64,000 nucleotides of DNA from Selenomonadales bacterium (GTDB taxonomy: Bacteria; Bacillota; UBA994), in assembly GCA_018335585.1 (NCBI GenBank), contig JAGXRZ010000040.1, forward strand, positions 23,906-87,905, read 5' to 3'. Below the pieces are notes generated by a model that did no database searches, was not told the DNA's origin, and worked only from the letters and a program-made list of their open reading frames with translations. Each line of letters starts with the position of its first letter. Position 1 is the first letter of the stretch. Shown piece after piece: positions 1-64,000 of the stretch. The translations under genes were made by a program, and so were the position numbers.

Positions 1-1
1 A

Positions 2-1405
2 GAGGTGGCCACCAAGACGCAGGACGTAGCGGGCGACGGCACCACTACCGCTACTTTGTTGGCACAGGCACTTGTGCGCGAAGGGCTAAAGAACGTAACC
101 GCTGGGGCTAACCCCATGATCATCAAGCGCGGCATCGAGAAGGCTGTCGAGGCCGTAGTTGCTGAGATTAAGAGCATGGCCGTGCCCGTAAAGGACAAGG
201 CCGCCATTTCTCAAGTCGCCTCGATTGCTGCTTCTGACGAAGAAATCGGCGCCATCATCGCCGACGCCATGGAGAAGGTCGGCAAAGACGGCGTCATTAC
301 CGTCGAAGAATCCAAGACCTTCACCACCGAGCTGGAAGTTGTCGAAGGCATGGAGTTTGACCGCGGCTATGTTTCCCCCTACATGGTAACCGATGCCGAA
401 AAAATGGAAGCCGTGTTAGAGGAGCCTTACATCCTGGTAACCGACCGCAAGATTAGCGCCATCCACGACATTCTGCCTGTACTAGAAAAGCTCGTACAGC
501 GCGGCAAGCCTTTGCTCATTATTGCCGAAGATGTAGAAGGCGAAGCCCTCGCTACCCTCGTAGTGAACAAGCTGCGCGGTACCTTCACCTGCGTCGCCGT
601 TAAGGCGCCTGGGTTTGGCGACCGCCGCAAGGCTATGCTCGCCGACATCGCTGTACTTACTAAGGCCCAAGTTATCTCCGAAGAGCTCGGCCTCGAGCTT
701 AAGAACACCGACATCTCTATGCTCGGCCGCGCTCGCCAAGTGCGCATCGGCAAAGAGGAAACCGTTATCGTCGAAGGCTACGGCTCAACCGACGAGATTC
801 AAAAGCGCGTAGGCCAGATTAAGGTGCAAATCGAGGAGACTACGTCCGACTTTGACCGCGAGAAGCTACAAGAGCGCCTTGCTAAGCTCGCCGGCGGCGT
901 AGCCGTTATCCGCGTCGGTGCAGCTACCGAAGTCGAAATGAAGGAAAAGAAGCTGCGCATTGAAGACGCTCTGTCGGCGACGCGCGCTGCCGTGGAAGAG
1001 GGCATCGTTCCCGGCGGTGGAATTGCTCTTCTCTCCTCCATCCCCGCACTTGATAAGATTGTGGCCGAAGGCGATATGAAGACAGGGGTAGACATCGTTC
1101 GTCGTGCCCTAGAGTATCCGGTAAAGCAGATTGCCGATAACGCCGGTCTGGAAGGTGCCGTAATCGTGGGTAAGGCCAAAGAGCAGCCTAAGGGCCATGG
1201 CTTTGACGCCCTGCGCACTCGCTGGGTAGACATGATCGAAGTCGGTATCGTCGACCCCGCCAAGGTTACCCGCAGCGCTCTGCAGAACGCCGCGTCTATC
1301 GCCGCCATGATTCTCACGACCGAGACGCTAGTCTCCGACAAGCCTGAGCCTAAGTCCGCTATGCCTAACCCCGGTATGGGTGGCATGGGCGGCATGGACA
1401 TGTAA
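2..1405 (+). CDS. groL: Chaperonin GroEL (60 kDa), 5'-truncated by window edge
   Basis: Translation matches GroEL from ~residue 80 ([15 protein letters not shown]...) to the C-terminal GGM repeat tail GGMGGMDM; frame open to window start. Confidence 0.95.
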
Positions 1406-1420
1406 GAAACAAGCGCCCGC

Positions 1421-1455
1421 GATAGCCGCCCGAAAAGGGCGGCTATCTTGCACTT
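1421..1455 (+). terminator. Rho-independent terminator after groEL
   Basis: Perfect 11-bp stem gatagccgccc/gggcggctatc with gaaaa loop, then a short T-containing tail. Confidence 0.55.
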
Positions 1456-1504
1456 AACGCCGTCCTCGCATATAGTGGAGTAAGGCAAGGCAGGAGGTGT
1501 GGGA

Positions 1505-2074
1505 GTGGACTTATTTCTCGTGGCGCGACCCACAGGGCGTCTCCTGAGCCTTGCGGCAGAAGTGCAGGAGATGCTAAACAAGCGTTATAGGCTATATGCC
1601 GGGATTCTCCCTCCCCTTCATCTGACGTTAGCACGCATGCAGTTTGCCGATGCGGACGAGCGCAGGCTAGCCCTAGAGCGGACTGCCGAAGCCGCGCGTA
1701 AGACCGACGCTTTCTACGTGCAGGCTAATGGGTATCTTCGCTTTGGCCCGCCGCATCTGGCGATTGGCGCGGCCGTGGTAGGGGATGAGAACCTGTTTCG
1801 CCTGCGCGCGGACTTAGTTACCCACTTAGCCGAGCAACTTGTCGTGCAGCCTAACGACTATTGGAAGCCGCACATCACTCTGGTCTCCGCGACGCACGGG
1901 CGGGCCTGGAGTGAGCAGGAGTGGAAGGCTGCTTATACATCGGTGCTAGATTATGCTTTACAGGCCGAATGTCTCGTCGAAGAGCTAGAGTTATGGTATC
2001 CGCAGTACGACCCTAGCGTACGCTTGTTGGCTAAGTTTAGAATGGGACTTGGGCTAGTGGAGCTCTTAGACTAG
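1505..2074 (+). CDS. 2H phosphoesterase (LigT/ThpR-like RNA 2',3'-cyclic phosphodiesterase)
   Basis: Two H-x-T-x motifs (PLHLTLA and PHITLVS) typical of the 2H superfamily; AGGAGG RBS 7 nt before GTG 1505 (ORF frame opens at 1499). Confidence 0.65.
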   Translation: MDLFLVARPTGRLLSLAAEVQEMLNKRYRLYAGILPPLHLTLARMQFADADERRLALERTAEAARKTDAFYVQANGYLRFGPPHLAIGAAVVGDENLFRLRADLVTHLAEQLVVQPNDYWKPHITLVSATHGRAWSEQEWKAAYTSVLDYALQAECLVEELELWYPQYDPSVRLLAKFRMGLGLVELLD

Positions 2075-2098
2075 AAGGATAGGCAGTTATGGGAGGTA

Positions 2099-2872
2099 GT
2101 GTGGGACATGCTGTTTGCGATTGATGTTGGGAACACAAATATCGTCCTGGGGTTAGCAGATAACGGCAAATGGCTAGACACCTGGCGTATTTCCACGGAC
2201 ATTAAACGCACGGTGGACGAGTACTTTACAATTGTCTCAGCCTTGCTCGCGGCCGCGTCCTATCACCCCGCCGCAGTAAGCGGGGTTATAATCACTAATG
2301 TCGTGCCGCCTATCCAGGGCACGCTCGAACAGGTGGTACATAAGCTCTTTAAGCGCACGCCGTTAGTCGTAGGCGAAGGTGCCCGCACAGGGATTAAAAT
2401 CCGCACCGACAACCCGCGGGAGGTAGGTGCGGACAGGATTGTTAACTCGGTGGCTGCGTATCACCTCTACGGCGGCCCGGCGATTGTGGTAGATTTCGGT
2501 ACGGCGACGACTTTCGATGTCGTCTCTGCGCAAGGGGAATACTTAGGTGGAGCCATTGCGCCCGGCATCGGCATCTCCGCTGAGGCGCTCTTTTTGCGCG
2601 CTTCTAAGCTTAGCCGCGTCGAGCTCGAGCGTCCTAAGCGCGCCATCGGCAAAAACACGGTGGAAAGCATGCAGTCTGGTCTTGTCTTTGGCTATGCCGG
2701 GCTGGTAGAAGGCATGATCGCGCGGCTACAACGCGAATTAGGCCACAAGGCGCAAGTTATCGCGACCGGCGGTCTGGCACGGGTGGTGGCAGCAGAAACG
2801 CAGTGCATTGACCGCATTGACGACTTGCTGACACTAGAGGGGTTGAGGATAATTTGGGGGATGAATGCGTAG
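2099..2872 (+). CDS. coaX: Type III pantothenate kinase CoaX
   Basis: N-terminal AIDVGNTN motif and overall ASKHA-fold CoaX pattern; first gene of a CoA biosynthesis cluster. Confidence 0.85.
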   Translation: MWDMLFAIDVGNTNIVLGLADNGKWLDTWRISTDIKRTVDEYFTIVSALLAAASYHPAAVSGVIITNVVPPIQGTLEQVVHKLFKRTPLVVGEGARTGIKIRTDNPREVGADRIVNSVAAYHLYGGPAIVVDFGTATTFDVVSAQGEYLGGAIAPGIGISAEALFLRASKLSRVELERPKRAIGKNTVESMQSGLVFGYAGLVEGMIARLQRELGHKAQVIATGGLARVVAAETQCIDRIDDLLTLEGLRIIWGMNA

Positions 2873-2879
2873 TAGGGGT

Positions 2880-2992
2880 GCAGTTTGCACTTCGCACTTT
2901 GCACTTTGCACTTCGTAGTGTAATGCTCCAACTGCGAGCAGAGAACGCTACTTTCTCCACTAAGTGCTAAGTGCCAAGTGCCTAGTGCTACC
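2880..2992. repeat. Heptamer tandem-repeat locus A: [GCACTTN]x5, 43-bp spacer, inverted [NAAGTGC]x4
   Basis: gcagttt gcacttc gcacttt gcacttt gcacttc, then ctaagtg ctaagtg ccaagtg cctagtg in opposite orientation; lies between coaX stop and coaBC RBS. Confidence 0.8.
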
Positions 2993-3012
2993 ACGAGACA
3001 AGGAGGCCTCCC

Positions 3013-4191
3013 ATGAGCAAACAACACATCGTCCTCGGCGTAACCGGCAGTATTGCCGTGTATAAGGCAGCTGACTTAACCAGCCGCCTCGTTAAGGCTG
3101 GCTACATTGTCGACGTGATAATGACCAAGGCGGCGCAGGAGTTTGTGCAGCCGCTTACGTTTCAGGCGCTGACGCACCGCCCTGTAGTTACCGAAATGTT
3201 TACGCTGCACAACGAAATGTCGGTTGAGCATATTGCCTTGGCGGAGCGGGCGAATGTGCTCCTCATTGCCCCCGCGACGGCAAACATTATTGCCAAGCTT
3301 AGGCACGGCCTAGCGGACGATATGCTAAGCTGCACGGCGCTGGCCACACGGGCGCCGCTTGTTATCGCTCCCGCCATGAATAACGGCATGTACGAGAATC
3401 CGGTAACGCAAGAGAACATCGCGGTGCTAAAGGCGCGCGGCGTTACTTTTGTCGGCCCGGGCGAAGGGTATCTCGCCTGCGGCACCGTCGGGCGCGGGCG
3501 CCTTACGGAGATTTTGGATATCTTTGATACCGTAAAGATGGTGCTTGGGCGAAGCGGGGACTTAGCGGGACGAAAAGTCGTGATTACAGCGGGAGGTACA
3601 GAAGAACCGATTGATCCTGTGCGCTGTATTACTAACCGCTCCTCCGGCAAAATGGGCTATGCCTTAGCCGAGGCGGCGCGCGACCGCGGCGCGTCTGTGA
3701 CGCTAATCGCAGGCCCCACCAGCCTCCGCGCTCCCTACGGCGTCAACTGCGTTCCCGTACGCACCGCCCTGGAGATGCTTGCGGCAGTGCAGGCAGCCAC
3801 ACGCGACTGCGACGCCTTGGTGATGGCCGCCGCCGTCGCCGATTACCGCGTGGCCGAGGTGGCCGAACAAAAGATAAAGAAAGCCGCCAAAACTCTCAGC
3901 CTAGAGCTAGTAAAGAACCCGGACATTCTCGCTAGTCTTACCGGCGACTTTGCTAAAATAGGCTTTGCCGCCGAAAGCCAAGACCTCTTGGCTAACGCCG
4001 CGGCCAAACTAGAAGCCAAAGGACTGCACATGATTGTAGCTAACGACATCACACGCGCGGGTAGCGGCTTTGGCACAGAAACCAACGAAGCCACCCTGCT
4101 CTACCGGGGCGGCCGCCGCGAAGCTTTGCCGCTGATGACAAAAGAACGCCTAGCGCATATAATACTGGATAGACTAACCGACCTATACTAG
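3013..4191 (+). CDS. coaBC: Bifunctional phosphopantothenoylcysteine decarboxylase / phosphopantothenate-cysteine ligase CoaBC
   Basis: N-terminal flavoprotein domain (GVTGSIAVYK...) plus C-terminal CoaB ligase domain; 392 aa; GGAGG RBS. Confidence 0.9.
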   Translation: MSKQHIVLGVTGSIAVYKAADLTSRLVKAGYIVDVIMTKAAQEFVQPLTFQALTHRPVVTEMFTLHNEMSVEHIALAERANVLLIAPATANIIAKLRHGLADDMLSCTALATRAPLVIAPAMNNGMYENPVTQENIAVLKARGVTFVGPGEGYLACGTVGRGRLTEILDIFDTVKMVLGRSGDLAGRKVVITAGGTEEPIDPVRCITNRSSGKMGYALAEAARDRGASVTLIAGPTSLRAPYGVNCVPVRTALEMLAAVQAATRDCDALVMAAAVADYRVAEVAEQKIKKAAKTLSLELVKNPDILASLTGDFAKIGFAAESQDLLANAAAKLEAKGLHMIVANDITRAGSGFGTETNEATLLYRGGRREALPLMTKERLAHIILDRLTDLY

Positions 4192-4234
4192 TTTCGTCGT
4201 GCGCTTGGATCATTTATGACCGAGACGTTTGCGA

Positions 4235-4271
4235 AGCGGCTCTTAAGCCCATGCCAACGTTTGGCGTGGGC
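4235..4271 (+). terminator. Rho-independent terminator after coaBC
   Basis: Stem gcccatgccaa/ttggcgtgggc (one G.U) followed by TTTTTTATT; the upstream part of ORF 4216.. overlaps it and is not coding. Confidence 0.6.
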
Positions 4272-4308
4272 TTTTTTATTAACTTTAGGTAAAGGGGTGC
4301 GAGGCGCC

Positions 4309-5271
4309 ATGAGCGAGATACCGTCCGTCGGCGTTATTGGCGTTGGGCGGTTAGGCACAGCACTGTGCGCGTGCTTAGCGCAGGCCGGCCTGCCGCTTGC
4401 CGCAATAGCCAGCCGACGCAGAGAACGTGCCGAAGAGCTTGCGCGGGCTTTGGCTGCGAACTACGGCTGCCAGGTACGCGCGGTAGAGACAAGCGACATG
4501 GCAAGCTACGCCGACCTTATCTTTGTGGCGACTCCGGACGGGGCCATCTCTCTGGTTGCAGGCTGCGTGGCCTGGCGTAAAGGACAGATCGCCGTACACG
4601 TAAGCGGCGCCGAGACGTTAGGGGTGCTCGGGGAGGCAGCACAAGCAGGCGCAAGTCGCGCTTCGTTTCACCCCCTTAACACCTTCCCTGCGGTGCCGTG
4701 GGACAAGCCCGGTCTGGCTTTTGCGGCAGCTACGTTGGCCCACTCTTACGTCGCCTTAGCCGCAGACCAGGCACAGGCGGAAGAGACGCTCAAGCAGCTC
4801 GCTTCGTCCATTTGCCGTGGGTACTTCACGGTGCGAGAAAGCGACCGCGTGCTCTACCACGCGGCGGCCGTCTTTGCCTCTAATTTCGTCACGGGGCTAG
4901 TGGGGGCAAGTCTTGGTCTGTGGCAGACTATAGGGTACGGTGAGCGCGAGGCCCTCGCCTTTATGGCCCCCCTTATGAGTAGCGCCTGCGCAAATATACT
5001 TCGCCTAGGCCCTGTGCAGGCTCTAACCGGGCCTGCGGCGCGAGGGGACGTCGCCACGGTGGCCAAGCACTTAGAGGCCCTCGCAGCATTGCCCGCGGAG
5101 GCCGGCCTAGCGGAACTTTACCGCGCCCTAACCTTAGCCCTGCTGCCGCTAGCGCGAGGAGCGGGGACTTTAAGCCAAGCGTCCGACGTGAAAGTACGAC
5201 AACTACTGATAAAGGAGCATGAACATGCGCGAAATGATGAAGTCCAAAATTCACCGTGCCACAGTAATTGA
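4309..5271 (+). CDS. Rossmann-fold DUF2520 family protein, PanG-like putative ketopantoate reductase
   Basis: GVIGVGRLG dinucleotide-binding motif at N-terminus; ATG 4309 lies just after the terminator; embedded between coaBC and panDBC where no panE is present. Confidence 0.5.
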
Positions 5272-5590
5272 CTCGAACCTAAACTACGAAGGGAGCATCA
5301 CTGTAGACCCCGACTTGTTAGACTTAGCCGATATCTTGCCGCACGAGAAGGTGCAGGTGGTAGTAGTCAACAACGGTGCACGCTTTGAAACCTACGCCAT
5401 TACCGGCGAGCGCGGTTCCGGGATGATTTGCGTCAACGGTGCGGCAGCAAGGCTTGTGCAGCCAGGGGACACGATTATTATCATTAGTTATCAACTGATG
5501 TCGACGCAAGAGGCGCGGGTACACGTGCCGCGCGTGGTGCACGTCGACAGCAATAACCGACCAATGCGGGGAGGGGATGGCAAGAAATGA
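5225..5590 (+). CDS. panD: Aspartate 1-decarboxylase PanD (pyruvoyl-dependent)
   Basis: [14 protein letters not shown]...[10 protein letters not shown]... matches PanD including the self-cleavage GS site; AAGGAG RBS 8 nt upstream of ATG 5225. Confidence 0.9.
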
Positions 5591-6363
5591 GGATTTCTAT
5601 CCATGAGTTAAAAAAGATGAAGGCGGCAGGTCAGAAGATAGCCGCCTTAACCGCTTACGACTACCCTACCGCCAAGCTCGTCGATGAGTGTGGCATCCCC
5701 ATCATCCTAGTAGGCGATAGCCTAGGCATGGTCGTACTCGGCCTTGAGTCCACTATTCCTGTGACCATGGAGGTTATGCTGCACCATGTGGCTGCTGTAG
5801 CGCGTGGGGCGAAGCGCGCCATTATCGTCGGCGATATGCCGTTTGGCACATACCACTTGTCGTCTGAGGACGCTCTGCGTAACGCCATACGCCTAGTGCA
5901 GCAAGGAGGCGCTACGGCCGTAAAGCTTGAGGGCGGCGTCACGGTCGCAGCTCAGGTAGAAAGAATCGTCTCGTCAGGCATTCCTGTCATGGGACATATC
6001 GGTCTAACCCCGCAATACGTGCATCAACTTGGCGGGTACAAAGTCCAAGGCAAATCAGCCGATGCGGCAGAACGATTGCTCGCCGATGCTAAGGCGCTCG
6101 AGAGCGCTGGCGTCTTCTCTGTGGTGCTTGAGTGCATGCCAAGCAGCCTTGCGGCAGAGATAAGCCAAAGCGTCGCCGTGCCGACGATTGGCATTGGCGC
6201 CGGGCCGCACTGCGACGGCCAAATCCAAGTGATTAGCGATGTGTTAGGGTTAAGCGACTACATCCCCAAACACGCCAAGCAGTTTGTTAAGCTGCCTGAC
6301 GTAATCCGCGGAGTGGTGCAAGCGTATGCCGATGAGGTGACGCGGGGAGTATTTGGCGCATGA
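5587..6363 (+). CDS. panB: 3-methyl-2-oxobutanoate hydroxymethyltransferase PanB
   Basis: 258 aa, TAYDYPTAK...VGDSLGMV motif region typical of PanB; start overlaps panD stop. Confidence 0.9.
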
Positions 6364-7217
6364 AAATAGTCACGACCATAGCTGAACTGCGTTCCCTCCG
6401 GTCTACCTATGGGGCGGACGACCTTGGTCTTGTACCTACCATGGGGTATCTGCATGCCGGGCATCTTAGTCTCGTAGAGCGCTCTGTGGCCGAGAACAAG
6501 CACACGATAGCGAGCATCTTTGTTAACCCTACGCAGTTTGGGCCAAACGAGGACCTAGCGCGTTACCCACGCGACTTAGAACGTGACTTAGCTCTCCTTA
6601 ATCCACTTGGCCTCGACTGCGTTTTCGCACCTAGCCCCAGCGAAATATACCCGACAGGGCCGGCACTTGGCACCACTGTAACTGTGCATGGGCCAACCGA
6701 GCGTCTTGAGGGGGCGGCTCGGCCCGGTCATTTCGAGGGTGTCGCCACCGTTGTAGCCAAGCTCTTTAACATCATATGTCCTACGCGTGCCTACTTCGGC
6801 CAAAAGGACGCACAGCAAGTCGCGGTCATTACTAAGATGGTGCAAGACCTTAACTTCCCTGTCGAGATGGTGGTCTGCCCCACCGTGCGCGAGGCAGACG
6901 GCCTAGCCATGAGCAGCCGGAACGTCTTTCTTACCCCCACCGACCGCGCGACGGCTAGGCTTATTTCCGCTGGCTTGTTTGCGGCAAAGGCGCTGTGGCA
7001 AGTGGGGGAGCGCAATGCGGATGCTCTAGAGGCTGCGGTGGCGCGGTGCATGCGGCCGGGCAACTTTGTTAGCATTGATTACATCGCGGTTGTTGACCCA
7101 CTCACGTTTCTGCCCTACGCGGGGGACGCGCCTACCGCCCTAATTGCCGTGGCGGCGCGCGTAGGGACAACGCGCTTGATAGACAACGTCTTGCTTTCGT
7201 GCCCCTCGCCCATGTGA
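6360..7217 (+). CDS. panC: Pantoate--beta-alanine ligase PanC
   Basis: VPTMGYLHAGHLSL HIGH-type nucleotidyltransferase motif and FGQKD motif; overlaps panB stop. Confidence 0.9.
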   Translation: MKIVTTIAELRSLRSTYGADDLGLVPTMGYLHAGHLSLVERSVAENKHTIASIFVNPTQFGPNEDLARYPRDLERDLALLNPLGLDCVFAPSPSEIYPTGPALGTTVTVHGPTERLEGAARPGHFEGVATVVAKLFNIICPTRAYFGQKDAQQVAVITKMVQDLNFPVEMVVCPTVREADGLAMSSRNVFLTPTDRATARLISAGLFAAKALWQVGERNADALEAAVARCMRPGNFVSIDYIAVVDPLTFLPYAGDAPTALIAVAARVGTTRLIDNVLLSCPSPM

Positions 7218-7250
7218 TATAATTTCCCCAAGCGGAAGGGGGAAGGCGCT

Positions 7251-8792
7251 ATGCAGGGCAAGCACCAGCTCGTAATTATTCTCGATTTTGGCGGCCAATA
7301 CGCGCAGCTTATCGCCCGGCGCACCCGTGAGCTTGGAGTCTATTCTGAGATTTGGTCGCACCAGACGGGAGCTGTGGCCATTAAAGAGGCGCGTCCGCTG
7401 GCCGTTATCTTTTCCGGCGGGCCTAACTCGGTCTACGCCGACCATGCGCCCGGAGTGGACGAAGACATCTTCCACCTCGGCATCCCCATTCTCGGCATCT
7501 GCTACGGCATGCAGCTAATGGCGCGAGCGCTTGGCGGAGAGGTTGCCCCTACGCTACATAAGAGGGAGTACGGCCGCGCCGACGTAGTTGTCACCGAGCA
7601 AAGCGGCATCTTTGCCGGCCTGCCCGACCGTTTCCCGGTGTGGATGAGCCACGGCGATTCCGTAGTTAAACTGCCGCCCGAGTTTGTTAACGCGGCTCAC
7701 ACTGCAAACACGCCGGTCGCAGCCATGTACAGCTCTGCACTCAAAATGGTAGGCACACAGTTTCATCCCGAGGTTACACACGGCGCGTACGGCATGGATA
7801 TGTTAAAGAATTTCCTCTTTGACATTGCCGGGGCGGCAGGCGACTGGGGCATGAAGTCGTTTGTGTCCGAGGCTACTGCGGAAATTCAGCGCCTCGTTGG
7901 GGATAGCCAAGTTATGTGCGGCTTAAGTGGCGGTGTGGACTCGGCGGTGGCGGCAGTGCTTGTGCATCGCGCCGTAGGCCAGAAGCTCACCTCTATCTTT
8001 GTTGACCACGGCATGTTGCGCAAGGGCGAGGCCGAGCAAGTAGTAAAGACGTTTCGCGACCAATTAGGCATGAAATTAATCCACGTCGACGCGAGCGACC
8101 GTTTTCTTGCCAAGCTAGAAGGCATTACCGACCCAGAGCAAAAGCGCAAGATTATCGGGACGGAGTTCATTCGCGTCTTTGAGGAACAAGCCAAAGAAGT
8201 GAGTGCGGCTAAGTTCCTGGTGCAAGGCACGCTCTATCCCGACGTCATCGAGAGCGGTACCGCGACCGCAGCGACGATTAAGACTCATCACAATGTCGGC
8301 GGTCTCCCTAAGGACATGAAGTTTGAGCTGCTTGAGCCGCTTCGTCAGCTTTTTAAGGACGAAGTGCGTGCAATCGGGCGCAAGCTTGGATTGCCCGACG
8401 CCGTGGTGGACAGGCATCCGTTCCCAGGCCCCGGGCTAGCCGTACGCATTGTAGGCGAGATTACGCGGCCAAAGCTCGCCGTGTTGCGCGAGGCCGACCA
8501 CATCGTGCGCGAGGAGGTCGTGCGGGCCGGGCTGCACAAGGAGATATGGCAGTGCTTTGCCGTGCTCCCAGGCGTCCGCACTGTCGGGGTAATGGGGGAT
8601 GAGCGTACATATGCCGAGGTTATCGCGGTGCGCGCGGTGTCGTCGGTCGACGCCATGACCGCCGATTGGTACCGTATGCCGCACGAAGTGCTAGACGTCA
8701 TCTCCCGCCGGATTGTCAACGAAGTAAAGGGCGTAAACCGTGTCGTCTACGACATAACGTCCAAACCGCCCGGAACTATCGAGTGGGAATAA
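7251..8792 (+). CDS. guaA: GMP synthase (glutamine-hydrolysing) GuaA
   Basis: N-terminal class I glutamine amidotransferase plus SGGVDS PP-loop ATP pyrophosphatase motif; C-terminal ...PGTIEWE; TATAAT-like -10 and GGAAGGGGGAAGG RBS upstream. Confidence 0.95.
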
Positions 8793-8805
8793 TCTAGACG
8801 CACCA

Positions 8806-8843
8806 AAGTCCTGCAGGGAACGCTCTGCAGGACTTTGTTTTTT
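8806..8843 (+). terminator. Rho-independent terminator after guaA
   Basis: aagtcctgcag / ctgcaggactt 11-bp stem with 8-nt loop followed by TGTTTTTT. Confidence 0.8.
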
Positions 8844-8995
8844 GGGAAAATTGCGCCTCTTTGCAGGATATCCAACCGGCGGTAGCGAATAGTGCTCTAC
8901 CACAATGGAGGTGAGAAGTGTCAGCACGGTGTACAGGGTGGCGAATTTGTTGTGGGCTTACCAAATAGTTGCCATCTACTAAGGGAGGAGACGCA

Positions 8996-9514
8996 TTGGA
9001 GAACAGGGGGAGCGCGCCTAAGTTTGTGACGTTTCTGCACGAGCGGCTCGAGGCCATCCTGATGTGGCTAGTCTACCCGCTAGTCGCCGTCATGGTAGCA
9101 GAAATTGTTGCGCGGTATTTTTTCTTGCGCCCATTGCCGTGGGTGCGGGACGTGTCAGTTTGGCTTTTCGCTGTACCTTTTTTGCTCACAGTCGCGCACT
9201 ACTACAACAAGCGCGCCCACATCTCAGCTGAGGACTTGGTTTACGCCTTTCGCTTAAACGATGCGCAGCGCGCCACTATCGACCTAATTCACAACCTCAT
9301 CCTGCTAGCGGTGGCCGGGTTTCTCTTCTGGCCCGCGACGCAGGCGGTGCTGCGCTCATTTGCGCTGCAGGAGCTTTCCGGCATGACCACCTGGCGGCCC
9401 ATACTCTGGCCGTTTCGCGCCGTCATCCCCGCGGCCATGCTCTTGCTTGGGGCTCAGGCTGTAGTTGGGATCCTGGAGTCCGTACAGAAACTGCGGGGGG
9501 TGGATAAGCCGTGA
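8996..9514 (+). CDS. dctQ: TRAP transporter small permease (DctQ family)
   Basis: ~170 aa, four hydrophobic helices, precedes DctM; AGGGAGGAG RBS before TTG 8996 (ORF opens at 8969). Confidence 0.7.
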   Translation: MENRGSAPKFVTFLHERLEAILMWLVYPLVAVMVAEIVARYFFLRPLPWVRDVSVWLFAVPFLLTVAHYYNKRAHISAEDLVYAFRLNDAQRATIDLIHNLILLAVAGFLFWPATQAVLRSFALQELSGMTTWRPILWPFRAVIPAAMLLLGAQAVVGILESVQKLRGVDKP

Positions 9515-10839
9515 ATCCTGCAGTGCTTACGGCGGTGATGTTCGTCCTCCTCTTGGCTGGCATCGGCTCCGGCATGCCGGTAGCTTCAGTCTTAGCGGGT
9601 TTGGGTTTGTTCACTGGATTGGCCACCTGGGGTATGCGCTCCATGCCGATTATGGTTTCGGCCATCTTTGGCACGATGACCAGCGACGTGCTTATTGCCT
9701 TGCCGCTCTTTGTGTTTATGGGCTGTATGATGGAGGCCTCCGGTGTAGCGGACCGGCTCTTTATGAATCTGCGCGTGTTGTTAGGCTCTATGCGCGGCGG
9801 CTTAGGTATTGTGGCTATCTTGTTGGCTACAGTCTTGGCCGCAACCACTGGCATTATCGGGGCCTCGATAGTGATGATGGCGGCACTCGCACTGCCAAGC
9901 ATGCTAAAGGCCGAGTACGATAAGCCTTTGGCCGCGGGCATCATTTGCGCAGGCGGCAGTCTAGGCATCCTTATCCCGCCAAGTAACATGCTGATCATCT
10001 ATGCTCTGTCGGCAGGCGTTTCGGTCGTGTCGCTGTTTGCTGCGGCTGTTATTCCCGGCTTGTTGCTCGCTGCCTTGTATGTAGCTTATGTGGCTATTCG
10101 CTGTCACCTGCGGCCGGAGCTAGGTCCGCCGCTGCCGCCAGAAGAAAGAGGGAAAATCCGATTGATGCCTTTTCTGGGCGATTTGCTCACCTCCCTAGTG
10201 CCGCCCGTGCTGCTTATTGTCGCAGTGCTTGGCACTATCTTTCTAGGGATTGCCGCGCCGGTCGAAGCATCGGCGGCAGGCGCGTTTGGCGCGACGCTGC
10301 TAGCGGCCATGAACAAGCGGGTCAGCTTGGACGTGTTGAAAAAGGCTGCCCAGCATACCCTGCAGATCTCAAGCACCATTTTGTGGTTAGTGGTAGGCGC
10401 GAGTATGTTTACCTCGATCTTCCTCGTGCTCGGGGGAGGGCGGGTAGTGCACGATGCGATGATGAGTGTAGCTGGGGGCAATGCCTGGGTCGTTCTCGCC
10501 ATAATGATGGTCCTCCTCTTTGTCCTAGGTAAACTCATCTGTTGGGTAGGTATTCTGCTCATTACCGTCCCCATCTTCACCCCGATAGCGACCAGCCTCG
10601 GATTTAACCCGATTTGGTTTGCCTTGCTCGTGTGCGTTAACCTGCAGATGTCGCTCTTGACACCGCCTTTTGCTTACTCCATCTTCTACCTCAAGCAGGC
10701 GGCACCACCCGAAGTCACGCTGTTTCATATGTACAAGGGCGTGTGGCCGTTTATTGCGCTGCAGGCGGTGGGCTTACTACTCATCATCATTTTCCCAGAC
10801 TTGGTGCTCTGGCTTCCTAGCTTGCTCTATCAACGCTGA
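9511..10839 (+). CDS. dctM: TRAP transporter large permease (DctM family)
   Basis: 442 aa polytopic membrane protein with DctM-like pattern; start overlaps dctQ stop (translational coupling). Confidence 0.85.
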   Translation: MNPAVLTAVMFVLLLAGIGSGMPVASVLAGLGLFTGLATWGMRSMPIMVSAIFGTMTSDVLIALPLFVFMGCMMEASGVADRLFMNLRVLLGSMRGGLGIVAILLATVLAATTGIIGASIVMMAALALPSMLKAEYDKPLAAGIICAGGSLGILIPPSNMLIIYALSAGVSVVSLFAAAVIPGLLLAALYVAYVAIRCHLRPELGPPLPPEERGKIRLMPFLGDLLTSLVPPVLLIVAVLGTIFLGIAAPVEASAAGAFGATLLAAMNKRVSLDVLKKAAQHTLQISSTILWLVVGASMFTSIFLVLGGGRVVHDAMMSVAGGNAWVVLAIMMVLLFVLGKLICWVGILLITVPIFTPIATSLGFNPIWFALLVCVNLQMSLLTPPFAYSIFYLKQAAPPEVTLFHMYKGVWPFIALQAVGLLLIIIFPDLVLWLPSLLYQR

Positions 10840-10924
10840 CGTTTCCCGGCCTACCTTCATGGCAGTAAAGAACAGCAGTGTTCTTTGACGCACTACTCAT
10901 TCTACGAATGGAGGTTTGAATCAG

Positions 10925-11998
10925 TTGAAAAAATCCCAACTAATCGTCTACGTTGCTATTGCCTTGGTCACATTCCTTGTCGGGTACGCGGTGCGGCCGA
11001 TGATTGCACCTGTCGCCGAAGGGCCCGAGGCGCAAGTATTCAACTGGACGTTCCAGATGCATGGCACGTCTGCTCACCCTGCCTTCCCCATTTACCAACG
11101 GTGGGCTAAAGACATCGCGGAAATGTCGGGTGGGCGCCTAAATATAACCGTGCATCCGGTGAACACGGCCGTGCCGCTCATGGAGACGCTAGGAGCGGTG
11201 ACGGCTGGTACGCTAGACGGCGCAATTATGTGGGGGCCTTTCTGGCGCGGGGTCGACCCTGTACTCGCGCTCTCTTGCGGGCAGACTTCGGGGCTGACTG
11301 CCGCTGAGTTTGACGCGTGGCTACACAGCCACGGCGGACTTGCGCTCGTACAAGAGGCGTATGCGCGTCACAAAATTCACTGGTTGCCGGCCGTGCCGAT
11401 GCCGCCGGAGACTTTCCTGTGGGCGCACAAGCCCATTCGCACCTCGGCAGACCTGCGTGGTCTGAAACTGCGCGCCGGCGGATTCTCGCTTGACACATTT
11501 ACCGCCATGGGCGCTGCAGCCTCCTTCCTTCCCGGGGGCGAGACTCCTCCGGCGCTGATGAAGAAGGTAGTAGATGCCGCCGAGTTTGGCGCATTGGTGC
11601 AAGACATAGCAGTAGGCTTCCACGACGCCGCTAAGTATGCCATGGTCGGCCCGCGCGCGCCGGTCATCTCAGATGACGTCATGATTAACATGGACAAATG
11701 GAACGCGCTCCCGCCGGACCTGCAAGGCATCGTCAACGCTTCCCTAGCCCGTCATGCTACCATAGGGTATATGGAGCTTTTACGGCAGGAAAAGCAGGCC
11801 ATGCAAACGGCTCTAGGTGCCGGAGTACGATTTATCCCTGTCTCCGAGGCGTTAATGAACGAGTTCCGCACCACGTTGGACGGTATTCTCGATACCCAAG
11901 CCGCGACTAACGCCAACTTTGCTAAAATATGGACTTCACTACGCGCCTTCCGCGACGACTATCGCGACTTTACGGAAACCTTGTATCCTTGGAACTAA
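10925..11998 (+). CDS. dctP: TRAP transporter solute-binding protein (DctP family), N-terminally membrane anchored
   Basis: Single N-terminal hydrophobic segment then DctP-family SBP domain; TTG 10925 sits 10 nt after GGAGG (ORF opens at 10916). Confidence 0.7.
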   Translation: MKKSQLIVYVAIALVTFLVGYAVRPMIAPVAEGPEAQVFNWTFQMHGTSAHPAFPIYQRWAKDIAEMSGGRLNITVHPVNTAVPLMETLGAVTAGTLDGAIMWGPFWRGVDPVLALSCGQTSGLTAAEFDAWLHSHGGLALVQEAYARHKIHWLPAVPMPPETFLWAHKPIRTSADLRGLKLRAGGFSLDTFTAMGAAASFLPGGETPPALMKKVVDAAEFGALVQDIAVGFHDAAKYAMVGPRAPVISDDVMINMDKWNALPPDLQGIVNASLARHATIGYMELLRQEKQAMQTALGAGVRFIPVSEALMNEFRTTLDGILDTQAATNANFAKIWTSLRAFRDDYRDFTETLYPWN

Positions 11999-12020
11999 GC
12001 TCTAGGCATTTCTTTGTGGC

Positions 12021-12066
12021 AAAAGAGCGGGTCCCACCGGGACGCCGCTCTTTGCTCTGTTTTTGC
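12021..12066 (+). terminator. Rho-independent terminator after dctP
   Basis: aaagagcgg...ccgctcttt long stem (inner gtccc/gggac) followed by gctctgttttt. Confidence 0.7.
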
Positions 12067-12119
12067 GGGCTCTCCGTTTTCCGCCTTCCTCTTTCCTCCT
12101 CCGCTCGGGGCCGTAAGCT

Positions 12120-12182
12120 GTGAGTTGTGAGTTGTGAGTTATGAGTTGCGAGTTGTGAGTTGTGAGTTGTGAGTTGTGAGCC
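12120..12182. repeat. Heptamer tandem-repeat locus B: [GTGAGTT]x9
   Basis: gtgagtt x3, atgagtt, gcgagtt, gtgagtt x3, gtgagcc; preceded by a CT-rich tract; immediately upstream of the fur-family promoter. Confidence 0.9.
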
Positions 12183-12191
12183 GTAACCTGT

Positions 12192-12243
12192 CCTTGACAT
12201 GTGTGCTTCTACATGACATAATCTTGACTGAACAGTAACTGTT
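12192..12243 (+). promoter_or_regulatory. Sigma-A-type promoter (TTGACA-17-CATAAT) with 6-1-6 palindrome AACAGTaACTGTT at the transcription start
   Basis: ttgacatgtgtgcttctacatgacataat followed by aacagtaactgtt; its position fits an autoregulatory Fur-family operator. Confidence 0.5.
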
Positions 12244-12266
12244 ACTAAAAAAATGAGGTGGCTATG

Positions 12267-12680
12267 ATGAGCGGTATGGTGCAAACGCTGCGAGAGAAAG
12301 GCCTGAAGGTGACGCCGCAACGCATGGCCATCTATAACATGCTTATGGCGACGACAGCGCATCCCACGGCAGAGGCAGTGTGGGAGCACGTCAAGGAGGA
12401 ATACCCAGCAGTGAGTTTTAACACCGTCTATACGACCTTAAACACCCTAGAGCAGGCGGGGCTCGTACAGCGCCTGCACATCGGCGGCGTCGCGCACTTT
12501 GACGCCAAGGTGCAGCCGCACGCTCACCTCTACTGTAACCACTGCGGCTTCGTAGAAGATCACCATGCCTTTATCGGTGTAGACTACGAAGATGTCGCGC
12601 GTCAGGTCAACGCCCAAACCGGCTTTGCCGTAGGACGCTTAGAGCTCAACTTCTACGGTTTGTGTCGGGAGTGTATGTAG
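12267..12680 (+). CDS. Fur-family metal-responsive transcriptional regulator (Fur/PerR/Zur type)
   Basis: Winged-helix N-terminus (VTPQRMAIY), C-terminal CxxC pairs (YCNHCGF and LCRECM); GAGGTGG RBS before ATG 12267 (ORF opens at GTG 12258). Confidence 0.8.
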   Translation: MSGMVQTLREKGLKVTPQRMAIYNMLMATTAHPTAEAVWEHVKEEYPAVSFNTVYTTLNTLEQAGLVQRLHIGGVAHFDAKVQPHAHLYCNHCGFVEDHHAFIGVDYEDVARQVNAQTGFAVGRLELNFYGLCRECM

Positions 12681-12686
12681 GTTTGT

Positions 12687-14822
12687 CTACATCCCCTTCA
12701 TCGACAGGCCGATGCGTTTGCGCTTTAGGTCAACGCTGAGAATCCTTACTTTTACTACATCGCCGACAGATAGGGCCTCGGACGGGTGCTTAATGTACTT
12801 GTCGCTTATCTCCGAGATATGCACTAGGCCGTCCTGCTTAACACCGATGTCTACAAACGCGCCGAAATCTATGACGTTGCGCACTACGCCGCTTAGCACC
12901 ATGCCCTCGGCGAGGTCTTCCATTTGCAGCACGTCGCTGCGAAACACGGGCCCGGCGACATCTTCGCGCGGATCCCTGCCCGGCTTTTTCAGGGCGTGGT
13001 AGATATCCCGCAGCGTGGGGAGACCGGCATTAAGCTCCTCTGCGGCTTTAGCGAGAGCCCCTTCGTTTAGCTGCACTTGTCCGGTGGTGAGCGACTCAAG
13101 GTTCCCTACAAGGCGCAAGAACTTCTCGGCTAGGTCATAGGATTCCGGGTGAACGGGCGTATTGTCCAGTATGTTTTTAGCGGCAGGTATCCTAGTAAAC
13201 CCTGCGCACTGCGTGTATGTGGCCGGGCCTAAGCGCGGCACTTTCCTTAGCTGCTCGCGGGAGGAAAACGCGCCGTGCTCGTCGCGAAACGCCACGATGT
13301 TCTTTGCCACCGTCGGGCTAACTCCCGCTACATAGCGCAAGAGCGCGGGTGAGGCGGTGTTAAGGTCAACGCCTACGCTGTTCACGCAGTCCTCAACTAC
13401 ACCCGTTAGCTTGCCGGCCAGCTGCTTTTGGTCGACATCGTGTTGGTATTGCCCGACCCCAATTGCTTTGGGGTCGATTTTTACTAGTTCGGCCAGCGGG
13501 TCGAGCACGCGGCGGCCGATCGACACCGCGCCGCGGAGGGTAACGTCTAAATCCGGCAGTTCTTGACCGGCTAGCTCGGACGCCGAGTAAACGGATGCCC
13601 CCGCCTCATTCACAATCGTATAGGACACGCGGAGATTATGCTCGCGGATTAGATTGGCGATAAAGTCCTCTGTTTCCCGGCTACCCGTGCCGTTGCCGAT
13701 GGCTATGGCTTGCACCCCATGGGTTTCTATCAGTTGCTTAACTAAGCGCGCGCCCCCGCTCCGGTCGTTTTGGGGCGGGGTAAAGTACGCCACGGCGGTG
13801 GCCAAAACTTTGCCTGTAGTGCCGACCACCGCCATTTTGCAGCCGGTGCGGTAGGCAGGGTCGATGGCGAGAAACGTCTTGCCCTTGACCGGGGCCAGTA
13901 ACAGCAACTGCTTAAGGTTCTGCCCAAACACCTTAATGGCTTGTTCCTCTGCTTGCTCGGTTAGGGTAGCCCTTAGCTCTCGCTCAATAGAGGGCAGCAG
14001 CAACCGCTTGCAGCCGTCGCGAATGGCGTCAACGAGGACCTGGCCAACTCCCGTCTGCGCGCCCATAAACCTTAGCGTCGCAACCTGATACGCCTTCTCC
14101 TCGGGATAGGTGAGCGTTACCTTGAGGACTTCCTCCCGTTCGCCGCGGTTAAGGGCGAGCACGCGGTGGGGCGGGATTTTGCGCACCGGTTCGCTGTAAT
14201 CGTAGTACATTTCGTACACGGATGTCTGCTCAGTGCCGATAGCTTTGGAAGCGATGCTCGCCTCCTGACGCAAGAAAGCGCGCACGGCTTCGCGTACGGC
14301 AAATGTTTCGCTCATGCGTTCGGCTAGGATGTCCTGTGCACCTTCGATGGCCGCCTCGACATCCAAAACGCCTAGTTCGGTGTTGACATAGGTCGAAGCA
14401 ACAGACAGAAGGCCGGCATAATCTAACCCGGGGTTAGCGGCTAGGTAGTCCGCTAAAGGTTCAAGGCCCTTTTCCTTGGCAATCGTCGCCTTGGTGCGCC
14501 GTTTGGGGCGGAAGGGCAGGTATATGTCTTCGACCTGCTGTAGTGTAGTGGCCCCGCGCAGGTTGCTTTCCACTTCAGGCGTGAGTTTGCCCTGCTCGGC
14601 GATAAGCCGCGCTACCTCTGCTTTGCGGGAGGCGAGGTTCTTAAGGTATGTAAGTCGCTCGTCAACTTCGCGCAGTTTAACTTCGTCAAGTTCCCCGGTT
14701 ACCTCCTTGCGGTAGCGGGCGATAAAAGGAATGGTGTTCCCCTCTGCTAGCAGCTTGTCTACGCTTTCTACTTGCTCGCGCTTAAGGCCAAGTTCATGCG
14801 CTATCTTTATGTGCAGATCCAT
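12687..14822 (-). CDS. tex: Transcription accessory protein Tex (S1 RNA-binding, YqgF/RNase H-like and HhH domains)
   Basis: 711 aa; C-terminal S1 domain (GMVLSGVVRNVIDFGAFVDIG), central YqgF and helix-hairpin-helix regions; convergent with the fur-family gene, 6 bp apart. Confidence 0.9.
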   Translation of the reverse strand: MDLHIKIAHELGLKREQVESVDKLLAEGNTIPFIARYRKEVTGELDEVKLREVDERLTYLKNLASRKAEVARLIAEQGKLTPEVESNLRGATTLQQVEDIYLPFRPKRRTKATIAKEKGLEPLADYLAANPGLDYAGLLSVASTYVNTELGVLDVEAAIEGAQDILAERMSETFAVREAVRAFLRQEASIASKAIGTEQTSVYEMYYDYSEPVRKIPPHRVLALNRGEREEVLKVTLTYPEEKAYQVATLRFMGAQTGVGQVLVDAIRDGCKRLLLPSIERELRATLTEQAEEQAIKVFGQNLKQLLLLAPVKGKTFLAIDPAYRTGCKMAVVGTTGKVLATAVAYFTPPQNDRSGGARLVKQLIETHGVQAIAIGNGTGSRETEDFIANLIREHNLRVSYTIVNEAGASVYSASELAGQELPDLDVTLRGAVSIGRRVLDPLAELVKIDPKAIGVGQYQHDVDQKQLAGKLTGVVEDCVNSVGVDLNTASPALLRYVAGVSPTVAKNIVAFRDEHGAFSSREQLRKVPRLGPATYTQCAGFTRIPAAKNILDNTPVHPESYDLAEKFLRLVGNLESLTTGQVQLNEGALAKAAEELNAGLPTLRDIYHALKKPGRDPREDVAGPVFRSDVLQMEDLAEGMVLSGVVRNVIDFGAFVDIGVKQDGLVHISEISDKYIKHPSEALSVGDVVKVRILSVDLKRKRIGLSMKGM

Positions 14823-14957
14823 AAACTACCTCCACAACAAAGTCTGCCGCACGGGCGCGGCACAGCCTATTATACCGGATTTTTGACACTTAGTCCGACT
14901 GAATAAACGGAGCCTTATATCCGTCCTGCCCAAATTTTAATGCACAGAGGCGGCCGC

Positions 14958-14986
14958 TTGACACGGGTAGGGCGCAATGCTATAGT
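14958..14986 (+). promoter_or_regulatory. Consensus-like sigma-A promoter TTGACA-17-TATAGT
   Basis: ttgaca cgggtagggcgcaatgc tatagt; drives a short leader that ends at an intrinsic terminator. Confidence 0.6.
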
Positions 14987-14992
14987 CGAGGC

Positions 14993-15146
14993 GAAAAGAA
15001 TAGTGGTCACGAGCTAAAGTGTGTCTAGGGTTCCGTAGCCTAAAGCTAGCCTGGACCGAGCGACACTAGCGCGTTGCGCTACACCGAAGGGATAAAAGCC
15101 CGGGCGGGGATGTTTTCTCGTAAACATCCCCGCCCGTTTTCTTTTT
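14993..15146 (+). ncRNA. Candidate structured leader / cis-regulatory RNA (~150 nt) upstream of the pur operon; class unassigned
   Basis: Bounded by the promoter above and a strong terminator (gggcggggatgttt...aaacatccccgccc + GTTTTCTTTTT at 15102-15146). Internal helices GUGUC..GACAC and UAGCGC-GUU-GCGCUA. Loop CUCGU is complementary to upstream ACGAG, suggesting a terminator/antiterminator switch. Confidence 0.35.
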
Positions 15147-15147
15147 C

Positions 15148-15528
15148 GCCAGCCGCCAGCCGCCAGCCGCCAGCCGCCAGCCGCCAGCCGCCAGCCGCCA
15201 GCCGCCAGCCGCCAGCCGCTGGCCGGCAGCGGAGCAGTGACGGGGTGGAAAGGTGGAAAGGTGGAAAAGTTAAAGGGGTAAGGGCTGTGAGCTGTGAGCT
15301 GTGAGGATAGGCTTTAGGCGTTAGGCGCTAGGGGAACGGGCTGTGAGCTTAAGCATTGAGCTGTGCACGAAGAGGAAGCGGATACCGCGGCGACGCGCTC
15401 TACTGGGCACTGAGCACTGGGCACTTCCCTACCAGGAGTCAGGAGCCAGCAGCTAGGAGCCCCTCGTCCTTCACGGAGCACGAAGCACGCTCCCTACTAG
15501 GATCCAGTAGCCAGTAGCCAGCCGCCCT
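15148..15528. repeat. Heptamer tandem-repeat locus C (~380 bp mosaic array)
   Basis: Blocks [GCCAGCC]x10, [GGTGGAAA]x3, [GTGAGCT]x3, [TAGGCNN]x3, [CTGGGCA/CTGAGCA]x3, [CAGGAGN]x4, [AGCACGN]x3, [CCAGTAG]x2; fills the whole interval between the leader terminator and the purB RBS. Confidence 0.9.
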
Positions 15529-15546
15529 ACAAAGGAGGAAGAACGA

Positions 15547-16839
15547 GTGATTGACCGCTACACCTCTCCCGCCATGTCTCGCCTGTGGGGCGCGGAGAAA
15601 AAGTTCGCGAAGTGGCTCGAAATTGAGATTCTCGCCTGCGAAGCGTGGAGTAAACTCGGCGTAATACCCGCTAGCGACGTCGACCTAATTCGCGCGCAGG
15701 CGAAGTTTAGCGTCGCACGCATCGACGAGCTAGAGCGCGAGACAAATCACGACGTCGTAGCCTTTACGCGTTGTGTCAGCGAATCGCTGGGGCCGGAAAA
15801 AAAGTGGGTGCACTACGGCCTTACCTCTACCGACGTTGTCGACACGGCGCTCTCTAGCCTTATCGTCGAGGCGCTAGACTTAGTAGCCGAAAAGCTCGGT
15901 TCCCTCCGCGATATCTGCGCCGCACAGGCGCGCCGCCATAAGTACACCCTCATCATGGGACGCACGCATGGCGTACATGCCGAGCCCACCACCTTTGGGC
16001 TAAAGCTTGCCGTATGGTACGCAGAAATCGAGCGTCATCTAGAGCGCCTTGCCGCCGCCCGCACGACTATGGCCGTTGGCAAGCTCTCGGGCGCTGTCGG
16101 CACGTACGCCAATATTGAGCCCTTTGTTGAGGAGTACGTTTGCACCCGTTTGGGCCTAACTCCGGCCAAAGCCGCCACTCAGACGCTACAGCGCGACCGC
16201 CACGCCTTCTTGTTATCTACTTTAGCCCTTGTCGGCTGTTCGCTTGAGAAGTTCGCCACCGAGATACGCGCCCTGCAAAAGACCGAGACGCGCGAAGTAG
16301 AGGAACCCTTTACCGCCGGGCAGAAGGGAAGCTCCGCCATGCCGCATAAACGTAATCCCATCATGTCTGAGCGCATCGTGGGCTTGTCGCGGGTTTTGCG
16401 CGGCTATGCGCTTACCGCCATGGAAAACGTAGCGCTCTGGCACGAACGCGACATCTCGCATTCCTCGGCGGAGCGCATTATTATCCCCGACGCCTTCCAC
16501 CTCCTCTACTACATGCTCGGTGTGCAGTGCCGCATCCTAGACGGACTTAACGTCTACCCCGAGCAGATGCGCGCGAACATGGAGCGCTCCTACGACCTTA
16601 CTTATTCACAGCAGGTTTTGCTTAAGCTGATTGAGTCCGGTCTGTCGCGCGAGGCCGCGTATGACCTTGTGCAGCGCCTCGCCATGCAGGCGTGGCGGGA
16701 AGGCTCTAGCTTTAAGACATTAGTCTTTGGCGAGCCCGAGATTACGGCACGCTTAGATGCGCCTACGCTCCTGCACTTGTTTGATATCTCCGCCCATACC
16801 AAGCACGTCGACACCATTTTTGCCCGCCTAGGGTTGTAG
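15547..16839 (+). CDS. purB: Adenylosuccinate lyase PurB
   Basis: 430 aa fumarase/aspartase fold with [11 protein letters not shown] signature; AAAGGAGGA RBS before GTG 15547. Confidence 0.9.
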
Positions 16840-16868
16840 ACAAGGGGATTGTAGACGAGGAGGTTAAC

Positions 16869-17588
16869 ATGGAAAAGCGAAAGTTGCTCTACTCCGGCAA
16901 AGCCAAAGAAGTATATGCCACCGACGACCCAGACTTGTGCGTAGTCTACTTTAGGGATTCGGCCACGGCGTTTAACGCGCAAAAGAAGGGCGAAATCGCG
17001 GGCAAAGGCGAGCTCAACAACCTAATTTCGGCCCATTTCTTCCGGCTACTTGAGGCTCACGGCGTAAAGACGCACTTCCTGAGCGTTTTAACGCCACGCG
17101 AAATGCTAGTGCGTCGCCTCGAAATCATTAAGGTAGAGGTGGTAGTGCGCAACGTCGCCGCCGGGTCGCTTAGCCAGCGGCTGGGGCTGCCGGAAGGAAC
17201 GCAGTTAGCGCAGCCGGTGCTCGAATACTACTACAAGGACGACGCGCTCGGCGACCCGCTGGTAAACGACTATCACATTCAGGCGCTAGGGTGGGCCTCG
17301 CGCGACGAGATGAATGAGATTGCGGCTACGGCGCTTCGCATCAACGACATCCTCCTGCCAGCGCTTAAGGCCAGCGGCGTCCTCTTGGTAGACTTTAAGC
17401 TTGAATTCGGGCGTTTCGCCGGACAAGTCCTCCTCGGTGACGAAATTTCCCCCGACACTTGTCGCTTTTGGGACGCCACTACCCAGGAAAAACTAGATAA
17501 GGACAGATTCCGCCGCGACTTAGGCGGCGTCGCGGAAGCTTACCAAGAGATTTATCGGCGACTTAAAGGAGGCAAGGCAGATGTATAA
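16869..17588 (+). CDS. purC: SAICAR synthetase PurC
   Basis: 239 aa, [16 protein letters not shown]... typical PurC N-terminus; GAGGAGG RBS. Confidence 0.9.
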
Positions 17589-17832
17589 AGCAAAAATCTA
17601 CGTTACGCTGCGGCAAGGTATCCTCGACCCAGCCGGACAAGCCGTGCGAAAGGGCTTACACAGTCAAGGCTTTGGCTGTGTGCTGGACGTACGCATGGGC
17701 AAGTTTATGGAACTGACGCTAGAGGCAGGAAGTGAACGCGAGGCAAGTAGCCTAGTGCGCGAGACTTGCGAGCGGCTACTGGTTAATCCGGTTATGGAGG
17801 ACTACAACTTTACCCTTGAGGCTTTAGCATGA
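17581..17832 (+). CDS. purS: FGAM synthase PurS subunit
   Basis: 83-aa protein; position between purC and purQ, overlapping both. Confidence 0.85.
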
Positions 17833-18530
17833 GGTTTGGCATAGTCGTCTTCCCCGGCTCAAACTGCGACCTCGACTGCTATCATGCCGCCAAAGAGGTC
17901 TTAGGACAACCCACGGACTACGTCTGGCATGAAAGTAGCGACGTTTCCGACTATGACTGCATTGTCTTGCCGGGCGGCTTTTCCTACGGCGACTATTTGC
18001 GCGCCGGCGCTATCGCCCGCTTCTCGCCCGTGATGCAGGCGGTAGCCGAGGCGGCGGAGCGCGGCAAACTTGTGCTTGGTATCTGTAACGGCTTTCAGAT
18101 TCTATTAGAAGCCGGCCTGCTGCCCGGTGCCATGCGTAGAAACGACCACCTGCAGTTTCGCTGTGAAACGCGCTATGTACGTCTGGAAAACAACCGCACC
18201 CCCTTTACTCATCTAGGTGAGGCGGGGCAAGTGCTTAGCTTGCCTATCGCGCATGCCGAAGGCAACTACTATATTGGGAGCGACGAGCTTTTGGAACTTA
18301 AGCGGCACAGCCAAATTGTGCTGCGCTATTGCGACCAAGCGGGCAACATTACGCCCGCCGCCAACCCAAACGGCGCACTCGAGAATATTGCCGGGATTGT
18401 CAACAAGCGCGGCAACGTCTTTGGCTTAATGCCGCACCCTGAGCGCGCCTGCGAAGCTATAACCGGCGGCACCGATGGAAAACTTGTCTGGGATTCAATC
18501 TTTAGGTGGTGGGAGGAGCGACATGCTTAA
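17829..18530 (+). CDS. purQ: FGAM synthase glutamine amidotransferase subunit PurQ
   Basis: 233 aa class I GATase with Cys (GICNGFQ) and His (HPE) catalytic residues. Confidence 0.9.
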
Positions 18531-20754
18531 GACTTACCTTAGTCTGCAGGACGAAAACGCCGCGCGCAGCATGGGGCTTAAGCCGCGTGAGTGGGAGCTT
18601 GTGCTTAAGCACCTCAGCCGTACGCCTAACCTCACGGAGCTTGGCATGTTTGCCGTCATGTGGAGCGAGCACTGCAGCTACAAACACAGCAAGCTCGCCC
18701 TGCGCCAGTTTCCCACCACCGGCCCGCGCGTCCTGGTGGGGCCGGGAGAAAACGCTGGCGTAGTAGACATTGGCGACGGCCAAGCGGTAGTGTTTAAAAT
18801 CGAGAGCCATAACCACCCCTCCGCCATCGAGCCCTACCAAGGCGCGGCTACAGGCGTAGGCGGTATAGTGCGGGACGTCTTCGCCATGGGGGCGAGGCCA
18901 ATCGCGCTCCTTAACAGCTTGCGCTTTGGGGAGCTTAGCTCGCCGCATCAGCGCTACTTGTTCGCCAGCGTAGTAGCAGGCATTGCGGGCTACGGCAACT
19001 GCTTAGGCATTCCCACTGTCGGCGGCGAGGTCTACTTTAACCAAAGCTACACCGGCAACTGCCTGGTTAATGCCATGTGCGTGGGTACCATTGCGCACGA
19101 CAAACTCGCGCGCGGCAAGGCGGCCGGTCTTGGCAACCGCGTGCTGCTAGTCGGCGCGCTTACCGGACGCGACGGCATTCATGGGGCTACCTTTGCCTCA
19201 GAGGAGCTGTCCGAGCGCTCGAACGAGAAGCGGCCGATGGTGCAGGTAGGCGACCCCTTTATGGAAAAGCTGCTTATTGAGGCTTGCCTGGAGCTTATCG
19301 ACAAGAAAGCTATCGTCGGCATGCAAGACCTTGGCGCGGCGGGCCTGACTTCCGCCAGCAGCGAGATGGCGGCGCGGGCCGGTACGGGTGTAGACATTGA
19401 CGTGTCTCGCGTGCCGCGCCGCGAAACCGGCATGAACCCCTATGAAGTCATGCTTTCCGAATCACAGGAGCGCATGTTGCTCGTAGTCGAACCTGAGCGC
19501 GTGAGCGGGGTCTTAGAAATTTGCCGACACTGGGGACTAGCAGCCACCGACATTGGCGAGGTAACCGACACAGGCCTCGTGCGTGTGTTTGACGGCAGCG
19601 AATTAGTGGCCGAGGTGCCGGCTAAAGCTCTAGCCTCTTTAGGGCCGATATATAACCCGGCGGCGACCGAGCCGCCATGGCAAAGAGATGCGCAAACACT
19701 TGACCTAGACTCTCTGCCGTTGCCAAGCGACTACGGGCAGGTGCTAAAGTCTCTACTGGCGTCACCTAACATCGCCAGCAAAGAGTGGGTTTATCGGCAG
19801 TACGACCATATGGTGCGGGGAGACACGGTAGTATTGCCCGGCTCGGACGCGGCAGTGCTCCGCATTAAGGGGACTAAGAAGGGCCTAGCCATGACGGTCG
19901 ACTGCAACAGCCGCTACGTCTATCTAGACCCGTATCGCGGCGGGGCTATCGCGGTAGCCGAGGCTGCCCGCAACCTAGCGGTGAGCGGTGCGGAGCCCTT
20001 AGCGGTCACTAACTGCCTTAACTTTGGCAACCCAGAGCGGCCGGAGATTTTCTACCAGTTTACACAGGCCATCGCCGGCATGGCGGCAGCGTGTCAGGCA
20101 CTAGGCACGCCGGTTACCGGCGGCAACGTCAGCCTCTACAACGAAACAAGCGGTAAAGCCGTTTATCCCACGCCGACGGTAGGCATGGTCGGGCTGCTGT
20201 CGGATATTAGCTCGCGCGTGACGCTCTCCTTTAAGCAAGCGGGCGATGTCGTGCTCCTCCTCGGCACAACCGAGGAAGAGCTTGGGGGGAGCGAGTACCT
20301 AAAGGTTATGCACGACCGCGAGTGCGGCTCGCCGCCGGCACTCGACTTCGCGCGTGAGCGCGCGCTGCAAGGGCTCTTGCTGGCCGCGGCTTCGGCTAAG
20401 CTCTTGTCTTCGGCCCACGACTGTGCGGAAGGCGGCTTAGCAGTGGCCTTGTGCGAGTCAGCCTTCCCGCTCGGGTTAGGCGCGGAAGTCACTATCCCCA
20501 ATGAGCGCGGCCTGCGCCTAGACGCACTGCTGTTCGGAGAGTCGCAGTCGCGAGTCGTTGTAACAACGAAAGCCGACTCCCTGCCCGCGCTCGCGGCGTT
20601 ATGCAGCGAGTATGGCGTCCCCTGCACCGAATTAGGACGAGTGAACCGCGGTTCGCTGGTCATTCGCGTAGAGGAGAGCACCCTGATTGACCTGCCCGTA
20701 GCAGATTTAGCGCAAAGTTGGAGGGACGCTATCCCATGCCTTATGTCGCAGTAG
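18523..20754 (+). CDS. purL: FGAM synthase large subunit PurL
   Basis: ~743 aa AIR-synthase-related duplication typical of small-type PurL; GGGAGGAG RBS before ATG 18523 (ORF opens at 18475). Confidence 0.9.
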
Positions 20755-22184
20755 ACGGTAAGCTCAGGGAAGAGTGCGGTGTGCTCGGCCTCTATGGGCA
20801 TGGTCTAGACGTGGCCCGGTTAGGATACTTTGGCCTGTTCGCCCTACAGCACCGCGGGCAGGAAAGCGCCGGCCTCGCGGTGATAAACGGCAAAGAAATT
20901 AAGACCCACCGAGGACTTGGCTTAGTGGCGGATGTCTTCACAGAAGACGATGTCGCCGCTTTGGGGGATGTAGGGGCACATATGGCCGTCGGCCATGTGC
21001 GTTACTCCACCGCAGGGGGCGGCGGCTTAGCTAACAGCCAGCCGCTAGTAGCCAGTCACCTGCGCGGACACATTGCGCTTGCACACAACGGCAACCTCGT
21101 TAACAATGACCAACTGCGCGAGGAGCTTGAGGGTCAGGGAGCCATATTTCACACCACCAGCGACACGGAAGTTATTCTTAGCCTAATGGCGCGCTACCGC
21201 CAAAGCGGCAACGAAAACGCGCTGCTGCAATCACTCACCCATGTACAGGGGGCTTATAGCCTAGTGCTCGGCACGGAGACGGAGCTGATTGGCGTGCGCG
21301 ACCCGCATGGCTTTCGTCCCTTGGCCTTAGGACGGTTAGGGCCGGCGGGCTATGTACTGGCTTCGGAGAGTGCCGCGATTGACGCCATAGGCGGCGAGTT
21401 TGTGCGCGATATTCGCCCCGGCGAAATCGTGGTTATCGACCAAAGTGGCGTGCGCTTCCGCCGCTTTAGCGACAGCGCTGTTTCGGCCTGCATCTTTGAG
21501 TACATTTACTTCGCCCGAAACGACAGCACTATCGACGGCCTAAACGTCTATCGCGCGCGAGAAGCTTTAGGGCTCTGCCTAAGCCAGGAACATCCGGTAG
21601 CGGCCGATGTCGTAATCCCCGTGCCCGACTCCGGCACTCCGGCAGCACTAGGCTATGCCAGAGGGGCAAACCTTCCTTTCGCGGAAGGCTTGGTGAAAAA
21701 CCGCTATGTCGGACGCACGTTTATTGAGCCGGGGCAGGCGTTGCGTGAGCTTAAAGTTAGGCTCAAACTTACGGCCAACACCGAAGTAATTGCCGGTAAG
21801 CGCGTAATCATGGTCGACGATTCCATTGTGCGCGGCACCACCACGCAAATCCTAGTAAAGATGCTGCGGCAAGCCGGGGCCAGTGAAGTACATGTGCGCA
21901 TAAGCTGTCCGCCTTACTTGAGCCCCTGCTACTTTGGTATAGACACACCCTCTAGCGCCGAGCTCGTGGCGGCGCGCTGTAACGTCGACGAAATGTGTGC
22001 GTTGCTCGGTGCCGACAGCCTTGGGTTCTTAAGCCTCGCGGGGACGCTCTCCGCCCTGGCGACCAGAGAGACGCCCGCTTGCGTCAGTTGTTTTACCGGG
22101 GTCTATCCCATGCCCATTTTGAAAGTAAAGCAGGGGGCGCCAAAGCCAGACCAAAGAGAGGAGTGGGGTGACGTGCGTGGGTAA
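20736..22184 (+). CDS. purF: Amidophosphoribosyltransferase PurF (with N-terminal propeptide)
   Basis: [10 protein letters not shown] Ntn-hydrolase catalytic Cys after a ~13-aa propeptide; PRT domain downstream; GGAGGGA RBS before ATG 20736. Confidence 0.9.
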
Positions 22185-23223
22185 GGAAGTAGGGGGCAGG
22201 GGAGCGGGTCTCACGTACCGCGACGCAGGCGTAGATGTCGCAGCCGGTCATCAAGCGGTTGACCTTATGCGGGCGCACGTGCGCTCTACCTTTCGCCGCG
22301 AGGTGCTGGGGGATATCGGCGGTTTCGGCGGGCTGTTTGCCTTAGGCAAGTACGAGGAGCCGGTCTTAGTGTCCGGCACGGACGGCGTCGGCAGCAAGCT
22401 TAAGGTAGCCTTTATGCTTGGGCGTCACAACACAGTCGGCATCGACCTCGTAGCCATGTCGGCCAACGACATCTTGGTCTCAGGTGCAGAGCCGCTGTTT
22501 TTCCTCGACTACATCGGCATTGCCCGCTTAGACCCCATTTTGGTGGCCGAGATTGTGGCCGGCGTTGCCGCAGGCTGCCAAGCCGCGGGGTGCGCGCTTA
22601 TAGGCGGCGAAACAGCCGAACTGCCAGACCTCTACAGCGCGGGCGAGTACGACCTAGCCGGGTTTGCCGTAGGTGTAGCGGAGAAAAAGCGTCTTATCGA
22701 CGGTAAAACAATTAGCTGTGGCGATATGCTGCTTGGGCTTGCGTCTAGCGGACTGCATAGCAACGGCTATTCGCTGGCGCGCAAACTAGTATTCGAAGTC
22801 GGCGGGTTTACCTGTGCCGATGTGCCGCCGGCACTAGGCGTAGCAGTCGGGGAAGAACTGCTCCGTCCGACGCGCATCTATGTGCGACCCGTACTGCCGC
22901 TAGTACGGCTAGGCTTAGTTAAAGGCATGGCCCACATTACAGGCGGCGGGTTTATCGACAATATTCCGCGCATGCTCCCCGCCGGTCTTGGCGTGGAAGT
23001 AACGCGCGGGAGCTGGCCTGTTTTGCCCGTTTTTGGCTGGCTCCAAGAACTTGGTCAGGTAGCCGAGAGCGAAATGTACCGCACGTTTAATATGGGAATT
23101 GGCTTTGTGCTCTTTGTGGCCGCAACAGACGTAGCCGCAGTACGCGAGCGGCTTGCAGGCTTTGGCGAAGAAAGCTATGTCATAGGGAAAGTAATCGCGG
23201 GTGAGGGGGTTTCGCTTGTCTGA
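22168..23223 (+). CDS. purM: AIR synthetase PurM
   Basis: 351 aa; YRDAGVDV N-terminal motif and PurM fold. Confidence 0.9.
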
Positions 23224-23224
23224 T

Positions 23225-23920
23225 GTGACACAACACTTCCCCAAGCGACAAGCGACAAGCGACAAGCGACATACGCCAAGCGACAAGCGACATCCCCCCC
23301 CCTTACGCCTTGCCGTCCTAGTCTCAGGCGGCGGAACTACTTTGCAGGGGCTAATAGACGCCATAGCGGCAGGCTCGCTCGGCGCGGAAATCGCCTTGGT
23401 CGTCAGTTCGCGGCGCGATGCTTTCGCCCTTGAGCGCGCGCGCCGCTCCGACATTCCTACCTGCGTACTTAGCAGGCGCGCTTTCACAACGCCCGAGCAA
23501 CACGATGCGGCCCTCGCCGGGCTACTGCAGCAACACCAAGTTGACCTCGTCGTCTTAGCGGGCTACTTGCTGCCCATAGGCCAAGCGACGCTAAGTGCGT
23601 TCCCGGGGCGGATTATAAACATTCATCCCAGTCTCCTGCCCGCCTTTGGCGGACGGGGATATTACGGGTCACGCGTACATACCGAAGTTCTGGAGCACGG
23701 CTGTAAGATTACCGGGGCTACCGTGCACTTTGTGGAGGCCGAGCTCGACACAGGACCCATAATTTTGCAGGGAGCCGTAGAAATAGAGGACGACGACACG
23801 AGCGAGTCGCTCGCAGCTAAGGTAGGAGAACTCGAGCGCGAGCTGTACCCAAGAGCCATTCAACTTTTTGCCGACGGCAAGCTCCGGCAAGTCGGGCGCA
23901 GGGTAACGATTCTAAAGTGA
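23225..23920 (+). CDS. purN: GAR formyltransferase PurN, with repeat-encoded N-terminal extension
   Basis: Conserved PurN core starts at LRLAVLVSGGG (~23303) and contains the HPSLLP motif. The only in-frame starts (GTG 23201, TTG 23216, GTG 23225) lie upstream of the heptamer array. ~26 extra residues (TQHFPKRQATSDKRHTPSDKRHPPP) are therefore translated from the CAAGCGA repeats and a C9 tract. Confidence 0.8.
   Translation: MTQHFPKRQATSDKRHTPSDKRHPPPLRLAVLVSGGGTTLQGLIDAIAAGSLGAEIALVVSSRRDAFALERARRSDIPTCVLSRRAFTTPEQHDAALAGLLQQHQVDLVVLAGYLLPIGQATLSAFPGRIINIHPSLLPAFGGRGYYGSRVHTEVLEHGCKITGATVHFVEAELDTGPIILQGAVEIEDDDTSESLAAKVGELERELYPRAIQLFADGKLRQVGRRVTILK
23242..23302. repeat. Heptamer tandem-repeat locus D: [CAAGCGA]x4, catacgc, [CAAGCGA]x2, then cat+C9, inside the purN 5' coding region
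   Basis: Copy number taken from the ORF-track translation (KRQATSDKRHTPSDKRHPPP), which requires four plus two units followed by nine C. Confidence 0.8.
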
Positions 23921-23929
23921 GGTGGAAGT

Positions 23930-25468
23930 ATGCAGCCTAGACGTGCACTGCTAAGTGTCTGGGATAAGACAGATTTAGTGCCTTTTGCGCGTGGTCTTAT
24001 GGACTTAGGATTTACCATCCTTTCTACCGGCAAGACGGCGGAGCATTTGCGGCAAGCGGGCGTTCTGGTAACCGACGTCGAGCAGGTGACAGGCTTCCCG
24101 TCCATGATGAGTGGGCGAGTCAAGACTTTGCACCCCAGTATTCACGGCGGAATTCTGCTCCGCCGCGACCACGCCGAAGATGTCGCGCAGGCGGCGAGCC
24201 TCGGCATTCTTCCCATCGACTTAGTTTGCGTTAACCTCTACCCCTTTCAGGCGACGATTAGGCGACAGCATACATTAGAAGACGCTATCGAGAATATCGA
24301 CATCGGCGGGCCGACGCTTATTCGCGCCGCGGCTAAGAACCAGGCCTTCGTGACTACAGTGACTAATCCCAGGCAGTATGCAAATGTGCTTACCGAGCTT
24401 TGCGAACAAGGAGAAGTTAGCCCGGCATTACGCTCCACACTCGCTGCCGAGGCCTTCTTTCACACTGCCCATTACGATAGCACCATCAGCCTGTACTTCC
24501 ACCGCGCTTTCGAGCTGCCGAACTTCCCGCGGGAAATGGCGTTGCCGATGGAGCTGGCTCAAGAGCTTCGCTACGGCGAAAATCCCCACCAAAAAGGGGC
24601 CTACTATCGCCATCCCGGCGCAGGCGAAGGTTTGGCCGGTATGCGCCAACTACAGGGAAAAGAGCTTTCGTACTGCAACATTAACGACGTCAGCGCGGCG
24701 CTCGCAGTCTTAGGCGAGCTTGACCAACCGGCAGCTGTGGCCATTAAGCACGCTAATCCTTGCGGCGTAGCCGTAAGCCACTCGGCCGCCACCGCCTATG
24801 CCAAAGCCTACGCTGCGGATACAGTCTCTATCTTTGGCGGCATTGTCGCGCTAAACCGCGAAGTGGACTTAACTACTGCCGCGCTCCTTGGCGAGACATT
24901 TCTGGAGGTAGTCGTAGCACCTAAGTTTTCGTGCGAAGCGCGCGAGCACCTCGGCAAACGCAGGAACTTAAGGCTACTCGAAGTAAGTTTAAAGCAAGAA
25001 AAATCACGACTACCCGCGTGGGATGTGCGGCGCGTAGAGGGCGGGTATCTCGTGCAGACGCCCGACGCCACAGGGCCTAAGCGCAACTGGCGCGTCGTCA
25101 CTTCCGCCATGCCTACCGACAGTCAACTTGACGACCTCAAGCTAGCTTGGCAGGTAGTGCGGCACGTAAGCTCGAATGCGATTGTGTTGGTTAAAAATGG
25201 GGCTACGGTAGGTATAGGTGGGGGCCAAACCAACCGCATAGACGCCGCCACGCAGGCCATACAGCGCGCGGGCGAGCAGGCGCGCGGTGCGGTACTCGCC
25301 TCGGATGCCTTTTTCCCCATGCCGGATGTGTTAGAGCAGTGCGCTCTAGCAGGTGTTGCGGCCGTAATTCAGCCAGGCGGCTCCATTAGGGACAGCGATT
25401 CGCTTGCTGTAGCCGAGCGCGTAGGTATATGCATGATCTATACTGGGGAGAGACATTTTCGTCATTAA
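23930..25468 (+). CDS. purH: Bifunctional AICAR transformylase / IMP cyclohydrolase PurH
   Basis: 512 aa, N-terminal MGS-like IMPCH domain and C-terminal AICARFT domain; RBS GAGGTGGAAG. Confidence 0.9.
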   Translation: MQPRRALLSVWDKTDLVPFARGLMDLGFTILSTGKTAEHLRQAGVLVTDVEQVTGFPSMMSGRVKTLHPSIHGGILLRRDHAEDVAQAASLGILPIDLVCVNLYPFQATIRRQHTLEDAIENIDIGGPTLIRAAAKNQAFVTTVTNPRQYANVLTELCEQGEVSPALRSTLAAEAFFHTAHYDSTISLYFHRAFELPNFPREMALPMELAQELRYGENPHQKGAYYRHPGAGEGLAGMRQLQGKELSYCNINDVSAALAVLGELDQPAAVAIKHANPCGVAVSHSAATAYAKAYAADTVSIFGGIVALNREVDLTTAALLGETFLEVVVAPKFSCEAREHLGKRRNLRLLEVSLKQEKSRLPAWDVRRVEGGYLVQTPDATGPKRNWRVVTSAMPTDSQLDDLKLAWQVVRHVSSNAIVLVKNGATVGIGGGQTNRIDAATQAIQRAGEQARGAVLASDAFFPMPDVLEQCALAGVAAVIQPGGSIRDSDSLAVAERVGICMIYTGERHFRH

Positions 25469-25485
25469 CCGAGGGAGGGCTCTGT

Positions 25486-26733
25486 GTGCGGGTTTTACTT
25501 TTGGGGAACGGTGCGCGTGAACACGCCTTGGCCTGGAAGATAGCCGAAAGTCCTTTGCTTTCCGCGCTTTACACGGCGCCGGGGAACCCAGGCACGGCAC
25601 TTTTCGGCGAAAACATCGCCTGCGACATTTGCGACCCGGCCGCAGTTACCGCGCTGGTGCGGCAGTTAGAAGTAGACTTATTAGTCGTCGGAGGCGAAGC
25701 CCCGTTAGCGGCCGGCGTTGCCGATGCCGTCAGGCAAGGCTACCCCGCTTGTGTAGTGTTTGGCCCGGGTAAGCTCGGTGCCGAGCTCGAGTGGAGCAAA
25801 GCCTACGCTAAAGCCTTTATGCGGCGATACCACTTGCCGACGGCAGATTACCGCTGCTTTGCTAACGCCGCCAAAGCGCGTAAGTTTCTGGCCACAGCGC
25901 CGCTGCCCATCGTGGTAAAAGCAGACGGTTTGGCGCAAGGCAAGGGCGTAGTGATTGCTAAGACGCGCGAAGAAGCGCTAGCCGCGCCGGATGCCTTGCC
26001 GGCGGGAGGAAAAGTCATTGTCGAGGAATATCTCGTAGGGCGCGAGGCTTCGGTGTTTGTGCTTACCGACGGGCAGCGCTTTCACGTGCTGCCGCCCACA
26101 GAAGACCACAAACAGCTCGGCGACGGCGATACGGGCCCGAATACAGGCGGCATGGGGGCTTACGCTCCGGTGAGTTATTGGAATGAAGAGTTGCAGGCAG
26201 AGGTTGAAGAAATTGTTATGCAGATCATAGTAGGCCTCTGCGCTGAGGACAGGGACTATCGCGGCGTGATTTTCCTTGGGTTAATGATAACAGCCACCGG
26301 CATTAAGCTCCTGGAGTTTAACGCGCGTTTTGGCGACCCCGAGTGCCAAGTGCTGATGGCTAAGCTTGCTGACGACGTGTTGCCTTACTTGTACCAAGCG
26401 GCAAGCGGGAAATTACCACTTAGCCCTCCACAGTGGAGTCACGAGTACGTAGCCCTGGTGGTGGCCTGCGGGGCGGAGTACCCGGCGGCCCCGTCGCGCG
26501 GCGTGCCGATTACGGGCATCAGAGCGGCGGAGGCCTCAGGTTGTCTGATATTTCACGCCGGTACAGCGCGCGCGGGCGAGACGCTTGTCACCAACGGCGG
26601 ACGCATTCTTAATGTCGTGGGACGCGGCGAGACCCTAGCGTCCGCCCTCGCTAAAGCCTACAATGGAATTGGCGCGATTAGTTTTCCCGGCATGCACTAT
26701 CGGCGAGATATTGGCAGACGAAAGGAAGCGTGA
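25486..26733 (+). CDS. purD: Phosphoribosylamine--glycine ligase PurD
   Basis: ATP-grasp enzyme with VRVLLLGNGAREHALAWK N-terminus; GAGGGAGGG RBS 6 nt before GTG 25486 (ORF opens at 25429 inside purH). Confidence 0.9.
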   Translation: MRVLLLGNGAREHALAWKIAESPLLSALYTAPGNPGTALFGENIACDICDPAAVTALVRQLEVDLLVVGGEAPLAAGVADAVRQGYPACVVFGPGKLGAELEWSKAYAKAFMRRYHLPTADYRCFANAAKARKFLATAPLPIVVKADGLAQGKGVVIAKTREEALAAPDALPAGGKVIVEEYLVGREASVFVLTDGQRFHVLPPTEDHKQLGDGDTGPNTGGMGAYAPVSYWNEELQAEVEEIVMQIIVGLCAEDRDYRGVIFLGLMITATGIKLLEFNARFGDPECQVLMAKLADDVLPYLYQAASGKLPLSPPQWSHEYVALVVACGAEYPAAPSRGVPITGIRAAEASGCLIFHAGTARAGETLVTNGGRILNVVGRGETLASALAKAYNGIGAISFPGMHYRRDIGRRKEA

Positions 26734-26737
26734 GTAC

Positions 26738-27229
26738 ATGCAAACGCTAGTTGCCGTGATTATGGGCAGTACCTCAGACTGGCCGATTATGCAGGAAGCT
26801 TGCCGCATTTTGCGCGAGCTAGAGGTACCTTACTTAGCTAAAGTCGTCTCTGCCCACCGCACGCCGGAACTGATGGCCGATTTTGGCCGCGCGGCTGTCG
26901 CGCAGGGACTCCGCGTGATTATTGCCGGAGCGGGCGGCGCCGCACACTTGCCGGGCATGGTAGCAAGCCACACAGTGTTGCCCGTTATCGGGGTGCCTAT
27001 CCCGACCGAGCATTTGCGCGGGCTAGACTCGCTGCTCTCGATTGTACAAATGCCGGCCGGAGTCACCGTAGCCACGGTAGCCGTAGGCACAGCCGGGGCG
27101 AAAAATGCGGCGCTCTTGGCCTGCCAGATACTAGCCCTTTCGGACACGCACCTTCGTGATAAGCTCACGGCGCGGCGAGCGACGGCGCGCGAACAAGTCA
27201 TGGCGACAGAGCTGGAGCTCCTGCCATGA
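26738..27229 (+). CDS. purE: N5-CAIR mutase PurE
   Basis: MQTLVAVIMGSTSDW..., AGGAAHLPG motif; AAAGGAAG RBS before ATG 26738 (ORF opens at 26663 inside purD). Confidence 0.9.
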   Translation: MQTLVAVIMGSTSDWPIMQEACRILRELEVPYLAKVVSAHRTPELMADFGRAAVAQGLRVIIAGAGGAAHLPGMVASHTVLPVIGVPIPTEHLRGLDSLLSIVQMPAGVTVATVAVGTAGAKNAALLACQILALSDTHLRDKLTARRATAREQVMATELELLP

Positions 27230-28359
27230 CTAAACCAAACTCGTCCGCCGCTCTGCGCACAATCCTACCCGGGGGAACCATCGGTATCCTTGGCGGCGGT
27301 CAACTGGGGCGTATGACGGCCATGGCCGCTAAGCAAATGGGTTACCGGGTGGTCTGTTTAGACCCGCAGCCAAACTCCCCCTGCGGGCAGGTCTGTGACG
27401 CCCAGATTCAAGGGTCGTTTGACGATTACACCGCGGCGCGCGCACTGGCGAAGCAGTCCGACGTCTGTGTGTATGAATTTGAGAATATCAATGCTGATGT
27501 AGTGGCAGAGCTAGAGCGAGAGTTTAACGTGCCGCAGGGAAGTTTCCTGTTGCGCGTGACGCAAAACCGCATCAGCGAGAAAGCGCACCTCCGAGAACAG
27601 GGCTTCCCCGTGGTGCCTTATCGCGTGGTTGACGGCCGCGCGGAATTAGCGGCGGCGGCAGAGGAGTTAAAGTACCCGGTCGTGCTTAAGTCTGCTACCG
27701 GCGGCTACGACGGCAAGGGCCAAGCGGTGCTTAGGTCGCCGGCTGACTTAGGAAACGTTACTATCAGCGGCCTCCAGGTGCTAGAAAAGTTCTTGACGTT
27801 AACGGGTGAGGTTTCTGTCGTCGTGGCGCGACGTAGAGATGGTGAAACCGCAGCCTTTCCGGTTGGGGAGAATGTGCATCGCCACAATATCTTACATACT
27901 ACCGTCGTTCCTGCCCGTTTAAGCCAAGCATTGCAGGCCCAAGCCACCGAACTGGCCATAGGCATTGCCGAGTCGCTCGGTGTAGTTGGGCTCCTGGCAG
28001 TAGAGATGTTTCTTACGCCGGAAGGCATTATCGTAAACGAGCTCGCGCCGCGCCCCCATAACTCCGGCCACTACACCCTCGGCGCCTGCGAGACCTCGCA
28101 GTTTGAGCAGTTTGTGCGTGCGGTGTGTAACCTGCCGCTAGGCCCTACAACTCTCCTCTACCCCGCGGTGATGGTCAACATCTTAGGCGAGCATATGGCT
28201 GGTCTTATGACCCAGTTCGCTACACTCCCCCCAAACGTCAAAGTCCACCTTTACGGCAAAAGCGGTACACCTGTCCCGCGACGCAAGATGGGGCATCTGT
28301 TGATTAGGACTGACACTCCAGACCAGACAACCGCTTGGGCGGAAGAGGTGTTAGTCTAA
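27226..28359 (+). CDS. purK: N5-CAIR synthetase PurK
   Basis: 377 aa ATP-grasp protein; overlaps purE stop. Confidence 0.9.
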   Translation: MTKPNSSAALRTILPGGTIGILGGGQLGRMTAMAAKQMGYRVVCLDPQPNSPCGQVCDAQIQGSFDDYTAARALAKQSDVCVYEFENINADVVAELEREFNVPQGSFLLRVTQNRISEKAHLREQGFPVVPYRVVDGRAELAAAAEELKYPVVLKSATGGYDGKGQAVLRSPADLGNVTISGLQVLEKFLTLTGEVSVVVARRRDGETAAFPVGENVHRHNILHTTVVPARLSQALQAQATELAIGIAESLGVVGLLAVEMFLTPEGIIVNELAPRPHNSGHYTLGACETSQFEQFVRAVCNLPLGPTTLLYPAVMVNILGEHMAGLMTQFATLPPNVKVHLYGKSGTPVPRRKMGHLLIRTDTPDQTTAWAEEVLV

Positions 28360-28370
28360 AACACAAAACT

Positions 28371-28399
28371 TTGACATAGGTAAAAAAGAGCAGTATAAT
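28371..28399 (+). promoter_or_regulatory. Consensus sigma-A promoter TTGACA-17-TATAAT driving fic
   Basis: ttgaca taggtaaaaaagagcag tataat, 25 nt upstream of the fic start, immediately after the purK stop. Confidence 0.65.
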
Positions 28400-28423
28400 A
28401 CCTACGTTGAGGAGGTGTGGGTC

Positions 28424-29494
28424 GTGAACGAGCCAAAATTACCTATGTTGCCGCCTCGTGCCGATCTGGAAAGCAGGGCGGCACTTAAGCAGTTGGCCAG
28501 GGCTAACCGCGCTTTAGCTGAACTAAAAGGTTATGCGAGTACGATTCCTAATCAACATATGTTGATTAATGCGGTCATGATTAAGGAGGCCAAGGATAGT
28601 TCAGCTATCGAAAACATAATAACTACACACGACGACCTCTATCGGGCGATGAGTAACGCTGGTAAAGCGAGTATCGCCGCTAAGGAAGTCGTCAGCTATA
28701 GGGAAGCCTTATGGCATGGCTATCAATCGGTCAGAGCAAGGCAAGTGCTCACAACCTCGATGATCATCGAAATCCAAGAAATGATAGAGAAGAATACTGC
28801 TGGTTTAAGGAAGTTGCCTGGAACAGTCTTGCGCAACGAAGCTACTGGTGAGATCGTTTATACTCCACCATCTACCGAGCACGACATTAAACAACTACTG
28901 GCAAATCTAGAGACATACATCAATGAAGACGACGATGATGTAGATCATCTGATTAAGCTCGCGGTCCTGCATTACCAATTTGAAGTTATCCATCCTTTTT
29001 ATGATGGCAATGGGCGCACCGGCAGGATAGTCAACGTCCTGTATCTAGTCTTGAAAGGCCTGCTTGAGAGCCCGGTACTCTATCTGAGTAGTTTTATTAT
29101 CAGGAACAAGCCTGCCTATTACCGTCTGTTACAGGAAGTGCGCACGCATGACAACTGGGAAGAATGGATTCTATACATTCTGACTGGCATAGAACAGACT
29201 GCTGCGGAGACCTTGTTCTTGATAAGAAAGATCAATCAAGAAGCAGAAGCAATGAGCGCAGAGATTCAGGCTAGGCTGCCCAAGATATATTCACAAGAAC
29301 TGATGAGTCTGCTTTTCTATGAGTTCTATACTAAGACCCACTATATAGAGAAGGGCTTGGCGGTAACCAGAAAGACAGCCGTTAGCTACCTATCAGCGTT
29401 AGAGAGGGAAGGCTTTTTGAGCTCAGAAAGAATCGGCAAAGAGCGCATCTACCTCAACCGGAGACTCTACGATTTGGTGAGGGCGGGGCAATAA
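28424..29494 (+). CDS. fic: Fic/Doc family protein, class II (N-terminal inhibitory helix), C-terminal winged HTH
   Basis: Canonical HPFYDGNGRTGR Fic motif; SSAIEN matches the [ST]xxxE[GN] inhibitory motif N-terminal of the Fic core; gene is visibly AT-richer than its flanks; GAGGAGG RBS 8 nt before GTG 28424. Confidence 0.85.
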   Translation: MNEPKLPMLPPRADLESRAALKQLARANRALAELKGYASTIPNQHMLINAVMIKEAKDSSAIENIITTHDDLYRAMSNAGKASIAAKEVVSYREALWHGYQSVRARQVLTTSMIIEIQEMIEKNTAGLRKLPGTVLRNEATGEIVYTPPSTEHDIKQLLANLETYINEDDDDVDHLIKLAVLHYQFEVIHPFYDGNGRTGRIVNVLYLVLKGLLESPVLYLSSFIIRNKPAYYRLLQEVRTHDNWEEWILYILTGIEQTAAETLFLIRKINQEAEAMSAEIQARLPKIYSQELMSLLFYEFYTKTHYIEKGLAVTRKTAVSYLSALEREGFLSSERIGKERIYLNRRLYDLVRAGQ

Positions 29495-29495
29495 G

Positions 29496-30515
29496 ATGAA
29501 CTTCACAAAAATGCACGGCTTAGGAAACGACTTTATCGTCGTCGATATGTTTGACGGGATGGAAATTCTCAAGCCGCATGGTGTTGCGCGCGCTATCTGC
29601 CACCGCCACTTTGGCGTGGGCGCTGATGGGCTGGTGCTAGTCCACCCGTCTGAGCGCGCCGATTGTCGCATGCAAATCTTTAATTCCGACGGCAGCGAGG
29701 CCGAGTCTTGCGGCAACGCCTTGCGCTGTGTGGCGCGGTTTATGCAGCTTAAAGGTAGGGTGCAGGGCACTGCCGTCCGCGTGGAGGCGTTAGCCGGCGT
29801 CTACAGCGCTGAGCTTGTGCCTGCGGCGCACGGCGAGACGCTTGTCAAAGTCAACATGGGTGCGCCATTGCTTCATCCTGCGGCTATCCCAGCCAACGTG
29901 GCAGGCGATGGACCTGTCTTAGACCTGAGTATCTCGACACCCCACGGGGACTTCTCCGGCGTATTAATTAACAGCGGCGTGCCGCATGTCGTCATCTTCG
30001 TCCCGGACCTAGCTGCCTTTGACTTTGTTCCCGCCGGGCAGGCCATTGAGAAGCATCCGCTCTTCCCGGCCGGCATTAACGTAGATTTTGTGCAAGTTAT
30101 TAGCCGCGACTATTTAAAGGTGCTGGTGTGGGAGCGCGGCGCAGGCGCGACGCTAGCCTGCGGCACGGGAGCCGCTGCCGTGGCTGTGGCCGCTAACCTT
30201 ACCGGGCGCGCCGACCGCCGCCTAACGGTAGAGCTGCCGGGTGGTGAGCTCTATATGGAGTGGGACGAAAAGACCGGCCATGTCTATATGACCGGTCCCG
30301 CAGCCGTAGCCTTTACAGGGCATGTGCCACTAGCAATGCTTGTAAAATCATATGTCGTTTGTCCCGACCACCTCGACGAAGCCATTGAGGAATTTCTCGA
30401 TGCCTTCGAGTCGCCCCCGGACATCCACCGGCTAAAAGACATTACCTTTACAGAGTGGACGGCGCCTCCTGCCTGCCACTTTTGTTCACGTGCGCCGGAG
30501 TTTTTGGTGGTCTAA
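29496..30515 (+). CDS. dapF: Diaminopimelate epimerase DapF (with ~55-aa C-terminal extension)
   Basis: NSDGSEAESCGNALRC and GTGAAAVAVAA DapF catalytic-Cys regions; ATG 1 nt after the fic stop with no obvious RBS; continues ~55 aa past the usual DapF C-terminus. Confidence 0.85.
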   Translation: MNFTKMHGLGNDFIVVDMFDGMEILKPHGVARAICHRHFGVGADGLVLVHPSERADCRMQIFNSDGSEAESCGNALRCVARFMQLKGRVQGTAVRVEALAGVYSAELVPAAHGETLVKVNMGAPLLHPAAIPANVAGDGPVLDLSISTPHGDFSGVLINSGVPHVVIFVPDLAAFDFVPAGQAIEKHPLFPAGINVDFVQVISRDYLKVLVWERGAGATLACGTGAAAVAVAANLTGRADRRLTVELPGGELYMEWDEKTGHVYMTGPAAVAFTGHVPLAMLVKSYVVCPDHLDEAIEEFLDAFESPPDIHRLKDITFTEWTAPPACHFCSRAPEFLVV

Positions 30516-30995
30516 GTGAAGATTACGATTGTCGCCGTAGGCACCTTAAAAGAAATCTTCTGGCGAGAAGCGGCTAAGGAATACCTAAAGCGCCTTGCCG
30601 GCTATGCGCACGTCGCGATTACAGAGCTTCCCGAATGCCGCGTAGGGCAAGACGCAAACGCCGGCGACGAGGCGCGAGCGCGCGCAGCGGAAGCACAGGC
30701 CATCGCTAAGGCCGTACCCCAAGGGAGCGTGCCAGTCCTTTTGGCCATTAACGGCGAGCAGCGGAGCTCCGAGCAATGGGCCGAATTTTTCGCCGCAGAG
30801 CAACTCGCGTCGCGCTCACATCTCACCTTTATAGTCGGCGGCTCGACCGGCGTCGCCGACAGCGTGAAATCTTTGTCTCACCACCAGTTCTCCCTCGGCC
30901 CGCTTACTCTTCCCCACCAACTCGCACGCATCGTCCTGCTCGAGCAAATCTACCGCGCGTTTCGCATTCTGCGGAATGAGCCGTACCATAAGTAA
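30516..30995 (+). CDS. rlmH: 23S rRNA (pseudouridine1915-N3)-methyltransferase RlmH
   Basis: 159 aa SPOUT protein ending ...QIYRAFRILRNEPYHK, typical of RlmH; GTG start abuts the dapF stop. Confidence 0.85.
   Translation: MKITIVAVGTLKEIFWREAAKEYLKRLAGYAHVAITELPECRVGQDANAGDEARARAAEAQAIAKAVPQGSVPVLLAINGEQRSSEQWAEFFAAEQLASRSHLTFIVGGSTGVADSVKSLSHHQFSLGPLTLPHQLARIVLLEQIYRAFRILRNEPYHK
30840..30865. repeat. Direct repeat copy 1 (ggctcgaccggcgtcgccgacagcgt), inside rlmH 3' region
   Basis: 21-bp exact (26-bp near-exact) match to 31960-31985. Confidence 0.8.
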
Positions 30996-30996
30996 C

Positions 30997-31030
30997 GGCG
31001 AGCCCTGACAGGACTCGTCATTTTTTCTCT
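30997..31030 (+). terminator. Rho-independent terminator after rlmH
   Basis: Imperfect stem ggcgagccctg / caggactcgtc followed by ATTTTTTCTCTT. Confidence 0.55.
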
Positions 31031-31148
31031 TGTAGGCTATATTCTCCCTACACATTCAGCTCAGTTGAAGATACTTACTGCTATTGCGTTCTAGAGAAGG
31101 GAAATAGTAAGCCTTCGACGAATAGAGCTTTGATAGGGAGGTGTTGTG

Positions 31149-31943
31149 ATGGAAGCTAAGTGGAAGCGCGACGCCATCATACGCTACAGTGCGGTCGTAT
31201 GTATTGCGGCTCTAGTCATGTCTAATGTCTGGTTGATGATTAAGGTAAACGATCTTATACGTGCGATTGGTTCTTTGCCGAGGCATATTCCGAGTCCTAC
31301 CACCTACGTCAACCTCAGCCCCTTGTATACAGGGGTTGTTGACGAGCGTGTTCTGATGGTCTCGGAAACGATGGGCGAAAAACTAATAGTTAGATACAAC
31401 TTCACCCTCACGGAACGAATTCCCGGTTACGTCTTAGTTGTCCGCTTTAGAGCAAGTCAGACAGCCGCTTGGGAACAAGTTCGCCCCGCGCCTCTCTACG
31501 GGCTGGAATACGAAGCCTTCCTTCACGTGAATCCGGCTCTCAGCTATGAGTACCAAGTTGTTCAAATGCTTGGAGACCAAGTCATGAGGGCCACCACCCC
31601 AGGCTTCATCAAAGTTGGTGAATGGGTGGGGACCTCCACCTTAAACATCGTGCGGTCCGGTTATCCCAACGAACGTAAGGTGCGAGTCGCTGTGTACCAG
31701 CCGCAATTTTCGGCGCTTAGAGCTTGGCAGGTAGATAAGGTCACTATCAAGCTCGACAATGCGCCTGAGGCAGTCGTTCTCGAAATGTTTCGCGGCGATC
31801 TAACCGGTTACAAGTTCGATGAAACAGTCTACCAGGCAGCTAGAGCGGTGACAGTCACCGCCTACTACGGGGATGGCGAGACCCGTAGTGTGACATTCGA
31901 CCCGCACAACCATTTCGAGCAACCGATAATAAGACGCGATTAG
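31149..31943 (+). CDS. Hypothetical membrane-anchored exported protein
   Basis: N-terminal hydrophobic anchor (YSAVVCIAALVMSNVWLMI) then ~230-aa domain with no recognisable motif; AGGGAG RBS; AT-richer than core genome. Confidence 0.55.
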   Translation: MEAKWKRDAIIRYSAVVCIAALVMSNVWLMIKVNDLIRAIGSLPRHIPSPTTYVNLSPLYTGVVDERVLMVSETMGEKLIVRYNFTLTERIPGYVLVVRFRASQTAAWEQVRPAPLYGLEYEAFLHVNPALSYEYQVVQMLGDQVMRATTPGFIKVGEWVGTSTLNIVRSGYPNERKVRVAVYQPQFSALRAWQVDKVTIKLDNAPEAVVLEMFRGDLTGYKFDETVYQAARAVTVTAYYGDGETRSVTFDPHNHFEQPIIRRD

Positions 31944-31959
31944 GAATAGGCGGTGGGAC

Positions 31960-31985
31960 GGCCTGACCGGCGTCGCCGACAGCGT
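31960..31985. repeat. Direct repeat copy 2 (ggcctgaccggcgtcgccgacagcgt)
   Basis: Matches 30840-30865; together they bracket the rlmH 3' end plus the hypothetical gene 31149-31943. Confidence 0.8.
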
Positions 31986-32041
31986 TTTGCGATCATGTCC
32001 CCGCTCAATACGGGGTGTGTTCCGGAAGGAGTCTTGGATTA

Positions 32042-32773
32042 ATGAAGAACAGCGACATTCTTGAGGATGTTTCTTGTCTGACTGCGAAGGCTGTTGCTCA
32101 CTATTGGGGAACGCGAACAACGCAGAGACAGAAACAAGAACATAGCGGTAAGATCGACCAGGGCCTACGCAGCGCAGTAACCGGAGGAGCCCAGATGGAC
32201 GGTTTCATTGATCTGGTTGTTGAACTAGTAGTGCGAGCCGGAATCCCTGAACGATGCATATTTAGAAAGAAGTCTGTTGAGCTCCCCGGCTACTTTAGGC
32301 CAACCAAAGAGTGGGATCTACTTGTTGTTAAAGAACAGACTTTGGTTGCTGCAGTTGAAGCTAAGTCACAGGTGGGCCCTTCATTCGGTAACAACTTTAA
32401 CAATCGAACTGAGGAAGCGCTAGGTAGCGCGGTTGATCTCTGGACTGCCTATCGAGAGAATCTTTATCTATCAAGTCCTCAACCGTTCTTAGGTTTCCTC
32501 TTCATGCTGGAAGACTGCAAGGCCTCGAACAGACCTGTCATGGTTCAGGAACCGCATTTCGAGGTTGCCAAGGAGTTTATCGGGGCGTCCTATAAGCGCA
32601 GATACGAGTTGCTTTGCCGAAAACTAGTCCTTGAAAGGCACTACACAGCCTCCGCATTTCTCGTATCGTCAACTGACAGAGGTAGTGCAGGAACCTTTAC
32701 CGTACCGGCGGAGGATCTATCTGTTGAGCGTTTCGCTAGAGTGTTAGTCAGCCATCTCGGAGCATTTGTATGA
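32042..32773 (+). CDS. Type II restriction endonuclease-like protein (PD-(D/E)xK fold, BamHI/BglII-like)
   Basis: WDLLVV...VEAKSQ acidic/EAK block and SFGNNFNNRTEEALG resembling the BamHI catalytic region; directly coupled (ATGA overlap) to a DNA methyltransferase; GGAAGGAG RBS before ATG 32042. Confidence 0.5.
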   Translation: MKNSDILEDVSCLTAKAVAHYWGTRTTQRQKQEHSGKIDQGLRSAVTGGAQMDGFIDLVVELVVRAGIPERCIFRKKSVELPGYFRPTKEWDLLVVKEQTLVAAVEAKSQVGPSFGNNFNNRTEEALGSAVDLWTAYRENLYLSSPQPFLGFLFMLEDCKASNRPVMVQEPHFEVAKEFIGASYKRRYELLCRKLVLERHYTASAFLVSSTDRGSAGTFTVPAEDLSVERFARVLVSHLGAFV

Positions 32774-33687
32774 AGCCAGTACAGACGACGCACAGGCTTG
32801 TCAATGGCGACGCACGAGATCTCTCATTCCTCAGTGATGCGTCTGTCCATCTGGTGGTAACTTCGCCCCCCTACTGGAATCTCAAGCGGTATAACGAGAG
32901 CCCCGGTCAGATGGGCCACATACAAGATTATGAGACGTTTCTCCTAGAGCTTGAGAAAGTGTGGAAGCAGGTGTACCGTGTCCTAGTTCCGGGCGGTCGC
33001 CTGGTGTGCGTTGTTGGCGACGTCTGTGTTTCTAGGCGCGAGTTCGGACGCCACTTAGTTTTCCCGCTCCATGCGGACATTGCAGTTATCTGCCGCCGTA
33101 TGGGGTTTGACAACCTTAACCCGATAATTTGGCATAAGATTACCAACGCTTCTTATGAAGTTGCCAATGGCTCGAAATTCCTCGGCAAGCCGTATGAGCC
33201 GAATGCGATTATCAAGAATGACATTGAGTTCATCTTGATGCAACGCAAACCTGGAGGTTATAGGAAGCCAAGCGAGTCGCAACGAGAGGCAAGCAAGATC
33301 AGCAAAGAAGACTTTGACCGCTGGTTTCAACAAATGTGGCACATTCCCGGCGCGTCAACAAAGCACCATCCAGCACCGTATCCATTAGAGCTCGCAGCGC
33401 GTCTGGTGCAAATGTTCTCATTTACCGAAGACACAGTGCTCGACCCCTTTTGTGGCTCCGGCACCACTATGGTCGCCGCACTAAGGGCCGGACGTAACAG
33501 CATTGGGATTGAGATTGACCCCCTCTATTGCCGCATGGCGGCGCAGTATCTAAAGGCTGAGAGCAACAACCTGTTCTCTGCTAACAGCACACTGCTCTTT
33601 GAGAGGTCTTCCGTTGAAGCTACCGGAGCCCTAAGAGAGGACGATGCCCTTTATGAAGTACGCGCTGCCAAGAAGAGACTCGAATAG
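32770..33687 (+). CDS. DNA methyltransferase, beta-class (motif IV SPPY before motif I DPFCGSGTT), probably N4-cytosine
   Basis: TSPPYWN (motif IV) near N-terminus and VLDPFCGSGTT (motif I) near C-terminus; this order defines beta-group amino-MTases, and SPPY is usual for N4C enzymes. Confidence 0.8.
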   Translation: MKPVQTTHRLVNGDARDLSFLSDASVHLVVTSPPYWNLKRYNESPGQMGHIQDYETFLLELEKVWKQVYRVLVPGGRLVCVVGDVCVSRREFGRHLVFPLHADIAVICRRMGFDNLNPIIWHKITNASYEVANGSKFLGKPYEPNAIIKNDIEFILMQRKPGGYRKPSESQREASKISKEDFDRWFQQMWHIPGASTKHHPAPYPLELAARLVQMFSFTEDTVLDPFCGSGTTMVAALRAGRNSIGIEIDPLYCRMAAQYLKAESNNLFSANSTLLFERSSVEATGALREDDALYEVRAAKKRLE

Positions 33688-33717
33688 GATGCGCTGTCCG
33701 CCACAGCGATGGTGGGC

Positions 33718-34116
33718 TTACTTTACCGCCACCGTCTTCGTCCAGCCGGTGAAACCTAGCACGTACCGCACTACTACCGCCCGCCCGTCCTTCTGTAGAT
33801 AACCAACCAACAGCACTCGGCGGTCCTCATCGTGTAGGATAAGTGGCGGAAACCGCGTCGTTTCCCGATACTCCCTTTGAGCGTCTTGAATGGCTGCATG
33901 CATTAAGGCCTCTCCTGTTAGACCTGCCACATGGAGTGTCGGCATCTGGCTCCAGTTTGTGACAACCTCGTACCTGCCGAGGTCAATTTCGTGCTTTTCC
34001 ACGAGCTGGCGGTGCGCTTCCCTGACCTGGTCCTCCGTAGGCTCTAGGGTGTTAGGAGCGATTGGGCTGCCGAGGTCAGGAGCGGCGGCATCCCACTCTG
34101 GCAAAGAGAACCCCAA
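33718..34116 (-). CDS. Hypothetical protein (132 aa)
   Basis: Open frame convergent with the MTase; no recognisable motif; overlaps the protease-like fragment by ~40 bp. Confidence 0.35.
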   Translation of the reverse strand: MGFSLPEWDAAAPDLGSPIAPNTLEPTEDQVREAHRQLVEKHEIDLGRYEVVTNWSQMPTLHVAGLTGEALMHAAIQDAQREYRETTRFPPLILHDEDRRVLLVGYLQKDGRAVVVRYVLGFTGWTKTVAVK

Positions 34117-34626
34117 TCAGCTTGCCGTTCTGCACGATTGGGCTACCGCTCATGCCTGGCTCAATTCTATCCTTCGCATGTAGCGGAGATACGAGTAGCA
34201 ACTGCTCGCCGCGGAACTGCATATACCCGACTACCCTTACCGTAAAAGGGCCAGCAGCTCCCGGGAGAACTGTGGCAACCTCTCCCACAACGATGTCCGC
34301 GGTGCCGCCTAGCCGAATAAGTTCCGTGTTGACGCGGGTTCCTTTAGGCATGCCCAGTGTAACGCCCTGGTCGCTATTGACCAGCACCTTGACATTGCAG
34401 AAGATGACGTTGTCGCTCTCTGCCCGCCAAGTCCGACTTCTCGGTCCGGGGCCTGCACTTCCCAGTAGGGAGAAAGCGTTGGATCTGTGGCCATAGATAG
34501 TGCCATGCTCCACCCAAGCAGCAGAAGCCCTAAGACGTTAAGGCCAACGAAAGCCAGCACGAGCTGAGTAGTTCTTCGCATGAAACACCACCCCCAAACG
34601 ACTGAAGTGCATGTAATATATTCCAC
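34076..34626 (-). pseudogene. SpoIVB-like (peptidase S55) serine peptidase fragment, apparently frameshifted/truncated
   Basis: Two overlapping same-strand ORFs in different frames. 34309-34626 encodes a signal/TM segment (MRRTTQLVLAFVGLNVLGLLLLGW). 34076-34513 encodes EPGMSGSPIVQNGKLIGV, matching the SpoIVB catalytic-Ser block (GMSGSPIIQNGKVIG), but ends ~20 aa later. No single intact frame. Confidence 0.4.
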
Positions 34627-34721
34627 TCACAGGCGGATAACTCCTTCATAATTAACAAACAGCTCCTCTACGCCCAATAGGCATATCCCGTGTCATTGTC
34701 CGCCTTAAACACAACCCCCTG

Positions 34722-34756
34722 CAGTAATCTCCTGCAGGGGGGTCTGTTATCTTGAT
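34722..34756 (-). terminator. Hairpin terminator downstream of the FMN-binding gene
   Basis: ccccctgcag..ctgcaggggg 10-bp stem; on the minus strand followed by TTGTGTTTAA. Confidence 0.4.
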
Positions 34757-34809
34757 GGCCAGAGGGGGCTCAGTTCATGTAGGCTGCGCCGCAGCCTTTA
34801 TTTTGTCTA

Positions 34810-35250
34810 TCAGGTGGGGCAAGCTGGGGCGTGCTTTAGAGCTTGTTCAATGGCCTTAAGAATGCCAATACTTGAGGTAGTCGCGCCGCTTACGGTATCG
34901 ACACTGACATTGCCGCGCGCCACAACTCTTTCGATGATGCCCTCCGCGGCCATGCGTGCATAGCGATTACTGCGATTCCTAATAATCTCCACGCCTGTAA
35001 TGCGGCGGTTGTGAACCTCAACCTCAACTTTGTACTTAGTGAGCCCAAGGCGGTACTCACCTATGTAGTGGCCCTCATGAATAGAAGAGAAGTCAATAGG
35101 TTCAATTGTCACCGCTAGCGCCGCGGTGGCCTCATAGCTGAGCTGGAACATATAGCCGATGCCAAGAAGTGCCACCAGCACAACTACAGCCACACCTGCA
35201 TAGATCATGTGCTTGTTCGTGACTGCTTTAGATTTTGCCAAACATATCAC
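34810..35250 (-). CDS. FMN-binding domain protein (NqrC/RnfG-like, membrane anchored)
   Basis: N-terminal TM helix and the flavin-attachment motif VDTVSGATTSS. Confidence 0.7.
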   Translation of the reverse strand: MICLAKSKAVTNKHMIYAGVAVVVLVALLGIGYMFQLSYEATAALAVTIEPIDFSSIHEGHYIGEYRLGLTKYKVEVEVHNRRITGVEIIRNRSNRYARMAAEGIIERVVARGNVSVDTVSGATTSSIGILKAIEQALKHAPACPT

Positions 35251-35313
35251 CTCGCTCTCGCTCTTGCTTAAGAATACTATTCGCTAGTTGCGCGAATAAT
35301 CCTGCTTCTGCTG

Positions 35314-35922
35314 CTAAAGCGAAACTACTTTGTGCGCAGTGCGCATTAGCTCCACAATCGAGTACATGTTGGTAATCTCACCTATAGCTAGCTTGTCCTT
35401 AAGTGCATAGAAATCTAGGCAAGCGCCGCAAGTGGCGATGCTCCAGCCGTTGGCTTCTAGTCTTTGCAGGCTCGGGAGCAGGGGGGAGCCTTCGCAGGTA
35501 ACGTGTGCGCCGCCGTGGAGAAAAACAAGGCGGTTCGCTTGCTCACCTGTTTCGGCTAAGGCATAGAGAAAAGTCTTAAGCAGAGCGCGGCCGAGTTCGG
35601 CGCTGCCGCGGCCGACTTCTTCCGCGGCAATGACGTAGAGTGTAAAGCCGAGCGGAGCAGGGGCAGCTTTTGGTGCGATGGCAACCGCGCTCAGCTCAAC
35701 GGGCTCAGGCTCACCAGGACGTATGGCAATGTAATAGGCTGTCCCCTCTTGCCGCACATCGGTACGGTAGCCAAGGCTACGGGCGAGCTTTTCTACGTTG
35801 CTTTTTGCGGCGTCGTTGTCGACCACAGAGACGAGCGGCTCGCTTCCATGTTCCTCTAGCGCCCGCTTAGTGTTTATGACAGGTAGCGGGCAGTTTAAAC
35901 CACGGTTATCTACGATGCGCAC
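35314..35922 (-). CDS. yedF: YedF-family protein (TusA-like domain fused to DsrE/DsrF-like domain)
   Basis: N-terminal GLNCPLPV (TusA CPxP motif); C-terminal DsrE-like region with conserved Cys; GAGGAGGG RBS before GTG. Confidence 0.7.
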   Translation of the reverse strand: MRIVDNRGLNCPLPVINTKRALEEHGSEPLVSVVDNDAAKSNVEKLARSLGYRTDVRQEGTAYYIAIRPGEPEPVELSAVAIAPKAAPAPLGFTLYVIAAEEVGRGSAELGRALLKTFLYALAETGEQANRLVFLHGGAHVTCEGSPLLPSLQRLEANGWSIATCGACLDFYALKDKLAIGEITNMYSIVELMRTAHKVVSL

Positions 35923-35937
35923 TTATATCCCTCCTCA

Positions 35938-35966
35938 GATAAAAAGCCGGGGTCGACGACCCCGGT
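35938..35966 (-). terminator. Rho-independent terminator after the nfeD-stomatin operon
   Basis: ccgggg/ccccgg stem with tcgacga loop; minus-strand transcript continues into TTTTTAT. Confidence 0.65.
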
Positions 35967-36004
35967 TAGATTATAACAGCTTATGCGAGCTCTAACAAAT
36001 GCTT

Positions 36005-36913
36005 TTACTTTATAACCACTCCCGCTAAGGCGGCAAGGCTACCGGCTAATCCGGCTAAGTCGTTAGGCACTACAATCTTCGTGGCTTGCCCATGCGCGAC
36101 TTCCTTCAGGGCGTCAAAACCTTGGATGGTGAGCAAGGCGGCGTCCGGCTGCACTTCTTTAATCATCGTAAGGCCGCGGGCACGGGCTTCGTTCACCTTG
36201 AGTATGGCCGCGGCTTCACCCTCGGCCTCAAGTATGCGTTGTTGCCGGGTGGCCTCTGCCGCTAATATGGCGCGTGTCTTCTCGGCTTCGGCCGCGAGGA
36301 TGGTAGCTTCTTTGCGCCCCTCCGCAGTTAGGATGTTAGCCGCGCGCTCGCCTTCCGCCGCGAGAATTTGCGCCCGCTTGTCGCGCTCGGCTCGCATCTG
36401 CTTTTCCATGGCGTCTTTAATGTCCTTAGGCGGCTCAATCGACTTTAGCTCCACGCGGTTAACCCTGACACCCCACTTGTCAGTCGCTTGGTCGAGGGTG
36501 AGGCGCAGCTGCGCATTAATGCGCTCGCGCGAGGTCAACGTTTCGTCTAAGGCCAGTTCGCCGATTACGTTTCTAATCGTCGTCTGCGTAAGCGTTTCGA
36601 TGCCTACGCGCAGCTTGGCAATTTCATACGTAGCCTTGACGGGGTCAGTGATTTGGTAGTAAATCACGGTATCAATCTGCATGGTGACATTGTCCTTGGT
36701 GATGACCGGCTGCGGGGGGTAATCCATTACCTGCTCGCGCAGGTCGATCAAGGGCAGAACGCGGTCAATAAAAGGAACGATGAATTGCAGTCCGTTAGGT
36801 AAGAGGCGGTGGTAGCTGCCAAGGCGCTCCACCACGCCCACCGTTGACTGACGGATAACCCGGAAAGAAAACAGAGCGACAATCAGGACAAAAGCTAGCA
36901 GTACCCAAAGCAT
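36005..36913 (-). CDS. SPFH/band-7 (stomatin-like) protein
   Basis: N-terminal TM helix, SPFH core, C-terminal A/E-rich coiled coil (AERDKRAQILAAEGERAANIL...). Confidence 0.85.
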   Translation of the reverse strand: MLWVLLAFVLIVALFSFRVIRQSTVGVVERLGSYHRLLPNGLQFIVPFIDRVLPLIDLREQVMDYPPQPVITKDNVTMQIDTVIYYQITDPVKATYEIAKLRVGIETLTQTTIRNVIGELALDETLTSRERINAQLRLTLDQATDKWGVRVNRVELKSIEPPKDIKDAMEKQMRAERDKRAQILAAEGERAANILTAEGRKEATILAAEAEKTRAILAAEATRQQRILEAEGEAAAILKVNEARARGLTMIKEVQPDAALLTIQGFDALKEVAHGQATKIVVPNDLAGLAGSLAALAGVVIK

Positions 36914-37389
36914 TAACTGATTCCCTCCTTATTTTGGTTTGTGTTAAGTGTAAGCGCGCGGACCACCAGCCTGACACCGATAACCCCGAGCACCTCCACC
37001 TTTTCACCTACGTCAATGTCGCGCGGCGTCTCCGCCAAGGCTGACCATTCTTCGCCCAGGACTTTAACCACGCCGAGGCCGCTCGCGGCAGAGATGCGCT
37101 GCGTGACCGTCGCCTTCGTGCCCACCATGGCGTTGTAGTTGGTCTTTGTCTCTTTAGCCTCGCTGCGCACACGTGCCGCGAGACTGCGGCTACAGGCAAG
37201 CAGCACTACGGTCGTCAGGATAAACGACACCAGTTGTACCGCCATAGACAATTCAAGGTAGGCCGCCAATGCCGCCGCTAAAGCTCCTATACCAAACCAA
37301 ATAATTACAAACCCGGGCGTAATCATCTCGAAGCCGATCAGCGCCAGACCGACTATAAGCCAAGTCAGCCACACGTCCACGCCAAGCAC
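36913..37389 (-). CDS. NfeD-like membrane protein (short form, stomatin operon partner)
   Basis: Three N-terminal TM helices plus C-terminal OB-fold-like soluble domain; stop/start overlap with the stomatin gene. Confidence 0.75.
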   Translation of the reverse strand: MLGVDVWLTWLIVGLALIGFEMITPGFVIIWFGIGALAAALAAYLELSMAVQLVSFILTTVVLLACSRSLAARVRSEAKETKTNYNAMVGTKATVTQRISAASGLGVVKVLGEEWSALAETPRDIDVGEKVEVLGVIGVRLVVRALTLNTNQNKEGIS

Positions 37390-37513
37390 CTCCCAAAGTA
37401 CGCGTTATTCACGTTATCATCTACTACGCGAGCGGTAGGGCAAAGTTTCTCACCGGCGGCATGTTTTCGCACTGCCTGGCGGAGCTTCCCGACACTTCGA
37501 CCTTCTTGTCGTA

Positions 37514-37527
37514 ATTTCCCGGGAAAT
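37514..37527. promoter_or_regulatory. Perfect 14-bp palindrome ATTTCCCGGGAAAT
   Basis: ~125 bp upstream of the nfeD start (minus strand) in the divergent intergenic region. Confidence 0.3.
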
Positions 37528-37653
37528 AGGGTTTTTGCGGGACAGAAACATGTCACAATACAGCAGTTGATTGCCCTCGTCGTCGAACAAACACGCCTGA
37601 TGCCGAACCATACCACTACAGCTAGTGGTGTGAGAAAATTGTACCACAAAATA

Positions 37654-37681
37654 TTGACATTGCCATGTTCTGTGGTAGAAT
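37654..37681 (+). promoter_or_regulatory. Sigma-A promoter TTGACA-16-TAGAAT for the response-regulator gene
   Basis: ttgaca ttgccatgttctgtgg tagaat ~20 nt before RBS TAGGGGG; TGTGGTA/TACCACA inverted repeats overlap it. Confidence 0.55.
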
Positions 37682-37700
37682 TTATGTAGGGGTATAGGGG

Positions 37701-38102
37701 GTGAGCAGCCTGACAAACAAGCGAGTGCTGATCATCGACGACCAAGCTGGGATTAGGGCGTTGTTTCGCGAAGTGTTTGGCATTTTCGGTTGTGAAGTAG
37801 TGGAAGCAGGAAATGGCTATGAGGGCGTAGAGGTCGCTTCCGAGTGTGCGCCCGATATTATCTTTCTTGATATGAAAATGCCCGGGCTCTCCGGCATTGA
37901 GACGCTACGCATCTTGCGGCGCGACAAAGAAGTAGGCGTGCCGGTGGTGCTAGTAACTGCTTACCAAGAGGCAGATATGATCAACGAAGCCGAGCGCCTC
38001 GGTGTGGCGGCGAGCCTTTTGAAGCCCTTTGACGTAGAAGAGCTGTGCGGCCTGATGCGCAGTCTAACCACTCCGCTCCCGCGAAAAGTTGCCGGGATGT
38101 AA
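37701..38102 (+). CDS. Single-domain response regulator (CheY-like receiver)
   Basis: 133 aa REC domain with conserved DD...D (phospho-acceptor in FLDMKMPG) ...T...K pattern; no output domain. Confidence 0.85.
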   Translation: MSSLTNKRVLIIDDQAGIRALFREVFGIFGCEVVEAGNGYEGVEVASECAPDIIFLDMKMPGLSGIETLRILRRDKEVGVPVVLVTAYQEADMINEAERLGVAASLLKPFDVEELCGLMRSLTTPLPRKVAGM

Positions 38103-38187
38103 AGTGCTCTGGTAAGATGAATATGGCGACGGACACCCGTACCCTGCTAGGCCGCGCGGTGTCTTTTGTTTTAAGGAGTTGACAGCG

Positions 38188-42562
<4,375 letters not shown>

Positions 42563-42607
42563 ACGAATTTATCCGGATAGGCCGGATTGCTCTGATAGGA
42601 CGGATGA

Positions 42608-42656
42608 AAGGGACGATTCCACAGAGAACCGTCCCTTTTGTTTTTCTTTTGTTTTT
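42608..42656 (+). terminator. Rho-independent terminator after ligA
   Basis: aagggacg...cgtccctt stem followed by TTTGTTTTTCTTTTGTTTTT; the T-run abuts the convergent oppF stop. Confidence 0.75.
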
Positions 42657-43647
42657 ACTTTGCTAGGTGGCAGGCCACGAAGTGGTCGGGGCGAATTTCG
42701 CGCCATACGGGGTCGTCGACTTTGCACTGGTCTACCGCAATCGGACAGCGCGTGTGGAAGCGGCAGCCGGAAGGCGGGTTAACCGGGCTTGGCACGTCCC
42801 CTTTGAGCCTTTGCCTGTCCATGCTCATATCCGGGTCGGCATGGGGAATGGCCGAAAGCAGCGCCTGCGTATACGGGTGAGTCGGCTGCGCGTAGAGGTT
42901 TCTTGACGTAGTAAGCTCCACGAGTTTGCCGAGGTACATAACCCCTACCCGGTCACTAATGTGCTTGACGACACTTAAGTTATGGGCAATAAAGAGGTAC
43001 GTGAGGTCATGCTTCTGCTGTAGCTCTTTTAAGAGATTTAGAATTTGTGACTGGATAGAAACGTCAAGGGCCGATACCGGCTCGTCACAGACAATGAGCT
43101 TCGGGTTATAGATGACAGAGCGGGCAATACCGATACGCTGGCGCTGTCCACCGCTAAACTCGTGCGGGAAGCGGCGGTAGTGGTATGGCGCTAGGCCAAC
43201 TTCCTCAAGCATAGCGTGCACGCGTTCCGTGCGCTCCCGAACATTCGTCATTCCCTGCACCAAGAGCGGCTCCCCGATAATATCGCCTACCATCATGCGG
43301 GGGTTAAGCGAGGAGTATGGGTCTTGGAAGATGATGCCGAGGTCCTTGCGCTTCTTGCGCAGTTCTTCGGTGCGCAGCCTGCGCAGGTCAGTGCCTTCAA
43401 AGAGAATCTGACCGGCGGTCGGCTCGTGTAAGCGCAGGATAGTGCGCCCCGTCGTTGTTTTGCCGCAGCCGCTCTCGCCGACGAGCCCTAGTGTTTCTCC
43501 CTTGCGAATAAAGAAGCTTACGCCGTCGACAGCGCGGACGTAGTTCTTGGGCTTGCCAAACCAGCCGCCCTTAATGGGGAAGTGCTTTACAAGATTGTTA
43601 ACTTCTAAGAGATTAGGTGAATCGGTCTCTAGTCTCATTGCCATCAC
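42655..43647 (-). CDS. oppF: Oligopeptide/dipeptide ABC transporter ATP-binding protein (OppF/DppF type)
   Basis: Walker [13 protein letters not shown] signature LSGGQRQR, Walker B LIVCDEP, C-terminal oligopeptide-transporter extension with Cys. Confidence 0.9.
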
Positions 43648-43650
43648 GCT

Positions 43651-44634
43651 CTACCCCCTTGCCTCCCTGATAGGATACCAACAGCTAACTTTGTGCCCGG
43701 GCGCAGCCTCCACCAGTGTCGGCTGCTCGGCGCGGCACTTGTCTTGTACATAGGGGCAGCGCGGCCCAAAGCGGCATCCTTCCGGCAGGTACAAGAGGTT
43801 TGGCACCGTGCCGGAGATAACGTGCAGCTTCTCGACCTCGCGCGCGAGGTGCGGGATAGAATCAAGTAGACCGTGCGTATAAGGGTGCATCGGTTTCTTG
43901 AAGGTGTCGCGCACTGTAGCTTCTTCCACAACCTTACCTGCGTACATAACGACCACGCGGTCAGCCATGCTCGCGACTACGCCGAGGTCATGCGTAATGA
44001 GCATGATGCTCATGCCGAGCGTCTTGCGCAGGCCCCGCATCAGGTCGAGAATTTGCGCTTGAATAGTCACGTCTAGCGCTGTTGTCGGCTCATCCGCGAT
44101 TAAAAGCTTAGGGTTACAGGAGAGCGCCATGGCAATCATCACTCTTTGCCGCATGCCTCCCGAAAGCTGATGCGGGAACTCGTCAAAGCGGCGCTCGGCA
44201 AGTGGTATTTCAACTTTGCGCAGCATTTCAACCGTGCGCGCACGCGCCTCGCTCTTAGATACCTTTTGGTGCAGGATTATCGCCTCGGCAATTTGGTCGC
44301 CCACCGTATAGACAGGGTTAAGGCTGGTCATCGGCTCTTGGAAAATCATGCCGATGTCGTTGCCGCGGATTTCGCGCATTTCTTTTATGCTTAGCTTAAG
44401 CAGGTCTTTGCCGTCGAAGATAATCTCGCCGCGCTCAATCTTACCGGGCGGGCTCTTAATTAGGCGCATAATTGACAGCGCCGTTACGCTCTTGCCGCAA
44501 CCGCTCTCGCCCACTACGGCTAACGTTTCATCCTTGTCAATGTGCAGGGATACGCCGTCAACTGCGGGGACGATTCCTTCGCGAATGTGGAACGCGGTAC
44601 GGATATCTTTAACTTCAAGCATGGGACTAGACAT
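43651..44634 (-). CDS. oppD: Oligopeptide/dipeptide ABC transporter ATP-binding protein (OppD/DppD type)
   Basis: Walker [18 protein letters not shown] signature, Walker [13 protein letters not shown]; 4-bp gap to oppF. Confidence 0.9.
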
Positions 44635-44857
44635 TACGGGCCTCCTCTCGCTGCGCTACCCATTTGCGATAACGCGCATCTACTACTGCTAGAACAAACA
44701 ACACGACTACCACTATAATATACCAAGGGCGGAAGTTAATGGCGAGGCCCTGGTGTTGCACCGAAAAGAAGACCATTAAAAAGCCAACTAACATGGGTAG
44801 AGTGAGGACAATCAACCATGCGACCATGCGCACGCACTTCGTCAGTTGCTCTACCAT
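44627..44857 (-). CDS. Small hypothetical membrane protein (76 aa, two TM helices)
   Basis: Overlaps the oppD start by 8 bp and the upstream 558-aa gene stop by 7 bp, a translational-coupling arrangement. Confidence 0.5.
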
Positions 44858-46527
44858 CGCCCCACCCCCGCCATAAACAAACTAGTAAAGGAATCACCTA
44901 TCACAAACAGCAAGCCGGCAAACGAGAGGGTAAGGAAATCGTCTGCGGGCATATCTGCCAAGTGAATTACGGCCACGGTAAGTGAGGCTGCCGCAAGCCA
45001 CGACACCACCGCCGTCCAACCCGGCAACATTACCGCGCCAAAGTACAGCAGGCTTCCCGGTTCTTTCAGCGCAACGATAATCGCAAACTGCAGGGCAAGA
45101 CGCAAGTAGCTGCCAAGTCTGCTGGATGAAAACAGGCCAAAGTGGCTCATCAACCAAATTGCGACCAAGCTAATTGCCATAGCGCCGGTTGCGCCAAAGG
45201 CGACAAACACTGCGCCGGTGAGCAGGCTCATGTACTTATACAGAGCGTCAGCCCATGGGGAATGCGGATTCAGGCCAACGCGAAAAGCTAGCGTGCGCTG
45301 TGCGGGCGTAGCGGTCTGGACGACATACAACTGGGAACGTCCGGCATTGTCGTGGCTGAAGAAGGATATGACGCCGACATTACCCACTAACAGCGGTCGC
45401 GCACCTAAGGCATGGCCACGCGTTATCGTGGCATATCCGGCTCGCACTGTATTGCCTGCACCGTCCCTAAGAATGCTCTTCACCTGCCAAGCGCGACCCA
45501 CCTCGACCATGGCGGCCACTAGGGTGCGCCCATCGTCGCTACGGGCTCCGCGTGCAGATAGAATTCGACCACGTAAATGTATGAGGCTGCTAAGTGGCTC
45601 TACCCATTCACCGTTAAGCAATCGTCCCTGTACCGGTTCCATGGGGATGACGCGTGCTGGGGTAACATGCATACGTTGCCAGATCACTGAAACTGATCCG
45701 TCAGGGTTGGCGAGGAGCGTAGGTGCGTGCTCATAGTCTTGGGGTATCGCTCCAAGCTCGGTTGTGGCTAAACGTGTGAGCATGGGCAGTTCATAGAGGT
45801 GATAGCGCGCCCAAGAGAGATGCTGTCGATGCCTGTGAAACACCAAATGCAGTCTATCGCCGGCAAGGGCGATGGTAGGTACGGTAGCCAGCTCATCCGG
45901 CGTGGTGAGGCGTGTCACCAGAGGTGTTTCGCTGCCGGACGTGAAACTCAGCAGATGAATCGCGTGGTGACCGTCAATCGCGGCACTCAGTGCGATGTAA
46001 AATGTGTCGTCATCGGCGGCGGCTACGGCAGGGGAGTCGGCAAGTGCCGGGGTACGCCAGAGGATGTCCTGCCGCAAAAGCTGTCCATTTGTGTCCAACT
46101 TTGCCCTGTGTAGAGTGCTCTCGATGCCTTCTTGCCGCTCTATCCAAAACACAGATAGTCCGGCATCAGATTCTAGCAAGGTGAACCCGCGCAATAGGTG
46201 TGTTACGGGGAGCGTGATATTGGTCACGGCCGCATTTCTCTCTAGGCTGAAGAGTGTAACTTGAAGTACGGTTGCAGGCCCCTGATAACCCACCGAAGCT
46301 AACCACAGGCTGTCGAACCCAGCCGGAGCGCTGAGGTGCCCGTAGTGCGGCCTTGCTTCAATGACACTTTGTTCGCGTGACCAGCCATCCGGCCAAGCTG
46401 ACGGAGCTGCCGCATGGGCAGTTGTACTAAGCATGGCGACTGACAGCAGTACGAGTACAACCAGCGCTAGAGCGGCTTGGCGACTATTTAAGTTTCGGGT
46501 CGAGCGCATCGCGTAAACCATCACCAA
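44851..46527 (-). CDS. Hypothetical exported beta-rich protein with C-terminal polytopic membrane domain (558 aa)
   Basis: N-terminal signal/anchor (AALALVVLVLLSVAMLSTTAHAAAP), ~400-aa region of recurring hydrophobic/His-containing strands (LHLVFHRH, VSVIWQR, LSVFWIERQ, HAIHLLSF), then four to five C-terminal TM helices. No recognisable catalytic motif. Overlaps the oppC 3' end by ~44 bp; true start may be a downstream ATG/GTG. Confidence 0.55.
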   Translation of the reverse strand: MVMVYAMRSTRNLNSRQAALALVVLVLLSVAMLSTTAHAAAPSAWPDGWSREQSVIEARPHYGHLSAPAGFDSLWLASVGYQGPATVLQVTLFSLERNAAVTNITLPVTHLLRGFTLLESDAGLSVFWIERQEGIESTLHRAKLDTNGQLLRQDILWRTPALADSPAVAAADDDTFYIALSAAIDGHHAIHLLSFTSGSETPLVTRLTTPDELATVPTIALAGDRLHLVFHRHRQHLSWARYHLYELPMLTRLATTELGAIPQDYEHAPTLLANPDGSVSVIWQRMHVTPARVIPMEPVQGRLLNGEWVEPLSSLIHLRGRILSARGARSDDGRTLVAAMVEVGRAWQVKSILRDGAGNTVRAGYATITRGHALGARPLLVGNVGVISFFSHDNAGRSQLYVVQTATPAQRTLAFRVGLNPHSPWADALYKYMSLLTGAVFVAFGATGAMAISLVAIWLMSHFGLFSSSRLGSYLRLALQFAIIVALKEPGSLLYFGAVMLPGWTAVVSWLAAASLTVAVIHLADMPADDFLTLSFAGLLFVIGDSFTSLFMAGVGRW

Positions 46528-47374
46528 TATAGTTGTACGCCAAGACGGTAAGGAAGATTAGCAGGCCGGGGATATACGTCATATGCGGGGCAAAGCGTAG
46601 CGTATGGCGCCCGGCTTCCATTAAGGAGCCCCAGCTTGGAGGGTCTGTTACGCCGAGGCCAATAAAGGCCAACCCGGCTTCGGTCAACATAGCGCCGCCG
46701 ACGCGAAGCGTGGTCGATACAATGATGGGGGCCATGCAGTTTGGAAGAATGTGCTGCATGACGATGCGCGAGTTGCGTGCCCCTACCGAGCGTGCCGCTT
46801 CAACGTAGTCCATCTCGCGTAAGGATAGGAACTGTCCGCGCACCAGACGCGCCGCAGAAGGCCACGTCGTAAACCCGATAACCAACATAATATTGAGCAA
46901 GCTGCGCTCAAACACAGCTACTACGGTAAGTAGCAAGAAGAAGGTGGGAATAGCCATCATAACTTCGCAGATGCGCATAATCACATCGTCGATTACGCCG
47001 CCAAAGTAGCCAGCCACTGCGCCTGCTAAAGTCCCAAGCGACATGGCAATGCCGGCCGCTACAAAGCCTACCATTAGACTAATGCGAGCGCCATGCAAGG
47101 TGCGGCTGTAGAGGTCGCGACCCAAACGGTCAGTTCCGAAAGGGAATTCGCGGCTCATCGGCTCAAAGCGGCCGCCGACGTGGATGGCCATGGGGTCGTG
47201 CGGTGCGATATAGGGGGCGATGATGGCGATAAAGTACAGCAACACTAAGACGCCGGTGAAGAACATAGCCAACTTATGTCGACGGAAGCGGTACCAGGTA
47301 AGTGACCAGAAGGTTTCTTCTTTCGCGCTCATCCCGGTAAAAGGTTTTGTCACCTGTGGGTTTGCCGTAGCCAT
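46484..47374 (-). CDS. oppC: Oligopeptide ABC transporter permease (OppC/DppC type)
   Basis: 296 aa, six TM helices, BPD-transporter EAA-like loop (SVGARNSRIVMQHILPN). Confidence 0.9.
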   Translation of the reverse strand: MATANPQVTKPFTGMSAKEETFWSLTWYRFRRHKLAMFFTGVLVLLYFIAIIAPYIAPHDPMAIHVGGRFEPMSREFPFGTDRLGRDLYSRTLHGARISLMVGFVAAGIAMSLGTLAGAVAGYFGGVIDDVIMRICEVMMAIPTFFLLLTVVAVFERSLLNIMLVIGFTTWPSAARLVRGQFLSLREMDYVEAARSVGARNSRIVMQHILPNCMAPIIVSTTLRVGGAMLTEAGLAFIGLGVTDPPSWGSLMEAGRHTLRFAPHMTYIPGLLIFLTVLAYNYIGDGLRDALDPKLK

Positions 47375-47386
47375 TATGTCACCTAC

Positions 47387-48364
47387 CTAATACTTAATGC
47401 GTGGATCAACCACAACGTAGAGAATATCCGCAATGAGCATGCCAAGCACTAGCATGGTCGCCCCCATGAGGTTAAAGGCCATAATAACCTGGTAGTCTCG
47501 CGTGAATATCGCACTTAACGCTAACAGACCGACGCCAGGCCAAGCAAATATACTCTCGATTACAATCTGCCCACCCAACATGCCGCTAAATGTAAAGCCA
47601 AGAGTAGTTACAATAGGCAGCAAGCTGTTACGGAGAGCATGCTTAAAGATTACGACGCGCTCAGACAAACCCTTGGCCCGCGCTGTGCGCACATAGTCTT
47701 GGTTAACTTCGTCGAGCATGCTAGCGCGCATAAAGCGGACAAGCCCTGCCAAACCTCCAAATACGCCGACAGTCAGAGGCAGGATCAAATAGCGCAGTCG
47801 GTCGCTAAACCACTCCATAAAGGGTACTTGGCCCCACTCTACGCCAAACGTAGCCAAACCAGAAATAGGAATGAACTCAACATTCATCGCGACATAATAG
47901 ATAAGCATCATCGCAAAAAAGAATCCGGGCATAGCGCTCCCAATAAAAGCCATGAAGGTCATGATATGGTCAAACCATGAATACTGCTTCACAGCGGAGA
48001 TGATGCCTATTGGCAGAGCAATTAGGTACACAAAGAACACAATCAAGAGATTCAGAACAATGGTCGCTGGCATGCGCTCCATAATCATATCAAAGACTGG
48101 TCGCGCCGTGATTAAGGAGTGGCCGAAATTGCCGCTCACAACATTCCGCAACCAACGGAAATATTGGATGTGAACGGGTTGGTCTAAACCCCACAAGGCT
48201 ATCAGGCGTGCATTGTCTTCAGCTGTAGCGTCAATAGACTCACCAACCATATCGGCAAAGCTACCTGGGGCCAATTGGATAATGGTGAAGGTCAAGATAG
48301 ATACGCCGATAAGGAGAAAGATTGACTGGAGGAGTCTCCCCGCAATATAGCGTCCCAAGCTCAA
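47387..48364 (-). CDS. oppB: Oligopeptide ABC transporter permease (OppB/DppB type)
   Basis: 325 aa permease with EAA motif region (TARAKGLSERVVIFKHALRN); TTG start with AGGAAGGAG RBS. Confidence 0.9.
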   Translation of the reverse strand: MSLGRYIAGRLLQSIFLLIGVSILTFTIIQLAPGSFADMVGESIDATAEDNARLIALWGLDQPVHIQYFRWLRNVVSGNFGHSLITARPVFDMIMERMPATIVLNLLIVFFVYLIALPIGIISAVKQYSWFDHIMTFMAFIGSAMPGFFFAMMLIYYVAMNVEFIPISGLATFGVEWGQVPFMEWFSDRLRYLILPLTVGVFGGLAGLVRFMRASMLDEVNQDYVRTARAKGLSERVVIFKHALRNSLLPIVTTLGFTFSGMLGGQIVIESIFAWPGVGLLALSAIFTRDYQVIMAFNLMGATMLVLGMLIADILYVVVDPRIKY

Positions 48365-48396
48365 AGCTCCTTCCTAGGTATAGATTTGCACAAAGG

Positions 48397-48420
48397 AGGG
48401 GCAGAGCGTAGCTCTGCCCC
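48397..48420 (-). promoter_or_regulatory. Intercistronic stem-loop between oppA and oppB
   Basis: Perfect 10-bp stem ggggcagagc/gctctgcccc with 4-nt loop, 14 nt after the oppA stop and before the oppB RBS; no U-tract. The classical arrangement for differential SBP/permease expression in opp operons. Confidence 0.6.
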
Positions 48421-48433
48421 TTCGCAGAAGTGG

Positions 48434-50410
48434 CTACCTTCTAATAAAACGGGCCTCTGCAATGATCGTGCCAATGGGCGACTCTATGATGCCGTCGACC
48501 CGCTTTGCGACACCACGAACCAGTGTCCGCTGCCACAGCCAGATGTAGGGCAGTTCACGGTTAAGGATTTGGTCAACCTGCTGGTACATGGCGCGGCGCT
48601 CGGCCACGTCGACTGTAAGACGACCAGCCTCAAGCAACCTGTCTACTTCTGCGTTGACGAATGGCTGGCGGTTGAACCCGCGGATATGACCGTCAGCACC
48701 ACGTACAGCCTGAGAGGAATGGAAGAAGGGGAACGGATCGGGATCAAGGCCAAGCGCCCAACCAATGATGACGACCTCAAAGCGGCTGAGAGTGAGGTCA
48801 TCAAGCATAACCGACCACTCAGTCGGACGGTCGGCCGCGTCTACACCAATCTCTCTCCACTGCCTTACAGCCATGGCGGCGGTGTCCTGGCGAATGGCGT
48901 TGCCGGTGTTCCATTGCACGCCGAGGCGCATAGGATCGCCGGTGGGGGAACCGTCGCGGCGGCGCATTGTTTGCCCGGCGGGTATACGCCAGCCGGCTTC
49001 ATCAAGCAACTGACGGGCGCGTGTCTGGTTAAAGGCATAGGTGTTGAGGTTTGCCGCGCCGCTGGCCCAAGTAGTTGGAATCTGGTGGGAGTTAACTACG
49101 GTGCCGAGACCATTAAGAATGCTCCTAACCATAGCGGGCCTGTCGAGAGCAAGCTTCAGCGCCTCACGTACACGGCGGTCACGCAGAATTGGGTTCTCAA
49201 GGTTGAGCGACATATAGTCGTAGCCGTGGTTGGGGATATCGCGGAAGTTAGCGCGGGTTGCCATCTCCCGTCGTACGCGGTCAACTGCATCGGGGGTGAT
49301 AGTCATCCAGTCGATATCGCCTGCTTCAAACGCTGCCTGCATAACGTTAATGTCGGCGTAGCGCCTAAAGACGATCTGGTCGATGTAAGGACGAGGAGCC
49401 ATCCAGAAATGTGGATTACGCCGCAATGCGGCGAATTGCCCGGGGATAATACGGTCGAGTAAGTATGGACCTGCGCCAATCGGTTGGCGGCTAAAGGAGT
49501 GTGCGCGATGTTCACGCACAGGTACGTTGCCGAGGATGTGGTGGGGGATAATCCCAAGGCCAATGTTAAGGAGGAAGGGCGCGTCTACTTGGCGCATTCT
49601 AAAGCGCACGATGTGGTCGCCTGAGGTAGTAATTTCGGCAACATGCTGCACGTTAGTGCGACGCACGCCGTCATAGTCAGGGTGCAGGATAGTGTCATAC
49701 GTGAACTTAACGTCGCGCGCGGTAAGCGGACGACCGTCGCTCCACCGGACATCCGGCCGCAGCCAGAAGGTCCAAGTGAGGCTAGCCTGATCCCACGACC
49801 AACGATCAGCAATAGAATTGCGCACCGTCAAGTCCACTGCTGTGCGGACAAGGCCATAGCTAATCCAACCATGGATGTCTGATGAAGCGGTGTCTGTGCT
49901 CAGAATCGGGTTTAGAATAACAGGCTCGGATATAGCACCAAAAGTAATAGTGCCGCCGATTGGCTTTGCTGTGTAGGGGGTATGTTGTACGGTTACGGTG
50001 CGAGTAGCGTCAACCCAAGCGACCTCTGCACCTAGGGCTTCAGCTACAAAGCGGAGCGGCACCATCGTGCGGCCGCCGACGGCTACCGGGGCTACGTCGA
50101 GTTGGCGGGAGGGGCCGTTCACCCAAGCCGTGCGGTTACCAAGCTGCAGGACAATGGCGTCCTCGCGGCGGTAGGCGCGGATGGTGCTAGTGGCGTCATC
50201 CCAGTGTACTTGAGCGCCAAGCGCTTCGAAGATTGCGCGCATCGGCACGAGAGTACGGCCGTTTTGAATGGTGGGAGCTACGTCCATCGTCAGGGGAGCG
50301 CCGTTAATCGTTACGCGAATGGGGGTGTTAGCTTGGGCTAGGGGTAGCCCTAAGAACATCGTCGCCACCATTGCCAACACGGCAAAACCAACCAGAGATT
50401 TTCTTAGCAA
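48434..50410 (-). CDS. oppA: Oligopeptide-binding protein OppA (SBP family 5) with two N-terminal copper-amine-oxidase-N-like stalk domains
   Basis: Signal peptide, then two ~45-aa repeats (TLVPMRAIFEALGAQVHWDDATSTI / TMVPLRFVAEALGAEVAWVDATRTV), then a ~500-aa family-5 SBP domain. Confidence 0.85.
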   Translation of the reverse strand: MLRKSLVGFAVLAMVATMFLGLPLAQANTPIRVTINGAPLTMDVAPTIQNGRTLVPMRAIFEALGAQVHWDDATSTIRAYRREDAIVLQLGNRTAWVNGPSRQLDVAPVAVGGRTMVPLRFVAEALGAEVAWVDATRTVTVQHTPYTAKPIGGTITFGAISEPVILNPILSTDTASSDIHGWISYGLVRTAVDLTVRNSIADRWSWDQASLTWTFWLRPDVRWSDGRPLTARDVKFTYDTILHPDYDGVRRTNVQHVAEITTSGDHIVRFRMRQVDAPFLLNIGLGIIPHHILGNVPVREHRAHSFSRQPIGAGPYLLDRIIPGQFAALRRNPHFWMAPRPYIDQIVFRRYADINVMQAAFEAGDIDWMTITPDAVDRVRREMATRANFRDIPNHGYDYMSLNLENPILRDRRVREALKLALDRPAMVRSILNGLGTVVNSHQIPTTWASGAANLNTYAFNQTRARQLLDEAGWRIPAGQTMRRRDGSPTGDPMRLGVQWNTGNAIRQDTAAMAVRQWREIGVDAADRPTEWSVMLDDLTLSRFEVVIIGWALGLDPDPFPFFHSSQAVRGADGHIRGFNRQPFVNAEVDRLLEAGRLTVDVAERRAMYQQVDQILNRELPYIWLWQRTLVRGVAKRVDGIIESPIGTIIAEARFIRR

Positions 50411-50608
50411 CTTTCTTCACTCCTTTTTCTTTTGTTGGGCATCTAGGAAAAAGCCTATGTAGTGGCCGAAACCACCTCCTAAAGATGATAAGAATAAGAC
50501 TGCTCTCGCTTTATTCTACATGCTAATTTGGAATCCTGCTATAATTCTCGCACTTCTAATCCGTGAATTTTTTGTTACTTTTAACGCGGGCCAAATATGA
50601 AGTTTCCG

Positions 50609-50899
50609 TCATAAAAAGGCTTGCCTGACTGCGGTGATAGCATAGTATGAAACAAAGTAGAAGAAGAGCGCAAAGTAGGCGAGGAGCACCAAGCGCGCTA
50701 ACCGTGCCTTAGCGCCTCGCGGGTACCGAAAGACGAACTCGTCACACAGAAGCTTAGATATAGCTATAGACAGCAGCCCAACCAACATATTTACCCAATA
50801 GGCGGCAACAAAGTCAATCACCAAAAACGGCATCGCCAGCCCTCCTTTGACAGTCCATTGCTGTGGTATTCTTTCATTGATATGCTTACAGTGAACCAA
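50609..50899 (-). CDS. Hypothetical small membrane protein (96 aa)
   Basis: Three predicted TM segments; AT-rich promoter region; divergent from plsY, upstream of oppA. Confidence 0.35.
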   Translation of the reverse strand: MVHCKHINERIPQQWTVKGGLAMPFLVIDFVAAYWVNMLVGLLSIAISKLLCDEFVFRYPRGAKARLARLVLLAYFALFFYFVSYYAITAVRQAFL

Positions 50900-50925
50900 T
50901 TAGGAATTTGAGGAGGAAGGAATAG

Positions 50926-51561
50926 ATGGTTGATGCACTTGTCGCGGTGTTAGCGGCCTATCTTTGTGGCTCCTTGTTGTTTGGCGTGATTTTAAGCAAG
51001 TGGCTTAAAGGCGTTGACATCCGCGGCTTAGATAATCCCGGCGGCACAGGCTCCATTCGCAAGTTTGGTTGGCGCTTTGGGCTTATGGTAGGCGTCCTTG
51101 ATGCGCTAAAGGGGGTAGCGGCAACTTATCTCGCTCACACGCTTACAGGCGACCCAATTGTCGTGATGCTTAGTGCAATGGCGGTAGTGGCAGGGCACAA
51201 CTGGCCAATCTATTTTTCCTTTCGCGGCGGCGGCGGGTTGGCACCGGCATTTGGCGTGATTATCTACCACTACCCGTTGGAGTTTGCGCTGGGGCTGATT
51301 CCGGCGCTACTTATGCTCGCGCTCTATAAGCGCACGCCTATACGCCGCTGGTTGCCGTTCATCGGACCGGTCCCGATTATAAGCGTAGTGGGCTTACTTA
51401 CTACCTTGGCCTTCGTCTGGCAACGGTACGGTTTTTTCCCCGGCAGCGCAACAATAATAGCTATGGGCATTCCCATAGCTATCGGTGGGTACGTTATGCT
51501 GTTGCGGGATAGAGAGAGGCGGAGGAGTGGAGTTGAGGGACGGAGGAGTGCGACATCCTAG
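50926..51561 (+). CDS. plsY: Glycerol-3-phosphate acyltransferase PlsY
   Basis: ~200 aa, five TM helices, conserved DxxxxNPGGTGSxR and GHNWP motifs; RBS GAGGAGGAAGG. Confidence 0.8.
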   Translation: MVDALVAVLAAYLCGSLLFGVILSKWLKGVDIRGLDNPGGTGSIRKFGWRFGLMVGVLDALKGVAATYLAHTLTGDPIVVMLSAMAVVAGHNWPIYFSFRGGGGLAPAFGVIIYHYPLEFALGLIPALLMLALYKRTPIRRWLPFIGPVPIISVVGLLTTLAFVWQRYGFFPGSATIIAMGIPIAIGGYVMLLRDRERRRSGVEGRRSATS

Positions 51562-51565
51562 GGGA

Positions 51566-52168
51566 CTACGCAGCTGGCTGCACAGCCGCGCGGATACTTG
51601 CGCTACACACGTAATATGCGGCAGCAGTGCCTGCGGCTAGGGCAAAGCGCAGGTCGGCCTGCGGGGACATGGGGGTAGCTAGGTAGCGGCGATGTAGCCG
51701 CTCGAGGTGACTTTCTAGGTCACCGACTGTCGCCAGGGTACCATGCTTTAGCTCGGTTAGCGATTCTTGCGCTAGGGTGTCTAAAGGCATAGTGCGGCTT
51801 ACGAGGTGTAGGTTGGCCTCATAGGCAAAGTGTAGCGGCAGGGAGTCGTCCTGCCGCTGGTTGTGCACGGCGCAGAAGAAGTCCGTCAAAAAGTGTATGA
51901 CCACGCCGAGGCGCGTAGCGAAGGTTTCACGCGCGGTGTTGTCGATGGGAAGCACGTTGTTGGCTAGCTCGGCAATTGCGCGCAGCACAAAGGCGAAGGA
52001 TTTCTCCTTTATATGCGGAGTATAGAAGACACCAAGCGAAAAGTCCGGTTGGATACAGCCAAACAGGAAGTCATCCACCGATATTTTGCAGACCTCCGAC
52101 CGCGATTGCAGGGCGCTAAGTATGGCGAGACCGACGCGCTGGTGCGTTCCCGAAAGCAATGTACTCAC
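51566..52168 (-). CDS. Hypothetical protein, possibly zinc-dependent phospholipase C-like hydrolase
   Basis: GTHQRV near N-terminus and HFLTDFFCAVHNQ resembling the H-x-x-x-D...H metal site of the PLC/P1-nuclease fold; weak assignment. Confidence 0.35.
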   Translation of the reverse strand: MSTLLSGTHQRVGLAILSALQSRSEVCKISVDDFLFGCIQPDFSLGVFYTPHIKEKSFAFVLRAIAELANNVLPIDNTARETFATRLGVVIHFLTDFFCAVHNQRQDDSLPLHFAYEANLHLVSRTMPLDTLAQESLTELKHGTLATVGDLESHLERLHRRYLATPMSPQADLRFALAAGTAAAYYVCSASIRAAVQPAA

Positions 52169-52250
52169 TCCTGTTTCTTTGCTTAAGCAAATGCTAACGC
52201 AGAAAGATTAAGCCGGCATCAAACAGAAGTTAACCTTAGGTAAACATTAA

Positions 52251-52286
52251 CACATAAAAAGTCCCCGCCGTGGTACGCGGCGGGGC
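52251..52286 (-). terminator. Rho-independent terminator after maoC (end of bcd-etfBA-maoC operon)
   Basis: ccccgccg/cggcgggg stem with 6-nt loop; minus-strand transcript continues into TTTTTATGTG. Confidence 0.7.
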
Positions 52287-52319
52287 AAATGAGTGTAGAT
52301 GAGGGGAAAGAGAAAAATA

Positions 52320-52736
52320 CTACTTCTTCATGACGGTTGCTTTGCCGTCAATAACTAACGTGCCGTCTTGCGTGGTCGCGGTGGTCCTAAGGACAATGCG
52401 GTTCTTTCCCTCGATTTTCTCTAGGACTTCCACTGTGGCGGTGACAGTGTCGCCAATCCTTACCGGGGCCTTAAACGAGAGCTCTTGCGCGAGGTAAATG
52501 GTGTTTACGCCGGGGAGTGAAGTGCCGAGGACGGCAGAAATCATCCCGACCGAGAGCATGCCGTGCGCTATGCGACCTTTGAACATAGTGTCCTTCGCGA
52601 ACTCGGCGTTAACATGGACGGGGTTAAAATCTCCCGTCAGGCCGGCGAAAGCGTAGACGTCGTACTCGCTGATGGTCTTAGACATAGAGGCCGTGTCGCC
52701 TACCTTGATGTCGGCAAACTTTACATCTCGAATCAT
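52320..52736 (-). CDS. MaoC-like (R)-specific enoyl-CoA hydratase, hot-dog fold
   Basis: 138 aa with FAGLTGDFNPVHVNAEFA hydratase motif and catalytic His. Confidence 0.8.
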   Translation of the reverse strand: MIRDVKFADIKVGDTASMSKTISEYDVYAFAGLTGDFNPVHVNAEFAKDTMFKGRIAHGMLSVGMISAVLGTSLPGVNTIYLAQELSFKAPVRIGDTVTATVEVLEKIEGKNRIVLRTTATTQDGTLVIDGKATVMKK

Positions 52737-52773
52737 TAACTTATTACCTCCTCGTTATTCTTGTCCTCCAAAG

Positions 52774-53970
52774 TCACGCCGAGCGCAGCTTGCGTAGCTC
52801 CTCGATTAGGACGGGCAGAACATCTAGCACGTCGCCGACGATGCCGTAATCGGCAGCCTTAAAGATGGGCGCGTCCGCATCTTTGTTTATGGCGATAACG
52901 ATGTCCGAGGAGGACATCCCCGCAAGGTGCTGAATCGCGCCGGAGATGCCGCAGGCAATGTAGATTTTGGGGCCGACGGTCTTACCGGTCTGACCAACTT
53001 GGTGTAGCGCGTGTTTCCAGCCAGCATCTACAGCCGCGCGGGAAGCGCCGACTGCGCCGCCTAGCACTTCTGCCAGCTCTTCAATCAAGGCAAAGTTTTC
53101 TGGCCTGCCCATGCCGCGCCCGCCGGAAACGATGACCTCTGCTTCCTCGAGGTTGACACTCGCCGTGGTCACCTGAATTACGTCCACCAGTTTCGTGCGA
53201 ATGTCACTCCACTTTACTTTGCTTGTGACGCGCACAAGTTCCCCGGTACGATTGTAGTTCTCTGCCGGGCGCTTAAACACCTTTGGCCTGACCGAGCCCA
53301 TTTGCGGGCGGTGGTCGGGGCAGAGGATGGTTGCCATAATGTTGCCGCCAAACGCGGGTCGCGTCCATTCAACGAGCCCGGTCTCGGCTTGGATGCTAAG
53401 CCCGGTGCAGTCGGCGGTAAGCCCGGTGCCTAAGCGTCCGGCTACCCGCGGTGCAAGGTCCCGCCCGTCGGTCGTCGCGCCAAGCAGCACCACCGAGGGC
53501 TTATAGGTGTTAATCAAGTCGACGCAGGCGATGGTGTAGGCATCGGTGCTATAATGCTTGTATTCAGGACCTTCTACTAGATAGACTTTGTCAGCGCCGC
53601 TGGCGATAGCTTCGCGTGCGAGCGTGTCTAAGTTTTCACCTAGCAGCACAGCCGCAAGCTCCTGCCCTAACGTGTCAGCCAACAGCCTGCCCTGACCGAG
53701 CAGCTCGTGCCCGACGCTGCGCGTCTTGTCGCCGACGCGCTCCATGTATACCCACACGCCGCTGTAAGCGCTCTTGTCAACTAGAACCTCGCGCGCTTCG
53801 TCCTCACGCACAATCGCGGTCACCGGGCAGAGAGGCACGCAAGCGCCGCAAAGCGTACACCTTTCGTCGATGTAAGCTTTGTCGTCTCGCCACACAATCG
53901 CCCCAAACGGACAGGCTGGGAGGCAAATGCCGCAACTAATACATTCGTCGCTAATTACTCTAATCGTCAT
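52774..53970 (-). CDS. etfA: Electron transfer flavoprotein alpha subunit with N-terminal 2x[4Fe-4S] ferredoxin domain (FixB-like)
   Basis: [12 protein letters not shown] and [12 protein letters not shown] clusters in the first 60 aa, then EtfA FAD-binding domain. Confidence 0.85.
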
Positions 53971-53984
53971 GTCGCTCTCCTCCC

Positions 53985-54770
53985 TTAAACTAGCTTGGCT
54001 TCGGCTAGTTTGCCAAGCAGCTCAAGCACTGCCGCCCGCGCCGTGTCTTTGTAAATTATTTCGCCTTGCGTGCGCTGCTTTGGGGTAAAGATGCGGACAA
54101 CTTGGGTGGGCGAGCCTTTAAGTCCCAACCGCTTGTGTTCCACATCGAGGTCGTTAACTGTCCAGACAGGAATTACTTTGCGCGCTGCCTTCATCGTGCC
54201 TTTTACAGTCGGCAGACGCGGCTCGTTAATAGACTTAACCACGCTGATAAGCAGGGGCAGTGAGGTCTCAATGACCTCAATCCCTTCCTCATGCTCGCGC
54301 TCAAGGCGCGCGGTTTTGCCGCCAATATCAATGCGGGAGACGTAAGTGGCTTGCGGAATGTCCAGACACTCGGCTATTTCCGGCCCGACTTGCGCCGTAT
54401 CGCCGTCTATAGCTTGCTTGCCGCAGATAATTAGGTCAAACCGGCCCATTTTCCTGATGGCGGCGGCTAATGTATAGCTTGTGGCTAGAGTGTCGGCCCC
54501 GGCAAAGGCGCGGTCGCTAACTAGAATGGCTTCATCCGCACCCATGGCGATACACTCGCGTAACGCCTCCTCGGCCTGCGGTGGCCCCATGGAGAGTGCG
54601 GTCACCTTGCCCCCGTGCTGCTCGCGCAGGCGAAGCGCCGCCTCAACGGCATTTTTGTCGAAGGGGTTAACGATGCTCGGCACGCCTTGGCGAATCAGCG
54701 TATTTGTCTCCGGGTCTATTTTAACCTCCGTGGTATTGGGCACTTGTTTAATGCAGACGACGATTTCCAT
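53985..54770 (-). CDS. etfB: Electron transfer flavoprotein beta subunit
   Basis: 261 aa EtfB fold (MEIVVCIKQVPNT...). Confidence 0.85.
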   Translation of the reverse strand: MEIVVCIKQVPNTTEVKIDPETNTLIRQGVPSIVNPFDKNAVEAALRLREQHGGKVTALSMGPPQAEEALRECIAMGADEAILVSDRAFAGADTLATSYTLAAAIRKMGRFDLIICGKQAIDGDTAQVGPEIAECLDIPQATYVSRIDIGGKTARLEREHEEGIEVIETSLPLLISVVKSINEPRLPTVKGTMKAARKVIPVWTVNDLDVEHKRLGLKGSPTQVVRIFTPKQRTQGEIIYKDTARAAVLELLGKLAEAKLV

Positions 54771-54802
54771 GCTTGTCCTCCTTGCGGTGATGGTAAATGT
54801 AT

Positions 54803-55951
54803 TTACTTGCTGTCGCGCAAGAGGGCGCTAGACACGACCATGCGCTGCACCTGATTCGTTCCTTCATAGATTTGCGTAATCTTGGCGTTACGCATTAAGC
54901 GCTCTACCGGGTACTCGCGGCTGTAGCCATAGCCACCAAAGATTTGCACGGCATCGGTTGTTACGCTCATGGCCGTATCCGAGGCAAACATTTTAGCCAT
55001 GGCAGCTTCCTTGGCATAGGGGAGGCCCATGTCCTTTAGGTACGCGGCGCGATAGGTTAAGAGCCGGGCGGCTTCAATTTGGGTGGCCATATCTGCTAAC
55101 ATAAAGGCAATAGCTTGGTTGTGGGAAATGGGCTTGCCAAACTGCACCCGTTCCTTGGAGTACTTTACGGCGTGGTCTAAAGCAGCTTGGGCAATGCCAA
55201 GCGCTTGCGCGGCCACACCGATGCGCCCGCCGTCAAGCGTGGTCATGGCAATCTTGAAGCCGTCGCCTTCGTTGCCAAGCAGGTTGGCTTTGGGAATGCG
55301 ACAGTCTTGGAAGATAAGCTCCGTCGTTATCGAAGTGCGGATGCCCATTTTGTGTTCCTTCTTGCCGAAGGTAAATCCGGGAGTATCCTTCTCCACAATA
55401 AAGGCAGACATGCCCTTTACGCCCTTGCTCTTATCTGTCATCGCAAAGACGATGTTAATCTCAGCCTCTCCGGCGTTGGTGATAAAAATCTTGCTGCCGT
55501 TTAGCACGTAGTGGTCGCCGTCTAAACTCGCGATAGTCTGCTGCGCTGCGGCGTCGGTGCCGGCATTTGGCTCGGTGAGCGCAAACGCGCCCAGTTTAGT
55601 CCCCTCGGCGAGCGGAACAAGGAACTTCTTTTTCTGCTCCTCGCTGCCGTACTGGAAGATAGGCCACGCACCCAGCGAAACGTCGGCCGACAGTGTGATG
55701 CCAAGGCCGTCATCAACGCGTGACAACTCCTCGACGGCTAGAATGTAGGTAAGCGTGTCGCCGTCTGCTCCGCCGTACTTTTCCGGGAAACAGATGCCGG
55801 CTAGCCCGAGCTCCAACAGGGAGTCGAACAATTCGCGGCTAAAGTGCTCGTTTTCATCGCGTTCGGCCACAGAAGGGGCGATAGACTTGGCAGCAAACTC
55901 GCGCACCATTTGCAGGAGCATTTTTTGTTCGGCGGATAGATTAAACTCCAT
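54803..55951 (-). CDS. Acyl-CoA dehydrogenase (short-chain/butyryl-CoA type)
   Basis: 382 aa ACAD with conserved C-terminal catalytic-Glu region ([16 protein letters not shown]) and YEGTNQVQR. Confidence 0.85.
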
Positions 55952-56137
55952 TTGTGAGGACCTCCCTACAAAATCTCTTTGCTATTTGTCACGATACTAT
56001 TGTGCACCGAGTTCGTCCGATTTTCAAGGACTTTGCGAAATAAATATCAATAGATGTGAAATAAATAGCAGACAATACATCAACCCCGGGTTCGTGTCGC
56101 CGACAGTGCCAAAGTAGAGATTGCCCGAAGTCCGCGT

Positions 56138-56143
56138 TATAAT
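56138..56143 (+). promoter_or_regulatory. -10 element TATAAT upstream of the COG2509 gene (-35 unclear)
   Basis: gcgttataatg 28 nt before RBS GGAGGAG; no good -35 at 17-bp spacing. Confidence 0.3.
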
Positions 56144-56170
56144 GAGGCAAGCAATCTGGAGGAGAAGACG

Positions 56171-57760
56171 ATGATTCGAGTCACAAACATAAAGGTCGCT
56201 TTAGACGAGCGCGGCGAAGTGTTGCCAGCCCTCCTTAAAAAGCTTGGCGTTGCGGGAAGCTCCCTCTCGCATTACTACATCTACAAAGAGGCTATCGACG
56301 CTCGCCGCAAAGATAGGATTCAGTTTGTCTACACCGTAGACGTTGCCCTGCCGAGCGAGCAGAAGTTCCTGCAGAAGACGCGTCATCCCGACATTTCGCT
56401 TGCGCCCACGGGGACCTATCAACTGCCGCAGCCGGGGGAGCAAAGGCTTAAGCACCGCCCGGTAATTGTCGGCACGGGGCCTGCCGGGCTCTTTGCCGGG
56501 CTCATTCTGTCGGAACTTGGTTTTCGCCCGCTACTACTCGAGCGCGGCGACGACGTCGATGCTCGCGCCGCAAAGGTGCGCGATTTCTGGCTGGGGGGAG
56601 AGCTAGACCCAAGCTCCAACGTGCAGTTTGGCGAGGGTGGGGCGGGCACTTTCTCGGACGGCAAACTAACGACCAATATTAAGGACCCGCGCTGCCGTAA
56701 AGTGTTGGCAGACTTAGTCGCGGCCGGTGCGCCGGCAAATATCCTCTACAGCTACAAGCCCCATGTCGGCACAGATATCCTGCGGCGCGTGGTGAAGGGG
56801 CTGCGGCAGACCATCGTGCAGCGCGGCGGGGAGGTGCGCTTTCGCGCTACCGTGACAGATTTCCGCTCAGATAGGGGGGCGGTGTCCGGCGTAATCGTGA
56901 ACGGACAAGAAGTAGTACCGGCTGACCTAGTCATTGTCGCGCCGGGGCACAGCGCACGGGACACCTTTTCAGCCCTGCTCGCCCGTGGTGTAGACATGAT
57001 CCCTAAGCCTTTTGCTATCGGCGCGCGCATAGAGCATCCCCAAGCTCTGATTGACGAAGCGCAGTATGGCCAAGCCGCAGGTCACCCAAATCTAGGCGCG
57101 GCTGACTACAAACTAAGCCATCACCCGGAAAGCGGACGCTCGGTGTACACTTTTTGCATGTGTCCGGGCGGACAAGTTGTTGCCGCGGCCTCGGAACAAG
57201 GCGGCGTAGTCACCAACGGCATGAGCGAGCACGCGCGTGCTAGCGGGCAAGCCAACAGCGCTATCCTAGTTGAAGTATCTCCGGCAGACTACGGCGGTAC
57301 ACACCCTCTAGCCGGGGCCCTCTTTCAGCGTCAGTGGGAGGAGAAGGCGTGGCAATTAGGCGGGAGAACACACCGCGCTCCGGCTCAACTGGTGGGCGAC
57401 TTTCTCAAGAACCGCAAATCATCTTCTGTAGGCAGCAGCCGGCCTTCCTATCTTCCCGGCGTCGAGCCAAGCGACCTCCGCCTATGCTTGCCAGACTGCA
57501 TCTCGGCGTCTCTGCAGGCCGGCCTACTGGCTTTTGACAAACAGCTCTCTGGCTTCGCGCACCCAGCGGCGCTCCTCACCGGGGTGGAAACGCGCAGCTC
57601 CTCCCCGGTAAGAATGGCCAGGAACAGCGACGGAGAAAGCACGGTCTTGGGGCTCTGCGTTGCGGGTGAGGGTGCGGGCTACGCCGGCGGCATTATGTCC
57701 GCGGCCGTGGATGGGTTGCGCGTGGCGGAAGGGGTCGCAGGCAAGTACCGCATTCATTAG
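56171..57760 (+). CDS. Uncharacterised FAD-dependent dehydrogenase (COG2509 family)
   Basis: VIVGTGPAGLFAG dinucleotide motif after a ~90-aa N-terminal domain; 529 aa. Confidence 0.7.
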   Translation: MIRVTNIKVALDERGEVLPALLKKLGVAGSSLSHYYIYKEAIDARRKDRIQFVYTVDVALPSEQKFLQKTRHPDISLAPTGTYQLPQPGEQRLKHRPVIVGTGPAGLFAGLILSELGFRPLLLERGDDVDARAAKVRDFWLGGELDPSSNVQFGEGGAGTFSDGKLTTNIKDPRCRKVLADLVAAGAPANILYSYKPHVGTDILRRVVKGLRQTIVQRGGEVRFRATVTDFRSDRGAVSGVIVNGQEVVPADLVIVAPGHSARDTFSALLARGVDMIPKPFAIGARIEHPQALIDEAQYGQAAGHPNLGAADYKLSHHPESGRSVYTFCMCPGGQVVAAASEQGGVVTNGMSEHARASGQANSAILVEVSPADYGGTHPLAGALFQRQWEEKAWQLGGRTHRAPAQLVGDFLKNRKSSSVGSSRPSYLPGVEPSDLRLCLPDCISASLQAGLLAFDKQLSGFAHPAALLTGVETRSSSPVRMARNSDGESTVLGLCVAGEGAGYAGGIMSAAVDGLRVAEGVAGKYRIH

Positions 57761-57855
57761 GGTAGTGCAGGCGCAAGCAGGAGGTAGTCAAGCTGTCTAG
57801 AAATAAGTACAATTAGAACAGGGAGTAGGGCGAAGGAGGATGGGGTGGTGGCTAC

Positions 57856-59472
57856 ATGTCAAGGTTAGTCAAGAGCTATCTTGCCTTCTACTTAGTCATG
57901 CTGGCGGTCGTGCTCATTTGGGGCGCACCCATTTTGTTTCCTACCCTTGCTTACACATTTACCGAAGAAGAAGTGCGCTATCTTGCGGCACTAGGTGAAC
58001 TGCGTGTCCTGGCTGACCGCGACTTTCCTCCCTTTACCTATGTGCGCGAGGGCAAAGCCGTAGGCTACGAACTTGACTTGATGCGCGAACTAGAGCGTGT
58101 ACTGCTCATCCCGGTAAAAGTGGAGCAAGACATGTGGTTAAATGTGCGCGAACGCCTGATGCTTGGGGAAGCTCACCTTGTCTCCGGTATGCGCATTACG
58201 CCAGAGCGGCGCAGGCTCTATCAGTTTACAGATCCTTATCTCTACACCCTGCATGCGGTTATTACTAGGCGCGAGGCACGAGCCGACGACTTAGAGGCGC
58301 TGCGCGGGCTTCCCGTGGCGGCGCAGGCAGGCTCGGCGACGGCCGAACGCTTAGTCGGTGAAGGCCACACAATTATACCTAAGGCCACCCCGGCCGAAGC
58401 TTTTGCTGCTTTGGCGCGGGGCGAGGTCGCGGGGTGGGTGGAGCAGCTCTGGGTAGCTAGGTACATAATAGGTGCCAAAGATTTGCCGTTTTACACCCTA
58501 ACGCCGCTGCCGGACACACAGGGCGAGTACGCCATGGCGCTGTGGGGGCAAGCCGACCCGCGGTTACGCCGCATACTTAACAAAGCGCTGTATCGTTTGC
58601 ATCGGCACGGTGTGATGGCGGAGATTAACGCGCGTTGGTTTGGCCCTGCCGTTACGCGCGTGGCGCATGACGAGGACAGGCTGCGCCAAGCCTTGTTTCT
58701 TTTTCTGGGTGTAGGCACGCTAGGCGTAGGGTTAGTCTTTAGTAACGCTTACCTGCAGCGCCGTGTGGAAACGCAAACGCGGGCCTTGCGCCTTTCCAAC
58801 GCGGCGTTAGCGCGGCAACATGAGCGCGTGCAAGACATGCTTATCAACACGGCACGTGCCTTTGGGGTGGCTATCGAAGTAAAGGACATTTACACGGGCG
58901 GACACAGCCACCGTGTGGCGGGCGTGGCTTACTTTATTGCCAAGCAACTTGGGCTGACGGAGAGGCAGATGTTTGAGCTGTGCCTCGGTTCCTTGATGCA
59001 TGATATCGGCAAAGTAGGGGTGCCTGAGGCTATCCTTACCAAGAACGGAAACCTCACTCCTGCCGAATACGAGTATGTCAAACAGCACCCGCGCATTGGG
59101 CACGAGATTTTGCGCGCTGTAGACGGGTATGAGGCCGTGCGGGACATTGTTCTCTACCACCATGAACGGTGGGACGGACAAACCACAGGGCAATATCCGG
59201 GCTATCCCGGGCTGCGCAGGGGCACAGCTATCCCATTGGGGGCGCGCATTGTGGCCGTTGCCGACGCTTTTGACGCCATGACGTCCGAACGCCCCTACCG
59301 CACGGCCCGTTCCGTCAGCGAAGCGGTGGCAGTAATCCAAAGAGAAGCTGGCGGGCAGTTTGACCCAGACATTGCGGTTACCCTAATCGGTGCGGAGGCA
59401 GAGTTAGCGGCGACAGAGCCGCACAGCTTGCCTATGATACTTAAGGAGTTAGCCATGCGGTTGCGCGTATAA
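57856..59472 (+). CDS. HD-GYP phosphodiesterase with periplasmic solute-binding (SBP_bac_3-like) sensor domain
   Basis: TM1, ~230-aa periplasmic domain, TM2, then HD-GYP domain with HSHRVAG, HDIGK, HHERWDG and GYPG motifs. Confidence 0.8.
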   Translation: MSRLVKSYLAFYLVMLAVVLIWGAPILFPTLAYTFTEEEVRYLAALGELRVLADRDFPPFTYVREGKAVGYELDLMRELERVLLIPVKVEQDMWLNVRERLMLGEAHLVSGMRITPERRRLYQFTDPYLYTLHAVITRREARADDLEALRGLPVAAQAGSATAERLVGEGHTIIPKATPAEAFAALARGEVAGWVEQLWVARYIIGAKDLPFYTLTPLPDTQGEYAMALWGQADPRLRRILNKALYRLHRHGVMAEINARWFGPAVTRVAHDEDRLRQALFLFLGVGTLGVGLVFSNAYLQRRVETQTRALRLSNAALARQHERVQDMLINTARAFGVAIEVKDIYTGGHSHRVAGVAYFIAKQLGLTERQMFELCLGSLMHDIGKVGVPEAILTKNGNLTPAEYEYVKQHPRIGHEILRAVDGYEAVRDIVLYHHERWDGQTTGQYPGYPGLRRGTAIPLGARIVAVADAFDAMTSERPYRTARSVSEAVAVIQREAGGQFDPDIAVTLIGAEAELAATEPHSLPMILKELAMRLRV

Positions 59473-59491
59473 ACACGCGGGAGGTCTCTCT

Positions 59492-60010
59492 ATGGATAAG
59501 CGGCGCCTCCGGCAGCTAAGGGCCATCATGCAGCTAGTCGAAGCGTTCGATCGGCAGGGTGTGCAAGCTTGGCTGGGCGGAGGATGGGCACTTGAGGCTC
59601 TCGATAGTACTTACCAACGGGATCACGCGGATGTCGATTTTCACATCTTCGCATCTGATGCCCCGCTGGTCCGCGTGCTGCTCGAGGAGCTTGGGTACAA
59701 CATCGTGGAGATTACGGCCAGTTCGTTTGCTGCCGAGCGCGGCAAACTTCGCGTTGATTGGGAGCTCCTGTGGGAGGAAGATGGGGCAGTCGTCACTTAC
59801 GACAGCTATGTTGACGCAACGTATGTGTGGCCCGCTGGAGCTTTCCCGCAAGAGAAAACAGGTGTAATTAACGGCGTCGGGGTTCGAGTCATGAGTCCTA
59901 GCGCGCAACGCCAACTAAAACTCGACTATGATAAGAAGCAGAAACGCTTGCGGCAAAAAGATATGCGTGATTTGTCGCGGCTCCGCTCACTGATTCACGA
60001 TCGCCTGTAA
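59492..60010 (+). CDS. ANT(2'')-Ia / AadB-like nucleotidyltransferase family protein
   Basis: AWLGGGWALEALDSTYQRDHADVDF closely parallels the AadB active-site block (LWIGGGWAIDARLGRVTRKHDDIDL); 172 aa, similar length. Confidence 0.6.
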   Translation: MDKRRLRQLRAIMQLVEAFDRQGVQAWLGGGWALEALDSTYQRDHADVDFHIFASDAPLVRVLLEELGYNIVEITASSFAAERGKLRVDWELLWEEDGAVVTYDSYVDATYVWPAGAFPQEKTGVINGVGVRVMSPSAQRQLKLDYDKKQKRLRQKDMRDLSRLRSLIHDRL

Positions 60011-60017
60011 AGACAAA

Positions 60018-60048
60018 AGTCCTTGGCCGCAAGTTAGGGCCAAGGACT
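60018..60048 (-). terminator. Hairpin terminator after the NlpC/P60 gene
   Basis: Perfect 11-bp stem agtccttggcc/ggccaaggact; minus-strand continuation TTTGTCTTTA. Confidence 0.55.
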
Positions 60049-60071
60049 CTCGAGCTTAGACGGGCTGAGAT

Positions 60072-60539
60072 CTATCGCAGCACGGTGCGGCTGCTGTGGT
60101 ACCTAGATGCTAGGTAACGCTGGCTGAGGCGATCTATTGTTACGCCTCGCCTTGGGAAAGCGTGCACCATGCGACCATCACCCATGGCGATGCCGACGTG
60201 TGAAACGCCCCGCCTCCAGGTGTTCTCGAAAAACACGAGATCCCCGGGTTGTAGCGCTGTACGTGCGATGCGACGTCCTACTCTAGACTGCGACAGCGAG
60301 GTGCGCGGCAAACGAATGCCGACGGCGCGAGCCATCACGTGGCGTGTAAAGCTACTGCAGTCAAAAGCGCGCGGCCCATTAGCGCCAAAGACGTAGGGGC
60401 GGCCTAGGTAGCTTAGAGCCATGCGCACAACGCGCACTCCTCTGGTTCCGTTGCTGGTGGCAGCCATGGCTGGCAGGGGAATAACAGCGACAGATGCTAC
60501 TAGCACGAGTGTGGCAATGATTTTTTTCATGAGATTCAT
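60072..60539 (-). CDS. NlpC/P60 family cell-wall peptidase (C40), secreted
   Basis: Signal peptide, YVFGANGPRAFDCSSF (catalytic Cys) and SHVGI (His) motifs. Confidence 0.85.
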   Translation of the reverse strand: MNLMKKIIATLVLVASVAVIPLPAMAATSNGTRGVRVVRMALSYLGRPYVFGANGPRAFDCSSFTRHVMARAVGIRLPRTSLSQSRVGRRIARTALQPGDLVFFENTWRRGVSHVGIAMGDGRMVHAFPRRGVTIDRLSQRYLASRYHSSRTVLR

Positions 60540-60728
60540 CAGTGTTGTCTCCTCTCCTTTATTTTGCTGTCACCTATGCTGAGCTTTAGCTCTGCAAAAC
60601 TGAACTTTAAGCTCTGCATGCTTGAATTGTAAGTGATGATTCTTGATGCGAAAACAAGTAAATATTAACAACACACAGAAGAGCCTTGCCGTTGCTGGTT
60701 GTGTTATTTTTTACTAGGAGTGAAAAAT

Positions 60729-61229
60729 ATGTACCGCAGAGAAAAACTTGACGACACACACCCCGATTTTTATCCCGTTTTGGCCAAAGAGCTTCACCAT
60801 TTAGTAGAGTTCGAAGCAGAGTGGTTAGCGTCGCTCAGTAACGCGGCTGCGCTACTTGGGCATCAGCTAGGGCGCATTAACTGGGCGGGGTTCTATCTGG
60901 TTAAAGAAGGCCTATTGGTGCTTGGCCCTTTTTGGGGCAAGCCGGCCTGTTCTGCGATTGTCTTGGGAGAGGGTGTCTGTGGCGCTGCTGCTCTAAGGCG
61001 CGAGACAATAGTCGTGCCCGATGTGCACGCCTTCCCCGGACACATTGCCTGCGACGAAGCCTCGCAGTCTGAAATCGTAGTGCCGATAATCTACCGCGGC
61101 GAACTTAAAGGCGTGCTCGATATCGACAGCCCAGAAAAAAACCGCTTCCTCCCCCGCGACCAAGCAGGGTTAGAAGCGTTTGTGGCTGTACTGGCGAGTG
61201 TGCTGCCGTGGGATAGGGTGGTGTTTTAG
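60729..61229 (+). CDS. GAF-domain free methionine-(R)-sulfoxide reductase (fRMsr)
   Basis: ~166 aa GAF fold with NWAGFYL and the conserved Cys triad region (CSAIVLGEGVCGAAA ... HIACD). Confidence 0.75.
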   Translation: MYRREKLDDTHPDFYPVLAKELHHLVEFEAEWLASLSNAAALLGHQLGRINWAGFYLVKEGLLVLGPFWGKPACSAIVLGEGVCGAAALRRETIVVPDVHAFPGHIACDEASQSEIVVPIIYRGELKGVLDIDSPEKNRFLPRDQAGLEAFVAVLASVLPWDRVVF

Positions 61230-61530
61230 GCGCCAGCCGCCGGGAGAGATTGCACTTCGCACTTGGCACTTAGCACTTAGTGGAGGACGAGGGGTTGCTG
61301 GCTGCTGGCTCCTGGCTCCTGGTAGAGAAGGTGCCCAGTGCCCAGTGCCCAGTAGAGCGCGTCGCAGCGGTTTCGGTTTCCCTTTGACCTTTCCACCCTC
61401 CATGCTCACAACTCACAACTCACAACTCACAATTCACAACTCACAAGCGACAAGGGACAAGCGACAAGGGACAAGCGACAAGGGACAAGCGACAAGGGAC
61501 AAGCGACATGCGACAAGCGACAAGCCACCA
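61230..61530. repeat. Heptamer tandem-repeat locus E (~300 bp mosaic array)
   Basis: gccagccgcc, [GCACTTN]x4, [GCTGGCT/GCTCCTG]x4, [GTGCCCA]x3, ggtttcggtttcc, cctttccacc, [CACAACT]x5, then alternating [CAAGCGA/CAAGGGA]x11; spans from the fRMsr stop to 80 bp before nrdD. Confidence 0.9.
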
Positions 61531-61545
61531 AACAATTGCCCCTAA

Positions 61546-61592
61546 GCACAATATGTAGTATACTTGCTTACAACGATATCCCACTAATAGTG
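61546..61592. promoter_or_regulatory. Putative tandem NrdR boxes upstream of nrdD
   Basis: cacaatatgtagtata and ccactaatagtgca, near-palindromic, centres ~33 bp apart, ~25-70 bp upstream of the nrdD start. Confidence 0.45.
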
Positions 61593-61616
61593 CATAAGGC
61601 TTAGGAGGAACAGCAC

Positions 61617-63737
61617 GTGTTTGCAGAAATTAGAAAACGAGACAAGACCGTTGTGCAGTTTAAGCCCGAGAAAATCACCTTAGCTATCCTAAGCGCACTT
61701 GTCGCTAACTACCCGGAGCGCACCCGCGCGGAGCTGCGTAAGCTAGCCGAGGTCATTTCCGAGCGCGTTATCTTTACGCTTAGCAAGCGGCGGCTAGCCG
61801 AAAGTTGCCCTTCCGTGGAAGAGGTGCAAGATACGGTAGAAGAAGTGCTGATGGAAGTAGGCGAACGCCAAACTGCTCGCCGCTACATACGTTACCGCCT
61901 GCAGCACGAGGAGATTCGTCAGAACAAGAAGTCGTTCGTAGACGCGCAGCGCATCGTCTTAGACTACGTCACGCGCGAGGACTGGCGCGTCAACGAAAAT
62001 TCCAACATGGATTTCTCGCTGCAGGGGCTAAACAACCACGTTATCGCCGAGGTGACGAAAGGCTTCTGGCTGTACCAGCTATATCCTCCTGAGGTGCGCG
62101 AGGCGCATGTAGGGGGAGATTTTCACCTGCACGACCTTGGTCTCTTGGCCCCTTATTGCTGTGGTTGGAGCCTAGAGGACCTTCTGTTGCTTGGGTTTAG
62201 AGGTGTGCCGGGCAAAGTAGAAAGTGCGCCGCCGCGTCATTTCCGCACCGCACTCCTGCAACTAGTCAACTTCTTCTATACGCTGCAGGGCGAGGCTGCC
62301 GGGGCACAGGCCGTAAGTTCGTTTGACACGTATTTAGCTCCTTTTGTGCGCCACGACAACCTAACCTACAAGGAAGTGCGCCAAGCCATCCAGGAGTTTG
62401 TCTACAATCTAAACGTGCCGACGCGCGTAGGGTTCCAGACGCCGTTTGTTAACCTTACCATGGATCTCAATTGTCCCGCGACCTTAGCTTCTGTTCCGGT
62501 AATTATTGGTGGAGAACACGGTGAGTCTACCTATGGCGAGTACCAAGCCGAGATGAACATGATTAACCGCGCTTTCTGTGATGTCATGATGAAAGGCGAC
62601 GCCCGAGGCAGAATTTTTACCTTCCCAATACCGACCTACAACATCACCAAGGATTTTGACTGGGACAACCCCGTCGTTGACGCCGTAATGGAGATGACGG
62701 CACGCTACGGCATCCCTTATTTCGCCAACTTCGTCAACAGTGACATGTCGCCGGAAGATGCGCGCAGCATGTGCTGCCGCTTGCGCCTTGACAACCGCGA
62801 GCTGCGCAAGCGCGGCGGGGGCTTGTTTGGCGCTAATCCTCTCACCGGCTCTATCGGCGTAGTTACTATTAACATGGCGCGTATCGGCTATTTAGCCACT
62901 AACGAAGATGAGTTCTATACTCGTTTACGTCGCCTAATGGACCTAGCTAAGTCCTCGCTAGACATTAAGCGCAAAGTGCTTGAAAAGAACACAGACCTAG
63001 GGCTTTATCCCTATAGCCGATTTTATCTAAAGTCGGTCAAGGAGAGATTCGGCGAGTACTGGAAAAATCACTTCAACACTATTGGCATTAACGGCATGAA
63101 TGAAGCTGTAGCTAATCTGTTAGGCCTCGCAGAGAACATCGCTACCGCGCGCGGACAAGCCTTCTCTCTGCGCGTGCTCGAGTACATGCGAGATGTCTTA
63201 GCCGAATACCAAGAAGAAACAGGCGACCTCTTTAACTTAGAAGCCACTCCAGCGGAGGGGACAGGCTATCGCTTGGCCAAGCTTGACCGCGAAAATTACC
63301 CCGCCATGTATATTCCTGGCAACAGGGAGCCATACTACACCAATTCGACACACCTGCCGGTAAATTTAACCACTGATATCTTTGATGCGCTAGACCTGCA
63401 GGAGCAGCTACAGATTCGTTATACCGGGGGAACCGTGTTTCATGGCTTTTTGGGAGAAGCAATCGAGGACTTAGCCACGTGCAAACGCCTCGTGCAGAAA
63501 GTTATGGAGAACTACAGCATACCGTATTTCACGGTCTCGCCCACATTTTCGGTATGCCCAGACCACGGCTACATTCGAGGGGAACATCGCACCTGCCCAA
63601 GTTGCGGCGCACCTGCGGAAATCTGGACGCGCGTGGTTGGCTTCCATCGACCCGTGCAGAATTGGAACCCCGGTAAGAAAGAGGAGTTTGCCGACAGGTT
63701 AGAGTACATTGTCCGGCAGGAGGCCGCTAATGACTAG
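61617..63737 (+). CDS. nrdD: Anaerobic ribonucleoside-triphosphate reductase NrdD (class III)
   Basis: N-terminal ATP-cone, large glycyl-radical fold, C-terminal Zn ribbon (CPDHG...CPSCG) and glycyl-radical region; TAGGAGGA RBS before GTG. Confidence 0.9.
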   Translation: MFAEIRKRDKTVVQFKPEKITLAILSALVANYPERTRAELRKLAEVISERVIFTLSKRRLAESCPSVEEVQDTVEEVLMEVGERQTARRYIRYRLQHEEIRQNKKSFVDAQRIVLDYVTREDWRVNENSNMDFSLQGLNNHVIAEVTKGFWLYQLYPPEVREAHVGGDFHLHDLGLLAPYCCGWSLEDLLLLGFRGVPGKVESAPPRHFRTALLQLVNFFYTLQGEAAGAQAVSSFDTYLAPFVRHDNLTYKEVRQAIQEFVYNLNVPTRVGFQTPFVNLTMDLNCPATLASVPVIIGGEHGESTYGEYQAEMNMINRAFCDVMMKGDARGRIFTFPIPTYNITKDFDWDNPVVDAVMEMTARYGIPYFANFVNSDMSPEDARSMCCRLRLDNRELRKRGGGLFGANPLTGSIGVVTINMARIGYLATNEDEFYTRLRRLMDLAKSSLDIKRKVLEKNTDLGLYPYSRFYLKSVKERFGEYWKNHFNTIGINGMNEAVANLLGLAENIATARGQAFSLRVLEYMRDVLAEYQEETGDLFNLEATPAEGTGYRLAKLDRENYPAMYIPGNREPYYTNSTHLPVNLTTDIFDALDLQEQLQIRYTGGTVFHGFLGEAIEDLATCKRLVQKVMENYSIPYFTVSPTFSVCPDHGYIRGEHRTCPSCGAPAEIWTRVVGFHRPVQNWNPGKKEEFADRLEYIVRQEAAND

Positions 63738-64000
63738 CCAAGAGAAGTGCTTCCGCGGCCTGCAGAAGACTACGCTGCTAGATTTCCCGGGTAAAGTGGC
63801 CTGTGTGCTGTTTGTCGGCGGGTGTAGCTTTAACTGCCCCTACTGCTACAACTGCTCGCTGGTGAAACGCGAGGAACCGGAGCTCTCGTGGGACGCAGTC
63901 TGGGATTTTCTCGCACAGCGGCGCAAGGTCTTAGACGGAGTGTGTATCAGCGGCGGGGAGCCTACGCTGGCCCCCTTCCTTGCCGAATTTCTTGGCGAGG
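63730..64000 (+). CDS. nrdG: Anaerobic RNR activating protein NrdG (radical SAM), 3'-truncated by window edge
   Basis: DFPGKVACVLFVGGCSFNCPYCYN = CxxxCxxC radical-SAM cluster; overlaps the nrdD stop. Confidence 0.8.
   Translation, partial: MTSQEKCFRGLQKTTLLDFPGKVACVLFVGGCSFNCPYCYNCSLVKREEPELSWDAVWDFLAQRRKVLDGVCISGGEPTLAPFLAEFLGE

Follow-up and report, generated by a model that had tools for sequence, protein, structure and literature searches.

Heptanucleotides are the most abundant class of long simple sequence repeats (SSRs) in many bacteria, and a link with polymerase slippage has been proposed (PMC4679880; PMC4692102). Microcystis has mixed heptamers, indels in 7-nt steps distinguish close Cyanothece strains (PMC4679880; PMC4692102), and three tandemly repeated heptanucleotides have been reported in Calothrix PCC 7601 (PMC4692102). 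The GGGAATC repeats of Xanthomonas and the GGGGAYT repeats of Nostoc consist of one G-run unit with G-quadruplex potential; they are intergenic, lie near ORF ends, vary extensively in length and sequence between close species at the same gaps, are reported to be mostly retained at orthologous gaps and occasionally form inverted pairs able to fold into hairpins (Rehm et al. 2015, PMC4692102). The TAACTGA repeats of marine Beggiatoaceae, a single, mostly forward unit in sets of 2-6 copies, are lineage-restricted and patchy and in many cases stop a few nucleotides short of a start codon or ribosome-binding site (RBS) (MacGregor 2015, PMC4679880). Geobacter metallireducens carries 49 dispersed, BLAST-recognisable copies of an element in which one block of four tandem GGGACCG heptamers lies in a conserved context; it is also found inside genes and has been proposed to be a regulatory RNA (PMC2700814). 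Full-text searches found no paper that connects heptamer repeats with Firmicutes, Peptococcaceae or related taxa. Composite repeats are represented by BIME/REP of E. coli and by the pneumococcal BOX element (boxA-(boxB)n-boxC), whose modules have a preferred order, one of them being present in variable tandem number. As with the element described below, they lie between genes and within operons, in either orientation, and their paralogues are kept similar; their modules, however, are palindromic units of 35-60 nt and not 7-nt microsatellites, and the mobility of REP is tied to RAYT transposases.

The stretch of DNA analysed here (the window, 64,000 nt) comes from an uncultured Peptococcaceae-like member of the Bacillota, and the locus under study, copy E, lies between a GAF-domain (fRMsr-like) gene and nrdD. 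With long SSRs (Mrazek et al. 2007) and the STRR and mixed arrays of the cyanobacteria Calothrix, Nostoc and Microcystis it shares tandem 7-nt units in a few to a dozen copies, an over-represented period, many intergenic loci per genome, different heptamers side by side and strain indels in 7-nt steps; function is unsettled there too, and slippage is the proposed driver (PMC4679880; PMC4692102). It differs in its host, which is neither a cyanobacterium nor a proteobacterium, in its unrelated unit sequences, and in that its blocks are set on a backbone of unique spacers, which is conserved and colinear and is copied in one piece from locus to locus; no description of such a multi-block spacer backbone for STRR-type repeats was found in the literature searched. 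The Xanthomonas and Nostoc repeats resemble it in position, in variability at the same gaps and in the occasional inverted pair (compare copy A below), but copy E has at least seven unit types without G-runs and its site is empty in near relatives (PMC4692102). Like TAACTGA, the element is patchy and lineage-restricted, and copies C, D and G end just before a start codon or RBS; unlike it, the element has many units, up to 12 copies of a unit and mixed orientation (PMC4679880). The Geobacter element is similarly dispersed and embedded in conserved context, but has no multi-block backbone (PMC2700814). We place the array among the intergenic heptanucleotide repeats of bacteria, which are known but little understood; such repeats are new for this phylum, and a multi-block backbone seems not to have been described before. 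A strict cyanobacterial STRR was rejected: the units differ from what we take to be the Calothrix STRR sequences, and a Bacillus-type pur operon, nrdD/nrdG and a match to a Peptococcaceae metagenome-assembled genome (MAG) indicate Bacillota. The reading we favour, with a probability of roughly 0.75, is that the locus is about 300 bp of lineage-specific repetitive DNA, one copy of a dispersed composite element, and not a dedicated nrdD control region.

At least 13 of 14 period-7 matches are found at 148 positions of the window, compared with 0-1 in 20 shuffles and at most 5 for periods 5, 6 and 8-12, and all 148 fall within six intergenic gaps. This periodicity is not due to chance, and seven is the sole short period enriched in the window. 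As expected of heptanucleotide SSRs, TRF finds head-to-tail 7-nt units in three or more copies at 61252-61525 and at five other loci, all arrays are in gene gaps (8 loci in 80.7 kb), and copy number and unit vary at one site between related strains. A CRISPR array was rejected, as units of 7 nt run head to tail with no spacers within a block, whereas CRISPR repeats of 24-48 nt alternate with unique spacers of similar length.

Positions 61230-61535 form a chain of period-7 tandem blocks, described here on the plus strand. Copy E begins 2 nt past the TAG stop (61227-61229) of the GAF-domain gene, whose name fRMsr was not confirmed by NCBIfam and is supported by precomputed Pfam GAF/GAF_2 matches only. 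Its left end, GCCAGCCGCC (61232-61241), represents 1.5 units of a CGCCAGC block and together with the backbone spacer GGGAGAGATT fills 61232-61251; the left end "GCCGCCGGGAGAGA" is common to copies E and G and to the orthologue in relative L017. Four GCACTTN units follow (61252-61279; 4.1 copies, to 61280, by TRF), ending in TTC, TTG, TTA and TTA, and then the conserved non-repeat spacer GTGGAGGACGAGGGG (core 1, 61280-61294). This spacer is also found in D, in the reverse complement of C (rc(C)), twice in G, in H and in the Peptococcaceae MAG L013. The units TTGCTGG, CTGCTGG, CTCCTGG and CTCCTGG with the spacer TAGAGAAG occupy 61295-61330 (TRF), a segment 88% identical to 40437-40485 of copy D; TRF reads 61295-61322 as 3.6-4 copies of CTGGCTC/CTCCTGG. 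Next come three GTGCCCA units (61331-61351; 3.3 copies, to 61353, by TRF), at the homologous position of which rc(C) carries GTGCCCA, GTGCTCA and GTGCCCA. The non-repeat region 61352-61404, composed of the backbone spacer GTAGAGCGCGTCGCAGCGGTTTCGGTTTCCCTTTGACC, TTTCCACC (61390-61397) and CTCCATG, is complementary to C 15374-15424 at 90% over 51 nt and is kept in the L017 orthologue and in locus L017b. The block of 6.0 CTCACAA units (61405-61446, TRF) contains no G, has a GC skew of -0.79, is unpaired in the predicted fold and is the reverse complement of locus B (93% over 42 nt). The right end, 61443-61535, is a CAAGCGA/CAAGGGA block with the tail GCCACCAAACAA, and stops 1-10 nt upstream of the nrdD -35 hexamer. 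Its repeat run (61443-61525) amounts to 11.9 units of 7 nt or 5.9 of 14 nt at 95% match (TRF), which bears out the near-perfect 14-nt periodicity of the original prediction; the CAAGCGA unit recurs at 23242-23292, in G and in L013. Every block of that prediction lies where it had been placed; the CACAACT (CTCACAA) block has 6.0 units and not five.

The analysis covered about 81 kb (80.7 kb) of this genome, in which at least eight copies of the element were counted, and about 100 kb of relatives. The copies stand in both orientations and reach from the stop codon or terminator on the upstream side to the RBS or promoter on the downstream side. Copy A (2873-2995, plus strand), between coaX and coaBC, joins four GCACTTY units to an inverted copy of four CTAAGTG units, giving a long hairpin. 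Copy B (12119-12180, minus strand) is one block of nine TGTGAGT units between the dctP terminator and the fur promoter. Copy C (15147-15527, minus strand, opposite in orientation to E) is flanked by a riboswitch terminator and the purB RBS and contains CGCCAGC x12, GGTGGAAA x3, GCTGTGA x3, TAGGCGT x3.6, ACTGGGC x3.4, CCAGGAG x4.3 and CCAGTAG x2.6. Copy F (23242-23292, plus strand) is one block of seven CAAGCGA units inside the pur operon, between purM and purN. Copy D (40387-40564, plus strand) extends from the pcrA stop codon to the ligA RBS and reads CGTGCKY x7, GTGGAGGACGGGGGG, CTCCTRG x4, TAGAGAG..CCCCTAG, TTCACGA x4, TTGCCCCCG and GCTCAHC x3. In copy G a module with the GCACTTN core is present twice. 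Long perfect arrays, such as the 12 nearly identical CGCCAGC units and four copies of (CAAGCGACAAGGGA), point to recent slippage.

The copies are homologous well beyond their heptamers. Loci C and E both start with GCCAGCC, as had been noticed. Copies E and rc(C) share 43 distinct 7-mers, against means of about 1-8 and maxima of 16-24 in three null models, while same-strand sharing (9) is at the null level. By the yardstick set beforehand, the sharing among random heptamers, the reverse-complement vocabulary common to the two loci is thus real, and the view that it did not arise by local tandem duplication is upheld. Two further claims, a different block order and an assembly from a pool of 7-mers, are not supported: E and rc(C) align colinearly over 149 nt at 79% identity (E=2e-30), and their match takes in non-repeat spacers such as GTGGAGGACGAGGGG and GTAGAGCGCGTCGC, the longest common substring (23 nt) spanning a block boundary. 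Colinearity extends to D, G and H and to two loci in a relative. Copies E and G are 86% identical over 93 nt, including a 43-nt exact match made of GCACTTC, GCACTTG, GCACTTA, GCACTTA and GTGGAGGACGAGGGG, in which the order of unit variants is preserved. Further pairs are G-H (92.5% over 67 nt), D-G (89% over 71 nt), C-G (95% over 42 nt) and E-F (84% over 58 nt), and the 27-mer GCACTTGGCACTTAGCACTTAGTGGAG occurs four times in 80.7 kb. The distance from GTGGAGGACGAGGGG to CTCCTGGTAG is exactly 21 nt in E, D and rc(C), and the core pattern AGGACGRGGGG-N21-CTCCTGGTAG has 3 matches, compared with 0 in 100 shuffles. The consensus order is [CGCCAGC], GGGAGAGA, [GCACTTN or CGTGCKY], GTGGAGGACGRGGGG, [CTSCTRG], TAGAGARG, [GTGCCCA-type], GTAGAGCGCGTCGC..., [CGCCTAA], CCCCTAG, [TTCAYGA], TTGCCCCCG, [GCTCACA] and [CAAGCGA]. 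Since spacers and the order of unit variants are shared, what is copied is either entire blocks together with their flanks or the element as a whole, and not heptamers.

Such a vocabulary of blocks could also be a binding-site grammar, in which a DNA- or RNA-binding protein would have a series of sites in each block, with loci assembled combinatorially. Blocks do recur in varied combinations (the module twice in G, the inverted pair in A, single blocks in B and F), the CTSCTRG block is exactly 28 nt long in three copies, and binding proteins have been proposed for other heptamer repeats (PMC4679880; bioRxiv 10.1101/2022.06.06.494920). We nevertheless hold this to be improbable. The largely conserved order, with shared spacers and unit-variant order, speaks for copying and not for independent assembly; units at homologous positions differ between copies and orthologues (GCACTTN/CGTGCKY; CTGGCTC/CAAGAGG); relative to the gene downstream, the copies point both ways (5 to 3); and blocks turn over fast among relatives.

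A structured non-coding RNA, or a small protein encoded by an ORF that spans the array (61180-61545, 121 aa), is a very unlikely account of the region. In the predicted fold a local hairpin of E pairs the GCACUU block with the GUGCCCA block, and copy A folds better than its shuffled controls (z = -3.2). The hairpin arrangement is lost, however, in C and in loci L017b and L018a; all shuffled versions of E and C fold better than the originals (z = +3.0), D is no better than chance, and no Rfam match was obtained at the gathering threshold or at E<=1. The ORF, for its part, has no NCBIfam match, overlaps the end of the GAF gene, is not conserved and is broken by indels in relatives that are not multiples of three.

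Relatives were ranked by nucleotide identity of nrdD, except near-identical strains and genomes L018 and L019, for which NrdD protein identity was used. In strains with 96-99% NrdD protein identity the array is present, and its visible right end, 29-34 nt before the contigs end, holds only CAAGCGA units. In L017 (89% nrdD identity) the gap measures 514 nt; one block is deleted, several block copy numbers have changed, and new CAAGARG units and a 150-nt foreign insertion are found. Between the window and L017, CCAGCCG counts are 1.5 and 3.3, GTGCCCA counts are 3.3 and 2.3, and TTTCCACC-type units are expanded. Remnants of about 50-60 nt are left in L147 (86%) and L140 (82%), and in L142 (78%) the gap is empty, so that 6 nt separate the stop codon and the -35 hexamer; no array was found in the fRMsr-nrdD gap of L018 and L019 (85% and 82% NrdD protein identity). 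At this gap the element is therefore present only in the closest relatives, which differ mainly by indels: the genes of the window and L017 are 88-89% identical without gaps, whereas in the array region 289 positions can be aligned, 75% of them identical, and another 160 positions are gaps. Neighbouring gaps behave likewise, relatives holding arrays where the window has none and vice versa. The proposed check of block order in related genomes thus divides: two loci of a relative are colinear, but the nrdD gap is empty, holds a remnant or holds a heavily rearranged array.

The pattern AGGACGRGGGG-N(14-35)-CTCCTGGTAG gave 12 matches among genome contigs, of which 11 were chance matches in unrelated phyla and the sole real one was MAG L013. 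The 15-mer spacer CAGTAGAGCGCGTCG proved too short for a scan of metagenome contigs: among the loci it returned, L078, L092 and L115 were inspected and rejected as chance matches, their contigs being GC-rich and unrelated, and when every returned locus was screened for period 7 no copy of the element was found. These three contigs happen to hold heptamer arrays of their own.

That the array is an artefact of short-read metagenome assembly is barely credible. Several Logan contigs do break inside the 14-nt array; the ENA contig, on the other hand, reads through it, and the Logan contigs that reach it (L002-L004) match the window exactly to their ends. Even the longest blocks, at about 84 nt, fit within a typical read, and related genomes that were assembled independently contain homologous arrays. 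The JGI assembly and two ENA assemblies of the strain are 100% identical over 21 kb including four arrays (A, B, G and H), so that the arrays are not hypermutable on short timescales, with the proviso that the assemblies may stem from related samples.

The nrdD promoter region (61536-61616, plus strand) lies outside the element, with a -35 hexamer TTGCCC (61536-61541), 17-nt spacing and a -10 hexamer TATACT (61559-61564), followed by an AGGAGG RBS (61603-61608) and a GTG start (61617). Two palindromes overlapping the promoter (about 61546-61561 and 61580-61595) resemble NrdR boxes, an assignment based on the NrdR consensus. This promoter and box-like region is conserved across six relatives, array or not. 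From these positions, the array is not part of the putative NrdR-controlled nrdD promoter, which stays intact just downstream. A role as part of the NrdR operator was rejected, because the box-like palindromes and promoter (61536-61595) lie downstream and are kept in relatives without the array; a phase-variable contingency locus was rejected as well, the array being upstream of the -35 hexamer with nrdD and the GAF ORF untouched.

It could still be argued that the array is a cis-regulatory or phase-variable nrdD module, whose length changes reposition or alter upstream promoter DNA and tune expression of the anaerobic ribonucleotide reductase. The array stops 1-10 nt from the -35 hexamer, no intrinsic terminator was found between fRMsr and nrdD, and in L140 a different heptamer block lies inside the nrdD 5' UTR; in Nostoc, deletion of heptamer repeats altered recO promoter output in reporter assays (bioRxiv 10.1101/2022.06.06.494920). 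We consider this module quite improbable nonetheless. The repeats are outside the -35/-10 spacer and outside any ORF, so that their copy number leaves promoter geometry unchanged, relatives without the array keep the promoter and boxes, the sequence is identical across three assemblies, and the same element adjoins unrelated housekeeping genes (coaX/coaBC, dctP/fur, purB, purM/purN, pcrA/ligA). The link to NrdR and nrdD control that had been implied finds no support, since the array is absent or vestigial in close relatives that keep promoter and boxes and the element stands beside unrelated genes. Any effect on nrdD would be secondary, possibly through the displaced sequence upstream of the -35 hexamer or through a C-rich unstructured RNA acting on read-through from fRMsr.

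The composite may be a non-autonomous element of MITE, REPIN or BIME type, moved by a trans-acting transposase (e.g. RAYT/IS200-type HUH), with the heptamer blocks as amplified pieces of its arms; this is possible but doubtful, and it refines the dispersed composite element rather than excluding it. Copies stand in both orientations and in many gaps, and their presence differs between close relatives. At the nrdD gap, the left end of E is GGCGCCAGCCGCCGGGAGAGA, and L140 and L017 have retained a right end, TCTCCTGGCGGCTGGCGCC, that is its inverted complement; no terminal inverted repeat is consistent across copies, however: the two ends of C are of the same type, and in G and H one end is missing. 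Comparison of the filled site (window and L017) with the empty one (L142) shows no target-site duplication, the array simply lying between stop codon and -35 hexamer. GT(A/G)G(A/G)G punctuation follows most blocks, yet GTAG is enriched in the arrays only about 1.6-fold. A REP-like hairpin doublet starting GTAGGGACGTGC is found inside copy G and inside the L017 orthologue, and also alone in L017, although the motif GTAGGGACGTGC is at chance frequency within the window. The units CGTGCGT, GCACTTC and GTGCCCA resemble arms of this hairpin, but a likeness of 5-6 of 7 positions carries little information. More tentative still is the proposal that the blocks are the body of a new class of composite, mobile or self-homogenising Bacillota element, with a REP-derived backbone and GT(A/G)G(A/G)G sites, at which a dedicated enzyme (e.g. 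an HUH/RAYT-type nuclease) or recombination would copy complete blocks from locus to locus and seed 7-nt slippage.

For the dispersed composite element, the following history would account for the data. The element is built of blocks of 3-12 tandem heptanucleotides and short conserved spacers in a largely fixed order. It may have entered the fRMsr-nrdD gap once the lineage that L142 represents had split off, copied from another copy by non-reciprocal recombination or a transposition-like event; given the inconsistent terminal repeats and the lack of target-site duplications, this copying mechanism is one that we infer. The blocks would later have grown, shrunk and switched unit in steps of 7 or 14 nt, through replication slippage or unequal exchange, and gene conversion among paralogous copies may keep blocks near-identical within the genome. 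A gap that changes fast, being empty, a remnant or rearranged, beside a conserved promoter suggests that the array is inserted DNA changing by 7- or 14-nt slippage and by exchange between copies. Judged from the sequence, the array is most likely near-neutral filler, tolerated where signals stay undisrupted. Pure junk would be expected to show less conservation than is seen in the backbone spacers and in the length of the CTSCTRG block, exactly 28 nt in three copies; this leaves room for a sequence-specific interaction.

The locus extends intergenic heptamer repeats to an uncultured Firmicute lineage, in which the blocks can travel as a set on a conserved backbone and can be exchanged between copies. 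For annotation, the array should not count as nrdD regulatory DNA. Such elements fragment short-read assemblies and create spurious ORFs and extended start codons. They can also sit in operons and 5' UTRs, and the copy between the riboswitch terminator and purB could affect expression. If the proposal of a composite mobile element were true, this lineage would offer a tractable route to understanding why heptamers dominate the long SSRs of bacteria.

Array E, a string of heptamer blocks at 61230-61535 between the fRMsr and nrdD genes, is best explained, with a probability of roughly three in four, as one copy of a dispersed, lineage-specific composite repeat that serves as near-neutral filler and not as control DNA of nrdD, the anaerobic ribonucleotide reductase gene. 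Among short periods, period 7 alone is enriched in the window: 148 positions carry at least 13 of 14 period-7 matches, as compared to at most 5 for periods 5, 6 and 8-12 and 0-1 in 20 shuffles. All of them fall inside six gene gaps, whose flanking ORFs were assigned by Pfam scans. Besides E, these hold arrays A (2873-2995, coaX-coaBC), B (12119-12180, dctP-fur), C (15147-15527, upstream of purB), F (23242-23292, purM-purN) and D (40387-40564, pcrA-ligA).

Array E follows a GAF-domain gene encoding 166 aa (TAG stop codon at 61227-61229), called fRMsr-like from Pfam GAF/GAF_2 matches only; an NCBIfam search of this gene gave no match. The array consists of GCCAGCCGCC - GGGAGAGATT, four GCACTTN units, GTGGAGGACGAGGGG, the units TTGCTGG CTGCTGG CTCCTGG CTCCTGG, TAGAGAAG, three GTGCCCA units, GTAGAGCGCGTCGCAGCGGTTTCGGTTTCCCTTTGACC - TTTCCACC - CTCCATG, six CTCACAA units, about 12 CAAGCGA/CAAGGGA units (14-nt period x5.9, 95% match) and GCCACCAAACAA. 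Directly 3' of it lies a sigma-70-like promoter, TTGCCC-17-TATACT (61536-61564), the sole such site in 61100-61700, followed by two NrdR-box-like palindromes, an RBS and nrdD itself, with a GTG start at 61617 and a product carrying ATP-cone and NRDD domains. In the gap upstream of the GAF gene, next to NLPC_P60, a 21-nt (3 x 7) tandem repeat, ATGCTGAACTTTAAGCTCTGC x2.2, is found at 60576-60622; the same gap in the relative L017 is occupied by heptamer arrays.

The original prediction held that E reuses the words of C in a different order and orientation, as modular assembly from a shared pool of 7-mers. Its account of the blocks was accurate apart from slightly wrong unit counts, and the array and its period 7 are confirmed, whereas its interpretation is only partly supported. 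The prediction withstands the condition it set for its own refutation: E and the reverse complement of C have 43 distinct 7-mers in common, well beyond the nulls (shuffles, random genomic windows and synthetic random-heptamer arrays, averaging about 1-8 and reaching 16-24 at most), while same-strand sharing, at 9, is at null level; the inverted relation therefore stands. A different order of words, however, is not supported, as the two loci are colinear. BLAST aligns E 61268-61417 with the reverse complement of C at 79% identity over 149 nt (E-value 2e-30), passing through non-repeat spacers. Their longest common substring, CAGTGCCCAGTAGAGCGCGTCGC, spans a block boundary, and AGGACGRGGGG-N21-CTCCTGGTAG occurs with an identical 21-nt gap in E, D and the reverse complement of C but never in shuffles.

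Extending the contig 7 kb upstream revealed two further copies, G and H. Copy G (460 nt, between an acetyltransferase gene and tsaD) holds nearly all modules known from the other copies in unchanged order: GCCGCCGGGAGAGA; five GCACTTN - GTGGAGGACGAGGGG - three CTGCTGG - TAGAACGG; four GCACTTN - GTGGAGGACGAGGGG ... three CAAGAGG; a REP-like hairpin doublet; CCCGTTCCCCTAGCGCCTAACGCC..., as in C; CCCCTAG, four TTCATGA and TTGCCCCCG - five GCTCACA, as in D; and finally CAAGCGA. Pairwise identities are 86% over 93 nt (E-G), 92.5% over 67 nt (G-H), 89% over 71 nt (D-G), 95% over 42 nt (C-G) and 97% over 38 nt (E-H). E and G share an exact 43-mer, order of unit variants included (TTC, TTG, TTA, TTA), and 80.7 kb contain the 27-mer GCACTTGGCACTTAGCACTTAGTGGAG four times; what is copied is therefore not the 7-mer but either a block together with its flanking sequence or the composite as a whole. 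The same backbone of blocks and spacers runs through all 15 copies parsed, from five genomes. Copies G, D, A and F have the orientation of E and C, H and B the opposite one, and all eight downstream genes lie on the + strand, so the element has no fixed relation to transcription.

NrdD homologues form a graded series, here compared by nrdD nucleotide or NrdD protein identity. The fRMsr-nrdD gap measures 388 nt in the window. In near-identical strains (L144-L146, 96-99% protein identity) the contigs break inside the array, and the 29-34 nt visible are CAAGCGA units alone, so no CAAGGGA alternation is seen there. In L017 (89% nucleotide identity) the gap is 514 nt, with the array ends and the GTAGAGCGCGTCG spacer as in the window; the GCACTTN block is gone, CAAGARG units replace CTGGCTC, unit counts are different, and the array has gained a foreign element of 150 nt. 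L147 (86%) keeps a remnant of about 60 nt in a 137-nt gap. L140 (82%) has a 207-nt gap with a 50-nt remnant upstream and a new block of about four TTCAYGA units, as in copy D, at 9895-9985, within the nrdD 5' UTR between the second NrdR-box-like site and the RBS. In L142 (78%) the 88-nt gap is empty, the stop codon standing 6 nt from the -35, and L018 and L019 (85% and 82% protein identity) also have no array there. The element was probably inserted at this gap once its lineage had diverged from that of L142, and it changes chiefly through indels: comparing window with L017, the genes on either side are 88-89% identical and align with zero gaps, as compared to 75% identity across 289 aligned positions, plus 160 gap positions, for the array region. 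Neighbouring gaps carry arrays absent from the window, two in L017 and one in L018; none occurs in 22 kb of L019. A DUF8436/FAD-dependent gene between acyl-CoA dehydrogenase and SBP_bac_3-HD is present in the window, L140 and L147 and absent from L017, where a full composite array occupies the junction (L017 5634-6050 vs window 55952-57855); arrays may thus be associated with deletion or rearrangement.

Several functional readings were considered. The nrdD promoter and box region are kept in every relative compared, array or none, and E replaces the DNA upstream of the -35. A structured RNA was rejected, as every shuffle of E and of C folds better than the array itself (z = +3.0) and D folds at chance; the sole stable fold predicted among A, C, D and E is an inverted pair in A, and an Rfam search gave no match for the array. 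Coding was rejected because the ORF at 61180-61545 has no family match and is not conserved, and a classical phase-variation switch because the array lies outside the -35/-10 spacer and outside all ORFs. A CRISPR array was also rejected. A secondary effect on nrdD may exist: no intrinsic terminator follows fRMsr, and the 3' half of E is G-poor (GC skew -0.79) and unpaired in the predicted fold, a composition that, speculatively, would suit Rho loading on transcripts reading through from fRMsr.

Array C has a regulatory neighbour. A ykkC/Guanidine-I-family aptamer (RF00442, 15014-15146; 62 bits, below the gathering score of 63; E-value 1.5e-10) and, after it, a strong intrinsic terminator precede purB and the pur operon; this setting points to a riboswitch of subtype 2 (PRPP or ppGpp). 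Array C, 380 nt long, separates the terminator from the purB RBS and so lies within the regulated 5' leader.

Arrays extend from an upstream stop codon or terminator to a downstream RBS or promoter, as expected if selection trims filler back to functional boundaries. Blocks would gain and lose units, 7 or 14 nt at a time, through slippage or unequal exchange, because 12 near-identical CGCCAGC units occur and (CAAGCGACAAGGGA) x4 here contrasts with the CAAGCGA-only visible ends in close strains. Gene conversion would swap whole blocks between paralogous copies, because paralogous segments are up to 92-100% identical vs about 75-80% for orthologous arrays. A REP/MITE-like origin of the composite is weakly hinted at by the two ancestral ends of the nrdD site, which are inverted complements, by GT(A/G)G(A/G)G after most blocks, and by a REP-like doublet (GTAGGGACGTGC...) within copy G and the L017 orthologue of E; the copies and sites compared showed neither consistent terminal inverted repeats nor a duplicated target. 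The doublet, GTAGGGACGTGC-loop-GCACGTCC GCGGACGTGCC-loop-GGCACGTCCCTAC, is located at L017 9711-9860 and 13690-13760 and at L149 4384-4436 (about 2.6 kb before the window begins). It is inserted in heptamer arrays at two loci in two genomes and elsewhere stands alone; in L017 it is bordered by inverted repeats CAGACNGTGCGAAAA and looks MITE-like.

An assembly artefact is ruled out. Three assemblies of the strain (one JGI, two ENA, from possibly related samples) are identical over 21 kb including arrays A, B, G and H. The arrays must therefore be genuine, and over short timescales they are not hypermutable. Elements like E systematically fragment assemblies of this lineage, and six independent Logan short-read contigs (L002-L004, L144-L146) all end within the CAAGCGA array, about 120-145 nt upstream of nrdD. 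They are also a source of annotation errors: mechanical ORF calling pushes the ligA and purN starts into arrays (40388-40579, 23201-23332), and spurious genes include a 121-aa ORF across E (61180-61545) and a 34-aa JGI call inside G.

Heptanucleotides are cited as the most abundant class of long SSRs in many bacterial genomes, with a proposed link to polymerase footprint and slippage (Mrazek et al. 2007, via PMC4679880, PMC4692102). Xanthomonas and Nostoc heptamers are described as strongly intergenic, with lengths varying between close species (PMC4692102), those of Microcystis as "often mixed with others", and close Cyanothece strains as differing by indels in 7-nt steps (PMC4679880; PMC4692102). 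Geobacter metallireducens has a 49-copy element carrying four GGGACCG units (PMC2700814), and heptamer deletion changed reporter output in Nostoc (bioRxiv 10.1101/2022.06.06.494920). E shows all defining features of intergenic heptanucleotide SSRs that could be examined. What appears new is the host, an uncultured Bacillota, the density of about one locus per 10 kb, and the multi-block colinear backbone copied between loci. Functionally, this backbone recalls BIME and BOX mosaics. A full-text literature search found no paper tying heptamer repeats to Firmicutes or Peptococcaceae-related taxa, and a Peptococcaceae MAG was the sole genome-database match. The element is thus a composite repeat, dispersed within the genome and restricted to one lineage. 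Chance 15-mer matches alone led to three unrelated GC-rich metagenome contigs, which carry mosaic intergenic arrays of their own (L078 2360-2434, L092 6438-7257, L115 3467-3700) with the units CACCAAT, GAGAGTT, CATCGAG, CCGAAAT and GTGAAAC, which suggests that arrays of several heptamer units are common among environmental bacteria.
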